Shown: positions 1 to 64,000 of the stretch, in pieces
How the letters are laid out: every line of letters starts with the position of its first letter
Numbering within the stretch: position 1 is the stretch's first letter
NCBI GenBank assembly: GCA_904063045.1
Contig: CAJFCJ010000022.1
Coordinates: forward strand, 434,001 to 498,000
Direction of reading: 5' to 3'
Length of the DNA: 64,000 nucleotides
DNA from: Dimorphilus gyrociliatus
Lineage: Eukaryota; Animalia; Annelida
Translations under genes and position numbers: made by a program
Notes under the pieces: generated by a model
The model's database searches: none
What the model saw: the letters and a program-made list of their open reading frames with translations, nothing else
Told to the model about the DNA's origin: nothing

Positions 1-30
1 GATAACATTAATCTTTAATTCATACGTTAG

Positions 31-1101
31 GGTTCATAGTTTAGCAATTTCAACAAAGACAAACTTATTGAATGTTGATATTTCTAGTGCAGGTAAAATA
101 AGCAAATAAAAGAAAATTAATTATCTATTAATAGCAGTAATCAATTTCCTTTAGCAACTGGATTAACTTTACAAGAGGACTCTGTAAAATATTTCCCACT
201 ATCCAAACCCAGACGGGTATGTAAAACATTCTTGAACATTCCTTCGCCTGGTACTTTTGTCTCATGTCATAAAGATGTCGTGGGCTATCAACTAACTATT
301 GCTAGCTTGAATAGCAATGAAATGTTTAAGTTGTGCCACGTCAAGATATGGGGTCAAATGACGAATCTGGAGGAAATGTCGCTGTTGAGAATGAAACGAT
401 TTTTACTTATGCCAAGTATCAGTCAAGTCTTAAAACTGGATACGATTTCCACCGTTACCCATTTGACGATATCGGCAATTTCTGGTTGGCAAAATTAAAT
501 ATGCTAATTTTAGCTTTTGATTACATTTTAATTCATTCTCCTTTTCAAGGACCTCTGTATGATCTAGAAGTTTCTATGCTAAATGACGAAACAAAGAATT
601 ACGAAATCATTTACACCAGTGATTTTCAAAGGTATAGGTCGGAAGATATGGTTTCTACAAAGCACATAAGAGGTCGCTATATATCATTAAAAATGAACAA
701 GAAGACGGAGATAGGTCTAACTGTTTATGGAAATTTTACAAGATCGAGTAAGAGTCATATTAAAATATAATATTTTAATTTAAACATAAAATTAATTAGG
801 ACAATCAACATTAATGGCAAAAGATATGACAGCTATTCATAGAGTACTCAATCCAAGTGCCAAATCCTTAAGAGAATGCTCAGATAGTTGTCTCTCCCAT
901 GCAATGACAGATTGTTTTACCTTTGTATGGGAAAGTAGGGGCGTGTGTTACATTTCTAAAAAGGCAATAACGTCAGGACACTCAGAAGATTTAGAGGAAT
1001 TAAAGCTAAATTACAATCCATTCCTATCCAAGCTTGAGGGGTCGACTATCTTTTCGTTACACTACAGCGATAGAAATAACACTATGAATTGTATAAATTA
1101 A
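31..1101 (+). CDS. 3' part of a multi-exon protein with degenerate F5/8-type-C/FTP (fucolectin-like) domains and a C-terminal PAN/apple-like domain; gene truncated by the window edge, apparent 1-nt frameshift near 350-373
   Basis: GT-AG introns 93-154 and 748-799 (the latter joins ...TRS-R-QSTL to ORF 814-1101 in frame). FTP-like end motifs 'FKLCHVKIWG' and 'IRGRYISLK...LTVYG'. PAN-like Cys pattern 'ECSDSC....DCFTF.....C'. Confidence 0.5.
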
Positions 1102-1131
1102 CTACACATATGTATATTTGCATGTATGTGG

Positions 1132-1161
1132 GTGTGTGTGTGTGTGTTTGTGTGTTTGTGT
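1132..1161. repeat. (TG)n microsatellite, imperfect
   Basis: Visible gtgtgt run. Confidence 0.9.
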
Positions 1162-2764
1162 GGGTTTACCTTTTTTTATTAATTAATATAACGTGATGGT
1201 AATAAACATGAATTAAAAATCCTAAAGACGGTGTCAATAATATAGCTAATTTCTTATCTTTGTTTGTTTTTTATTTACAAATAAGGCTACACTCTAATTT
1301 TTTAATACACGATATGCTTAATTTAGAAACAACGCTTAAACAAATAAACAAATTTAAGGAGATTTCTTTTGTTTATGACTGTAGACTATTTGTATTTATA
1401 CCGGACCTGTTTGTTCTCGTTTACTAATGGAAAGTCACCTTGAGTAGGAAGTGACGCTTGTTTATTTATAAAACCAACACTGCAATTAAAGCGACTTTAG
1501 AGGAACAGGATTTTATTCTTAAGGATTGAAATTTTAACCATTTCCTAGTGTGATGGACTTAAAAGACATCGCCAGGGTGTCATAGAATGGTCAACGTTTT
1601 TAACTGCTACCGATTATTTCCTCATTAAAATAATTGAAATGGGAATTTTTTTCAAACGGTTAACCTAATTTCTCTTCTTTCCATCGTGATAAATACTTGA
1701 TGACATTATACAATATGTACAATACATATACAGAGTGTATTCAATAATTTATTCCCTCCTTTCTCCTGTATAATGCTCTTCTAGGTATGAGACCAAAAAT
1801 CTTTCTTCGGGGTAAGATACATAAACAATTACTTTCTATTTCCATCTCACCTTCTACAAACCTCTCTGGTTAGTAATTTCTTAATAATAGTTTTTATTAA
1901 CCATCGTGTAAGTATCAATAAAATCTTTTATCAAGTATAATTAGCCTAGGGAACTTTAGGCCTTTGAGAAAGAACTGCGTCATAGCAGATATCCTATTGA
2001 TAGAAAACATGATATATATATATATATATGAATTATATACAAATATATAGATAAATCTCTTACTGATAAACTGACGTTGGGATTGAGCTTACAAAAGAAA
2101 TTAAAGTAAAATCTCTACACTCTATTCAAATTGGTTTAATTATTTAATCAGTCTTTTTTCTTTTTAACCCTTCCCTTATTACTTAATGAATTTAAGATAA
2201 GGAAAAGTTAATTTATTACTCTTTCTTAATTATTAATGGAATTTATGCAGAGTATTCCTTGTTTACTTTTTCAAAGACAAGTAAAAGAATATAAAATGAA
2301 AGGTTGAGAATGTGTAAACTTACGCTCTCTTGAGATATTTAAGATTCAGCAGGTGTCTTTTATTTCCTTTGTTTATTTCTGTAGAGAAACGTCAAAAAGT
2401 GACAATAACTCAATCAACTTTTGTTCTAAATTACAAAACTCTAACAAAAACGTTGATTTTTACTTGCTTAACCTTTATTTAAATATTAATAAATATCCTA
2501 TTTCGAGCAGATAATATAAATGTTCATAATATTTATTGTAAATTAATCATTCAGATGCTCTCTAATAACGAAACAATGCTATTCAGAAAGAAGAAGCATA
2601 TTGAGTTTCTAAAGCTAAAGCTCTATACACTTGTTATAACTATTAAATTGCAGACAGGCTTATTCCAAAGCAACGGCCTTCTACTAGATTTTAAATTTAT
2701 ATCTTTTAGATATTTTTCTATTTATATTTCCACGCTTTATTTTGTTTTTTTTGCATTCTGATTC

Positions 2765-2767
<3 letters not shown>

Positions 2768-2810
<43 letters not shown>
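2768..2810. repeat. (CT)n microsatellite
   Basis: Visible ctctct run with one interruption. Confidence 0.95.
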
Positions 2811-5800
2811 ATATTCTACGTCTTCTCCTTGTTTCAAGGAAACGTTTATAAATTTGTTAATAACAATCTTGACCGAAATAGACTGATCATTAAATCTTCC
2901 GTCATTTAGAGTTATCGGTGTAAATGATTATTTTATGCCACTTTTGCTAGTTTCAGCTTCTTTATTAGGATTTCTTCCATTTAAAAACGCCTGTTCTATC
3001 AAATTTCTATTAACACAGGCTTTCTTTTTATTTTAAAAAACAATTGGATACATGTCATGTCTCTTATGACTAGTATAAAATTAGTTGTATTAGATAAACA
3101 TCTTTGATCCCTAAGCTATAGCTAATGAGAAGGCATAGATAACGCGATTCATGCGAATATTTCATCTTTGCACTTTTGACCTCGTGAGCGCATAATTAAC
3201 GATTTATAGCTTTTACACCGGGCTTTTTACTCCTCTTTTCTTCCGTAACCCCTTCTCGATTGTAATCAATCTAGAGTACATTTGCCAGGAAATTGTCAAA
3301 AAACAGAGCAACTAAGTATCATGCTTACGTAAGTACTCTAACAGGAATAACACGTGTAATGTATTTAGACGAAGTACACATATACACAGACATGATCCTG
3401 TTTAATGATAGCGAGAAGGAGAGATGGAGAGTGGAGAGAGAGAGAGATGTGGTTAGATAGATTTTGGGTGGAAGAAACATTTTCAGATTTCGTTTCTTGT
3501 TCCACTATTTAATTATTTCTTACTCTTTTTACGTCTAGATTTCATGATCTTAAAAAAATTCCTTCATTTTCTCCTCGTATCTGCTCTGAAGAGAGTTCAG
3601 TTAAAGAATTTTGTGTATACTATACGTATGCTTATCTCTCTTTCTTTCTTTTATCATTTTTAGCTAGAACAAACTAACCATTGATAAACCTATAAAGCCA
3701 CTACAATTTTCCAGATCAGAAATAAAGAATTTATTTATTCCACTGAAAATTTTCATTGATTTCGTTCCTTTAAGTATAAGAGGTACAATTGCTTCACTGC
3801 CTATCATAGAGTCTAATCACGGAGTAGAACTTAATAAATGTACCTAATACTAATTAATCAACAGTGCATTAAATAGGCGTTAAATGCATAAAAGATAAAA
3901 GTAATGATGATCCAAAATTAGCAACTATTAAATATCTTTATATACTATTACATATATATATATATATACAGTATATATGCATTTTCGAAAAGTCCTATAT
4001 TTCCGTTATTTATATCTAAAAAATGGCCTTTAATTAACAAGCTCTCCTCTAATCAATAAAATTGCACAAATTGCTTAATTTCCAACTCAATAAAGCTGAT
4101 TTTTTCCTTTCCAGCAATTTCTTTCATAAAAGTGCAAAAGAGGAAAGAAGGACGTAGCGAGAGAAAAGAAAGAATACAAAAATTAAAAATCTAAACTTGA
4201 AAAACAATTAACTGACTAAATTTTTATAATCTTTACAACTTTTTTCCTTCCAATATAGTCTCTTTTAATTCCTCTGATTTGTAGTATTTGTATAGGCTGT
4301 AATTTTCTTCTTCTTCTCCAATAGTAAATCTTAATTATAAATCACCTTTGCTTTCCCTTTTTTTTATATAATAATTTATAATAATACATAGGGTAAGCTC
4401 CTCCTACTTTTACACTTAATAAGATGCCAACGATGCTAGAGCTTATAGAACATATCTGAGGCAGTCAGAACAGCGCCAGCACCATTTTGGAATAAATAAT
4501 CGTCTCATCAAGGCATCCCTTGCTCGTTCGCTCGATTTTGCTCTCTCCCTCTCTGTCTCTCACTCTCTGTCTCTCTATTGCTCTCCGGCTGTCTCTGTCT
4601 CACTTGCATCCCTCCCTATTTCGCTCTCAGCTTCCCTAAAAGTTTACTTGATATAAAACCATTGAACCATTCTTTTCTGAAAGAGGCACACATTTGAGAG
4701 AAAAAGGAGGTAAGCCAACTTTCTTTTACATATATATTAAAGTTTATAGAGTTGTATTGCAAAGTGAATAGTTTTATATACTGGTAACTATTCATACTTG
4801 TAATATACACACATAAACTTTATAGATATATACAAATAAAACAGCAAACTTCTTAAGCTTTAAAGAAAGAGAAAATGTCGACTATACATGGGAGGTACTC
4901 CATGTGAAAAGGCAAGAAGTACAAAAGTAAAAAATATATGTGTTTGCTCCTATTTAACATCTACCGTCTACAAAGTTGAATATTTACTCGACATCATTGT
5001 CGATTTGTCTATGTTAGCTAATTGTTATTACAGTGTAGTGATAGAAAAGAGAAGAGAAGAGAAGGCAGGTACATTTAGTCCGCAAACTACTTAATATCTT
5101 ATTTAACAAACCTGCTAATTAGTCCATTTATTATGATTTTCATAAAGAAAATAAATAGAAAGAGGAAGGGAAGAGAGTAAAGTATAAGGAAGAGGAGGGG
5201 GGAGAGAATATTGTACAGTAGACGTATATCAATCTATACATTTTTACATTGATAAAATGAATTTTTGAATATTATAACAATATTTATGATAGTTTAAACG
5301 AAAAGTAAATAAAATAGAATTTACGTATCCATTACACCTTATTATATTATTTATGTTCCGTTATGTATATTACTTATCATTTGTAAACCGAATGATATAA
5401 TGAATGCAAGTTATACAGTGTATATATATATATACTAATATATATATATATAAAAGAATAATTTACTTTACCATTTTATAAATATACAAAGTATACATCT
5501 TCTTTTTTTGTAATCTCTTCTATCCATCAGAGTAAAACGTTTCTTTCTTATTCTTCCCTTTAATTCTTTTCATTGGAAAACACCTGGAAATAATAAATAA
5601 TAATACAATTATTTATCGTCTGTTTACACATAATACTATTATTTATTTTTTCTAAATACATCCATATCCTATATATTCTCTCTTCCTCTTCCATATCTTC
5701 CAATTTAAGTCTTTGAAATTTACGCATATCTCAACTTACTTGTATCTCTAAGTAAAAATATCTATTTTTACTTTGAAATAAGTTGAAAATTTATTAAAAG

Positions 5801-7047
5801 AAACCAGGTGAACAAACAGAATGAAAATTATATTAATATACATAAAACGTTAATAGTTCTATTCCATCTATCTCTTTCCTTCAAACTTGCCTATGTTTGG
5901 TGAATATATAGCTTATACAATATTAGACTATTTATAATAAAATAGTTGATATCAAGGTGGATTATCTTTCCAGTCAAGTTTTCTCATTTTTCCATCCTTT
6001 TCCTTCCATTATATATTTTTTCGCCTTATAATTAAAGGGAGAAGGGATTTTTTTGAATTTTTCCTATCATTTCCCTCCTACAATCGAAAGCAGCTACTTT
6101 TATTACCGTTTCCAAACTAATATGAAATATGATAGAGGTCTTTAATAGTTATAATAGTATAAGAAGAGAAAAGTAAAGAGTATATGCGTTTTAAGATAAT
6201 AAACGTTTAATAGGCGGGATGGGAGAGAGAGCTTTGTGTTACAATATACAGTATATACATATATCTATCGTATACTGTATATACTGTATATACTGCATAT
6301 ATCCTTTACAATCTATCATTAGTGATGATTTCGCTTGCTAGTTACTAAATATTTTTTATGGCTTAGTTAAGGTAAATTTTACATTAAAGGATATTAATGG
6401 TTGAGTGCTTAATGAACCATATTACTTGGAATTTTAAGTAAAGAAGAGCGAGCCGTGAGAAATACTAGATCTTCAGGCAATCTTACTAGTCTAAAAGATT
6501 ACTGTAATTAGGAACTGAGAATAATGTCGGTAAAGTTTGAGATAAGGAAGTAGAAACGATGGAATTATTTTTTTTTTATAAAAAAAAAATAATTATAAAT
6601 AATTTTTATGTCAATAGAAGGAAATTTATTTGTTTGCTCTTGTTTATTTGTACCTATTTTTATCATTCATAAATACTCTCTATGTTTGTCATATGGAATG
6701 AAAGAATAAATAATTAAATAGATCTTAAAAAAGAAATATAAACAAAGAAGAAAAAAGTTAATGCACTGTTTATACACCGCTGTATGTACTTAATAAATTC
6801 TGTAAACCTTTATAATAGTATAGGCTATGTGTTTTGTTATATGTTATTTATAAATTGCCAACATTTAGATCAAAAGAATTAAGAACTATAGTAGCCAAAT
6901 AAGTTAAAACGTCTAAATGCTAATGACTAAGCCTGTAAAATTTATGCTGACTAATTAGAATATGTTTTAAATTATAAATGACATTCAATCTATAATCTTG
7001 AATACGAAAAGCATTAACTCCTAATTGTCTTACAAAAAACTACAGGT

Positions 7048-8103
7048 ATGAATACTTCTACAAATCTTACGGCAGAACCTTATCTCATCCTGAACTTCAA
7101 GGGTAGTAGGATAGAAGAGATTCTGTGGTTAACGTTTTCACCATTAATTATTCTTGGAGGCCTTATCGGCAATATTCTTACAATTATTGTTCTCAGGACA
7201 AAATACTTTCATAAAATTGTCGTCACGAAGGCTCTCTTGCTATTGGCAATTTGCGATTCTATTGTTTTATTATTGGGTCCAACAAGATTTTACCTTAATT
7301 GGAGCTTAACCAGGCGAAATGACTACGACATAAGGGTTTCAGCGAATATAATATGTAAATTACACGTTTTTCTGGAACATTGGATAACGCAATGCACAGC
7401 GTGGATAATAGTATTCGTGTCTGTAATGAGATTGATGTCTGTTACGTGGCCACCTAAAACCAAAATCTGGTTAACTAAATTCAATACAAGATTAGTATTG
7501 GGCATATTAATGGTGGTACTATTCCTTTTAAACTTCCACGTTTTCTTTACCGTTAATATCGTACGGAGAAAGGGTAACACTTTCGCATGTCAGTTTAAGA
7601 ATAAACTCGTCCACTACATATTCGACGTTCAAGATGCTATTCAAATGTCGTTGGTACCCTTCTTTATTGTATTAGTCATGAACGCTCTTATTCTTTGCAT
7701 TCTGGCGAGAGCTAGGCAACAAAAAAGTTTGAGAACAACTGGAGGATCGGATCAAATTCTATCAATATCTTCAATGCTATTCGCCGTTTGTTTTATTTTC
7801 CTGATAACTACTGGACCTTTGATTATAACGCAATTAATATGGAGAATGATACCTCCAAAACCGTCAAATGAAACCCAATCTCTTATATTCGCCTGCCTCA
7901 ACCTTCTTTTCTATTGTAATCACGTATTGAATTTCTATTTATATACGCTATCCGGCTCTCAGTTTCGGCAAACCCTCATATCTGTCCTCTTGGGTAGTGA
8001 TGCAAAACGTTTCGAAGGCAGCAGAAATCCTAGCTTGACCACTACAAGTCTTCGAGTAAATACTCACACAAGGAAAAGTGACGAGCTCTTGCATATGACC
8101 TAA
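7048..8103 (+). CDS. Intronless class A (rhodopsin-like) 7TM GPCR, orphan peptide-receptor/FMRFamide-receptor-like chemoreceptor type
   Basis: 351 aa with seven hydrophobic segments; TM1 GxxGN, TM2 LAICD, TM3 Cys (ICKL), ECL2 Cys, TM7 NFYLY; DRY replaced by MRL. Splice acceptor (ctacag) 2 nt before the ATG. Confidence 0.92.
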   Translation: MNTSTNLTAEPYLILNFKGSRIEEILWLTFSPLIILGGLIGNILTIIVLRTKYFHKIVVTKALLLLAICDSIVLLLGPTRFYLNWSLTRRNDYDIRVSANIICKLHVFLEHWITQCTAWIIVFVSVMRLMSVTWPPKTKIWLTKFNTRLVLGILMVVLFLLNFHVFFTVNIVRRKGNTFACQFKNKLVHYIFDVQDAIQMSLVPFFIVLVMNALILCILARARQQKSLRTTGGSDQILSISSMLFAVCFIFLITTGPLIITQLIWRMIPPKPSNETQSLIFACLNLLFYCNHVLNFYLYTLSGSQFRQTLISVLLGSDAKRFEGSRNPSLTTTSLRVNTHTRKSDELLHMT

Positions 8104-8799
8104 TCTTCTAACTAATCATCCGTGAAATTATCTAATTAACAAATCATTAATGAACTTAACAAATAAATAAATAGATATTCAGTATATATAAAAGTTGGAC
8201 TATTTATCCATTCATCTATCCATCTATCTATCTATCTATCTATCTGTCTGTGTTTCTTAATATCACCTTTTATGATTGTTTCTATCTTCTGCCTTAAATA
8301 TATTCCATAGTGTGTTGTGTTTGTGTCTCACCTCGTTTATTTGGTGTTTATCATTCCAGAAATAAATGACCTATATCAACTTGATAATGTCAAATTCTCA
8401 TAAACATTCTAAGCATACACCCACAGGCGTTAGATATATATTATTCAATGTAGGCCTGAATTACTGTTGAAGAATTTAGTGGTGATTCTCGCCATAGGAT
8501 ACGAATATACCATGAAATTTATGAGTCCGAAGAAAGTACTTAAACCCCTCCTTTCCTCGCTCATCTTCATCTTCCATAAAGATTTTTGTTTATATAGCAA
8601 TAATTTATATTTTTGATATAGTGATTTTGAAGAGGAGGAGGAAGAAGAAGAAGAGGAGGAAGAGGATGAAAGAATGCTTTTTACCTGTCTTAAAAGTTAA
8701 TGCAACTGTGTAAATTCCCTAAACATATAACACTGAATATAATCTAAATAAATAGTATATATACACATTATATACCCTTACGTATATCTATAGACAAAG

Positions 8800-8824
8800 T
8801 ATATATATATATATATATATATAT
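8800..8824. repeat. (TA)n microsatellite (similar runs near 2013, 21047, 35150 and 52057)
   Basis: Visible TA run. Confidence 0.9.
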
Positions 8825-11387
8825 CTGTATGCTTGTGTATGCGAGGTTGTATATATAAGTCTGTGTCTACGTACCCTATTTTTTATGATACTATTTTGAT
8901 GATAAAGTATCAGATTGTATCTTCTCATTCTCTACTAAAATAGAGCAAAAAGAAGTAAGAAAAATCTATTCCATTCTTCTCTTTACTAGTGGACTGCCTT
9001 AAATATTTATATAATAAATACTCATGCATCTAGCGTTCATAGATATATTTTATTATTAATACATTCCAAGAACAGAATACATTAACTATATAACGTATTC
9101 CAACGATGGTGTACCGTGTATAGATATATAGATAATGCTTATGAGCATGCCTTATTCCAATGCATATCAGTATATTAGTATCTATAAATAAAGCATGCAA
9201 TAATAAAAGCAAGAAAATGGGTAAAGAAAACATAAATATACTTATTTATCTATTGCCATTCTCTCAAACTTGTTTTTATGCTAAATTTTTTTCTTATTTA
9301 CACATCTTCTTAGCATTTTATTTTTGATTGACTTTTCTACATCTTATTTCCGTCTTCTTGTTCATAGTTTTTTAGTTCAAATGTCACTACTCTATTTACT
9401 TTTCTTCGTTCATCTTCTCCTAATAAACAAACTACTTGTATCAACTCTTCCACTCCTATTGATAAAGTAAACATAATTCTTTTTTTCAACAGTGAAATAG
9501 TTATTAAAACTAAAACCAAATCTATAAATGTATTCCTCTTTCAACACTTTCCACAGCCCTCTTCAATTTTCTTGATGTCAAACCCAAATATATTCTCTTT
9601 TGTTCATCCTCCAAATGAGCTATACAATACAAATATCTGGACCTGTTTTCAACTACTTTTACTATATACTGTATGTCAAAGATTGAATAGTTTCTTTGCA
9701 CCTCTCGTGTCTCTTGTCATTTAATTTCATCTTGGAAGATATGCTACAATGTCCCCTATTCTCACTATTCATATAGTCAAAAACCCTGAAGTACAAAATT
9801 TTTATAGCAGTCCATCTAGTGATTCTGTTCTTCTCCTGACTTTCTGTAGCCTATCAAGGTTATACGATATGAGTCATCTATTGTTCCAAGGTCTATTCTA
9901 GAATAGAAGTTAAGTTGAACAACAATAGAATATTAAAACATAGATATTATGTGAATTTTTAAAGAGGTGGGAGGAGAGAATTTTACATACATTTACAGAT
10001 AGATGGCACTGATAATCTTCGCTGGAGGCTGTTTCAAGTAGCCACCTGAATACAATAAATATCCTTAGCAGAAGGAATGTTAAGGATAAAAATTTGCTTC
10101 ATTTAGGTGTTTTTTTTATTATTTTAATTTAATTATTTTAATTAATTAAATTCAAAAATCGCTTATTCCTATCTATCCGTAACTTAATCTTTCAATCTTA
10201 CTCACCAGCCTCCGTCTCTCTATCAGACTTTGAACGAAAGCTAAGACAGAAAGTGCTAATTAACATATAAAAAGAAATTTTGAACGAGATATTGATTATA
10301 TTTTATTCAAAATCAATAAAATAAAGCTGAAGTATTAGTATCTATCCTACAAGTTTGGGTATCGCTGAATAATTTAATCAGGACTTATCTCTGCTAATCG
10401 TAATTAATCGCAAGTATGTCAAGTCTAAGACAAAGTAAAAGCAAAAAAAAGCAAGTTTGATACTACTTTATATTTTTCAAGAATATGAAGACTGTACCAT
10501 GTTTTCCAAATTTTTGTTCAGATTAATAGTAATAAGTTAAAAATGAATAATTGAATATGTGTAACGTCGTTTTGACGGTTAACTGGAATTTCTCACACAA
10601 CCTATCAATGAACTAAAAAGTAACATTATCTATGAATCTATCAAGCGAGTTTTTTATCTACCAGATAACATTCAAAGTATATTAAAGTTTTTGAAATCAG
10701 AACATATCACATCTAGTTCTAGTCCTAGGACATGAAATTGTTCAAATCTTAGAATGAAACCTTGGAAACTTTTACTATGTTATCATTTGATATAATGAAG
10801 TGAACAAGTTGTATTTTAATAGAGAATTCAAGAACTTTCTAGGTTATCTTAAGAAGTAGCAATATCTGTATTTCTCATTTCTGCTTTGAATATCTCTTTC
10901 ATTAAATCCTTTATAGTTTTAGTTTCTCTCTCTCTCCCTCTCTGCCTTTACCCCTTCTTAATCTCTTTTTCTTTTACCTTTTGCAACTTATATAAAACAT
11001 TTGTTAAAATCTCTTAATTGATTAATAATAATATTCTGCCAAAGGTATCCATTACTTCATCCATTCTAACTTTCTAGATATAATTGATGGGTGACCTACT
11101 GTTGAAATGCTAATTTTATAATTCATTGTATTCCAAGAGCAAGGTTAACTTTTATATTTATTAATATATACAGTATATATAAATTGGTTTATAATATAAA
11201 TGATAAGAAAATTTTTAAACGATAACAAACAACTGATAATCCCCTACTTTCTCTGAGATAATATACTCGCTTTTATTATATCTTAGGAAGAGATTAGAAA
11301 TCAAACTTTCACTGGTGAATTTCAGATTACGGAAAATATATAAACTAGCAAATAACTGCTAATGGTTTCAATCAAGCATTTATCACC

Positions 11388-12683
11388 ATGTTAAGGTCTC
11401 AAAAACTTCTCAAAGCCGTTAAATTCCCCGCTCTTTTAGCGAGGTATCAAAGCACTGCTGAACAAGCTGCTGCAAAAGGCAAGCCACTCCAAATTATGTC
11501 TTCGGCTTTTGTTCAGAAAACGAAGTACATTAGGACAGCCTTCGGAGATCTCTATCCAGATACAACAAGGGGCGATATTGATATGTCATCTTGTGATTAT
11601 CTAAACTATGCTCTTCACCCATATCTCAATAAAATTGATGGTGAATCCATTATTAGACGAGGAAGAATCAGCTTCAATCGCTCCGGTTGCTATGTTCGTC
11701 CTCCAGCATCATCTGTTTATCGTTTGGAAGATGCCATCACTGAACATACTGGTGGATACCAGACTTGCTTTGTTAACTCTGGTACTGAGGCAAATGTTGC
11801 TATATTCCAAGCTATCCTAGAAAATAGGCCAGAGTTACCAATCTATTTAGATAAATTCTCTCACGCCACAATGGTTCTTGGAGCAAATGCTGCTGGAAGA
11901 TCAGATATTCTCACTTTCAAGCACAATAGATTGGACCACCTTAGGAAAATGATCGACGAAAACGGACCTGGGCTGATTGGAGTTGATTCTGTCTACTCTG
12001 CGTACGGAACAGTAGCACCCTTAGAACAACTAACAGAATTAACCAGAGACACTGGGTCTATCTTGTTAGTTGATGAAAGTCACACATACGGTATATGCGG
12101 CGAACACGGAGAGGGTGTAGTTAAAGAATTGGGATTGGAAAAAGATGTTCACGTTAGAACCATGTCGACTGGTAAGGCCTTGGGTGCTGGTGGCGGTGCA
12201 ATTGTTTTAAACGAGGCTGTCGGAGATCATATTGAAGATATCAGAAAAGGAACAAGAATGTCTATTTTCTCCTTGGCTCCTCAAGATTGTATTGCTGACC
12301 GATTATTGGAGACTTTGAGACTACTAAAAGAGGAAAAGTGGAAACGAACCGATCTTTACGACAAGATTAAATATTTCAGAGAATCATGTATGGAAATGGG
12401 CTACAACGGCTTATTTGTAAAAGGTGAAACACCAATTATAACATTCGTTATTGGACCGGTAGATATGGCAACCGAAATGTATAAAGATTTTGTTGAAAAA
12501 CAAATATTTCCCTCTCCTCACGTCTATCCAGCTTCACCAAGAAATCGTACTGCTGTCAGGTTCACAGTCTGTCACGGTGTAACTTATGAACAACTCAATC
12601 ACGTATTGGATACATTGAGAAATCTAAGAGAAAAATACAAGCCAGAAACATGGGTCGACGCTCAGGGGATCGACTTATTTTAA
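11388..12683 (+). CDS. Intronless PLP-dependent alpha-oxoamine synthase (aminotransferase class II), most similar in motifs to bacterial CqsA/LqsA autoinducer synthases; N-terminal mitochondrial-type presequence
   Basis: 431 aa. Motifs SxDYL..A.HP, SGxxAN, His159 (DKFSHA), FKHN..DHL, GPGLIGVDSVYSAYGTVAPL, VDESH (D229/H232), PLP Lys263 (TMSTGKAL), C-terminal PA...R..RF. First 24 aa are basic/hydrophobic with no acidic residues. Confidence 0.9.
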   Translation: MLRSQKLLKAVKFPALLARYQSTAEQAAAKGKPLQIMSSAFVQKTKYIRTAFGDLYPDTTRGDIDMSSCDYLNYALHPYLNKIDGESIIRRGRISFNRSGCYVRPPASSVYRLEDAITEHTGGYQTCFVNSGTEANVAIFQAILENRPELPIYLDKFSHATMVLGANAAGRSDILTFKHNRLDHLRKMIDENGPGLIGVDSVYSAYGTVAPLEQLTELTRDTGSILLVDESHTYGICGEHGEGVVKELGLEKDVHVRTMSTGKALGAGGGAIVLNEAVGDHIEDIRKGTRMSIFSLAPQDCIADRLLETLRLLKEEKWKRTDLYDKIKYFRESCMEMGYNGLFVKGETPIITFVIGPVDMATEMYKDFVEKQIFPSPHVYPASPRNRTAVRFTVCHGVTYEQLNHVLDTLRNLREKYKPETWVDAQGIDLF

Positions 12684-12706
12684 AGAAAACATAGACGCAA
12701 CGATAA

Positions 12707-12712
12707 AATAAA
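12707..12712 (+). terminator. AATAAA polyadenylation signal of the CqsA-like gene
   Basis: Canonical hexamer about 24 nt after the TAA, followed by T-rich sequence. Confidence 0.55.
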
Positions 12713-13196
12713 CATTCATATCTATACTTTTTCACTTACGACTAGTTTTGTCTTTAGCTGATTTTGTTTATGAACAATTATTCAACTATATCTATGTTAT
12801 TTTCTATATTTTATAAGAGTTTTTTTCAGAAGAATATTAAAGAAAAGAAAAATTGAAGACGAATCTTTCTTTTCATTTGTTTTCTTTCCTAAAATCTTTG
12901 GAAACGAACTTGTTTTGTTTTTTTATTTTAAGTTTCAGAATAAAAAAGAAAACGATTAAACAAATTACAGTATTTTTTTTATGTTTTTTTTAAGGCAACA
13001 GTTATCAAATACAGTCAATACTTTAATAGAATCAAATGAGTTATAACTTTTTGCCTTTTCCTCTCTTTTCCTTTCTTTCTGTCTTTACTATTAGAAAGAA
13101 AGTAAACAAAGAGAGAGAAATGAAAAATTCTACTTATTTTTAATTTAAGATAAACGTATTTAAAGTTTTCTTTACTCTCAGTCTTCTGTACATTAA

Positions 13197-16100
13197 TTAG
13201 CGGAAGAAGCCCCATATAAACGCTGACATTACAAGAAGAGCACCTGCGCCTATGTTGCACATTTTCTTCCAAAATGGACTCTCGTCCAAAGATCCACTTT
13301 TACTCTGATGTAAACAATTATTGTAGATAAAACCGAAAATTTATAATACAGTATTGCTTTACCTTTGCAGAATTAAGTTCTTCATCGTTAACAGATGGAG
13401 CTTTTTGTTTTTCAATACCACATATCCATTGTAGACCCTTTGTATACCAAGGAATAACTTCATCTATAAATAAATAAATATATATATATATGTATTCAAT
13501 ATTAAACAACCGTTTTAATTATAGGAATTCTTAATTATTTAACTAGTATATAATTTACCATCTACGGATTCTCTTGCTGGAGCGTCGAATTTGGTATTAT
13601 CTTCAAAATCATCCTTATTTTCTTCCGTACTATATCTAGTCCAGAACGTTAATCGGTGAAGCTAATTTTTTTAAGATTTCTATCAGTCTATTCAAATTTT
13701 AGTTAATTCCCTTACTTTATTCTCATCAATAGGTTCGGTTAAGAGGCTAACAACAGTTGTAATAATACAAACAATGGCGAATAGTAACATTCCAAAATGG
13801 AGATAATGAAAATTCTGTGGCGAAATATTGAGGGATGATTAATGTATTTTCAGATTATTAATCATATTTACCTTTATGATTGCAGGCCTTTCATCTACCT
13901 CACCGCAAATTGGTTTTTCATATGAATACTCCCAAATAAATCTGACGAGACCAATTAAAAGGCCAATTACAAGACCACAGAATGCGCCTTTCTCGTTAAT
14001 TCTCTTCCATAGTATAGCCAACAGATAAACGGCACATATTGGCGGGGAAAGAAAACTTTGAACGGTTTGTATATAATTGAATAATTCGGAAAAATTTTTA
14101 ACGATAGGAATCCATGCTATTCCTATTCCAACCATGAATAGAACGAATAGACGCCCAACTATCATAAGCTCAATTTGACTGGCTTTTGAACGAATTTTTA
14201 ACCAAATATCCATTGTAAAAAGTGTAGAAGAAGAATTAAAAACGGACGTTAAAGAGGACATTAAAGCCGCCATCATAACTGCCAGCATTAACCCTCTAGC
14301 ACCAGTTGGCATAAGCTAGAAGAAAAAGAAATAGTTAAATTACATGTAAACAGAAAAGAAAAGCTGAAAGAACCTCCAAAACAAGTGTTGGATATGCAAT
14401 ATTAGTACAACCATTCTTTTGTCCGCATGCCGCCATACAGGATTCAGGATCAGCACATGCCACAGTATCTATTTTGGAAAACAGTTGTTCTATTTTTAAA
14501 AAATTCTATCCTAAGAGTTGTCTGACCTGGAAAGAGGATACGAGCAATCATTCCTGGAACAACCAGTAACCACATAGGAAGAATTTTAAGAAATCCAGTC
14601 AAAATAGTACCAGCTTTGGCGTGAGTTAAACTTTTGGCGGCCAGAGCTCTTTGAACAATTACCTGATCAGTGCACCAATACCAAATAGAAGTAACAGTTA
14701 AACCAAAAAAGACACCAGGCCACGGAAGTTGCGAATCATCCGCCGATCGAATTAGATGAAGAGAATTCTTTGGAGGATAGCCACATTGTAAATACGAGCT
14801 AGTTTGATTTTGCGAAGAATGATACTGCTCAAAGATTGTAGTATTCGGGGCTGCTTGCATAAATCTTTGACTGATTGTTGAAAAGCTTCCAACTTTGACA
14901 ACTCCTTTAATATTGTTCAACATTAAATTGGATTAATGAAATCTTATTGCTAAATAATGTTTATTTTCTCTTATTTACCCATTATCAATAACGACGCAGC
15001 TCCTATAACCATAATGCAAGTTTCAACAAAATTTGTCCATATCACGGCAGTAAGACCTCCCGCAATTGTAAATAAGGCAGCAATACCCAAAAGTAGAATT
15101 ACTGATACATACAAATTCCAGCCAAGGGATCTTTCAATGAAAACTGCTCCAGCGTATAGATCAGCCTATATAAAGATTAGTTTTTATTTTTATTTGTCGT
15201 GCTTTTGTGTTTTGTTTAGTTTCTTTAAAAATAGACGAAAAAAGGACAACAACAGAATGAAGAATAACAAGGACAAGAATAACATTGAAAGATATATGGA
15301 AAATTACCGAAATTTTTGTAAAAACCGATAAAAGTAAGGCTAAAACTGCCAAGTAGATTCTTATTCGTTGACCACCAAATCTTCTATTTAAATATTCAGG
15401 CATTGTAAAAACCTTTAAACGAGCGATAATTGATTTTTAATTAATTTTAGAGATAAAATTTAAATTATTCATTAAATCTTACCCCAGCCGACATATAAAC
15501 CGGTACAAACACCCAACCAAGAAGAATCAAAGCGAAAACAGCCTAGATAAGCGAATTAAAGAAAAATACTTTTTAATGAATATCAATTGTTTATCCTTTG
15601 ATAACAAACATTCAATTCGAAAACCGATACTCCTATACCGCTAGCAGCACCAAATCCTGCCAAACCAATAAAGTGACCACTACCAATATTGCTAGCGAAA
15701 ATCGACGCACCAACAGGAATCCAATGCATAGATCTTCCAGCCAAAAAGTATCCACTAACACTTCCCCTATTCCTGCACGATGACTAAAAGAAAGTAGAAG
15801 AGAATAAGAGAATTGAATATAAATTTTCAATAAGTTATTTAAAGAAAGCTGAACACCGTACTTTATCAATTCGGTTATATGATATTAAAAATAAATCCAT
15901 TTGTAACTTAAGAACAACTTTAAAGAATAAAAGTAATAAAAGGAAAAAAAATAACTGAACACGTCCTAAAAAAAAGAACCTACTGCTACTAAATCGTTGG
16001 TTGTATGACGTATGTATGTGCTATTAATTTGATATCCAGACACGAAGATTCATTGTTTTGGAATTAGTCCAGTGATTGATATTTCTTTCTCTTTCATTCA

Positions 16101-17546
16101 AGGTTGACTGATCTAATTTTAAAGTGATGATAAAAAGGCACTTTTAACTGTTCATTAAAATAGGAACTATAATAGTTTGGAGTTTATATTTCGCTTGATT
16201 GATTTATTACTTCCTCTATTTGAAAAAAAAACATACGCTTAAACACAAACACACACACACACACACACACACATACACATACGTTTTGTTTTCATTCATT
16301 CATCTTTATTGATACATGTTTCGCTTTTAAAGTAAGAGAAACGTATAAAAGAATGACAAAGGAACAACTAAAGGAGAGTTAAAAACAAGCAAAAAACTTT
16401 GAATAGTAACTTTTAATGTAGACTAGTGGGCGTGATAAAAATTAGTCATGCCAATCGAATTATAAATAGTACTTTTGTCTAATTTTTAATGGATTTTAAA
16501 TATTTTATGTAAAGAATTCCAAATTATTTTGTCTTATTAATGCAATTAGTAAGAAAAAGAGTGAAGACTATAAACTATATACAGTATACTGTATATATAT
16601 ATATATATATATATAGTATACACGGACTGTATATATCCTATATAGTTTTTATTACGTACACATCTAGAAGAGGAACGATTACGCAATTCAGCAAGTTACC
16701 ATTAACCTTCAAGCATCAACATCTGTTTCTTTTTATGTTTTATACATATAAGCTAAAAATATATTGTCATTCTTTTATATACTTCTCTCTACTCTTTCTT
16801 CAATTTCAAATGCTGAAGAAGAAATATGAAAAAAAAAGATACTTGTTTTTACCCATCATTGATTATTATAATAAACACATTCTCTATTGAAGTGTTTTCT
16901 TATTCGGGTCTGCTAGTTTTCAATTAATAACATTTCAAAACTTCTACGCACAATCTTCAATTTTAGATAAATCAGATGTGATTAGGTGAATAGCCTTAAA
17001 CTGTCCTCTTCTTCTTCTTCGTTCGCATCTTTCATTGTAAAATCATACGATAAATAGCTTTCTTACTATTTTTCGACTATTCTAATGCTATGTTAACAAA
17101 TTAAGAGTTTTTTCTGGAATATGTAAGAAATATAGAAATAAAAGAATGATATATTCTTCAATTATTGCGACTATTCCTTGTATTTCATCCATCAATCTAT
17201 ATTTATCCTTAAAACTTATATTAATCTATACAACTACTTAGAAATGTAAACTTTTTCTAAATACGCTTTAATAAGTTACCTTCTATTACTTATCAATTAA
17301 TTAATTAATTAATTAAGATAAATGCATGGATATGGGGAAAAAGAACTATTTTCTTCAATTTCAAAAGTTTGTCTCTATTTTTCACTTGAAAAATGAAAAC
17401 TTTAGTTAAATATTGTTAGTTTACATAGAGTTAACGCTTTTATCACTTACGTATAGCCCAAAACTTAAGACTATTGTAAAATATGTCACTATGACGGCTA
17501 TATCACCGGCAGCCAAATTTGTTCCTTTCCATACATTAACAGCCAT
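13197..17546 (-). CDS. SLC5 sodium/glucose (sodium:solute) cotransporter, SGLT-like, 11 coding exons
   Basis: Exons joined in frame at GT-AG sites: 17546-17451, 15783-15610, 15542-15483, 15412-15308, 15165-14979, 14904-14527, ~14468-14374, 14315-13872, 13814-13716, 13661-13559, 13463-13363, 13304-13197 (12 segments including the terminal one). SSS motifs [65 protein letters not shown]. Confidence 0.95.
16249..16272. repeat. (CA)n microsatellite in SLC5 intron 1
   Basis: Visible acacac run. Confidence 0.95.
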
Positions 17547-18765
17547 CTCTTCCTGGTGATTCTCTATCTTACTGTATGAAATTAAGGACCGTGCACTTGA
17601 CAAATATTCACAGATGGCGCTCACTCTCATCTGTTTTATAACAATTGTTGGGATTCTCAGGCGTAAATGACAGTTTGGACAAAGATAAATTTATATAAAT
17701 ATTTTATTTTTATTAACTGTTTTTTCAAATCTGAACAGAAAAATATTATACAATTTTCTTCTGTACGAAAATAATAAAGTAATACTAGAACAAATATCTA
17801 TGAATAATTGGAAAATTTCGACCAAGGTACAAACTCTTTATGCATCAATTTTCTATGTATTCCCTATCTAAGACAAGGCCATAAATATTTAGAAACTTTC
17901 TAGCCATTATTCCAAGTTCCTTACTAAATAGGGAGGTAATATTTAAAATATTCAGAAAATTTCATTTACACAAAAAATGTATTACGTATACATTTCATAA
18001 ATCAAAGAGATATTATCGAAACTAAACCACATACCAACACATTTTTTCGAATATATATAGATATATACATTACACATATAAAACCCTTGCAGTAAACCTT
18101 CATTATACAATAACATCACATATGCTTTAATAAACATTCAGAGATTAAGTTTACGGTAACCATAATTCTTTTAGATTTAGAGCAAAAATATACGATATTT
18201 TTCAAAAATATAAAATATATATATATGGAAGCTATAAGTGCACACACTTACATCGTAAAATTACAGTGACAGGAAAGTTTCCTTTTTCCGTTAACAATTT
18301 GTCAATGTTTTGTGATGTACGCCATAATGTTCTTATACTCCATAAGAAAATCATACACACATTTTTATAACAGTTGCCGTAAAAACACTCTTTACGTTAA
18401 TAAACAATGACAAAGAGAAATCAAGTATGCAAAAATGAAACCGTTCACACCTGGATTGTTAGATGATAACCTAAACTGCAAAAAATATCCAAGCACAAAA
18501 CTATTTATCTACAATATATAGGCGCTTTTTTTATGTATAATTTTTGAGCAGTTTTTTTTTCCTGCTTATTGCCAAATAAGCTATTAATGTACAACGATCT
18601 TGATATTTTGGTAGTAGCAAATAAACTAAAAAACAATATTTTGCGTGCATAGGCCCAAACAATGAAGACGAAAATAATCATGGTATGCCCAGCCCGGTAT
18701 TATTTTCATATTTTTTTTGGTTTTTTTCATGAGATTATAGTCTATTATGAAATGATGTGAAAGAA

Positions 18766-21040
18766 CTAATCGGCCTTTGATTGACTTAATCTTGTACTTG
18801 AATGTCGTTGACGGTGTTTCCTTTTGTCGTCCTCCTATTTAAAAGAAAATGGAAATACATATATATCCATTAATATATTAGACAAGTAAACCTATTCGTT
18901 AAAGAAAAAAATTTCAATTCTATATAAAATATAATTGTTTTCTTCAATAGTAATAGTTTAGCTAAATAGGTTACAACTAATAATAAATATACGGCTTGTC
19001 TACTTTCAACTTACCCCTTCGCAAACTCTAAAATCTTCTAGATTCTTGTACCGATTCAACCAATCCTTTAATTTTGAATCAACATTAGGTGTTCGTCTTG
19101 AATATTTCAAAAACGCCCAAAATTTTTCTAATCCATATAATTGTCCATTTTCGTAATCCCTAACAGTTTCCTCTTGAAAATCTTTGAACAAGTCAGGTCG
19201 GAACTTCTTCTCCAAGCCATAAGAATAAAAGCGGAAAAGACATTCTAGACCATAACGAAATCCGTGTTTTGCGTCCTCCACAGCTGTACATTTAAACTCC
19301 GAATACATTTTTCGATTGAAATGTTGACGGAGGAAAAACGACCAGAATCGGTAAAGGGTATTCATTTCTTGTGATTGACCATTACCAAATTTTTTACGCT
19401 CTTTAAGACATCTATATAACATTTAAATATATTAATATTCTATCAAAAGTGAACTGTTACAAAAATATTGTTTTTTTTTTTGCTTTAAATATAACGTTAT
19501 CAAACTTATGGATAACTACCTTGCTCGATATTTGTGATAGACATGCCAAACAAATCCATTTTCCTGCAGTAACTCGTGCGATGGATGCTGGAAATTTGCG
19601 TTAACCGGAGTTGAGCCATAGGAAGTCAAACCATCTTCAAGGACTGGCACCTCAGAACTAGAAGCAAATGGATGATCAGCAGCATCGATAACCCAACCGA
19701 AAGAACCTTCTTGCGGTGGATTTTCGCTATGCCTTGTCTTTCGTTTACGAGGAGAAGCAGGGTCAGGTACAGCCGTTTCCTTCATTACCGGGAAAAATCT
19801 TGGTGCTTTTTTACCATGAGGAGTACGTGGAGTTTTTTGCAACATTGACTCTGAGACTTTTATTTAAAAAAGTATCAATTAGTAAATTTAATAAGAATAT
19901 TTCTCAATGTTAAAATGTATATAGAAATTTTACCAGAAGATTCAGATTCAGCTGAAGGCGGGGGAGGTGGAATCTTTTGATGAGCAGGTGCGGCAGATTT
20001 CTGCGGATTTAATGCAGCAAAGTCTTCTGCAGAGATAACTTGAACGTTTTGAGGTGGAATACATCGTTCAAAAGTTGTAAAATCCTAGTTAAAAGGGAAA
20101 AATAGATTTTGTGTTTAATAAAACATTAGATATGTATTAAATCAACTCACCGATTTATCCCATAGATCTTGCTCATAGTAAAATAGTCCCTCATCAATAA
20201 CCTTGGCCATTTCAGATGTCATCTTTGCCCGACTGGTGTGATCTCCTGTACGGTCTCCCTGAGGGTGTCTTCGAAAGGCAGGCGGTGTTTGTGTGACAAT
20301 TAAAATTTTGCTTAAGTCGATGTCTGCTATTTCTCCATCGGAATCATCATCTGACCTATAAAGTTCATATGGTTCGTAAGAATATACAAGCGTTCAAGAA
20401 AGAATAATTAACAAACCATTCACTAAAGTTGTTCTTTCTTCCAGCCGCCGCTGAAATGTCAATCTCCTCGTCAAACATAAAATCTAATTCTTCGAGCTCC
20501 TTTCTGGACGATTTCTATAAAATAGGAATGATACAAATTATAATATACCTCTGTACCAATTAATAGCATTTCTAATAATAAAAAAACTTACAGAAATCGA
20601 TGGTTTTTTCTTTTCTTTGTGCTCACTTCTCTTTTTCCTGACTTCCTGCCATTCTAAGTCAGAGGTTGGAGCAGATACTGACAAACTAGCTTCCTGAGGA
20701 TTTTTAGTTGTCAATAGTTTATCCAATTCTGCAGAATTTTCTGAAAAAATGACCAGATAAATAATAGAATAAATGATAAGAGGTAACAAATTAAAAGCAT
20801 TAAACGACATACATAAAAAGCTTAATAACTATATTGCTTACCATTAACCAGTAAAATCATACTTTCGAGGAAAATGAAAAAAAGACGTTATATATCTGTT
20901 AGCTACGAAAGAAGAAATTTTAACTTTGAAAATTACACAACGTAACGCCATATTGCATGACGCCTTACGACGTTCGCTCAAAATAAGTAAAAAATATCGC
21001 CATTAGCGATTAGGATTTAAAGATTATATTAAAAATTCAA

Positions 21041-21078
<38 letters not shown>

Positions 21079-24000
21079 ATTCATAAATATCATTTCATAT
21101 ATATATATATACCAATAGGTGATTTACGTTATTTAGGTAAAAGCTAAAAACTGGTTTTGATAAGAAAGTAATAAGCTAAAATTATTTTTTGTCGATTTTC
21201 ATTTTCCCATTAGCGAGTATCATATAATTATTTTATTAATAGCTAGAAGGAGTTAGTTCCTCCGTATCACATAAAAAATATAATTCTATATTCTTTTTTG
21301 CAATAGTAATAACTAAAATAAACTTGATATTGTCACAGTCAAAACTTTAATTTCTCAATTACGCAACCCTTATCCTTTTGTAGGTAACTACTAATTTAGA
21401 CGCAGAAATAATAATATAGATAAAATTAAAGCCAAGTATTAGAATAGATTGATAGATGCAACCATTTAAAGAGACAAATGATATTGTTAAAAGTAAATTA
21501 AGAAGAAAATAAAACTACCTTGATTAAATCAGAAATTAAAAAGTACCTTAATTGTCCATAATTGAAAAAGCTCTTTGATATTTATATTAAAGATATTACA
21601 TAACTCATTTCTCTTTTTTTAAACTTTTCAGTGTTTCTACATCATTTTAATAGCATTTTCCTCTATGATTACAATAAATAATATCATATATCAAACACTA
21701 ACAGCACTTTGCTTAAAGACGGACTTGGGAGGAGTTAGAAAAGGGAAAGGTAAAAAAATATTAAAAAAATATCTTTTCGATCACATTTCCACGTACATCT
21801 ATAGAATTACTTTTAACGCTCTTCAAATAAATGCAGTAATAAGTTAATAAACTAAATAATAATCTGGAAATGTCAGTAAAAAGTATAATAAAAAAATAAT
21901 ATAAAACTTTCAATAAAGATGTGCTTGGTAAAAAAAAAAGGATAAAAAATACAACAGAAGATTTGCTAGATTGGAAGGCAATTTTTATTTAAACGTTATA
22001 TAAGTTTTAAGTAATTAATGAGTGACCTGAAATAACATAGATTGCAATTAAAAGTTAAAAAATGAATGACTTTCGTTCATGGCAAGGAACAATTTAGATT
22101 ATATATATTTATATATATATATATATATATGTTTCTGAAAGACAAAATTCAAAAATAACAAGCAAACCTTCTGCTAACAATAATAATCAAATTTCTCTAT
22201 ATTCCATATCACAGAAATCAGTACACATCAGAAACAAGACACTAGAATACGTCACGTGAAAATCAGTAATAGAAATTGGAATTGAATACGTTATTAAAAG
22301 TTATATTAATATATGTATATTTGTATTACGTAAGATAAATATATTCATATAACCTCTTTGATACATTCATGTCCCGCACTTAAAATTTCTTTTTAACGAT
22401 GATTAAAAAACGTAGCCAGAAAAGATGTAGATTTTATAAAAATAAACTGCTTTATGCCACAAAGTGATACACATAAAAGATTTTTAAAAAAGTCTAAGTT
22501 AAAATGCACTTTTTTCTGCAATCCAAAATGGGCCTACAATGAAACTTTCATACATAAATGCTTGTATGAACAATTTATATTCATATATGCATTTACATAT
22601 ATACTGCATATATGTATATATCAAGTATGTATATGTATGTATGTATGTATGTATGTATATATATATATAAATATATACATATATATATATATATATTGAT
22701 ATAATATTTTTTCGGTAAGTGTCTAAGTACACTTTGGTAAATTTCCCCCGATTGATTTATAAGCTTTCTCAATTCCATAAAACAAGAAATAAGTTTTGGT
22801 TAAGACCAATCTCGAACACCAATTTTAGGTATTCAAAAAAGGTTTCATTCACTAAAATTGAATATGTAGTTGGCATAGGGTTAAACGAGCAACTCAAATA
22901 TTATTGGGGCAAAGCAAATGCGGATGTGAAGAAAACTCACCGCGGATAAACGGTTTTCCAGGTACAAACTCTGGAACATTCACATTCAACTGCCCAGAAT
23001 TCTGGTTAAGACCCAATGAGGATGCTGGAGGCAGCTGAGGGGCCACTTCTGGTTCAGTCGATTCCAAAGGCCACTCAGCAGGTGATTCAATGGTTCGAAT
23101 TTTCGCTTCGTCTTCTGACAATTCTACTTTTGTACTCATTTTTAGAGCACGAGCAATCTGTCCCAAGTCCTGCGTCAGGCTTCGCATTCTATGGAAGCTT
23201 GCAATTAGACCTATATCAACCCATCCAGTTCCTGGTTCCATTTTACGGCGTATGTAGATATCCCCTTGGAGGTTCTCGGGAGACAAATAATATTCCCTGT
23301 ACCAAAGGCATGAACCGATTAACCATAAGTATTATTTACGTTACCGGGATTAAACTAAGGTACTTGTTAATATTGCCTATTGCGATATAGGTATAACTTC
23401 ATATCTAAAGTTATCCTTGCCCAGGGACAATAGGCTTATAATTTAATTGGAAAAGAAATAATACAAAAATTAACATACACTTGGTTTTTTATCAAATCCA
23501 TAACGACATTCTCATCGTTTGCTCCAGTGAAACTGTTATAGTAGACTGGTCCTGGCAAAGGTACAAAATTGTTGCCAACAGCCATGTCGACTGGTTCAGG
23601 CGTAGTTTCAAACGTAGGAGCAGAAGCGGCTTCATAAACATCAGCTGCAAAAAAAATTATACTAACTTGATAAGCCATGTTAGCTTGATAAGATAAAAAT
23701 GTTAGAACTAAAATAGGATCACATGAACATTGTTGACCCTTGGCTCTCTTAAATTTATTCTAGAACGTCTACCGAGCAAATCAGCGTAATACGATCGGCT
23801 AAGTAGTATCTAAGACAATTGTACGATAACTATAGAAGCGCTTTTCGTTGATATTCTGGTATTTTTCGTAGATAAAATGGCCCAGGACGGAAAATCAATA
23901 AGTATAATTTCTTACAATGTAGAAGTAGAAAACATTTTTTCTCACTTTGAATAATTCCTTTGTAAATAGATTTTAAAACGTTCTGAACGCGAAATTCATT

Positions 24001-26024
24001 GGTAACGATAAAACATCATCATTTATCACAGTGTAGACAGGTTGTACTACATTCAGACACTCTAAACGAAAACATTATGATAAAGTCATATTATTTTATG
24101 ATAGATACTACTCATAAGTAAATTTTCAAAGACCAAGAGCTTATAGTATTATGAGCTTTAATACCAGTTTACATTAACCTATATATACTAACAAATCATT
24201 TGTAACTAGCAATTGGTAAATTCTAATATTAATAAAAGACCAATGGTTATTATTTATATGGCAGTACCATTAGAAATAAATCTCTCTTGAACCTATACAT
24301 TATAAATGTTCAGTGTTCGGTTCATCTGCTTGCGTAAACACTCTTCTTTTGCAAATATTACAACGAAATTCTCAAGCCGAGCAATAGGTCTATAAATATA
24401 GCTTATATCGTCTTGATCTTATTTTTGCTTTTCTTATTCATTCAATATTCTTTATAAATCAACTAGAACAAGCGCTAACTCTTATGACCTAAATTTAGTT
24501 AAGTCTGCCGAACCAACAATTACACCTCAAATTACAGCTATACACTGCACAATAGAGAATAGATTTTATCGGATTTAAATAGTAACAAATATTTCAATCT
24601 AGTACTGCACCAAAACGATGTGATTGGGTCATTAGCTAGTTGCTAACCACGTTTACTATAACCAACAGATTTTTAGTGATTAGAGTTCAAATTTTTATGA
24701 TTAGCTATAAATATAATAAAAACAAAGTAGAATGATTTAGTTTTCATATACTTACAAGCACTGGCAGGTCGATTAAATCTCGAATTTCCGCGTCCTCCTG
24801 CACTGCCTCTTCCTCTTAACCCCCTACCGAATCCTCTACCTCGCCAATTTGAACTCCACTGACCTCTTCTTCCGCCTCTGCCTCTGCCATTGGCGCCTGG
24901 CGAATTCTCTCGACTTCGACTACGTCTGGAATATCTTTCCTTCTTGGGTAATTCTATTTCTAGCTGCTTCCATTTTTGCTTTGAGCTTGATTTCTTTCTT
25001 ACGGAATTATCTTCTGAACCGCCGTTTTTGTTTTCCTTCGACGAATCATCAGTACTGTCGCCGTTTGAAGCTTCCTTCTTGTCTTTTGTTTCGACAACGT
25101 CAAGAAGGGACGGCCAATTTTCCGTGTCATTTATTGCCTTCTTCTCAGGAGTAGGCACTTTGCCTTTCTCCTCGACTTTTTTCTCAGGTTTTATAACTTG
25201 TTCCTCTGTAAAGAAGAATAATAATTGTAATCAAGTTCTTTTCACTGATACGAAGATTGCTTGATGTACGTTATTTAGACCTATTTAAGAGAATAGTAAG
25301 AAAATGTCTAGATACTCTTTTTAACCAATTAAAAAAAATTATGTACGAGATAATAATATTAGTACATTTAATTGAAAAAAAACTAGATCAACCATTTGGA
25401 CAAAGCTAGATTCTTGTTTCTTTAACAAATTTTCATTTTCAAAGATAGAATAGAAAGAAAAATGGGTCGTGTTGACCTTGGACTTTAATCGATGTTCGCT
25501 ATTAAAATTGGCCAGTTTTTTATTCTAATGACGATTCTGTTCAATTGCTATTAATATTTCAATTGAAACAATAGACTGCGAAAATATACTTTGTCGATAA
25601 TCAAGAACTTTTTTTAACAAAAATTCTCTCAGTTCTAAAAATTAATGGGAATATCTAAAGCAAATTTTTTCGGAAGTACGTTAATTATTATTACACAAAT
25701 TGAATGTTGAAAAAATAGAAGATGGTATTGATAAGGCTGAAAATTTCACAGGTGTTGCCACGTGCAAACTAATACAATCAAGTGACTTATATCCACCTCG
25801 ATGCAACAGGAATTGTATCCTTCAAATACAATTAATCTACGATACAAACCTGTTGAATTATTGGAGTTAACTTTCCTCCACGGATTAGTTTTCGGTATTG
25901 GAGCTTCGACATATTGCTTACTATTTTCCAAAGAATTTTGCTTACGCAAGTCGCTTTGAGCATCTTCCAATTCAACGTCCTTCGATGCAACTGGATTTGG
26001 GGGTACCTCAGCGGCAGTCGCCAT
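18766..26024 (-). CDS. LARP1: La-related protein 1 (La motif, PAM2, DM15 cap/TOP-binding domain)
   Basis: La motif '[24 protein letters not shown]...IASFHRM', PAM2 '[11 protein letters not shown]', '[18 protein letters not shown]', DM15 '[16 protein letters not shown]...[14 protein letters not shown]...[12 protein letters not shown]'. Terminal exon 18834-18766 ends in TAG. Confidence 0.96.
22612..22696. repeat. Compound (TATG)n/(TA)n microsatellite in a LARP1 intron
   Basis: Visible; it generates the spurious IYIY ORFs in the ORF track. Confidence 0.9.
23295..23437 (-). ncRNA. Box H/ACA snoRNA in a LARP1 intron, predicted to guide pseudouridylation of 28S rRNA at the site equivalent to yeast 25S U2314
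   Basis: Hairpin 1 (GCCUAUUG/CAAUAGGC; AUAACUU/AAGUUAU), H box AUAUUA (23373-23368), hairpin 2, ACA (23300-23298) plus 3 nt. Pocket-2 arms UUCAUGC and UUAAUC pair with conserved 28S GCAUGAA-U-G-GAUUAA, with 14 nt from pocket to ACA. Confidence 0.78.
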
Positions 26025-27408
26025 AATGTTGCTTTAAAAGCTGAAGTTAAAAAAAGAATAAATTAGCTGAGTTGAATAATGTTAAAAATAGTTTTCTTAA
26101 AAAAAGATTAAAATTAAACAATATAGGTATATATTAATAAACAGTCATAACCCAAGCATTTTTATGAACAAAAAATATATTGAACAAGTTTAACACAACA
26201 GAAGGTAATACCGTTGAATTGCCAATTTATTCATATCAGTAATATACACTATTACCTTCCGACTATATACATAAACGAAACAAAAAGAATCGATAAAATA
26301 TTAATTTAACCATTTGAAAGTCGCCAAAATATTTCTATAATTGAAAAAAAAATTCAATGAAAAAAATAAATTAAAGCATCAGACTTATCGTCTTCAATTC
26401 TCGTCTGCTACGTTAACAGTTTTTGTACTGTCTAAAATAGAGCCAACTCATGTCTGGTCCGTGTAACCTTCAATGACCGTTACTGTCACAAAACCGAATA
26501 GTTTACCTCGATTTTAACTGTCTCTACGTTAAAACTGATCTTTAAGTTATTTTTAGTCAGTTTCAGCTCTAAAAGAACGCGAATGTTAAAACACGTTTTT
26601 TTGACAACCCGACCACCACGTCCTTGTTCCAGCTGTTTCGATTAAATTCATTCATTTCCAACAAAAATTTCATCTCCACAAACGCCATTACTGCCACGCT
26701 CTTGAAACAATGTCAAAAAAGGTAAAAGAAGGTCTTGCAAAACCACAAAGTCGATTTTTTAGGGCATGCTTCTTATATCACCAATTCTTCCTAAAAACTT
26801 GCAATTTTTGACAAAAGAGGTCATAAATATCGAATACAATATTAATTCTTAGTAAAAGTTGATAAAAAATGGGTTATAGCGACAAAAAATGAAATTTGAA
26901 GTAACACGTGCTTCACCAAAGGGAACATGACAACAAACACGTCGTCACTCCTTGAAAACTCACTTTTTCTCACGAAAACGTACAGCAAACAACAGCCAAA
27001 CTGGATTATAAATATTCAGATATGTTTTTGTCTATGTAAATAATAGCTTCTGCACCCTATTTTGGCCTTTTTTAGGCTGAAAATTGGGAAAATACGCAGT
27101 TTCTCCTTCAATAATCCATAGTGGCCATTTTCTTAAAGCGTGAGTGCGCATGTGTGGAATCGGAAACGAGACCGCCACAGTTTTCCGGTTCTGATATACT
27201 TTACCATTTTCTTCCGACCAGTTGTGTATTTCCCGCTAAAAATTGATTTTATTAAGTATAATATACATTTCCTATTTTTATTTTTAAATTCGCAAAAATT
27301 TTAAAACATTGGGTAAAATATCTAAAATATGAAATAAAATAAAGTCTGTAATAAAATCGGCCAAATAGTTAACGATTGGTCTATTTATAAACTACTCTTT
27401 GGGCGATA
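26025..27408. promoter_or_regulatory. Divergent (head-to-head) LARP1/GEN1 promoter and 5'UTR region
   Basis: Start codons face away 1.4 kb apart; locally CpG-richer; NRF1-like TGCGCATGTG near 27145. Confidence 0.5.
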
Positions 27409-30086
27409 ATGGGTGTAACTGACCTTTGGAAAATAGTTTCAACTCAAATTGTTACGAAATCTTTAGAAGATCTAAGAGGACAAACAGTTGCTGTTGATTT
27501 GAGTCAATGGATAATGGAATGCGAAAATTCTGCTTGGAAGCATACCATGCAGAAAGCTCATATTCGTAACTTATTTTGTCGAGTTACAAGTCTACTAAAG
27601 CACGGCATCATACCCATATTTGTGCTGGATGGAGAGACGCCTGACCTGAAGAAAAGAGGTAAAGGAAGACTTGCTGGAACACCTGTCAGAACTGTCAAAG
27701 AAGTAAGCATAAACTGAAAGTATACTTTATTGATCTAAATTGCAGCTTATTAAAGTGTTGTAGACTACTTACATGTATCGGCTTAGAAAGTCTCCAAAGT
27801 CCGGGTGAAGCGGAAGCTACTATGGCTCATCTAAATTCGAAAGATGTAAGACTTATTTAATGATTAGAATTCAATTGAAAGAGGAAGAAATCGATGTCAA
27901 ACCTTAAATTGACAAATAAAAAATCTCTTTCAGATCGTTGACGCTTGTTTAACAGATGATAGTGATTCGTTCCTCTTTGGAGCCAAAATAGTTTATACAA
28001 AATTTAGTTCTATGGAAAGAACTGTACGTATTAGACTTTATTGAATTTTTTATCTAAAAAAAAAGACTTGTTCGAATATAGAAGAACCTAATACGATCAT
28101 TCATTCACTCTCCATTAACAATTGCAGGCCGATAACGTTTCGGTTTTTAAATCCTCTTCAATACAATCAAGCTTAAATCTAACTAGGGAGAAACTTGTTG
28201 CGTTGGCGTTGTTCGTTGGTTGCGACTTTACAGATGGTGTTAAAGGAATTGGTAAGGAAAAATTTTTAAAATGGTTAAAGAGTATAGATGACAACGAAGA
28301 TGTCCTCGAAAGGTAGGAAATGAGCGGAATTTATTACATCTTTTGATAAAGGGCGAAATCAAAAGTAATTTTTGTTTCTAAGATTACGTGGATGGAAAAC
28401 AGCACCTGAGCCTTCAGTCATAGGTGAATTCTTGAAGCTAAAAAAGAAAAGTCACTGTGGAGAGTGCTCTCATCTAGGTAGTATAACATAATTCAAAGAC
28501 GTAAACAAAAGAAATATTCTTAGAGATGTTAAAAGAGCAAAACTTATAGCCATTTCATGTCTCATTAATAATTCTTATTGAAGAGAAAAAAGCTTATCAA
28601 TAATGTCTCTCCCTGTCTAATGAATCGAAAAATGTATATGTATGATATAATCATTTTTCAATGATTAATCTTCTAATACTATCTTTCAAATTAACCCCAC
28701 AGGCTAGTTTACAAACGAAAGTCTTGAAATCATATAATAGCTGTAATGCATAATGTATTGTTTTCAATTATACTACTTTACACACGTAGCTGGCTTTACA
28801 GGTTCCACAAAACAACATTTAAAGAATGGCTGTGCAGACTGTTTGAATAATGTATGTTCAAAGCTATGCAAAGAACGGTCATGTTCTTGTGATTGGCATC
28901 GACTAAAAGATTTAACAGAATCTATTCTCCTAGAAAGCAAATTACGTAGCGCAGCAATAAACCAATATCCAGATTTCCCCGATGAAAAAGTAAATTTTTT
29001 ACTAAAACAAAAACCAATTTATTTAGTTTAGCACGGATGAGAAACTTGCAATTTCTAACAGGTTATTGATATATTTCTACGTCCAAAAGTGGTTGAAAAG
29101 GCAGAGAAACCAACATGGATGAAGCCAAATTATAACGCCTTGAAGGTAATGTTACTATTAGATATATTTTTATACATATCTATATACAGTATATATTTGT
29201 ATAATAATACAAGTCGATATGTATAAAGTGTTGGACAAATCTGTTTTGCTTCATAGAACTTTCTTACTGATCATCTCGACTGGACAATAGAAGAAGCAAC
29301 CAGTAAAATTTTACCCTTGATTACTCTATGGTATTTACGTAACAATGATAAGGAAAGTCTTAAACCCAGTCGGTAAGTAAAATATCTAGGAAAAAAATAT
29401 CCTCTCGTGATATAATATTATACTATCTTCTATTATCTTGATAAAATAAAAAAAAAAACAAAAATATGCATAGAATTGTTAAGAGTCGGCAACAATACTT
29501 CCAATCAAAACTGGAAATTGTGTGGGAAAAAATCGAAGGAATTGATATTGAGAGTCCTACAACGTTGGAGAGATTTGAAGACATAGAATGTACTTTTCCG
29601 GAGTTAGTGGAGCACTTTCTTGCAGCGAAACGGGGAAAGAAGAATACAAAAAGAGGAAAGAAGAAGGATGTACTCCAAAGAAAGATAACGGATTCTTTTA
29701 AAATTGTAAAAAATCCTCATCATTTCTGTTCGAAAGGGAGAGAGAGTCTTAGGAGATCTGTGTCTTTAGAAGATATTAGGGTAATTAAATCCCCAATAGG
29801 TGAACAATTAACAGAAGATGTTATTGAAGAGGAAAAAGATTCTCAATCGCATATAAAACAAGAAAAAACGCCTTTTCCTGTTAAATATGAATCAGATGAT
29901 TCTTTACCCTCCTTAACAAAGTTTATAAGAAGAAAAGTTGATAAGCATAGAAAGCCGAAACTTGCAGATAAGGAAAAGCCAAAGTTTATAATGTCATCAT
30001 CCGAAAGCAATTCGGAAGATGAAATCTCTGAGAAAAAATCTTGTACCCAGTTTTCGTTGAATTTTAGTCTAGATTCATCTTTTTAA
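27409..30086 (+). CDS. GEN1: Holliday junction resolvase GEN1 (XPG/Rad2 nuclease family)
   Basis: XPG-N 'MGVTDLW...AVDLSQW...IFVLDG', XPG-I 'PGEAEA..A.L', 'TDDSDSFLFGA', H2TH 'GCDFTDGVKGIG', GEN1-type 'HCGECSHLGS...NGC..C'. Short GT-AG introns (27703-27755, 27846-27933, 28024-28127 and others). Confidence 0.93.
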
Positions 30087-31851
30087 ACGCTTCAACTCCT
30101 CTCTCTTTCTCTCGTTTTATTATCTATTTTCAGCTTATAAATTGAGTTGCACTACTCTTCTTTCTTTGTTGCTATATTATTTTAACTGACTGTTTTTTAA
30201 TCAATAATAAAAATGAAAAGGAACGAAAATCGAACGTTTTAACGAAGTCATCAGTTCAAAAAATTTTTAAAACGTACTACGTCAATTCTGTTTATCGAAT
30301 AAAATAGCTTTTTAACAGATTTATTTTTATTCTCAGTATGGGGAAAAGGATATATTTGTCACTTTTTATTAGGTAAACTCTCAATTAACGACCCCAAAAA
30401 GGAAAATGAATTTGATATATGTTCAATGCTATATATATTTTAGTTCGTTTATTCTTGTTCAATTAACAATAAATACATTGTTTCGAAAGCTCAGTTTAAA
30501 CTGGTATGTTAATCCTATTCTCTATGCATTGTATCTAAAGTATGAATATAAGGAATGTTATAACTCGGAATGGACAATGAGATAATTTTTTATAAAGTGA
30601 TATTGTTAAACATTACAAAAGAGCTTTAAACTGACTTTCCCTTGTTGGAATAATAATAAAAAACCACTGTTAGATAAAAAAAAAGAATGGGCACTATCTG
30701 ATTATCGAATTTCGAATGAATGTTCCCAGAATGATCCTATTTGGTAAAAGTGCTCTGTAAAGATCATACTCGTAATAAAACGTAGAGAGTAATTTATCAT
30801 TTGCTTTCATCGATTTTCTTTTTCCATGTGTCAATTTATACCTACGAAACTAATTCTGTTTTTATTTCGTAGGGTATAAAGGCATGATTATACGTAATAT
30901 ATGTAGTACTGTATAAGAGTCTGTCTTTAACGACAATGGATTACTTATTAATCAACGAGTTAACTCTTGATCGTTTGGAAAAGAGATAAAACGACTAATT
31001 ATTTATTGAAAAAGAAAAAGTAGGAAAAGGCGCGTGATAAATGAAAATTGGTTTTCTCTCTTCTATAAGATTTTTCCAAGAAAATCATAAAAATGATCAT
31101 AAGATATTTGGTTAAGAAATACCAAGCTATTGAATATTTTCTGTTTTAGCTTTGACTTTCAATCAAACTAAACAAGTGTTACAAATTGTATTTCCTTCCT
31201 GTAAAACTTCATAGTTCATTAACACTGTTTGATTGATGGCTGTAGGCCAGTGCTTTTTCCAGAATTATCTTATTGTCAAAGTTCGTCAGAATGGTAAGGG
31301 ATCGAAAAGAAATACTTTTATTTTTCTGAAGGGGGAGCATATTAGTTTAGGTTTGTTATTCGTATCGTTTCCGAAAGACAAGTCACGGTAAAAGTAGACT
31401 GAAGGACTGCAATATACATGTAGAGTAGACGGTGAGTAGTGTACGTAAACTGAATAAATCCTCCGTCTATATAGAGCACATCCAGTATTGTTTGAAAAAA
31501 ATCTACGATATAGTAAAAGACGTCAGAGGTGAAGAAGAATTGTTCGGCTGTTTATTCGTTTGATTTTTCAAGTATGTAATATCTTATTTAGGAAATTTAA
31601 AAAAGAAACTAAAAATTATCAAGTATATATTTCTTCTAACAGCTTTCTCACTGACATTTGCGTCAGTAATTTGTCCCAAAGCGACGTTTTGTGCCAGCAA
31701 TTTTGTATTTTACGCACGTTCTTTCTACTAAATAGACTCTTGACGAAACTTGACAAGTGTCACAACATCAATGCCTCTAAATGTATGAATAACAAACGCT
31801 TTACAACGCACATCAGGCTAGATAATGACAGCGAAATATAGAATAATTATA

Positions 31852-32907
31852 CTAGTTCTCCCGCCTTCCACTCCTATCAAAAACTGTCATGTTAGTAATT
31901 TGTGTATTGGTTACTTGCTTCTTCTTGCAACCGAACAATTTGGCTAAATTTTTTCTAAAGTAGCTTCCGGAGAAACAATAGACAAAAAAGTTGACCGCGT
32001 TATTAGAATAGTATAAAAGAAAGCAAATTGTTCTTGCCATCTGGAAGGCTTCCTCGGATACACTTGTTCCATTTTTTATTTGTCTCAGTATTGAATGTGG
32101 TCCGGTCAAAACCACAAAGGCAATACTAACGCCAACGAGCATTACAGATGTCGTCATTTGTTTATCAACCTTGTTGACTTTCCTCTCTCCAGAAGATTTG
32201 AAAAAGATTTGCTGCTGTCCTTCGGCTAGCATCGACTTCCTTCTTCTAAACGTAACAATTAACTTATGAACTATGAATAGGTTCCCTATCAATATTAAGG
32301 CGAAAGGGATGGTTAATATCAGTACCAGGTCGCTAATTGGTAGTATTTGTTTATAGAAAAATTCGAATGAGGAAACGATAGAGCATTTTAATATTTTTGC
32401 TTGATATTTTGTCGAATTGAGCTCTAAACTTGAATTTCTAAGAGGTCGAAGCTGAATTTTAACACCCCAGAATATATGCATTGCGTAGGAGACAAGTGAA
32501 GCTCCTAGAAGTAGAATTCCAACGGCTACTCTCTTCTTTGTCAACCAACAGCCGGCTTTCAGGGGCCAGTGGGTAGAAATTACTCTCAACCATGTAATGA
32601 AGACAATTAACCAGCTGCTAAATGCCCAAAGGACATATGCTAGGAAAAAAAGGAGTTTGCAAAGTAGCTGGGATTGGTCCCTGATGTTGAAGCTAAACTC
32701 CTTTAACCAGTAATAGCTGAGTTCTGTCAGTAGTATGATTGAGTCGGTACAAGCAAGGATAACTAATGGTACACTAAAAATATCTTTTCTACATTTTCTT
32801 GATAAGTAAACCAAGGCAGAGAGGCAATTTCCAACTAGGCCTATAGCCATGATTGTCGGAGCGGCGAAGAGCATAAGATTTTTCCTGACACTTTCCAACA
32901 AGGACAT
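31852..32907 (-). CDS. Intronless class A 7TM GPCR, same orphan peptide-receptor-like group as 7048-8103
   Basis: 351 aa, 7 TM, GLVGN, LACTD, LCKL, NFFVY; DRY replaced by LRV. Strong acceptor (ttcttccttctcag, AG at 32960-32959) in the 5'UTR. Confidence 0.92.
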   Translation of the reverse strand: MSLLESVRKNLMLFAAPTIMAIGLVGNCLSALVYLSRKCRKDIFSVPLVILACTDSIILLTELSYYWLKEFSFNIRDQSQLLCKLLFFLAYVLWAFSSWLIVFITWLRVISTHWPLKAGCWLTKKRVAVGILLLGASLVSYAMHIFWGVKIQLRPLRNSSLELNSTKYQAKILKCSIVSSFEFFYKQILPISDLVLILTIPFALILIGNLFIVHKLIVTFRRRKSMLAEGQQQIFFKSSGERKVNKVDKQMTTSVMLVGVSIAFVVLTGPHSILRQIKNGTSVSEEAFQMARTICFLLYYSNNAVNFFVYCFSGSYFRKNLAKLFGCKKKQVTNTQITNMTVFDRSGRREN

Positions 32908-35145
32908 TTTTGAAAAATCTTTCCTTTTTTTTTAAAAAAAAAAAAACGTAGGAGGAATCTGAGAAGGAAGAAAATAATAAATCAAATTAAAGATGAAAGA
33001 CGAACTTAAGTAGTTTACTAAATACATTGTATATTCAATTTTAACGTTAGACAATATTATACATATTATAGTTCATATCTAATAAACTATAAATGAGGTT
33101 GACGAACTTATTTAAATATTCTGTTAAATAATATAGAATTATTAAAGTTTAGTATTTTCTTTTTGTATAGAAAAGAAAGAAGAGTAAAAATGGATGAATG
33201 TTTCATACTTATTTGGTCGAGTTCTCTATTTTGTTTTTATGATTAGCATCATTAATAATTCATAAAAAACATAAACAAAGAATAAAAAATGAACAGATCA
33301 TTGAACGAAAGCCTATTTGTGTATACACTATGAATTTCTAGTATTCCCTAATAAAATAGATACTAGCCAACTTTGAAAAAGGACATTACATAATATTGCA
33401 TTCTATTTAAACGCTTTAAAGATAGTCATTACATTCGTTTAATATTTAAAATACATTAAACAAACGAATTAATGTACTGGTACCATGACTACAGAAGATC
33501 GAAAGAGGATAATGACTCAATCGTCCATATTATAAGGAAGATAATTTCTCAATTTAGGATTTTCAAATATAAATAGTTAAAATGAAAAGAAATAGAGTTT
33601 CCATGGATATTTCGAGGTGTCAACTGTTTTGTTAGTGTTGCATTTTGACAATAATTTTCCCAATGAAAAATTAATAATATAAAGCACGCAAGTCTCTTTA
33701 TAGAAGAGTAATTTCTACAACGTCAATCTAAGCACTTCTTTTGTATACAATCAAAATGTCAAAAAAGTCACTTTTAAGCACTAACTATATCCCTATGCTT
33801 TATATATATATATATGTACATGCGTAGGTGGGATGAGGGGTAGTAGGGAGGAGGGAGGGGGGAGGAATGATATGCGTGTTCATTTCGTTTCCTTCCTCTC
33901 TTTCATGATAAAAATGATTTTTTTATTTCCTCTGATTAGAGAAGCGTAGAAGAGCGAAAACAAATTTTGGTATATAGTATTCTCCGTGTTGTCTTATCAC
34001 GCCTGATTGACATAACTCAAAGTTTTAACCTTTATAATCACGTATGTTATTAATGAAACTAACCAACCCTATTCTATTGCATATGATATAATACTTAATA
34101 TGCTGTTACGTTAAATATATGAAATTTCACTCGATCTATCTGCTTTCTTTAATACATTTTAAGTGAAATTCTTCGGTCGTTCACCTTCAAAGAGAGAGAA
34201 AGAGAGAGAGAGAGAGATAAAATTATTTATTTCTTCTATTTCTCTAATTGAAAAGCAACCAGTTTAAATAGAATCATATATTAACATATACAGATGCAAA
34301 TGTATATACTGTAGATATGTCTACACAAATTCAGCTTTTGTCTTTCTCCTCTTCCCCTCTTCTCAAGACATTTCTTAATTATTGCCATTAGTCTTATCAT
34401 ATTCTCAAGTTGAACGCCTTTAGTGGCGAATGGTTTTTTCCTTACAAACACACTCAACACTGACTTTGCAAACAAACAATCAAGCTTATATTACACTTTT
34501 ATTTGCTAATTTTCTCAAAGGGTATTATCTTTTTTTATTTGGCATAGCAAAATCTTATTAAATCATTCATTCATTCACGGAAGAAAGGGAACTGCCCTTT
34601 CTTTTCGTACAGCTTTCTTTATTTTTAACTACATTGCAGTTTTATGCCTGAAACGTGATGGGTTTATTAATAAATAGTTATATAAATATACATATTTACA
34701 ACCGTTTAACTATAATCGTGACACGAACCACGTGTTTATATAAAACGTATGTATGCGTTAGTCACTCTTCCTTAATTTTTACATTATAATACTTTTTTTT
34801 TAAACATTTCTTCTCTAGCAGTTTTTACTTTTTAAAATTAGATACAATAATATTCAATTGGGCGATAATACAATTACGGGGCGGTGAGAGGAAGTCGGGA
34901 AAACGTGCGACTTTTGCGATTATCACGCCTTAAGAAGAAATATTCTAATTTGATAATGGAATGAACTTAATATCGCTCAGTTGATTTATTACAAAAAGTC
35001 TCCCAAGCCGAATAAAAACCAGGGTGAATGCAATAATATTAAATATTAAATTAGATCATTAAAGAGCATTTTAAAGGGAAAACTTGATTATCAAAGAGAA
35101 TAAATGGCGGTAAACTTAAAAAGCAACTGTAGAGTTTCTTGTATT

Positions 35146-35186
<41 letters not shown>

Positions 35187-38100
35187 CTATTCAACCAGTA
35201 TTATTAATATACTTTATAGAAATGATAAGAATATAATGGGAATATAGATCAAAGATGGTTTTGTAATAGAAAATGGAGAAATTATAATAGCACTTCCTGT
35301 ATAGAAGAAAATATCTGACATTTAATGTTAGACAAATTCCTGGTACAATTGTACTGGGGATAATTTCTTTCAGCCATCTCAAAGATGGTGAATCAATAGA
35401 TAGTTCAGAAAGTTTCGTATATTTATGTTCTTTTTCGTTAAAATCTCTCTCATTTTATATACAAATAATAATATAATTTATAGTGCAAATAGGAAGAAAA
35501 GAGAGGAAGAGAATAGAAAATCCTAGATCATCTTTCTTCTCCTTTTAGATTAGGGGTTACTTTGTAATACGGCGTAATTCGGGAGGCAGGAAAGGACCGA
35601 GACAGTCAGTGGACTATGATGATTTATAGAAAGGAAAAGAATTATATTCAGTGTACCATGTACAGGCGATACTTTTATACATCTATCCTCATCATAACAA
35701 ATATAATAAAGTGTGGAAGAGAGGTGCGAATAACGCTTTACTTTTAATTAAATGTACAAGTTAATAATGGAATATTTAATGTTAATTAGAAAAGAAATGC
35801 GTTAAAAATCCTCAGAGTATAAAATAATCTAATGAAAATTAGTATCGAGAGATAAATACATTTAGAGAAGGAAGAGTAGAAGAGGGGATTTTTAAATAAA
35901 GTATTCATGTTAAAAGATATCCTCTTTTCAAAATTGCCTTTTTCTTTTTCTCTCACTCTCTCTCTCTCTCTCTCTCTCTTTTTCCTAAATTAAATATATC
36001 TATGTTTTAAATTCCTTATCCTCCTCTCTAGCTGAGATAATAAGAAGTATTATGTCTCTATAAATACATATTTAAATGGGGAAAATACTCGAAAGAGATA
36101 AAGAGATGCCAACAACCCAAAAAAAAAAAAAAATAGCCACAGTTGATCTTGATATGCAAAATATTCGAAAGAGGAGAGGATCAATTTATTAATGAAAAAT
36201 GTTGTTAATTAGTCTACGAACTGAAAAGAATTTACTTTTGATAATGCTCACAGATGATTGGGTACAATTTATTTTTAGTAACGACCATTAAATCTGTCGT
36301 TTATGTTTAATAATTCTTCGTACTGCATTCCAAATTTAATGAGTTTATTATTTCTCTCTTTTTTATGAATGTCCCTAAAAATATAAAGCAATTTCTTTTC
36401 GCTTATGTAAAAACAATGTATAATTTAAGTATATGAAAAGAATATTTTAAGGGATTTTAGAGGACTATCTAATGGCCTAATTAAAAGTCACCAGCTAAGC
36501 AAACAATACCCTTTTAAGCATACTTTCCTTTATTCATCAAAAATGTTATATGAATACAAGGATCAAGTCCATTTTATATAATCGCCTAAGATATTATCCA
36601 TTTTTGCGTTTATCTCAATAAACATATCGTAAAAGCTTAGGATTAAGATTTTCTCTGTAGCCTATTTCTCTTCACTAGTTTAATTGAATGAATCTATTCA
36701 TGCACGAATAAGTTCTGATAAGGCGTAGCAAGAATTATGTCTGCTCTCTTGAAGCTTTAACAAAAAAAACAAGCGATAAGTAATACATTGAAAGGAACTT
36801 TCCTTTTATAATCTATTCCCAAAGTTTACTCTACGACTACAAGGACTTGAGGGTAGATTGAGGTGGAGAGACGATTATCGTCATTATACGAAACAGTGCC
36901 CAAGTAACCAATAGAGTTTTACTTTTAATATAACGCATTAAACCTGTTACTTTTAATAAATAGTGATATATTTCTCTATTCTCAATTTTCATATATTTAT
37001 TGATATGCTAAGACACTAGGTCAGCATTTATTCTAATATTCTTTCAATGCATTATTCTTTTAGAGAATGATTTTTCTTTTTAGATTGCAACATCTCTATT
37101 TTTCTCATTAAGTTGTTTTTAACGCTCACAGATTGATTGACTGACTGACTGATGATTTCTAATAAGGACATCATTTTTGCGAATTTTTACTTTAAATTCT
37201 TAAGAAGCGCTACTTTCTCAAACTCGATATTGAAAAAAAGAGAATAGAATGATAAAAAAAGTAGAGTTCTTTTCTTTATAGAAAATTCAATCAGTGTCTA
37301 ATAACGACCTGATTAGCTTTGTGACAAATAGAACTCTTCTTCGAATTGCACTATTAATCTCTAAGGATTCGATTCTTCTCTTGAGCAACCCACTTAATAA
37401 GAGAAGTTTTCTTTATTATTTGTTTTACATACTTGGAAATAAACTGTCTATTTTATAGTCGATTTAACTTGTACCGAATAGGGATACAATAACCCCACTA
37501 ATGAGGAATATGCATTTGAATAAAGAATTCGAAAAGAGGTTCAAATTTATTCTTTTTTTAATCGTTACAAGATTCTACTTAGAATGATAAATTGCGTAAA
37601 TTGATCAAAGACACGCTAATATATACATAAGAACATTTATAAATACTGTATATAATACTGTCTAGTGAATATGTAATATATTATAAACTATATATAAAAT
37701 GTATTTAGCTGTAGTCTCGCCTCTTTGTACACTGTATAGCCTACTTGCAGTTTGCGTATTGTATTTAATTCAGTTACCTTGTTATTCCGCACTTTGATTT
37801 TCTGGAGTTCTCAGAGATTTCTAATTTTTCACACTTGCCTTTTATCTTTAACAGATAGAAAGAGAGCGAAATAGAGTGAGAGAACGATAGGCGGACGAAA
37901 AGAGCGGGTGAAAGAATATGACGGGGGAAAAAGTATGAAAATAAATCGTGAGAAAGGAAAAAATAAGGGAAAATGTGTGATAAAAATTTGGAAGGCATAC
38001 CGTCGAGCAAATTGCTCAATTCAATTTATATTTGTCATGCAAACTTCGTAAGAAGTCAACTATGAAATAAGTAAAAAAGACGCGACGATAATATACTTAT

Positions 38101-41100
38101 TTATATGGATGTTTGTCCATTTTTTTACTCTTTATTAATTCATTTTCAGCTATTTTTTTTACTTTTCTTTCGTCAAACTCGGCGTTCATTCAATAAAACG
38201 ATTAAGAAGAAGAATTTTTCTACGCTAACTCAGTCAATTAAATTGGCGATAAACAAAGTAAAAGCATAAATAGAGAAAGAAAAGAATGTTGAACTGTATG
38301 TGTTTATACAGCGAGAGTTTACAAGAAAGTAATAAAAATATAATACCTGCCAAATAAAAAAAAACTTTTCAGTGGCTGCCGACAGGAAAATAAGCAGAGG
38401 TCTTCTCTCTATAAGATGACGTAGGAAAGGAAAGATGAGGGAGTAAGTTAACAGTGTGATCCAGGCTCGGTTATAAAGTAATTAGGACTGATTTTGTGAT
38501 ATTTCATAGAGGATCAACGCCTTTGGGGACTTTGACTCTTAGCCTGTAATGCGAATAGAGAAATATTAATTGAATTAAATAAAAAGAGAAAATTAATTAG
38601 TGAATAGACGCAAAAAAGTTTAAAAATACTAAATTTGTATAAGAAATTAAATGCTTAAATTCTATATTAATCTCAACATTTTTAGCTTAATTAAATATTC
38701 TATTTACAAGCATAGTATCTATTTCTATATTTATAAACGTCATCTGCTAGACTACTATAATAGCACTAAAGTAACTTTTATTACAAGATGATTTATAAAA
38801 AATGAACTCAATCTAAATTATTGTGGAGGAAATTAGGTAAATATACGGATGGATAGGTATACAGATAAAGATAAGGGTGTATATAGTAGGAGAAGAAGAA
38901 AGAGAGAGGGAGTGAGAGAGAATGTGTGTGTGTGTGTATATACATATATATATATATATATTAATATATGAAAGATGGAAATAAGTCGTTACAATGAGTA
39001 TCTTTCTTTTTTAAATATTAAAAAAATGGATTCTATTTATCAAGGGAAATTATAATTAGCATCTTATAAAGCATTTAATCTGCTATAAATAAAATATAAT
39101 CTATATTATAATCTTTAATATATCTATATCTATATATATATATATACAGTATATTTACAATTAGCAAAAGGGTTTCTTTATATAAAGTTGTATATTTATA
39201 TCGTAAATGAAGTGATATATACTGTACTAATATTAATATATACTGTATGTATATTAGTATATTCTGTATATAGTATATACAGAATATACAAATATTTAAA
39301 ATACAATTAATTACAAGTTACTTTTTAACTGTTGAAAAGTTCTAGTTATGTTTTATATATATAAAAGATGAACTTTTTTTGAAATTGTTACCATATGTTT
39401 TCAATAAACAATAATAGTAAATTAAAAAAACTTCTTCTTCTTCTTATTTATACATTTGTTTTTTATATATTTATCTTTTAATACAACGTGTAGCAGTCCT
39501 TTGTGATATTGGTTGTAATTTATTAAATATAATAAAGAGATTAGGTAATAATAAATATCCTAAGAACATTTAAAGTAAAAGGAAAGTAAAAAACTCTTAT
39601 GAAAGATGTTTGTTTAATTTACTTATACGGTATATGCTAAATTATACTTACTGAAAGCTCTCTCTCTCTTTTTAACTCTTCGTTAAATTTATCTATCTCT
39701 TCCTATCCCTCTCTGTATTCTCTCTTGAGAAATGAGAATTAAATGTATTTGAACAAATACGTATATACGCGTATACGCTTAACAGTTGTTTGCTTTCCCT
39801 ATCCTCTCTCCTTTCTCTCTTTTGGGTCTTCGCGATTTGTTTCGATCTGTCAAAATACTTGATCTAGCTTCCTCTCGGTTTCTTTTCCTCTTCCGCTAAC
39901 TTTTCCTCCTCCTCTTCCTCTTTATCAATATTTGTATTGCACGATAAAAAAGAAAACAAGCATACACACTCTCTCGCTTTTACTCCTCAACTCGTTCCCT
40001 CTTCTCTTTACCCATAGCCCAGCGCCCCCAACTGGATTATTCTATATTTATTAAATAGAAAAAATTATTGCGGCTAATTCATTTATTTATTACCGTTTGG
40101 AACGATAATTTTTATTTTTATTTCAACCATTTGTTGCAGTTAGAAGGGAATAATTAGAATTTAGGAAGGCCACCCTTCTTATATTTAACTGTCTAGTTTT
40201 TTTTATATCCTTTTCCTTCGATTTTCTTTCGTTTCCATGTTCTCTTCCTATTTTCTTCTACTACAAAACTAGTCATTTATTCTATCCGGATTTAGACATG
40301 TCCAATTTCTTCTGGATAAGTTAAAAGTGTTTGATAATTACTGTCTTGTTTACCCAATAAGGATGTTTTTCATGATCTGAATCCTTGCAGTCCGTTAAAA
40401 GCGGATGTTTGTTAGCAGAACAGTAGATATTATGGTTGAGAGAACTGCACTAGGTACACGAAATTGTCTCGAAGTTTATGGCAGAAAAGTCGAATAAATG
40501 AGTAACGATACCGTGTAACCGATTCATTTCCTTCTCCTCTGCTAAATAACACGAGAGATTTCTCTCCTAAAACTTTATTAATTTAACTGTCTTCTTATAG
40601 TAAATTCTGTTAATTTAGTTATCTGCAATTATCAGAGTGTTGATAGCAAGATATTTAAATCTTTTTGCAATCTCTTACTCTCTCACTCTCTCCCCTTCTC
40701 CCTCTCTTTCCTAATTCTTTAACACTATTAAAAATACATCATTAGACGAGTACTCTTTTCAGTTTAGTGTTTATAATTTCATATTTATTAGATTTTTTAC
40801 ATTATTCATTCTTTAAAGGATAATTAAAGCCTATAGAATGTAGATGAATTATGTATTGTGTAAATTATGTAAAAAGTCAAAGGGAAAAGTTGAGGAAAGA
40901 GGTTAAAGGTCGATGAACCATATTTTTATCTACTAATGACGTTATCGAAATAAGCGGATTCAATTCTATTTCAGTTTCTAATAAGATATGCCAAAACCGA
41001 CCCTTGCGTAAGCTTCTTACTTTCCCAATGATTTATTCTTATTTTTAAACGAGTCTTCTTCGACCTTCCCAACCCATTGCCTTCTCTTTTTCTGCTCCTC

Positions 41101-43018
41101 CTGTGAATTTTTTGCATTCAATGAGTAGTGTTACGCCAAAGGTTAATCAAAGTTAATTGCTTAGTATAATTGCTATGCCTCTCATTTTTTTTTAAATATT
41201 TACCAGGAATAGATGTATTTTAAATATAAAGATTACAGTTCTCACGGTGCTATATCCAAATTAAGCGTGAGATATTTCCAACGAAGACCTTCTTATCGTT
41301 TATGTACTAATAAAAACTATATTGTATCGAATTCAAGTGGGAAAAAAAAGGTCATCCACTCTTTGCAAACTATTGTTTGTTTCAATGGCCAGTTTATATT
41401 TCTTGCGCTTTATCTTGCGTGTTATCTAATTTAAGAGACTATATATTTTACTTTCCTATAATAGAAGAGCATAGAGACGAAAGAAAACAATAGACAATAA
41501 ACAGTATATACCATCTGCGCAGAGTATACAAATGTACAACTATATAGACAATGAGAATATTCAACTTTCTCTTGAAGAGGTTATCGAGAAGAGCGGAGAG
41601 AGATAAAGATATTCATTCCATTAGATTCACTTCTTTTGTTTGTAAATAGTAAAAAGCTGAAGGAGAATACAACTGCGTAGAGTTTGTTTACTACAACGTA
41701 TCTATCTATCTATCAATCTCCTTTACTCCGTATCGCTAAAGATGTGCCTTAGGAAGCAGTTTTACTAATTTAGCTTGATAGTTTACATAAGGATCAATTA
41801 TGCTCTTGCGACTTTCGGTAGGCAAAGGATTATATAATTATAAAGATAAAAATAGTTACAATACCCAATTTATATTGATTTCCTTTCCTTTTAGATGTAC
41901 ATACATTTTTATTAAGCATTCAAATGGATATTTTTATAGAAAGTGCTCATTTTCATTGTTTAATTTCTAACAAATTTCTAATTGGAAATAAACTATCTTT
42001 CTGTTGTGTCTTTTTTTTTTTTTAAAAAACAAAATTTGTCCAAAAATGGAAAAGTTTTTTGGATTAATTAAAAATTATTACGTTTTTCTTTAAAGTTTCA
42101 TTTATTTATATCTTTTATAAAAGTACATCAATTTCCGTATTATACTATTGTTTTATATTTTGTAAAAGTATATTAACGGCCAGTCGATAATTTTAGTATT
42201 AGATATTCTTTGCTATTTCCTCCCCTCCCATTCTTCTTTCTTTCTTTCTCTTTTTTAAAAATATACAATATCATGGGGCAATCAATCTTACGAAGCTCCG
42301 TATGTTACAGTTATCTGGCTGGAATGATTAGCTATTTATATATATATATCTTTTTCCAAGTCTTTAAACGAACCGATAGATGGCGTTTGAAGGGGTAAAA
42401 AAATCTTTGTGATAATTTATCATAGAGATAAATGACTGTTGAAAAGAGAAATTTATTAAAAGATATTGGATTTTTACAATATACAACTTCTATCAAGGCA
42501 AGTAATTTGGCTTGAAGAGTAAACGTTATTTTAATGTCATTAAATTATTCATTAAACATTATGTTTTTTTATTCAACATCATTCAACTTGAAGATTCAAT
42601 TCTAGTAATATAATGACCACAATAACGAAGAGAGAGAGAGAGAGAAAGAAGGGAGAAAGATTATATGAATGCAAGAAAGGATCAATAACGAATAGAGTCT
42701 GGTGGCTTATTAGTCTTAAAGCATTTTGAAGAAAAAGAAGAAGACGAACTGAGTTTTAATATACTGTATTTAGTATAAAATTTCTGTCGTGTTCGCGTGT
42801 TCAAGTTAAATTAAAGATGAAAATTAATTAGATTTTATTTGTTTCAATCTATATCTTTCTTTCTCTCTCTCTCGCTCGTTCTTCCTCACACACACACACA
42901 CATGAGGCTATAATATATTTTTTTCAAGTCTGCCTTCAAATTGTTGTTTGTCTGTCCCACAAATTTGAAAAAACTGGCGAGATATACTGTATATACACAG
43001 TTTATGATGTCTATTTCT

Positions 43019-44030
43019 CTACTTGATACTTGTTGGCTTTTCTACTTCTTCAGTCCGCTTTTCATATATCCTTAGATATTTGCACCTCTTTAGCGCTTCT
43101 GGTGAGTTCTCATCACCAGTATTTGGTTTCTTTTCGAAATTCATAAACGCTGTAATAGCTTTGCTAAAGGCAATTAGCGAGTCCAGCCCACTTTCCTTTC
43201 GTTTAGTTGATAGACTAGGCATAAAAGTCTTACTCTTTTCCAATTCAACCTCTTTTAAAAAAAGAAGAAACATAATAGGAGAATCTAAATGAGAAGTAAT
43301 AAGAATAAAAATGAAAAGATTTATTACTGTGCTCTTCGACTTGATTATAGAAATTTCCAAGTTTACTTTTCCTTTTATCCTTATGAATTTGTTCGATTAA
43401 CAATAATCTCTCTCTTCTTAGGTTTGCTCTTACCGACGCCGATGTTAAATCTCTCCATTCTGGTACTTTTGTTTAAAGGAATTTTATTGTAAAAATGTCA
43501 AAAATTCAATTGTTTTTTAATAAAAATTATTAAAAAATACCTTCGCTTCCTTTAGCTTCGTGTTGCTTTGTCCAATTCTCTTCCCTTAGTTTCTTCATTG
43601 ATTGATTAATCTTATTCTTAGAAGTTTCAATAAAAGTTTGACTCTTTCTTAAATGAACATCGTTAATCGTCTTTTCTCGATGAATGACTTGTAAGCGCTT
43701 TTGAAGATTACACGTAACGGACATGTTGGTACTTTTAAGATTTTGACTGAACTCGCTGTACGCATATATGCTGCATATATTATTTATGCTGGGAAGAGAG
43801 TATTTAAGAAATTACCTGCAAATCGGTTTCCTTAATGTTGGTAGATGATCTCCATTTAATTGGGATAGAGACTTTAATTTATGCCTTTTGTTTAATCTTA
43901 CCGGAAAGGTTGGTCTAGAGTATCGTTTAATTCTTAAAGCGGTTGCCGTATCCAAGGATTGCTGATTTGATGATTCCAGGGAGAAGACCGTTAAACTTGG
44001 AAGTTTAAATTCTTTCGAATTGATTGCCAT
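43019..44030 (-). CDS. Uncharacterised basic, partly coiled-coil protein, 4 exons
   Basis: Exons 44030-43816, 43755-43541, ~43459-43327 and ~43253-43019 join in frame through GT-AG introns of about 60-80 nt. No domain recognised. Confidence 0.6.
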
Positions 44031-45687
44031 TTAGGGGAGAGGGAAGAAAGTCAAAAACAAGTTTTATATTCTATCTCAAAGTAAATCTTTGACAGTCGAT
44101 ATATACGAGTAAACAGTGAAAGCTTGAAAAAGCCTAATCTTTTATTGAATGGATAAGGCTTAGTACCGTATTATCTGAATAATTGAGATTTCCTTTCAAA
44201 AAAGAAAAAAAAATCGTATGAAATGAATGTATTTTGCAGCCATAGCCCTAAGTCTATTTTGCATTCAATTTTACTTTTTACTCAACTATGCTTTATTATT
44301 CTTTATTATCCAATAATACTTTTTTCTTCAACTATTTCTTATAGTTTAACAATGGCTTCCGGTTGAAAAAAAATATCTATGATAATAGAGGGCGCTTAAA
44401 AAATTCTATTCATTAACAGATATTTATTTAAAGAGCTGGTACTTATTGTATTTAAGCCCTGAATGTCAATAGAAAAGGTATATAACTCGGTCATGGATAA
44501 GTATTTGCGTATAACGGAAGTGTTCGTTTTTTTCCATTATCATTCACACCCTTCTTTGAAGTTTGTCACTTGAACATAAATGATATAAAGATCTCTATAT
44601 AAAGAGGATACAAAACTGGTATAAAGTATAAATAAAAAAAAATACTTTCTGGTATAATTTTTTTTCTCGTGAATAAAAGGTTATAAGATACCTAGAACTA
44701 ATGCTATATTTAAACAAACAACTCAGCTGTTTGCACAGATACAGTAACATAGTAGGAGTAACAAGAAAGGAGGAAGAGGAAGAGATTTAGATATTTATAT
44801 TAACACTTTTATACCATCTTACAAAAGGCTAAACAAATACTTAATACAAAATTTATTTAACAAATATTTTAATTTCTTACAAAAAAAATGAAATAAAAGG
44901 TATTTTTATAAATTCCTATACTTACATTATACCTTGTTTTTCAGTTTAAAAGGTATAATCAATTATGAAATACTATATTTTCAACGTTATTTCACTGTTT
45001 TTGTAATTTGATATTATTATTATTTGGTGAGAAACATTTAAATATACGCGTATACACATTAGTCCTTTGTTGTTTAATTAATGAACAATTATAAGAAACG
45101 CTAACAAGACAACACCTAAAACTTAGAATACACTTTCAGCCTAAATATATTTTGTTTATTAAGTTGTTGAATGAACACATACTCTAAAATAGTATAGTTC
45201 GTCTGCTCTTTTAGCCTGGTATAGTATTCCATTTTACTTGTTGCTGTTAATTAAAAACAGAAAAGGTTTCTAATCGTTCATGAATTGCAATCAACTTTTG
45301 TTTAATGTAAATCTTTAATGATTTGAATTTTCTTATCAAAATAATTTACTTCTTATCCGTAATTTTTTTAAAAGTAAAACGCTTCACGTTGATAAATCCA
45401 ACAGGAATAATATTATTTAACTTATAGGAAAGTATTAAACCGTTGAAAAGTTCAAGATAAAACTCTTAATGATATAGCTGTACGGTATCATATTTGCTTT
45501 GATTCTTTACTATAATAATAGCCAAAGGGTTATTCATCATAAGCATCTATTTTTTACTGTTTTTAGATTTGTTGGAGATGAACTATCAAAATATTAGTTG
45601 ATTCTAATCACTCTGTTATCTTTCTATGTTACAAAAACCAAGCGTTTGTCATCAAAAGACACTTTATCTGAGATCTCACAGTGCGAA

Positions 45688-45699
45688 TGCGCATGCGCA
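45688..45699. promoter_or_regulatory. Perfect NRF1/Ewg-type palindrome TGCGCATGCGCA
   Basis: Exact 12-bp palindromic consensus about 100 nt upstream of the RhoGAP ATG, conspicuous in AT-rich DNA. Confidence 0.6.
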
Positions 45700-45800
45700 A
45701 ATAATCCGTCTGAAATCATTTTTACAAAACGTTTCAAATCGTTCATTGATTAGGCAATAATGTGGAATTTTTGCAAATTCTGATCAATATTATTTGTAGA

Positions 45801-48800
45801 ATGTCGTTAAAAGCTCTTGAAATTAACGAAGTTTTAACTGACAGTCCAAGTTTCAAGCAGAAACTAGCTGACCACAAGGCAGAGTTGGATCAAACAAACA
45901 AATACATAAAATCGTTGCACGAAGCTTGCAAAAATGTATTTGACACTGCTAAAGGTTTGTAAAGTCATCTTAAAGTATAATTGTAGAAGAATTTAGAGTC
46001 ATTCGCAATTGATTGTAGTATAGATATTTAAATTGGAACCGTTAAAAATGGCTCTTACACTCTTCTTATCAACTGTTTTTAAAAATGTTCTTATGTTATA
46101 TAACGAAAATTCTTTTGCATATTTCGACGAGAAATGATTTAATCAGTACTGCGATAAATAAAGTTAGGACTATTTGTATCCGTAATTAACTAGCTGGGCC
46201 ATATATGTGCATAAAAATCTATTGGAACTGATGTTGGTCTAAAAAATTAGTTTTCGACTTTTTAACAACTTAAAAAGGGTTAATTAATCTTTGAAGTATA
46301 ATGTATTAATCATGAAATTATATTTAAAATACGTTGAATAATTTTTAGTTATTGATTTATCAACAAAAACAATAATTCTGTATAACATAAGTAAATATAG
46401 ATAAATAGCATACTTATATCTAATATGTACATATATAAATTTCTGTTTAGTACTAATAAAAAGTAGATTTAAATATGTTTATAAAAAAAAATATGAATAA
46501 TCGTTTAATGGGATTCTTAAATTCTAACGTTATTCCTTTCATATTAAAAAAATGCACAATTCATTATTCTTTGGATTTTTGAATATATAGATTATTTTTT
46601 TCAAATCGAACAGAACGTTTTTTTTTTTCGGCTTCTCTCCGTCTCGTTCACCTTCTTTGTCTTTATCTCTGAATGAATACAAATAGACTCTTTTTTTTTT
46701 TAAATAAAATTCTATTTAATTGATGGAATAAAATTTCAACCTGAAAATCGAATCTGTTCCATATGCGGAAAAAATTCTGCTGTAGGCGTTGCACGTGACG
46801 TTCTCGGCACCTGGAAATCTCATTACTTCACGTTAAATGAATTTTACAGGGCTTTAAAGGTTTAAATATTACTGTCTTCTCTAAAGACTTGTACAACTTG
46901 TTAAACGTCTCTATCCAAGAAGGAAGAAACATTAGATAAATGATACAAATTTTTTAAGGAGAGGTGTAACGTTAGAGTTGCTTATTTTACTTTTTAATAC
47001 TTGAATTCTCTATAGCATTTGTTCACTAGCGTTGCATATTTGAGAGAAACTTTTATACGCTTCAACTTCTGATGTTTCAATGAACCAGAAATATGGCCCA
47101 CACATTCGAAACTATTCTGATTGTATTTACAGGCCTCAACAATTGTAATTATTCTACAAGTTAAATAAAAAAAATTCTAATAGATGACTAATCAAATTGA
47201 ATGCAATGTATGTAGAAATATTTGCCTGGCAGTACTAATAATAAAAAAGTTACACATGCAAAAAAGTTAGTTTTACTATTCAGAGTAAAAAATTTCGACC
47301 TTTTTGTCCAAAGTGCTCCTTTCTGTTTTTTAATGATACTTTTATGTTGGTTTTTATTACAAATGATCTTGAAATACATATACATATATATGTGTTATAG
47401 ATATATATATAGATATACAATGTATATTTTAACATTACAGATTTAAGCGATAAACAGCTGCATCTAGCAAAAATTTTAGAGGATTTTAATCTCAAATTCG
47501 CGGGAACCCAATCCGGGGACGATAAAGTCTTACAAGAATCATTCCAGAATTTCGCTCAATTACTAAAGCAGGTTGAAAATGAACGCGATTTGTTTTTAAA
47601 ATCAGTGGAAGATTGTATTCTTAATCAATTCGAAAGCTTTCGGAAAAAAGAGCTGGGTAACGTTAGAAAGGAGAGTAAAAATTATGAGGCTTCCTGTAAA
47701 AAATTTAGTAATGTTTTAAACAACTATTCTAAAAATAAATATTCGACGGATAGTTCTCTGAGAGAATTTGACGAAATGTTCGCCGACGAACAAAGAAAAT
47801 GGAACGATCAGGCTGCTAATTATATATTAAAAGTCTTAGAGGTTGAGGAGAAGAGAAAAATGGAACTTTTTAAGATTATGCAGACTTATATCAACGTTTG
47901 GTTCAATTTCTATCATGTTGGCTTTGAAAAGAAAAAAGATAATATGAATGATATAAATAAATTTCAATTAAAAATTCAACACTGTGAGATGAATTTTCAG
48001 CAGTTTCAAGAGGTTTGCTATTTGTTATTCAACTCTCAAGATCCTTATATTCTCCTTTTATTAAATTTCAATTTTTTCCATTCCCTTTTAGGATGCAAAT
48101 AAATTGAAAGAAGTTACATTTCTTTCGCGGAAAAAGAAGGGAATAGAAAACGGACTTAGCGATGTTCAATTACATGACGATAAAATTCCTGTTAGTTGTG
48201 AAGGAACTCTTTTCCTGTCTCAGAAGAAAAATCTTAAAAATTTAAAAACCATGGCTATTAACATAAGTTCGTCACCCGTTTGCAAAACTTTTTGTGAATA
48301 TAGAGATTCGCGACTTACTGTTAAACAAGAAAATGGTACAGAAAACACTTATTTAGTTTCACAGGGCATGAGGAAAATGTTGGGCGATCAAGGGACTGAT
48401 AGACGATATTGTTTTGAAGTGAATGCTCAAAAGCAGGATAAGTCACCAGTGACACTGACATTTATAGCAATTACGGAAGGCGACTTGAAAACATGGTTAA
48501 ATACCATAAATAAACATCCTGTCGACTCAGAAGTAAAAGTAGTAAAAAGACTTCCAAATTTCGACGATGTCGGTACTAAATTTGTTGAAAAATGTATTGA
48601 AATTATTGAAAAGTCGGCTGCAACCGAGCAAGGAATTTATAGACTTCCAGGTTTGTAAGTTTATATAAGTAGTTTTGTGTTTATCTAAACTTAACATTGT
48701 TAGTACACGCAAGAAATATTACTTTAAAGTTTCTAGATATAGTTAATCTGCTAAAAATAATATAAAGACTAATTAAATTAACAGGGGTGGCCACCAAAGT

Positions 48801-51188
48801 GCAAAAGCTCGTGAGTGATTGTATCGATAAGAGGAAACCATTATCTATTCTGGAAGGAACGGAGATTAAAGTAATTGCCTCGGCTTTAAAGCACTACTTT
48901 CGTGAGCTACCTGAACCTCTTTTAACCTTTGAACTATACGAAAGCTTCTTATCTGCTGCTAAAATGGAATCAAAATTACTAATGATTTCCGACATACATA
49001 GAGCTATCTACCAACTACCAGATGCTAACTTCGATATACTAAAAATCCTTGTTAAGCATCTTACCACCATTGCTGCACATTCCATAACAAATAAAATGAC
49101 GGCTGCTAATTTAGCAGTTGTTTGGGCACCAAGTCTTTTAAGGCCTCGGGTTCAAACAATTGAGGGTATAATAGAGACGAAATTTGTTACGGCCACCCTG
49201 GAGGTTCTAATCAATAACTATGAAGTTATATTTGCCGGTCCACTTAAGGATGGGGCAGCACCTCCCCCTCCACTGGAACCTGATTTAAATGGAGCTAAAA
49301 GAAAGAGCCCAGGACGAAGTAATGAAGATCTAGGTCCTAAAGATGTAATGAGTACTTCTTATCCAACTAACTCACCAGGTTTGTTTATGTCTTATCTTTC
49401 CTCTTCTGTTCAAATGATAAGTTTCTTTCTGTCGTTAGATGATGAAACCTCTTGAATTTTGTAGCTTGCTCTATAATATTTATATATAAATATATATAGA
49501 GAGAGAATGCGATTGCTTATAACGCATTTGATATCAAATTTTACTCATCAATCTCGTCATATAATACCGTTTTAAATGGCCTTTGAAGCCTAACTATAAT
49601 TATTAAAGAATTAAAGATTCCAGTTTGCATAGACAATATCTTTAACTGCCATAATTTTTTAAAAATTGTCAAATCTGTTTTTTTACAATTATAGACAAAC
49701 AGTGAATTTTTTTATTTTTATTGCTTAGCCTTAAATTCTTAAAAATTATTATGTAAATATATGTTCGTTTCACATATGATATATATGTATATAGAAAAAA
49801 AATTCCTGGATTTTCTCTTCCGTGATGAGCAACTAAAAAACTTTTTTTTCTCTAAAGAACTAGTTAAATATCAATTGCGTTTAATAATTATTATTATTCT
49901 TATTGCCTAATCAAAGGCCAATCAATGTTACCAGAAGTCAGACTGCTGTGTAAAATTGTATGCATGGCCTGTTTCCCCATTTCCCTTGCACAATTTGCTT
50001 TCGCTTTGCACAGAATTTACTGGAGCCGTATTAGTTAGATGTCCCAAGAAGACCTTAACCCCGACCGTTACCCAACGCCGCTTTGTCTCAACCAGCGCTG
50101 AAGATCTTAATGGCAAAAGACAATATCCTGGTGAGGCTTGCGTTTATTTTAAACGAAAGGGAGAACTTTTTCTAGTATCCTCTGTTCTGTTTGGTACAAC
50201 CGAAAAATTTTCATTTGATATATTTATGCTCTTTTATTGTTTATTTTTTTACACTCTATTGAATATAGATTTTGTTTTTTAGTTACCACAGCATCAAAAC
50301 CAAACGCCAACAAATTCGAATTCAGGTAAAATTTTAAACTTTACTTTTAAATTATTATTAATTAAAATAATTTTATTAAATCGAGTACTTGAACAGCAGC
50401 CTTTTTCGCAAAAGGAAATCATCAAATGATTCGATTATGTCCAACTCTTTTTCTGTGTAAGCGCCATATTCTAAATGTTGTTCCGAAATCACAATTGTTT
50501 ATTTTTTTATTTTATTATTATTTTTATTTGTGAGTGTGTAAAAATTTTGCTTGATATTTTTCGACCTTTTCCCCCGATTGAAGTTTATTTTAATTTAAAA
50601 GCAATGAAAAGATTAGTTTTTTAAGTTAGATGAATTAACTTACAAACTCACGATTTTTAAAATTATACGTTAATATAAGAAAACTTTGATTCGAATGATA
50701 ATTTTTTTCTATAATTTAAAATCAGTAGAAAGCTTTTGTCGCCTTGATTTTATAAAAAGTAAATATTCGTATTTATATACAGTAATTAGATTGTAATAGC
50801 ACCTTTATTTAAATGAATATTTTGATAAACTTTGTCAATTATGTTTAATATAAGTGTTTTTATTTAAAGTATTTATAATTTTATAATTTTACTTTGTAAT
50901 TTATAGATAATTTATAGAAATTGTTGCTACTATTACAGCTCATCCTCATCATCCGTTTCTTCTCCTCATACAAGACTATCTCCTCCTCAGCCTCAACGGT
51001 CACCATTGCCAAGTCGTCAGGTTCGAGCGCTCTATCCGTGTGAAGCTGATGAAGACGGTGAATTAACCTTTGGAGTAAGTGATGTAATGCATGAAGTAGA
51101 GAAATGCCACCAAGAAAATTGGCTGAAAGCGACAGATAATAAAGGCCGAAGGGGTAGAATACCAAGAAATTACGTTGAATTTATTTGA
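45801..51188 (+). CDS. Graf: GRAF/oligophrenin-family Rho GTPase-activating protein (BAR-PH-RhoGAP-SH3; ARHGAP26/10/42-like)
   Basis: N-terminus 'MSLKALE...DSPSF...L..H.AELD.TNK.IK', PH-like region, GAP arginine finger 'QGIYRLPG', 'ALKHYFRELPEPLL', 'NKMTAANLAVVWAPSLLR', C-terminal SH3 'RALYPC...ELTF...W...G.IP.NYV'. Exons start at 45801, 47441, ~48091, 48785, 50014, 50283 and ~50938. Confidence 0.9.
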
Positions 51189-52416
51189 ATTAGGTAATTT
51201 CTTAACTATGCAGAAAAGATTAAATATCCCAAAGATGTCTGCTTTTCTAGTCGTAAGCATATTTTAAAAACTGCAGAACTTTTTAATTTTAATTTAGCGG
51301 GCTCGATTGTTGACAAGTAACTAAAAACACTATTGTTGGTTTTGAAACCGTTCTTGGGTATCGCTATTACTTAGCTTTATTTACTTTTTTTAGTATTGAT
51401 GATCTTTATCATATTTAAACCATGATATTTGCTATAAAATATTGCTTGAAAAGTTTGTACGTTGTTTAGTATTTTTCAGTTATAACAGGCTAATTAATTA
51501 GTGATTGTATAAAGTGTTTAAGATCAAAGAATGCCATATTCAACTTGAAGAAAGTGCTGACATAGCAAGTTTTACATTAAAACGCTTTAGGTGAAGTCAT
51601 TTTGTGTTAACATTGTATAAGTATAATTAATAGTATAAGTTAATTCATACCTCAAAGACATTTCTTATATAATTAATTTAATAATGATTTGTATGCTTTT
51701 CCTTTTAAATTTGATCAATCGTCAACCAAGCTGGAAACTTGGAATTTTTTTGGTCATATTTTGAATAGTTCATTTATTTAAACCTAAACAAGAAATTTCA
51801 AAACAACAATCTGCATAAAATATAATTAATCGGGCATTCTTGTTTCGTAACATACTTTGAAATACTCATCAATGTAAAACTGTTATACATACACTATACA
51901 ATATATACTGTATATACAGTAAAAATTTAGTGCATATACTGTATATATGTATACAATGTCTATTTTACATTTAGTGAGCTTTTTTGCAGCTTAACCATAA
52001 TATATCTAGTTAAGATAATACTTTATGCTTCTTTTATTTTCTAAAACATGTTATATCTATATATATATATATATATATATAGTATAGCTGAAATAATAAC
52101 AAGTATCAAAATACTGTTTCCTTATGGTTCCCGTCTTCTATATATTCGTCGTTTGAAATTCGATTTATATAAATATATACTTTATGACTTAATATACAGT
52201 GTACACATAAACAATATATAAGCGTATATTATTGCTTTATACATATAAAAGTAATATGTATGTTCGCAGTCAATTTACTATTGTAGCATGTCATTAGACG
52301 CTTCAAAGTTGATTAAATTGAAAAAAATATACAGTGTCTTTGAGAATAAACGCTATTATTAAATTTTCTTTTAAACGCTTTAAATAAACACACTAATATA
52401 TATAAAGTTTGTTTTC

Positions 52417-54444
52417 CTATTCCTCTATAACCATTGGTATCCTTCCCAAATTCCTATTACTCTGAAAGCATCTTTCAACTGCAGTAAGACCAATGAGACT
52501 AATCAACTGCAAAAAATTAAAATGATATACGATATTTTGCAAGTATTTGCAATTAATTTGGTACTTACGCTTAGAGCGAATATTCCCCCAAATAGTGTTG
52601 ATGACCATTGAAAGCCCAGTTGATCAACAATATACCCGCTTATTGTTGGGCCAAGAAATGCTCCAAAATTGTTGTAGGCGTTGTATAAACCAGATATTAT
52701 TCCGTCTGTCTCTATCCCTTCGGGATAATCTTTGGATCTAAATTATATTTTACATTATGGAAGTAATTTATTTTCTATTTTTAGCTCAGTAGTTAGGCAA
52801 AAAACATACTTGGCAACATCAACGAATTCTTTATAAGTAGTTATAATACTTCCCCATCCAATTCCTGCAATAGCAAAGCTGACGCCTACCAGCCAAAGTT
52901 TACACCTGGAAAACAGTAATTGGTAGACAATTGTCTGGAAATAAACAAGTCAAAACAAACCTTATAAAGAAGAACAGTTTAGAAGGACCAATTAATAGAA
53001 ATCCTATCAAACTAATTGAAATACCAACAATTAATACAGATCTTTCTTTTCCCTAAAATAGAATACATTATGTAATACTATAGTTTACTATAAGCACTTT
53101 GTAGAAGAACTTGCAAGTTTATCACAGATTTTTCCGTAAATTGGCGAAGATAGAGCGAGAGTAGCCGGAGCAATTAAAAAGATTCCACCCACTTGAACAG
53201 GACTTAAATGAAACTGAAGAAAGAGAGCATAATGTATAAGAAGAAGAAGAGAGATTTCTTTGCTGGTTTATGTTTACCTGTTGGAGGTAAGGAGCTAGTG
53301 ACACGTCTATAAAACCCAGTAACATCTGAGCTACGGCTAACAAACATCCTATTACGATGATGGTAGGACTTTTGAGAAGAGGAATTATTGATATATTACT
53401 ATTAGTTAGCTGTTGATTGTCTATAAGTAGAATAATTGAAAGTATGTTTACAGAATATAATCTAGTGTTCGAATGATGCTTACTGTCAATTGACGGCAAT
53501 AGAAAAAAGGCGACTATTGTCAGCAGAAAGTAAATAGATGCAGTAACAGCAAAAGGTAAATAAAAACCATCGACAGAGTACAATAAACCTCCGAAAATTG
53601 GTCCGATCATGAGACCTAAAGCTTTTGCTGCTTGTAATAAGCCCATAACAAAATTAAGATTGTCCAAGAACAGGAACGACGCTATAGCGCAGCCCGCCGT
53701 TGTGGATGCTGCCGCTCCAAGAGCTTCGCTTGTTCTACTGAGGCAGCACATAACCACATAAATAGGCCCGTTGGGACTCCATTCAAGTATTCTGTAAATG
53801 GGAAGGTGAGATATTTAAATATTCAATGGATTATAGCGAGGAACCAATAAAGAAATAAATGAAAACTTATGAAATTCTGACCCGAATAAAGCTGTACAAA
53901 TGCTAACTATAAAGCTTCCCGCGACAAACATAAATTTTGCACCAGTTTTTGATATCTAATTAGGAGAGGAATTTGAGTAAATATCTTTTTTTAACAGTAT
54001 GGTATAATTATACTATTTTGCCAAAAACTGGTGTCGAAAGTAGCATAACAAGTTGATAGCTGCCGAGAATAATTCCTATTTCTGTTCGACTAGCCCCTTT
54101 ACTAATCGCCTGTAAAACGACGATTCTAATTAATACAGTTATAATCTTTAATTGATAAATGAAAATTAGATACTGACCACCGTTGGAAAAAATGGTGATA
54201 ATAAGGAAATAAACAGGGAATTAATGAAATTAATAAGAAATAGAATTACTAAAATGATTAATTTCTTATTGAATCTTGGTGGTTTCTTAATGTGTTCGCC
54301 TTCCGTCTCTTTGTTATTTGTTTGGTAGCTGTTTGTAGCGGCATTAATGATCTTGTAACTTTCGCTATGCTCTTCATTGTTTTCCTGATTTGTTGCAGTA
54401 AATATGAACATTTCTTTTTTTAGAAAACAATAGAATCTCCTCAC
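52417..54444 (-). CDS. SLC18B1: MFS transporter SLC18B1-like (vesicular polyamine transporter family); start codon uncertain
   Basis: 'SLLSPFFP..A..KGAS.TEIG.I...Y.L', 'G.KFMFVAG', 'R..EALG.AA', 'GLMIGP.FGG.LY..GFYLPF', 'F.D.SLAPYL'; multi-exon with short introns. Confidence 0.8.
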
Positions 54445-54873
54445 AGTTCAAAGTCCTCTGTTTAAGCTATAAAAAAAATCGATAAAAAAAATGTTACTAC
54501 ATTCAATTTTTTTTTAAATCTTATCTCTATCTCTCTATTATCAATTTCTCTTTCTCTCTTTGCGCTCTGTCTTTCTTTTTTTCGTTTTTCTATTCTCTTT
54601 TCAATACTTTTAAGATTATACAACAATGACAGATGTTGTCTCGTCGTTTTAGTTCTAAAAATAGCTTTTTAATATCTATATAAAGCTTACTTTGTAACAA
54701 ATTTAGTTAATTTATTTATTCATGTTTTATTTGCAAAGAGAATAGAGAATGAATATTCAGTTTTGTCATATTTATCAAAATAAATCACAATGTAATTTGG
54801 GGCGGTTTTCGTTACAGATTATATAAAATCAGATATAAATCTGGAATTTCTTTGTTAAACTTTAAATTGCTTC
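54445..54873. promoter_or_regulatory. Short divergent promoter between the SLC18B1-like gene and fucosidase
   Basis: About 430 bp head-to-head gap; GC-box-like GGGGCGG at 54799-54805. Confidence 0.4.
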
Positions 54874-56462
54874 ATGAAGATGAAGACTTTATTGATCTTA
54901 TCCTTATGCTTCACCGTCGTTGCCTCTAGGTATTCTCCTACGTGGGAATCTGTTGACAGTAGACCCATACCTCAATGGTACAACGATGCTAAAATTGGTA
55001 TCTTTATGCATTGGGGTGTATTTTCAGTTCCCTCTTTTGGAACTGAATGGTTTTGGAACCGATGGAAGAGTGGCGACCCATCTTTTGTAAATTTTGTTAA
55101 GAACAATTATAGACCAAACTGGACTTATGCAGACTTTGCAAGAGATTTTACAACCGAATTCTTTAATCCAGATGACTGGGCGGAACTGTTCAAGGCTTCT
55201 GGTGCGAAGTAAGTATCCAATAGCATTTTACGGGAAAAGACAATGAAGGAAGATTCATTTTTCTCTCGATTTTTGCTAGATACGTTGTTCTAACTAGTAA
55301 ACATCACGAAGGCTTCACTAATTGGCCTTCGAATGTTTCGTTCAATTGGAATTCAAAAGCAGTTGGACCAAATAAAGATCTAGTTGGAATGTTGGCAGAT
55401 TCAATTAGGGCAAAAACTGACATTCATTTTGGGGTATATCATTCCATGTTCGAATGGTACAATCCATTGTATAATATTGATAAAGAGAATAATTTTAAGA
55501 GCCAGTATTTCGTTAAGGTATATTAATTTCTATCTAGACTCTATATACTGTATATCTCTTCTTCCCTTCTCATAAATTTATTGATATATCAAGTAATTTA
55601 ATATAGAGTAAAGCTCTACCAGAACTATACGAATTGGTTATGAATTACAAACCCGAAGTTATCTGGTCGGACGGAGATTGGGAAGCATCATCCGCCTATT
55701 GGAACAGTACTGAATTCTTGGCGTGGTTGTACAATGACAGTCCCGTTAAAGATACTGTCGCCGTAAACGATAGATGGGGAAATGACGCTACATGTAAGCA
55801 TGGAGGTTATTATACATGTTCGGATAGATTCAATCCAGGAACAATTCAAAAGCATAAATTCGAAAATGCTATGACTATTGATAGAAGCTCGTGGGGTTAT
55901 AGAAGAGAAGCTAAATTAGAGGACTATTTAACTATTGAAACTTTGCTAGAAACTTTAGCTCAAACTGTTAGGTATGTATGAAGGGGATGCACTCTAATCC
56001 TATTCTAAAGATTCTATAGCGGCTCGTTCTACCCTTTTTCCATTTTTCAGTTGTAATGGTAATTTATTAATGAATATTGGACCAACTAAAGACGGCCGTA
56101 TCATACCCATTTTCGAAGAGAGATTAAGGCAAATGGGAAAGTGGTTAGGAGTAAATGGAGATGCTATCTACGAGTCCAGACCATGGAAGAGAGCTAACGA
56201 CACAATGACTAAAAGAGTATATTACACTATGAAACCGGACGCAGTATACGCCACATTCTTTAATTGGCCAATGAATGGTCAATTAATGTTGAAGAGCGTT
56301 ACTCCAATGCCGAATACTAAAGTATCGCTACTAGGTTACTCTGGAAATCTTATGTTTAAAAATTTAGATAACCAAGGTATATCCGTTTCAATTCCGGCAT
56401 TAAATCCATCTCAGATACCAACACCATGGGCTTGGGTATTGAAATTGGAGAATATTCGATAA
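54874..56462 (+). CDS. FUCA1: Alpha-L-fucosidase (GH29), 4 exons, with signal peptide
   Basis: '[35 protein letters not shown]', 'LTSKHHEGF', nucleophile motif 'WSDGD', 'VNDRWG', '[19 protein letters not shown]'. Confidence 0.96.
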
Positions 56463-57251
56463 GCTACACTAACAATTATAGTTGATAAAAAGGAGGAACA
56501 ACTAATTCCATTCAATAGCTTTTCTCGTTGAATACGAATTTTCATTGATTGAATTAAAAATACAGAATACTATACTAATAAATGCTCCGTCAGTACAATA
56601 TATCTATATATATGTAGGCCTACGCAACACAAAAATAAGATATAGGAACATTCAGGTTTTCAGAACATGATTAAGTGTAAATATATCTTATATCTATATA
56701 TGAACACAAGGATAACCTCTTGCTTCTCTTTCTCAAGCTATTCATTACGAAAACAATCAAGATATAAACAGAAAAGTTATCTTCTTATCTTTAATTAGTT
56801 CATCATTAAAATATTAGTTAGATTATCTATTGAAAAAACATGTAATCAGCAGAAAATATCTTAAAAAAACGTTAAAAAAAGGAGATTACGCAATAAAATA
56901 AACGATTTCTATATATCTGCATATATCATATATCTTTTCCCGATAAGACATTTTACTATAACACTAGTGTAGTATTTCTTATAAAAAACAAAACAAACAA
57001 ATTTAATCCCCTTTCTACAAAAATATTCGGTAATTTGTCAACTTCTGTAATAAATCAAAGCTTCGTTAAATATTCAAAAGACTATAGCTACTGTAGTTGT
57101 TTTAGCTTTAACCCACTAAAACATTTTCCCATTCTTTCTAAATGCTCCACTGTACTACAAGCATAGGCTTATACTCGAATCAATAACACAGCTATCTAGT
57201 ATATAAACTGGTAAAAATATTTAAAATCAGCTCAGTCGTTTAAGCAGTTAC

Positions 57252-59309
57252 ATGAAAGAAATGTTGCATACTTTCCGAGCCGTTGTACTCGATAAGTTAA
57301 ATTCTGTACAATCCTTCCTTATTGACAATTTGAGTCAAGTCACTGGCAGAGATATCCAATCTTTAATTGATGATAATGGCAATGCATTCAAAGTAATCTT
57401 GGGGTCGTCTGTTTGCATTGTAATTGCTATTTATATATCGAGGAGAAAGCGGAAGATTTCTAAAGAAATACCTGGACCTGCAGGTTGGCCAATAGTTGGA
57501 AACTATTTCGATAACAGAGACGCAGAATTTCACAATAGAATCGATCAATGGGCGAAACAATTTCAAGGAATATTCCAAGTCAATTTACTGTCTAAAAAAC
57601 ACATAGTTGTCACCTCATTAAAAGGACTTCAGGAGTGTCTCCTGGAAAAGTCCACCGACTATGCAGGAAGATCAGAAACATTCAGATTATCAGTAAGCTA
57701 CTCATTTAAAAATTTTCCTTATTAATTAAACAATCCATTTATTTCGTTTCAAAGCTTTCATACGATCTTCCGAATGATTTAATATTTACAAGTTTCTCAC
57801 CCGAATGGAACGCAAGGAAGAAGTTGGCTATGAAATCAATGAAGGTTCCTTATTCAATTCGCTTTGAATACTCTAATTCACTCGCTAAAATATTCGTATT
57901 CTTGTTTAGATGTATGGAGAAGGCTTGGAAGATCTCGAAAGGGTAACTGATCAAGTACTCGATGACTTTTTCAAAAACATCGATGAAAAACAAGGTCAAC
58001 CTTGGGTGATTAACGAAGATATCATCAATTGTTTCGTCAACATCATCTTTACTTTGGTATATATTTTCTCTTCATATCACTTGTCTCTATAGTATTATCT
58101 TTCTATCCACTTTTTTTATAATATAGGCTCTTGGAAAACGATTACCATGGAATGACCCAGCAATAGGTTTCTTGAAGAAAAATTTCGATGCTGCCACTCC
58201 ATCTCAAATATCACCGGAAGGGATTATTTTGGACATATTCCCTTTCTTATGGAAGATGAATTTTCCAAGCAAAATATGCTCGGATTTACAAAAAGGTTTA
58301 GACGCCAACAAATGGTTTAAGAACGAAATTGACGAACAATTGGTAAACTAATAAATTCACTTTTAATCCACTTTAAACTTTCTATTATTATGTTGATTAT
58401 AAACAGAAAACATTCGAAGCCAATAAGCCACGTGGCTACTTGGACCTATTCTATCAAGAATATCTAAATGAGCAGAAATTGGATTCAAAGACAAAGATAT
58501 CTTATCCTCAACTTGTTATGATGACTATTCAAACTTTGATTGCCGGTAATTTCTCTTCATTTTTCATTCAATGACATAATAGTAACTGTTTGAAATTTTT
58601 TTATTTAACTCAATTGCCACTAGGATATGCCACTACTGCTACTGCCGTAACTTGTTTTATTCAATTAATGCTAAGATATCCAGAAATTCAAGAAAAGATT
58701 TATCATGAAATCATTGATAATGTAGGAAATGATAGACGTCCAAATATCAATGATAAAAATAATCATCATTATCTAATGGTATTGTTACAAACTACAAACA
58801 ATGATTATCTAATGGAATTCAACTTTTAAAAAACATATTTCTCTTTTCAGGCTACAATTTATGAACTTTTGCGATTTACAAGTCACGTACCGTTTTCCGT
58901 TCATAAATCTATTAAAAATACTACTTTGCTGGGATATGAAATTCCAAAGAACACAACGCTGATTACATTCTTTTGGGGTCTACACCACGATGAGAAAATC
59001 TTTCCAGAACCGTACAAGTTCAAGCCTGAAAGATATTTAGAAGAAAATGGAGAGTTTGTTGCACCCGGACATCCTTGCAGAAAAGCTCTATTTGCCTTTG
59101 GAGCCGGTAGACGTGTTTGCTTGGGAGAAACTTTGGCAAAGAATCGATTGTTTCTTGTGATAGGAGCATTGGTTCAGAACTATAAATTCCTTCCAGGAAA
59201 TGGTAAGGACATAGGAGAGGATGTAGATCCTAGAGACTATAAATTTGGAATCGTACTCAATCCAGGAGATCTAAATGTTCGAATGATAAGGAGAAACGGT
59301 AAAACTTAG
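57252..59309 (+). CDS. Cytochrome P450, clan-2-like (CYP17/CYP1/CYP2-like), copy A, 7 exons
   Basis: PGP..WPIVGN, WxxxR (WNARK), I-helix AGYATT, ExxR (YELLR), PERY, heme motif FGAGRRVCLG; GT-AG introns in frame. Confidence 0.93.
57714..58784 (+). repeat. Near-identical tract shared with 62102-63171 (exons and introns)
   Basis: Offset 4388/4387; about ten differences found by eye in ~1070 bp. Confidence 0.9.
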
Positions 59310-59921
59310 GCGAAAACTATGAGAATGAATACACAGAGATTCAATTAACCGTCTTTTCATGTAAATTGTTGTTACACAAAATTTATCTTTGTTTCAATTA
59401 GTTTTTAATTTTTTTTTGAGTGATTTTAATAAAGAAAAATTGAACTGAACTGGTTTTCTTTATGCTTAAAATAAGGGATAAATTTCTATTGATTTAACCT
59501 TTATATCTTTGAAAAAATGGCTGATGATGTAAATAGAGCAAAATATTTCGAAACAAGTCTTTGCGTTAAACAATGTTTAGGAAAGGTTAAAAGCTTTTCT
59601 GGTTAAAAACTCAGTCTCTATTACTGTAACAGTTGACAAATGCATCAGCTGTCCATTATTGAGATCAATATGATAGAGCCTTTACAACTAAATGGTTAAT
59701 TCATCTCCTTTCAACATTTTTGCTATTTATACTTCTGAGAGGGAAGAAAGTTAACGATGGCCGATTGGTTAGAAGGACTCTAGAAACGCCTCGTCCAAAA
59801 ATCAGTTGGTTTCATCCAAAAATTGGTGACGTTAGCTGCTACTGTCCATTATTTCTGGGGTAAAAAATAACTTACTCTATTACAAAATTGTAATAAGCAT
59901 TGCTTGTTGAATATTGTTGTA

Positions 59922-60118
59922 AATAGCCTCCTCTTTGCAGTCAAATATAAGATGGTTTATATTGTTGAACGCTATTCAAATACAGAGAACAGAATAAGTA
60001 AAAAATATGAATTCCCACTAGGAAATGATAATGGTATAGGAGATGGCGCTGGTCCTAGAAATAATAAATTTTGGTTCATATTGAACAGTGGGGACTTGAA
60101 TGTTTGAATGATAAGAGG
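59922..60118 (+). pseudogene. Degenerate fragment of the terminal exon of the same P450 family
   Basis: 'KYEFPLGNDNGIGDGAGPRNNKFWFILNSGDLNV*MIR' aligns with 'NYKFLPGNGKDIGEDVDPRDYKFGIVLNPGDLNVRMIR'. CGA>TGA nonsense change; the heme Cys position reads Tyr (VYIVE vs VCLGE). Confidence 0.75.
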
Positions 60119-61651
60119 TTTATGCATAAATTTCTATACTGCACTTAAATAGGAAATGTCGATTTGTAAATTTCAACTAATATAATAATATTGAAATTTA
60201 TTTATATAGATGAGTCATGACCTTATCGGCTGTAAGATTACATTTTCACCTTAATTTATAGTGACATTAAGGTGAATGATTATCTTTTCCGCTTAAAATA
60301 ACTCATTTTCAATAAGTTTCTAATTTCTTGAATAAACCAGAATTGAATTAAAATAGCGTATGAAAAATTGCATTCATATTAGTCTATTCATATGACGTAA
60401 TTAGTTGAATTAATAGCTGTTGCTTTAATTCTATTTCCGGTTAGTTTGTTTTAAATATATATTACAAAAATGCTAATAATCCGAATTGAATAAATTCTTA
60501 ATTCAGTGTGATGTAAATATATTAAAATATTTCGCAACCAACTATCAACAGAACTAATAATAGAAACGATTAAATTCTTTTCTCTGTTGCTTCTTCTCTA
60601 TTATGATAAAGAATTGTTAGAAGAGTTCTATATACTGTATATCCTTTTTGTCCAATAGATTTGCTCTATCCTACTATTTCTTTATTTTGAGATGAACTTA
60701 TAAAAAGCCTACCAAAATAGATTACATTACGGTGGTCACTTTGCTAAATTTGACCTAAAAATGTCTCGTCTTGTCTGCGAGAGAGAGTCGTTTGTTTCTA
60801 AAATCTATGTGAATTCTATACTTAACTATAAAGATAACAACGAGTAAATTCCTACAAGGGATAAGGAGAGGAAGAGAGAGAGAGAGAGAGAGGAAGGGGA
60901 AAGATATGGACAATTGAAGAGAAAAACACTTTTGCAGCAAAAGACATTTGAATAATAATGAATTCCAATTTATAATAAAGCTTTTAAACTTTTGATGACA
61001 TTTTGAACGTTTCCATAGACAAACTCTTAGCATCTTTTCAATTAAAGATAAGATAAGGGAAGACATTGAAGTAAAATAAGATACTTTATATATTGCTAGT
61101 AAGTTTTAAGTAAAGAAATATATTCAAGGAAATGACGTTTCCCTTGTATTTTTGTACACAATTCAAAACAACGCCTCAGTTTTTAACCCAAGCAGAAGAC
61201 TTTTCTTAGATTTTTCATACGCGGTGAAAAAAGCCGCCATTTTCCCTCGAACTACTTTAAGCCCTCTTACTATTTTAAGTAAAAGTTTCAGTTGAACACA
61301 ATTCAGCGGGTAAGTGTCATGAATCTTTCCCTTTCAAGCAAACTAACAATAACTCCTTCATTTCAATTCTTTAACTTTCTTTTCTCTTGTCAACGTCTCA
61401 AAGTTGTTGCAAACTCACCTATTTTTCTAAAATTTAACCTCATTTTCTCTTCGCTTTGTTAACTTTTTCACCCTACAGGTGTCACTTTAGCACATTTGTT
61501 CCAGTTTCTGAACCCTTAGCCTATTGAGCAATTGCAAAAAAATACAGTAGATATTTTATATAAAATCATTCGCTGCAATTGTCTCTTCCTAAGACTTCCC
61601 AAGTAACAACCCAGTTTAGGCCTTTTTCAAAAGTTTCCTTTAATCCTAGAT

Positions 61652-63685
61652 ATGGCAACCTTTGGAGATAGTCTACTATATGGAAAATTAATAAATCTAC
61701 AAGAGTTCATTAATCGAATTAGTACAATCGTTACTGAAGATATCAAATCAATATATGAAGAAAACAAATATGTTTCCTTGACGATTGTCAGTTTATCTGC
61801 CTGTTCTCTGGCTCTTGCTTTTCAAAAATATAGCAAAAGAAACTCGGAAAAAAAGATACAAGGACCATTCAAATGGCCAATTGTTGGCAACTACTTTCAA
61901 AATAGACATCTACCAATACATCAAAGATTTACCAAATGGGCTGAGGAGTATGGAGGAGTGGCCATAGTCAATTTTCTAGGAAAAAAATTTATTATTGCAT
62001 CATCTTATGAGGCGGTACATGAAGTCCTTCTTGAAAAATCAACAGATTTTGCAGGAAGGTTAGAACCTTTTAGAATTGCCGTAAGCTGCACATTCAAACG
62101 GTTTCCTTATTAATTAAACAATCCATTTATTTCGTTTCAAAGCTTTCATACGATCTTCCGAATGATTTAATATTTACAAGTTTCTCACCCGAATGGAACG
62201 CAAGGAAGAAGTTGGCTATGAAATCAATGAAGGTTCCTTATTCAATTCACTTTGAATACTCTAATTCACTCGCTAAAATATTCGTATTCTTGTTTAGATG
62301 TATGGAGAAGGCTTGGAAGATCTCGAAAGGGTAACTGATCAAGTACTCGATGACTTTTTCAAAAACATCGATGAAAAACAAGGTCAACCTTGGGTGATTA
62401 ACGAAGATATCATCAATTGTTTCGTCAACATCATCTTTACTTTGGTATATATTTTCTCTTCATATCACTTGTCTCTATAGTATTATCTTTCTATCCACTT
62501 TTTTTATAATATAGGCTCTTGGAAAACGATTACCATGGAATGACCCAGCAATAGGTTTCTTGAAGAAAAATTTCGATGCTGCCACTCCATCTCAAATATC
62601 ACCGGAAGGGATTATTTTGGACATATTCCCTTTCTTATGGAAGATGAATTTTCCAAGCAAAATATGCTCGGATTTACAAAAAGGTTTAGACGCCAACAAA
62701 TGGTTTAAGAACGAAATTGACGAACAATTGGTAAACTAATAAATTCACTTTTAATCCACTTTAAACTTTCTATTATTATGTTGATTATAAACAGAAAACA
62801 TTCGAAGCCAATAAGCCACGTGGCTACTTGGACCTATTCTATCAAGAATATCTAAATGAGCAGAAATTGGATTCAAAGACAAAGATATCTTATCCTCAAC
62901 TTGTTATGATGACTATTCAAACTTTGGTTGCCGGTAATTTCTCTTCATTTTTCAATCAATGACATAATAGCAACTGTTTGAAATTTTTTATTTAACCCAA
63001 TTGCCACTAGGTTACGCTACTACTGCTACTGCCGTAACTTGTTTTATTCAATTAATGCTAAGATATCCAGAAATTCAAGAAAAGATTTATCAAGAAATCA
63101 TTGATAATGTAGGAAATGATAGACGTCCAAATATCAATGATAAAAATAATCATCATTATCTAATGGTATTGCGTTAAATTGAACAATTTGTAAACCGTTT
63201 CACAATTCGCTTTATCTCTTCCTTAGGCTTCAATATATGAGCTTTTACGATTCATCAGTCATGTTCCTATGGCAGGGCACAGGGCTATTAAAAATACTAC
63301 TTTGCTTGGATACAAAGTTCCAAAGGATCACAAAGTGTTCGTTTCTATGTGGGGTCTACACCACGATGAGAAAATCTTTCCAGAACCGTACAAGTTTAAG
63401 CCTGAAAGATATTTAGAAGAAAACGGGGAGTTTGTTGCACCGGGACATCCTTGCAGAAAAGCTCTATTTGCCTTTGGAGCCGGTAGACGTGTTTGTTTGG
63501 GAGAAACTTTGGCAAAGAATCGATTGTTTCTTGTGATAGGAGCATTGGTTCAGAACTATAAATTCCTTCCAGGAAATGGTAAGGACGTAGGAGAGGATGT
63601 AGATCCTAGAGACTATAAATTTGGAATCGTACTCAATCCAGGAGATCTAAATGTTCGAATGATAAGGAGAAACGGTAAAACTTAG
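61652..63685 (+). CDS. Cytochrome P450, clan-2-like, copy B, 7 exons
   Basis: Same motifs and intron positions as copy A; distinct exon 1 and SRS5 region. Confidence 0.93.
62102..63171 (+). repeat. Second copy of the near-identical P450 tract
   Basis: See 57714-58784; a second shared tract is 58974-59327 vs 63350-63703. Confidence 0.9.
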
Positions 63686-64000
63686 GCGAAAACTATGAGA
63701 ATGTATGCACAGAGATTTAATCAGCCACCTTTTCATGTATATTGCTGTTGTATTAAATTTATCTAGATTTTAATAAACGAAAACTGAATTGAACTGAATT
63801 GACTTCTTCATGCAAAAAATAAGGGATAAATTTTCATTGATTTATCCTTTTTATCTGAAAATTGGCTGATAAAGCGTAATATTTCGTAACAAGTCAAATA
63901 ATGGACATTAATGCCAATCACTCATTATATATGTAATCTATAAAACATTAAATCCATTGAATAAACTGCTCTACTTTAATCTTAAAGCTTAGATAGTGTT

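Follow-up and report, generated by a model that had tools for sequence, protein, structure and literature searches.

H/ACA RNAs, telomerase RNA included, are taught to end three bases past the ACA box, and an ACA followed by three nucleotides is the rule for the characterised eukaryotic members of the class. The usual view is that exonucleases halting at the footprint of dyskerin define their 3′ end, and the RNP, whose assembly is co-transcriptional, is thought to form on the nascent intron before splicing. Mammals also contain RNAs bounded by a snoRNA end on one side and an intron end on the other, the snotrons found by NAP-seq, which are favoured when little distance separates the snoRNA from the 3′ splice site (PMC10948791), and snoRNAs borne on lariats are inactive as guides and need debranching (PMC8609340). 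For Candida, the authors who predicted an overlap between an ACA box and an acceptor set it aside as an over-prediction (PMC5033589), and snoRNAs that overlap exons are considered in a review to be annotation artefacts in all probability (PMC11028025). In the open-access literature we found no report of an acceptor that overlaps a functional ACA box, and no literature linking Dimorphilus to snoRNA work was found.

The window analysed here, a stretch of 64,000 nucleotides from Dimorphilus gyrociliatus, contains a 182-nt intron for which an earlier note, made from the letters alone, had proposed such an overlap. Our analysis confirms, at the level of sequence comparison, the prediction that this intron of a LARP1-like gene holds a real and conserved H/ACA snoRNA, and transcript contigs place the splice acceptor actually used on two of the three bases of its ACA box.

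The LARP1 intron and its acceptor

Protein searches for LARP1 were run one exon at a time, and the La domain (PF05383, 60.8 bits) was found in the exon downstream of the intron, whereas the LARP1_HEAT/DM15 domain (PF21071, 214.6 bits) was found in the exon at 19012-19422. The host gene is LARP1-like, with both the La motif and the C-terminal DM15/LARP1_HEAT region present. The parts of the gene that concern the acceptor are as follows.

23479..23644, minus strand: LARP1 upstream exon, ending ...IKNQ plus the GT of a Val codon (contig joints, translation)
23297..23478, minus strand: intron of 182 nt, phase 2, GTATGT...ACAG (sequence, joint in four runs)
22941..23296, minus strand: LARP1 downstream exon with the La domain (contigs, domain search)
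23297..23298, minus strand: acceptor AG in actual use (RNA joints, reading-frame test)

On the minus strand the donor side reads ...AAA AAC CAA GT to position 23479, and the intron starts with GTATGT at 23478; the 3′ end of the intron at 23297 is ...CCTTTGGTACAG, after which the exon continues with G GAA TAT TAT TTG TCT CCC GAG AAC CTC. Logan contigs of four public runs were placed on 22760-26080, namely a coral metatranscriptome (X1), a marine metatranscriptome (X2), a run with a relative about 93% identical in exons (X3) and a deep run of unrecorded type (X8). The joint 23295/23478 ('skips 182, CT..AC, cut +1') is present in the contigs of all four, which connect 23479 directly to 23296, and no second joint was found for this pair of exons. 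The intron between IKNQ-V and EYYLSPENL is spliced exactly as the earlier note had predicted. The same contigs fix the borders of the neighbouring LARP1 introns (25849..25206, 24755..23645) and place the donor that follows at 22941/22940. When a local script joined the exons at each AG between −138 and +86 relative to the acceptor, the reading frame was preserved with the AG at 23297 alone, in agreement with the claim that no in-frame alternative acceptor lies nearby.

The ACA box (23300-23298) and the acceptor AG (23298-23297) overlap, the C and A of the box being the C and A of the CAG acceptor, and it is exactly this acceptor, as had been proposed, that the RNA joints use. From an ACA at these positions an ACA+3 end would fall at 23295, so that the extension of 2 nt into the exon described earlier follows from the coordinates. 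Over its final 58 nt the intron is free of AG (AG-free zone 23354-23299). The other introns of the gene end in clean pyrimidine runs (TTCTTCTTTACAG, TTTTTTTTGCAG and CATTTTTTCAG), whereas the 182-nt intron ends in GCCTTTGGTACAG, and its acceptor context, GCCUUUGGUACAG, is weaker than those of the gene's remaining introns.

Neither retention of the 182-nt intron nor an alternative acceptor, both of which the earlier note had left to RNA data, was seen in the contigs of the four runs, including the deepest (X8), in which the neighbouring 1111-nt intron has a depth of about 25 against about 1800 in the exons (about 1.4%) and the 182-nt intron a depth of 0. RNA from inside the 182-nt intron was found in none of the four runs. 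A gap in coverage of Logan contigs proves nothing in itself, and such libraries would not capture the snoRNA; the zero depth speaks weakly against appreciable retention.

The contigs also show other features of the gene. One X8 contig (window 22760-22970) reads through the donor 22941/22940 into the next intron at a depth of about 310, compared with about 1830 for the spliced form, and its reading frame meets a stop at about 22894; the contig may represent an isoform, short or with a retained intron, that ends directly behind the La module. X8 further contains low-depth joints inside two LARP1 introns, at window 24205-24268 and 25675-25752; one joint skips 62 nt (CT..AC, host strand) and the other 76 nt (GT..AG, plus strand, opposite LARP1), and possible explanations are nested splicing, antisense splicing and indel alleles. 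LARP1 transcript contigs run past 26040 with letters absent from the stretch examined (22760-26080), indicating at least one more 5′ exon (a 5′ UTR intron) upstream.

The predicted H/ACA snoRNA and its targets

The predicted snoRNA has the following parts.

23298..23437, minus strand: predicted H/ACA snoRNA (two-hairpin fold, H and ACA boxes)
23438..23478, minus strand: 41-nt 5′ intron leader, comprising the 5′ splice site and a poorly conserved spacer, predicted to be trimmed (31/48 identical to the relative L001 in a gapped alignment)
23375..23435, minus strand: 5′ hairpin with lower stem GCCUAUUG/CAAUAGGC (fold, covariance model, compensatory change in L001)
23427-23418 and 23388-23383, minus strand: predicted strands of pocket 1, UCCCUGGGCA and AUAUCG, within the 5′ hairpin
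23368..23373, minus strand: H box AUAUUA, fitting ANANNA (kept in L001 and in the relative L009; AUAUGA in L010)
23301..23361, minus strand: 3′ hairpin with lower stem ACCUUAG/CUUUGGU, including two U-U mismatches (fold, target scan, covariance model)
23354-23348 and 23314-23308, minus strand: predicted strands of pocket 2, UUUAAUC and UUCAUGC, within the 3′ hairpin
23298..23300, minus strand: ACA box, 14 nt past the top of pocket 2 (sequence, RNA joint, L001)

The stretch 23437..23295 folds into two hairpins, each with an internal loop (z = −2.69), and one of 200 shuffled sequences was equally stable. The distance from the top of pocket 2 to the ACA box, UUCAUGCCUUUGGU, is 14 nt, within the 14-16 nt rule, and a single copy of the pocket-2 pattern TTAATC..TTCATGC..ACA is present in the 64-kb window, where chance would give 0.01. 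Rfam returned no match in the window at gathering thresholds; with permissive E-values the only H/ACA family matched was ceN84, weakly, and the other permissive matches (U6, C/D and miRNA models, E 0.4-4) were set aside as noise. The Rfam scan proposed in the earlier note was in this way blank at family thresholds and yielded, below them, a weak alignment to ceN84 over its full length.

Relatives of the locus were sought by matching the La exon peptide, which gave three ORF fragments in Logan assemblies whose contigs were then retrieved. In one relative (L001, 85% amino-acid identity) an intron of 189 nt lies at the identical place, and its last 141 nt align to those of the window without gaps at 124 identical positions (88%), whereas the exon next to it reaches 52-60% identity at third codon positions. 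The 17 differences leave the H box, the ACA box and the guide strands untouched, and one of the changes in lower stem 1 is a compensatory swap from U-A to A-U. The 3′ end, ...GGTACAG|GGAATATTA, is identical in L001 and the window, so that the overlap of ACA box and acceptor, as read from the two sequences, is common to at least two species. In more distant sequences (L002-L005, 52-55% identity) an intron of about 240 nt occupies the same codon and phase, and no snoRNA was found in it by pattern search, by Rfam or by a covariance model; either the intron predates the snoRNA or the snoRNA was lost in those lineages.

A metagenome scan with both strands of pocket 2 gave six matches. Two of them, on JAAUYA01 contigs (L009:1933-2080 and L010:832-978), are homologous two-hairpin, dual-guide H/ACA RNAs in an intron of a Ran GTPase gene, situated between ...HRKKNLQ and YYDISAKSNYNFEKPF..., with ordinary intron sequence of 40 nt or more behind the ACA box; small differences between the copies (H box AUAUUA in L009 and AUAUGA in L010) mark them as alleles or paralogues. 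The other four (L006-L008 and L011) were rejected as chance pattern matches, being unrecognised by the covariance model. This model, built from the window and L001 only, finds L009 (26.7 bits) and L010 (25.5 bits) at full length with E of about 1e-4, and nothing else in 125 kb. The arrangement of hairpin, hinge, hairpin and tail, with its pockets, is present in all four sequences, the spacing from pocket 2 to the ACA box is identical in L009 and L010, and the guide strands are invariant in all four. L009 and L010 were picked by 21 bases of the guide strands, a selection in which neither hairpin 1 nor the H box nor the stems took part.

In the model-guided alignment 92.4% of cells are paired and 11 of 32 pairs are changed on both sides, compared with 25-51% paired and at most three double-changed pairs in slid controls; the stems covary, on the basis of four sequences from two clades and an alignment fitted to the model. 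The model-guided alignment was used in place of a plain MAFFT alignment of the four sequences, in which hairpin 1 is misaligned between clades, GGGCA is able to pair with UGCC, and RNAalifold gave a spurious long-range structure that was discarded. The fold statistics, boxes, conservation and covariation together bear out the earlier proposal that a two-hairpin H/ACA fold nearly fills the intron.

For the targets, every U in one complete LSU, one partial LSU and one SSU rRNA was scanned. Pocket 2 is predicted to pair with LSU rRNA over 7+6 bp (13 bp), leaving the U and the following G unpaired, while the next best site reaches 7 bp, and the site is the unique best one in two real eukaryotic LSU rRNAs. 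The predicted 28S target sequence is GCAUGAAUGGAUUAA, and this complementarity supports the U equivalent to yeast 25S U2314 as the predicted target of pocket 2. From the pairing with GCAUGAA(U)GGAUUAA described earlier, the U2314 equivalence and the 14-nt spacing stand, and the duplex is 7+6 bp rather than 7+7. Human 28S reads GGAUGAA where the guide in the window expects GGAUUAA. The yeast 25S numbering of this site and of the second one considered below was derived from the 25S sequence. A modification table served as a cross-check on the numbering (Cm2197, Am2220, Am2256, Ψ2258/2260/2264/2266, m5C2278 and Gm2288) and assigns Ψ2314 to snR86 and Ψ2191 to snR32 (PMC5699541). The guides named in the earlier note agree with the literature, being snR86 for U2314 (PMC5699541) and SNORA48 for human 28S-3797 (PMC6466398); from our numbering offset, human 28S-3797 would be yeast 2314.

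Pocket 1 is less regular. In L009 it can form 5+5 bp at the U2191 equivalent, whereas in the window and L001 the 7-nt strand CUGGGCA is kept, giving 7 bp on one side, and the other strand is AUAUCG, compared with AAUCC in ceN84 and AAUCA in L009. Owing to the extra U in AUAUCG, no canonical site for pocket 1 of the window and L001 was found in the LSU, partial LSU and SSU rRNAs scanned. Pocket 1 resembles a U2191 guide in non-canonical form, and may work with a bulge or be decaying.

The 19-mer GCATGAATGGATTAACGAG occurs in many rDNA contigs that contaminate prokaryote assemblies; when Rfam was applied to three such loci, two (L031 and L074) were eukaryotic LSU rRNA. In most matches UGCCCAG lies 114 nt upstream of the 19-mer, a spacing that fits the 123 nt between yeast U2191 and U2314. 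Presence of the target in the host 28S is indicated indirectly, by the invariant guide strands and by a probable annelid 28S fragment (L045, 4660-4868) that carries it. This fragment is binned with an endosymbiont of the tubeworm Escarpia laminata, and the target follows directly after an apparent R2-type 28S insertion site. L045 ends in 28S from ...TAGCCAAATGCC, preceded by AT-rich non-rRNA sequence; it looks like host rDNA caught at its 3′ junction with an R2-type insertion, and hence like host contamination of the bin.

The same search gave several observations on databases. Several actinomycete 'NPDC' assemblies (Streptomyces, Nonomuraea and Actinosynnema; L031, L038, L053, L070, L084 and L086) each hold a contig of exactly 7682 nt, which in L031 carries eukaryotic 18S, 5.8S and 28S rRNA, and these contigs look like a shared eukaryotic contaminant. 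Many further 'prokaryote' records also match the 28S 19-mer. The exact 19-mer GCATGAATGGATTAACGAG is found as well in large contigs or chromosomes of Methanomicrobiaceae and haloarchaea (L012, L036, L052, L073 and others); these copies presumably lie in 23S rRNA, in which case conservation of the target site would not be confined to eukaryotes. A scan of viral contigs for the 28S target found none.

Branch point and formation of the 3′ end

The 58-nt stretch without AG before the acceptor implies a branch point within hairpin 2 of the snoRNA, and the earlier suggestion of a branch point within the snoRNA is upheld as a prediction. The leading candidate is the following.

23325..23330, minus strand: branch-point candidate ACUUAU, with its A at 23326, in the apical part of the 3′ hairpin (AG-free zone, conservation)

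The A at 23326 is 29 nt before the last G of the intron, and further candidates fitting yUnAy have their A at 23319 and 23311. ACUUAU is kept in L001, and the loop bases on either side of it vary. The two U-U mismatches that set lower stem 2 of the window apart from that of L009 raise the pyrimidine content of the stem's 3′ strand.

On balance it seems probable that the snoRNA is freed by the ordinary route from the spliced and debranched LARP1 intron, with a 3′ end made by splicing, a 3′ pocket directed at the U2314 equivalent and a 5′ pocket that would descend from a guide for the U2191-equivalent site. A 5′ exonuclease would remove the 41-nt leader, and the second splicing step would leave ...GGUACAG-OH, so that no trimming at the 3′ end would be needed; the mature end would be ACA+1, to which one or two untemplated bases might afterwards be joined. 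The branch point would lie in the 3′ hairpin, most likely at the conserved ACUUAU near its tip, and the 3′ strand of the pocket together with the lower stem (UUCAUGCCUUUGGU) would double as a weak pyrimidine tract. With branch point and pyrimidine tract both in the 3′ hairpin, the core proteins would complete assembly there only after branching and debranching. The snoRNA is packed so tightly that its ACA box joins the splice site, which suggests that splicing may cut its end. The more specific proposal, that the second step of splicing itself makes a functional, mature ACAG-OH end, with the branch inside the 3′ hairpin and RNP assembly after splicing, is tentative, and we would give it a little under an even chance; if it is right, the ACA+3 tail is dispensable and a mirtron-like route for a snoRNA has been kept in at least two species.

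Counted in favour of release from the spliced intron are the junction in four runs, the single AG that preserves the ORF, the L001 orthologue, the covariation and the unique 13-bp target. Against it, the predicted ACA+1 end departs from the ACA+3 rule, co-transcriptional assembly would mask the branch point and the AG, and the acceptor context GCCUUUGGUACAG is weak.

In a competing scheme the snoRNA is cut from unspliced LARP1 pre-mRNA, the nascent RNP hides the branch point and the AG, and exonucleases trim to ACAGGG, so that each snoRNA would cost one LARP1 mRNA and the two outputs would be mutually exclusive. An ACA+3 end that extends 2 nt into the exon, a branch point and acceptor within the RNP-bound sequence and a weak pyrimidine tract would all suit such competition, and yeast is known to process intronic snoRNAs without splicing (cited in PMC5033589). 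Nevertheless, the 182-nt intron is retained in none of the contigs of the four runs, although the deepest run covers a neighbouring intron; competition precursors would be without poly(A), which makes this absence weak evidence against them. Since the Val-Glu codons dictate the exonic GG in any case, its conservation is informative for neither side. Taken together, competition appears unlikely.

Still less probable, and to be regarded as improbable, is that, whichever of the two pathways operates, the overlap was selected so that snoRNP supply tunes LARP1 and thereby links ribosome modification to the control of TOP mRNAs. LARP1 controls TOP mRNAs, and this biology, like the maintenance of the overlap in two species, would fit such a coupling; however, the more distant relatives share the intron without the snoRNA, the homologous snoRNA of another animal lies in a Ran intron and SNORA48 lies in EIF4A1 (PMC6466398). 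With Ran and EIF4A1 as hosts, the host gene looks interchangeable and its choice opportunistic. The earlier idea of a link between LARP1 output and ribosome biogenesis found no support, the hosts being interchangeable and the deepest run without retention of the intron, and it stays speculation.

Transcription from a promoter of its own inside the host gene, with a 3′ end independent of splicing, has precedents among nematode intronic snoRNAs, a portion of those in C. elegans being made in this way, but is very improbable here, where just 41 poorly conserved nucleotides separate the 5′ splice site from the snoRNA and the snoRNA lies on the host strand within an efficiently spliced intron. A decaying or chance structure without function, in an intron that alone matters, might be read from the missing Rfam match at gathering thresholds, the non-canonical pocket 1 and the two U-U mismatches in the lower stem of hairpin 2, but scarcely deserves credence against 88% gapless identity beside 52-60% at third codon positions, 17 of 17 differences that lie outside boxes and guide strands or are compensatory, and guide strands invariant in four sequences with covariation.

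Comparison with known systems

The layout at this locus, in which two bases of the ACA box belong to the functioning acceptor as well and the predicted branch point lies inside the snoRNA, in two species, is unusual and, in the open-access literature searched, apparently undescribed. The snoRNA itself is ordinary, a predicted guide for a well-known conserved pseudouridine; its interest is that it offers a conserved natural case with no room for a tail, and with a predicted branch point and an acceptor within the sequence that the RNP would bind. The layout bears on whether an ACA+1 end is viable, whether assembly waits for splicing, or whether snoRNA and mRNA exclude one another.

In sequence the nearest known RNA is ceN84 of Caenorhabditis (RF01655), whose full model (1-130) aligns to 23437..23295 with CUGGGCA, AAUCCC and UUCAUG at the same places, so that the LARP1-intron snoRNA and ceN84 probably guide the same two sites. 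It scores 19.1 bits (E = 1) against a gathering score of 80, and is no member of the family by the Rfam rule; its pocket 1 3′ strand also differs, AUAUCG in the window in place of AAUCC. Mirtrons, small RNA precursors whose end is set by splicing rather than by the usual nuclease, offer an analogy only, since they are another class of RNA with other machinery.

In function the counterparts are SNORA48 (ACA48), which guides 28S-3797 (PMC6466398), and snR86, which guides 25S Ψ2314 (PMC5699541, PMC2551606), and by our numbering both sites would be the U in GCAUGAA-U-GGAU. SNORA48 gave no Rfam match at E up to 10 on 23200-23560 and is related through the target only; its host is EIF4A1, and snR86, about 1 kb long, is made as an RNA in its own right. 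The stable snoRNA lariats (PMC8609340) resemble the present case in that the fate of the snoRNA depends on the branch point and on debranching, but they persist through unusual branch points and are inactive, whereas the LARP1 branch point is predicted inside the snoRNA. Snotrons (PMC10948791) likewise have a snoRNA terminus at one end, with the other within 10 nt of a splice site; in them a tail of intron remains, whereas the tail of the LARP1-intron snoRNA is minus 2 nt, and its own box is the splice site.
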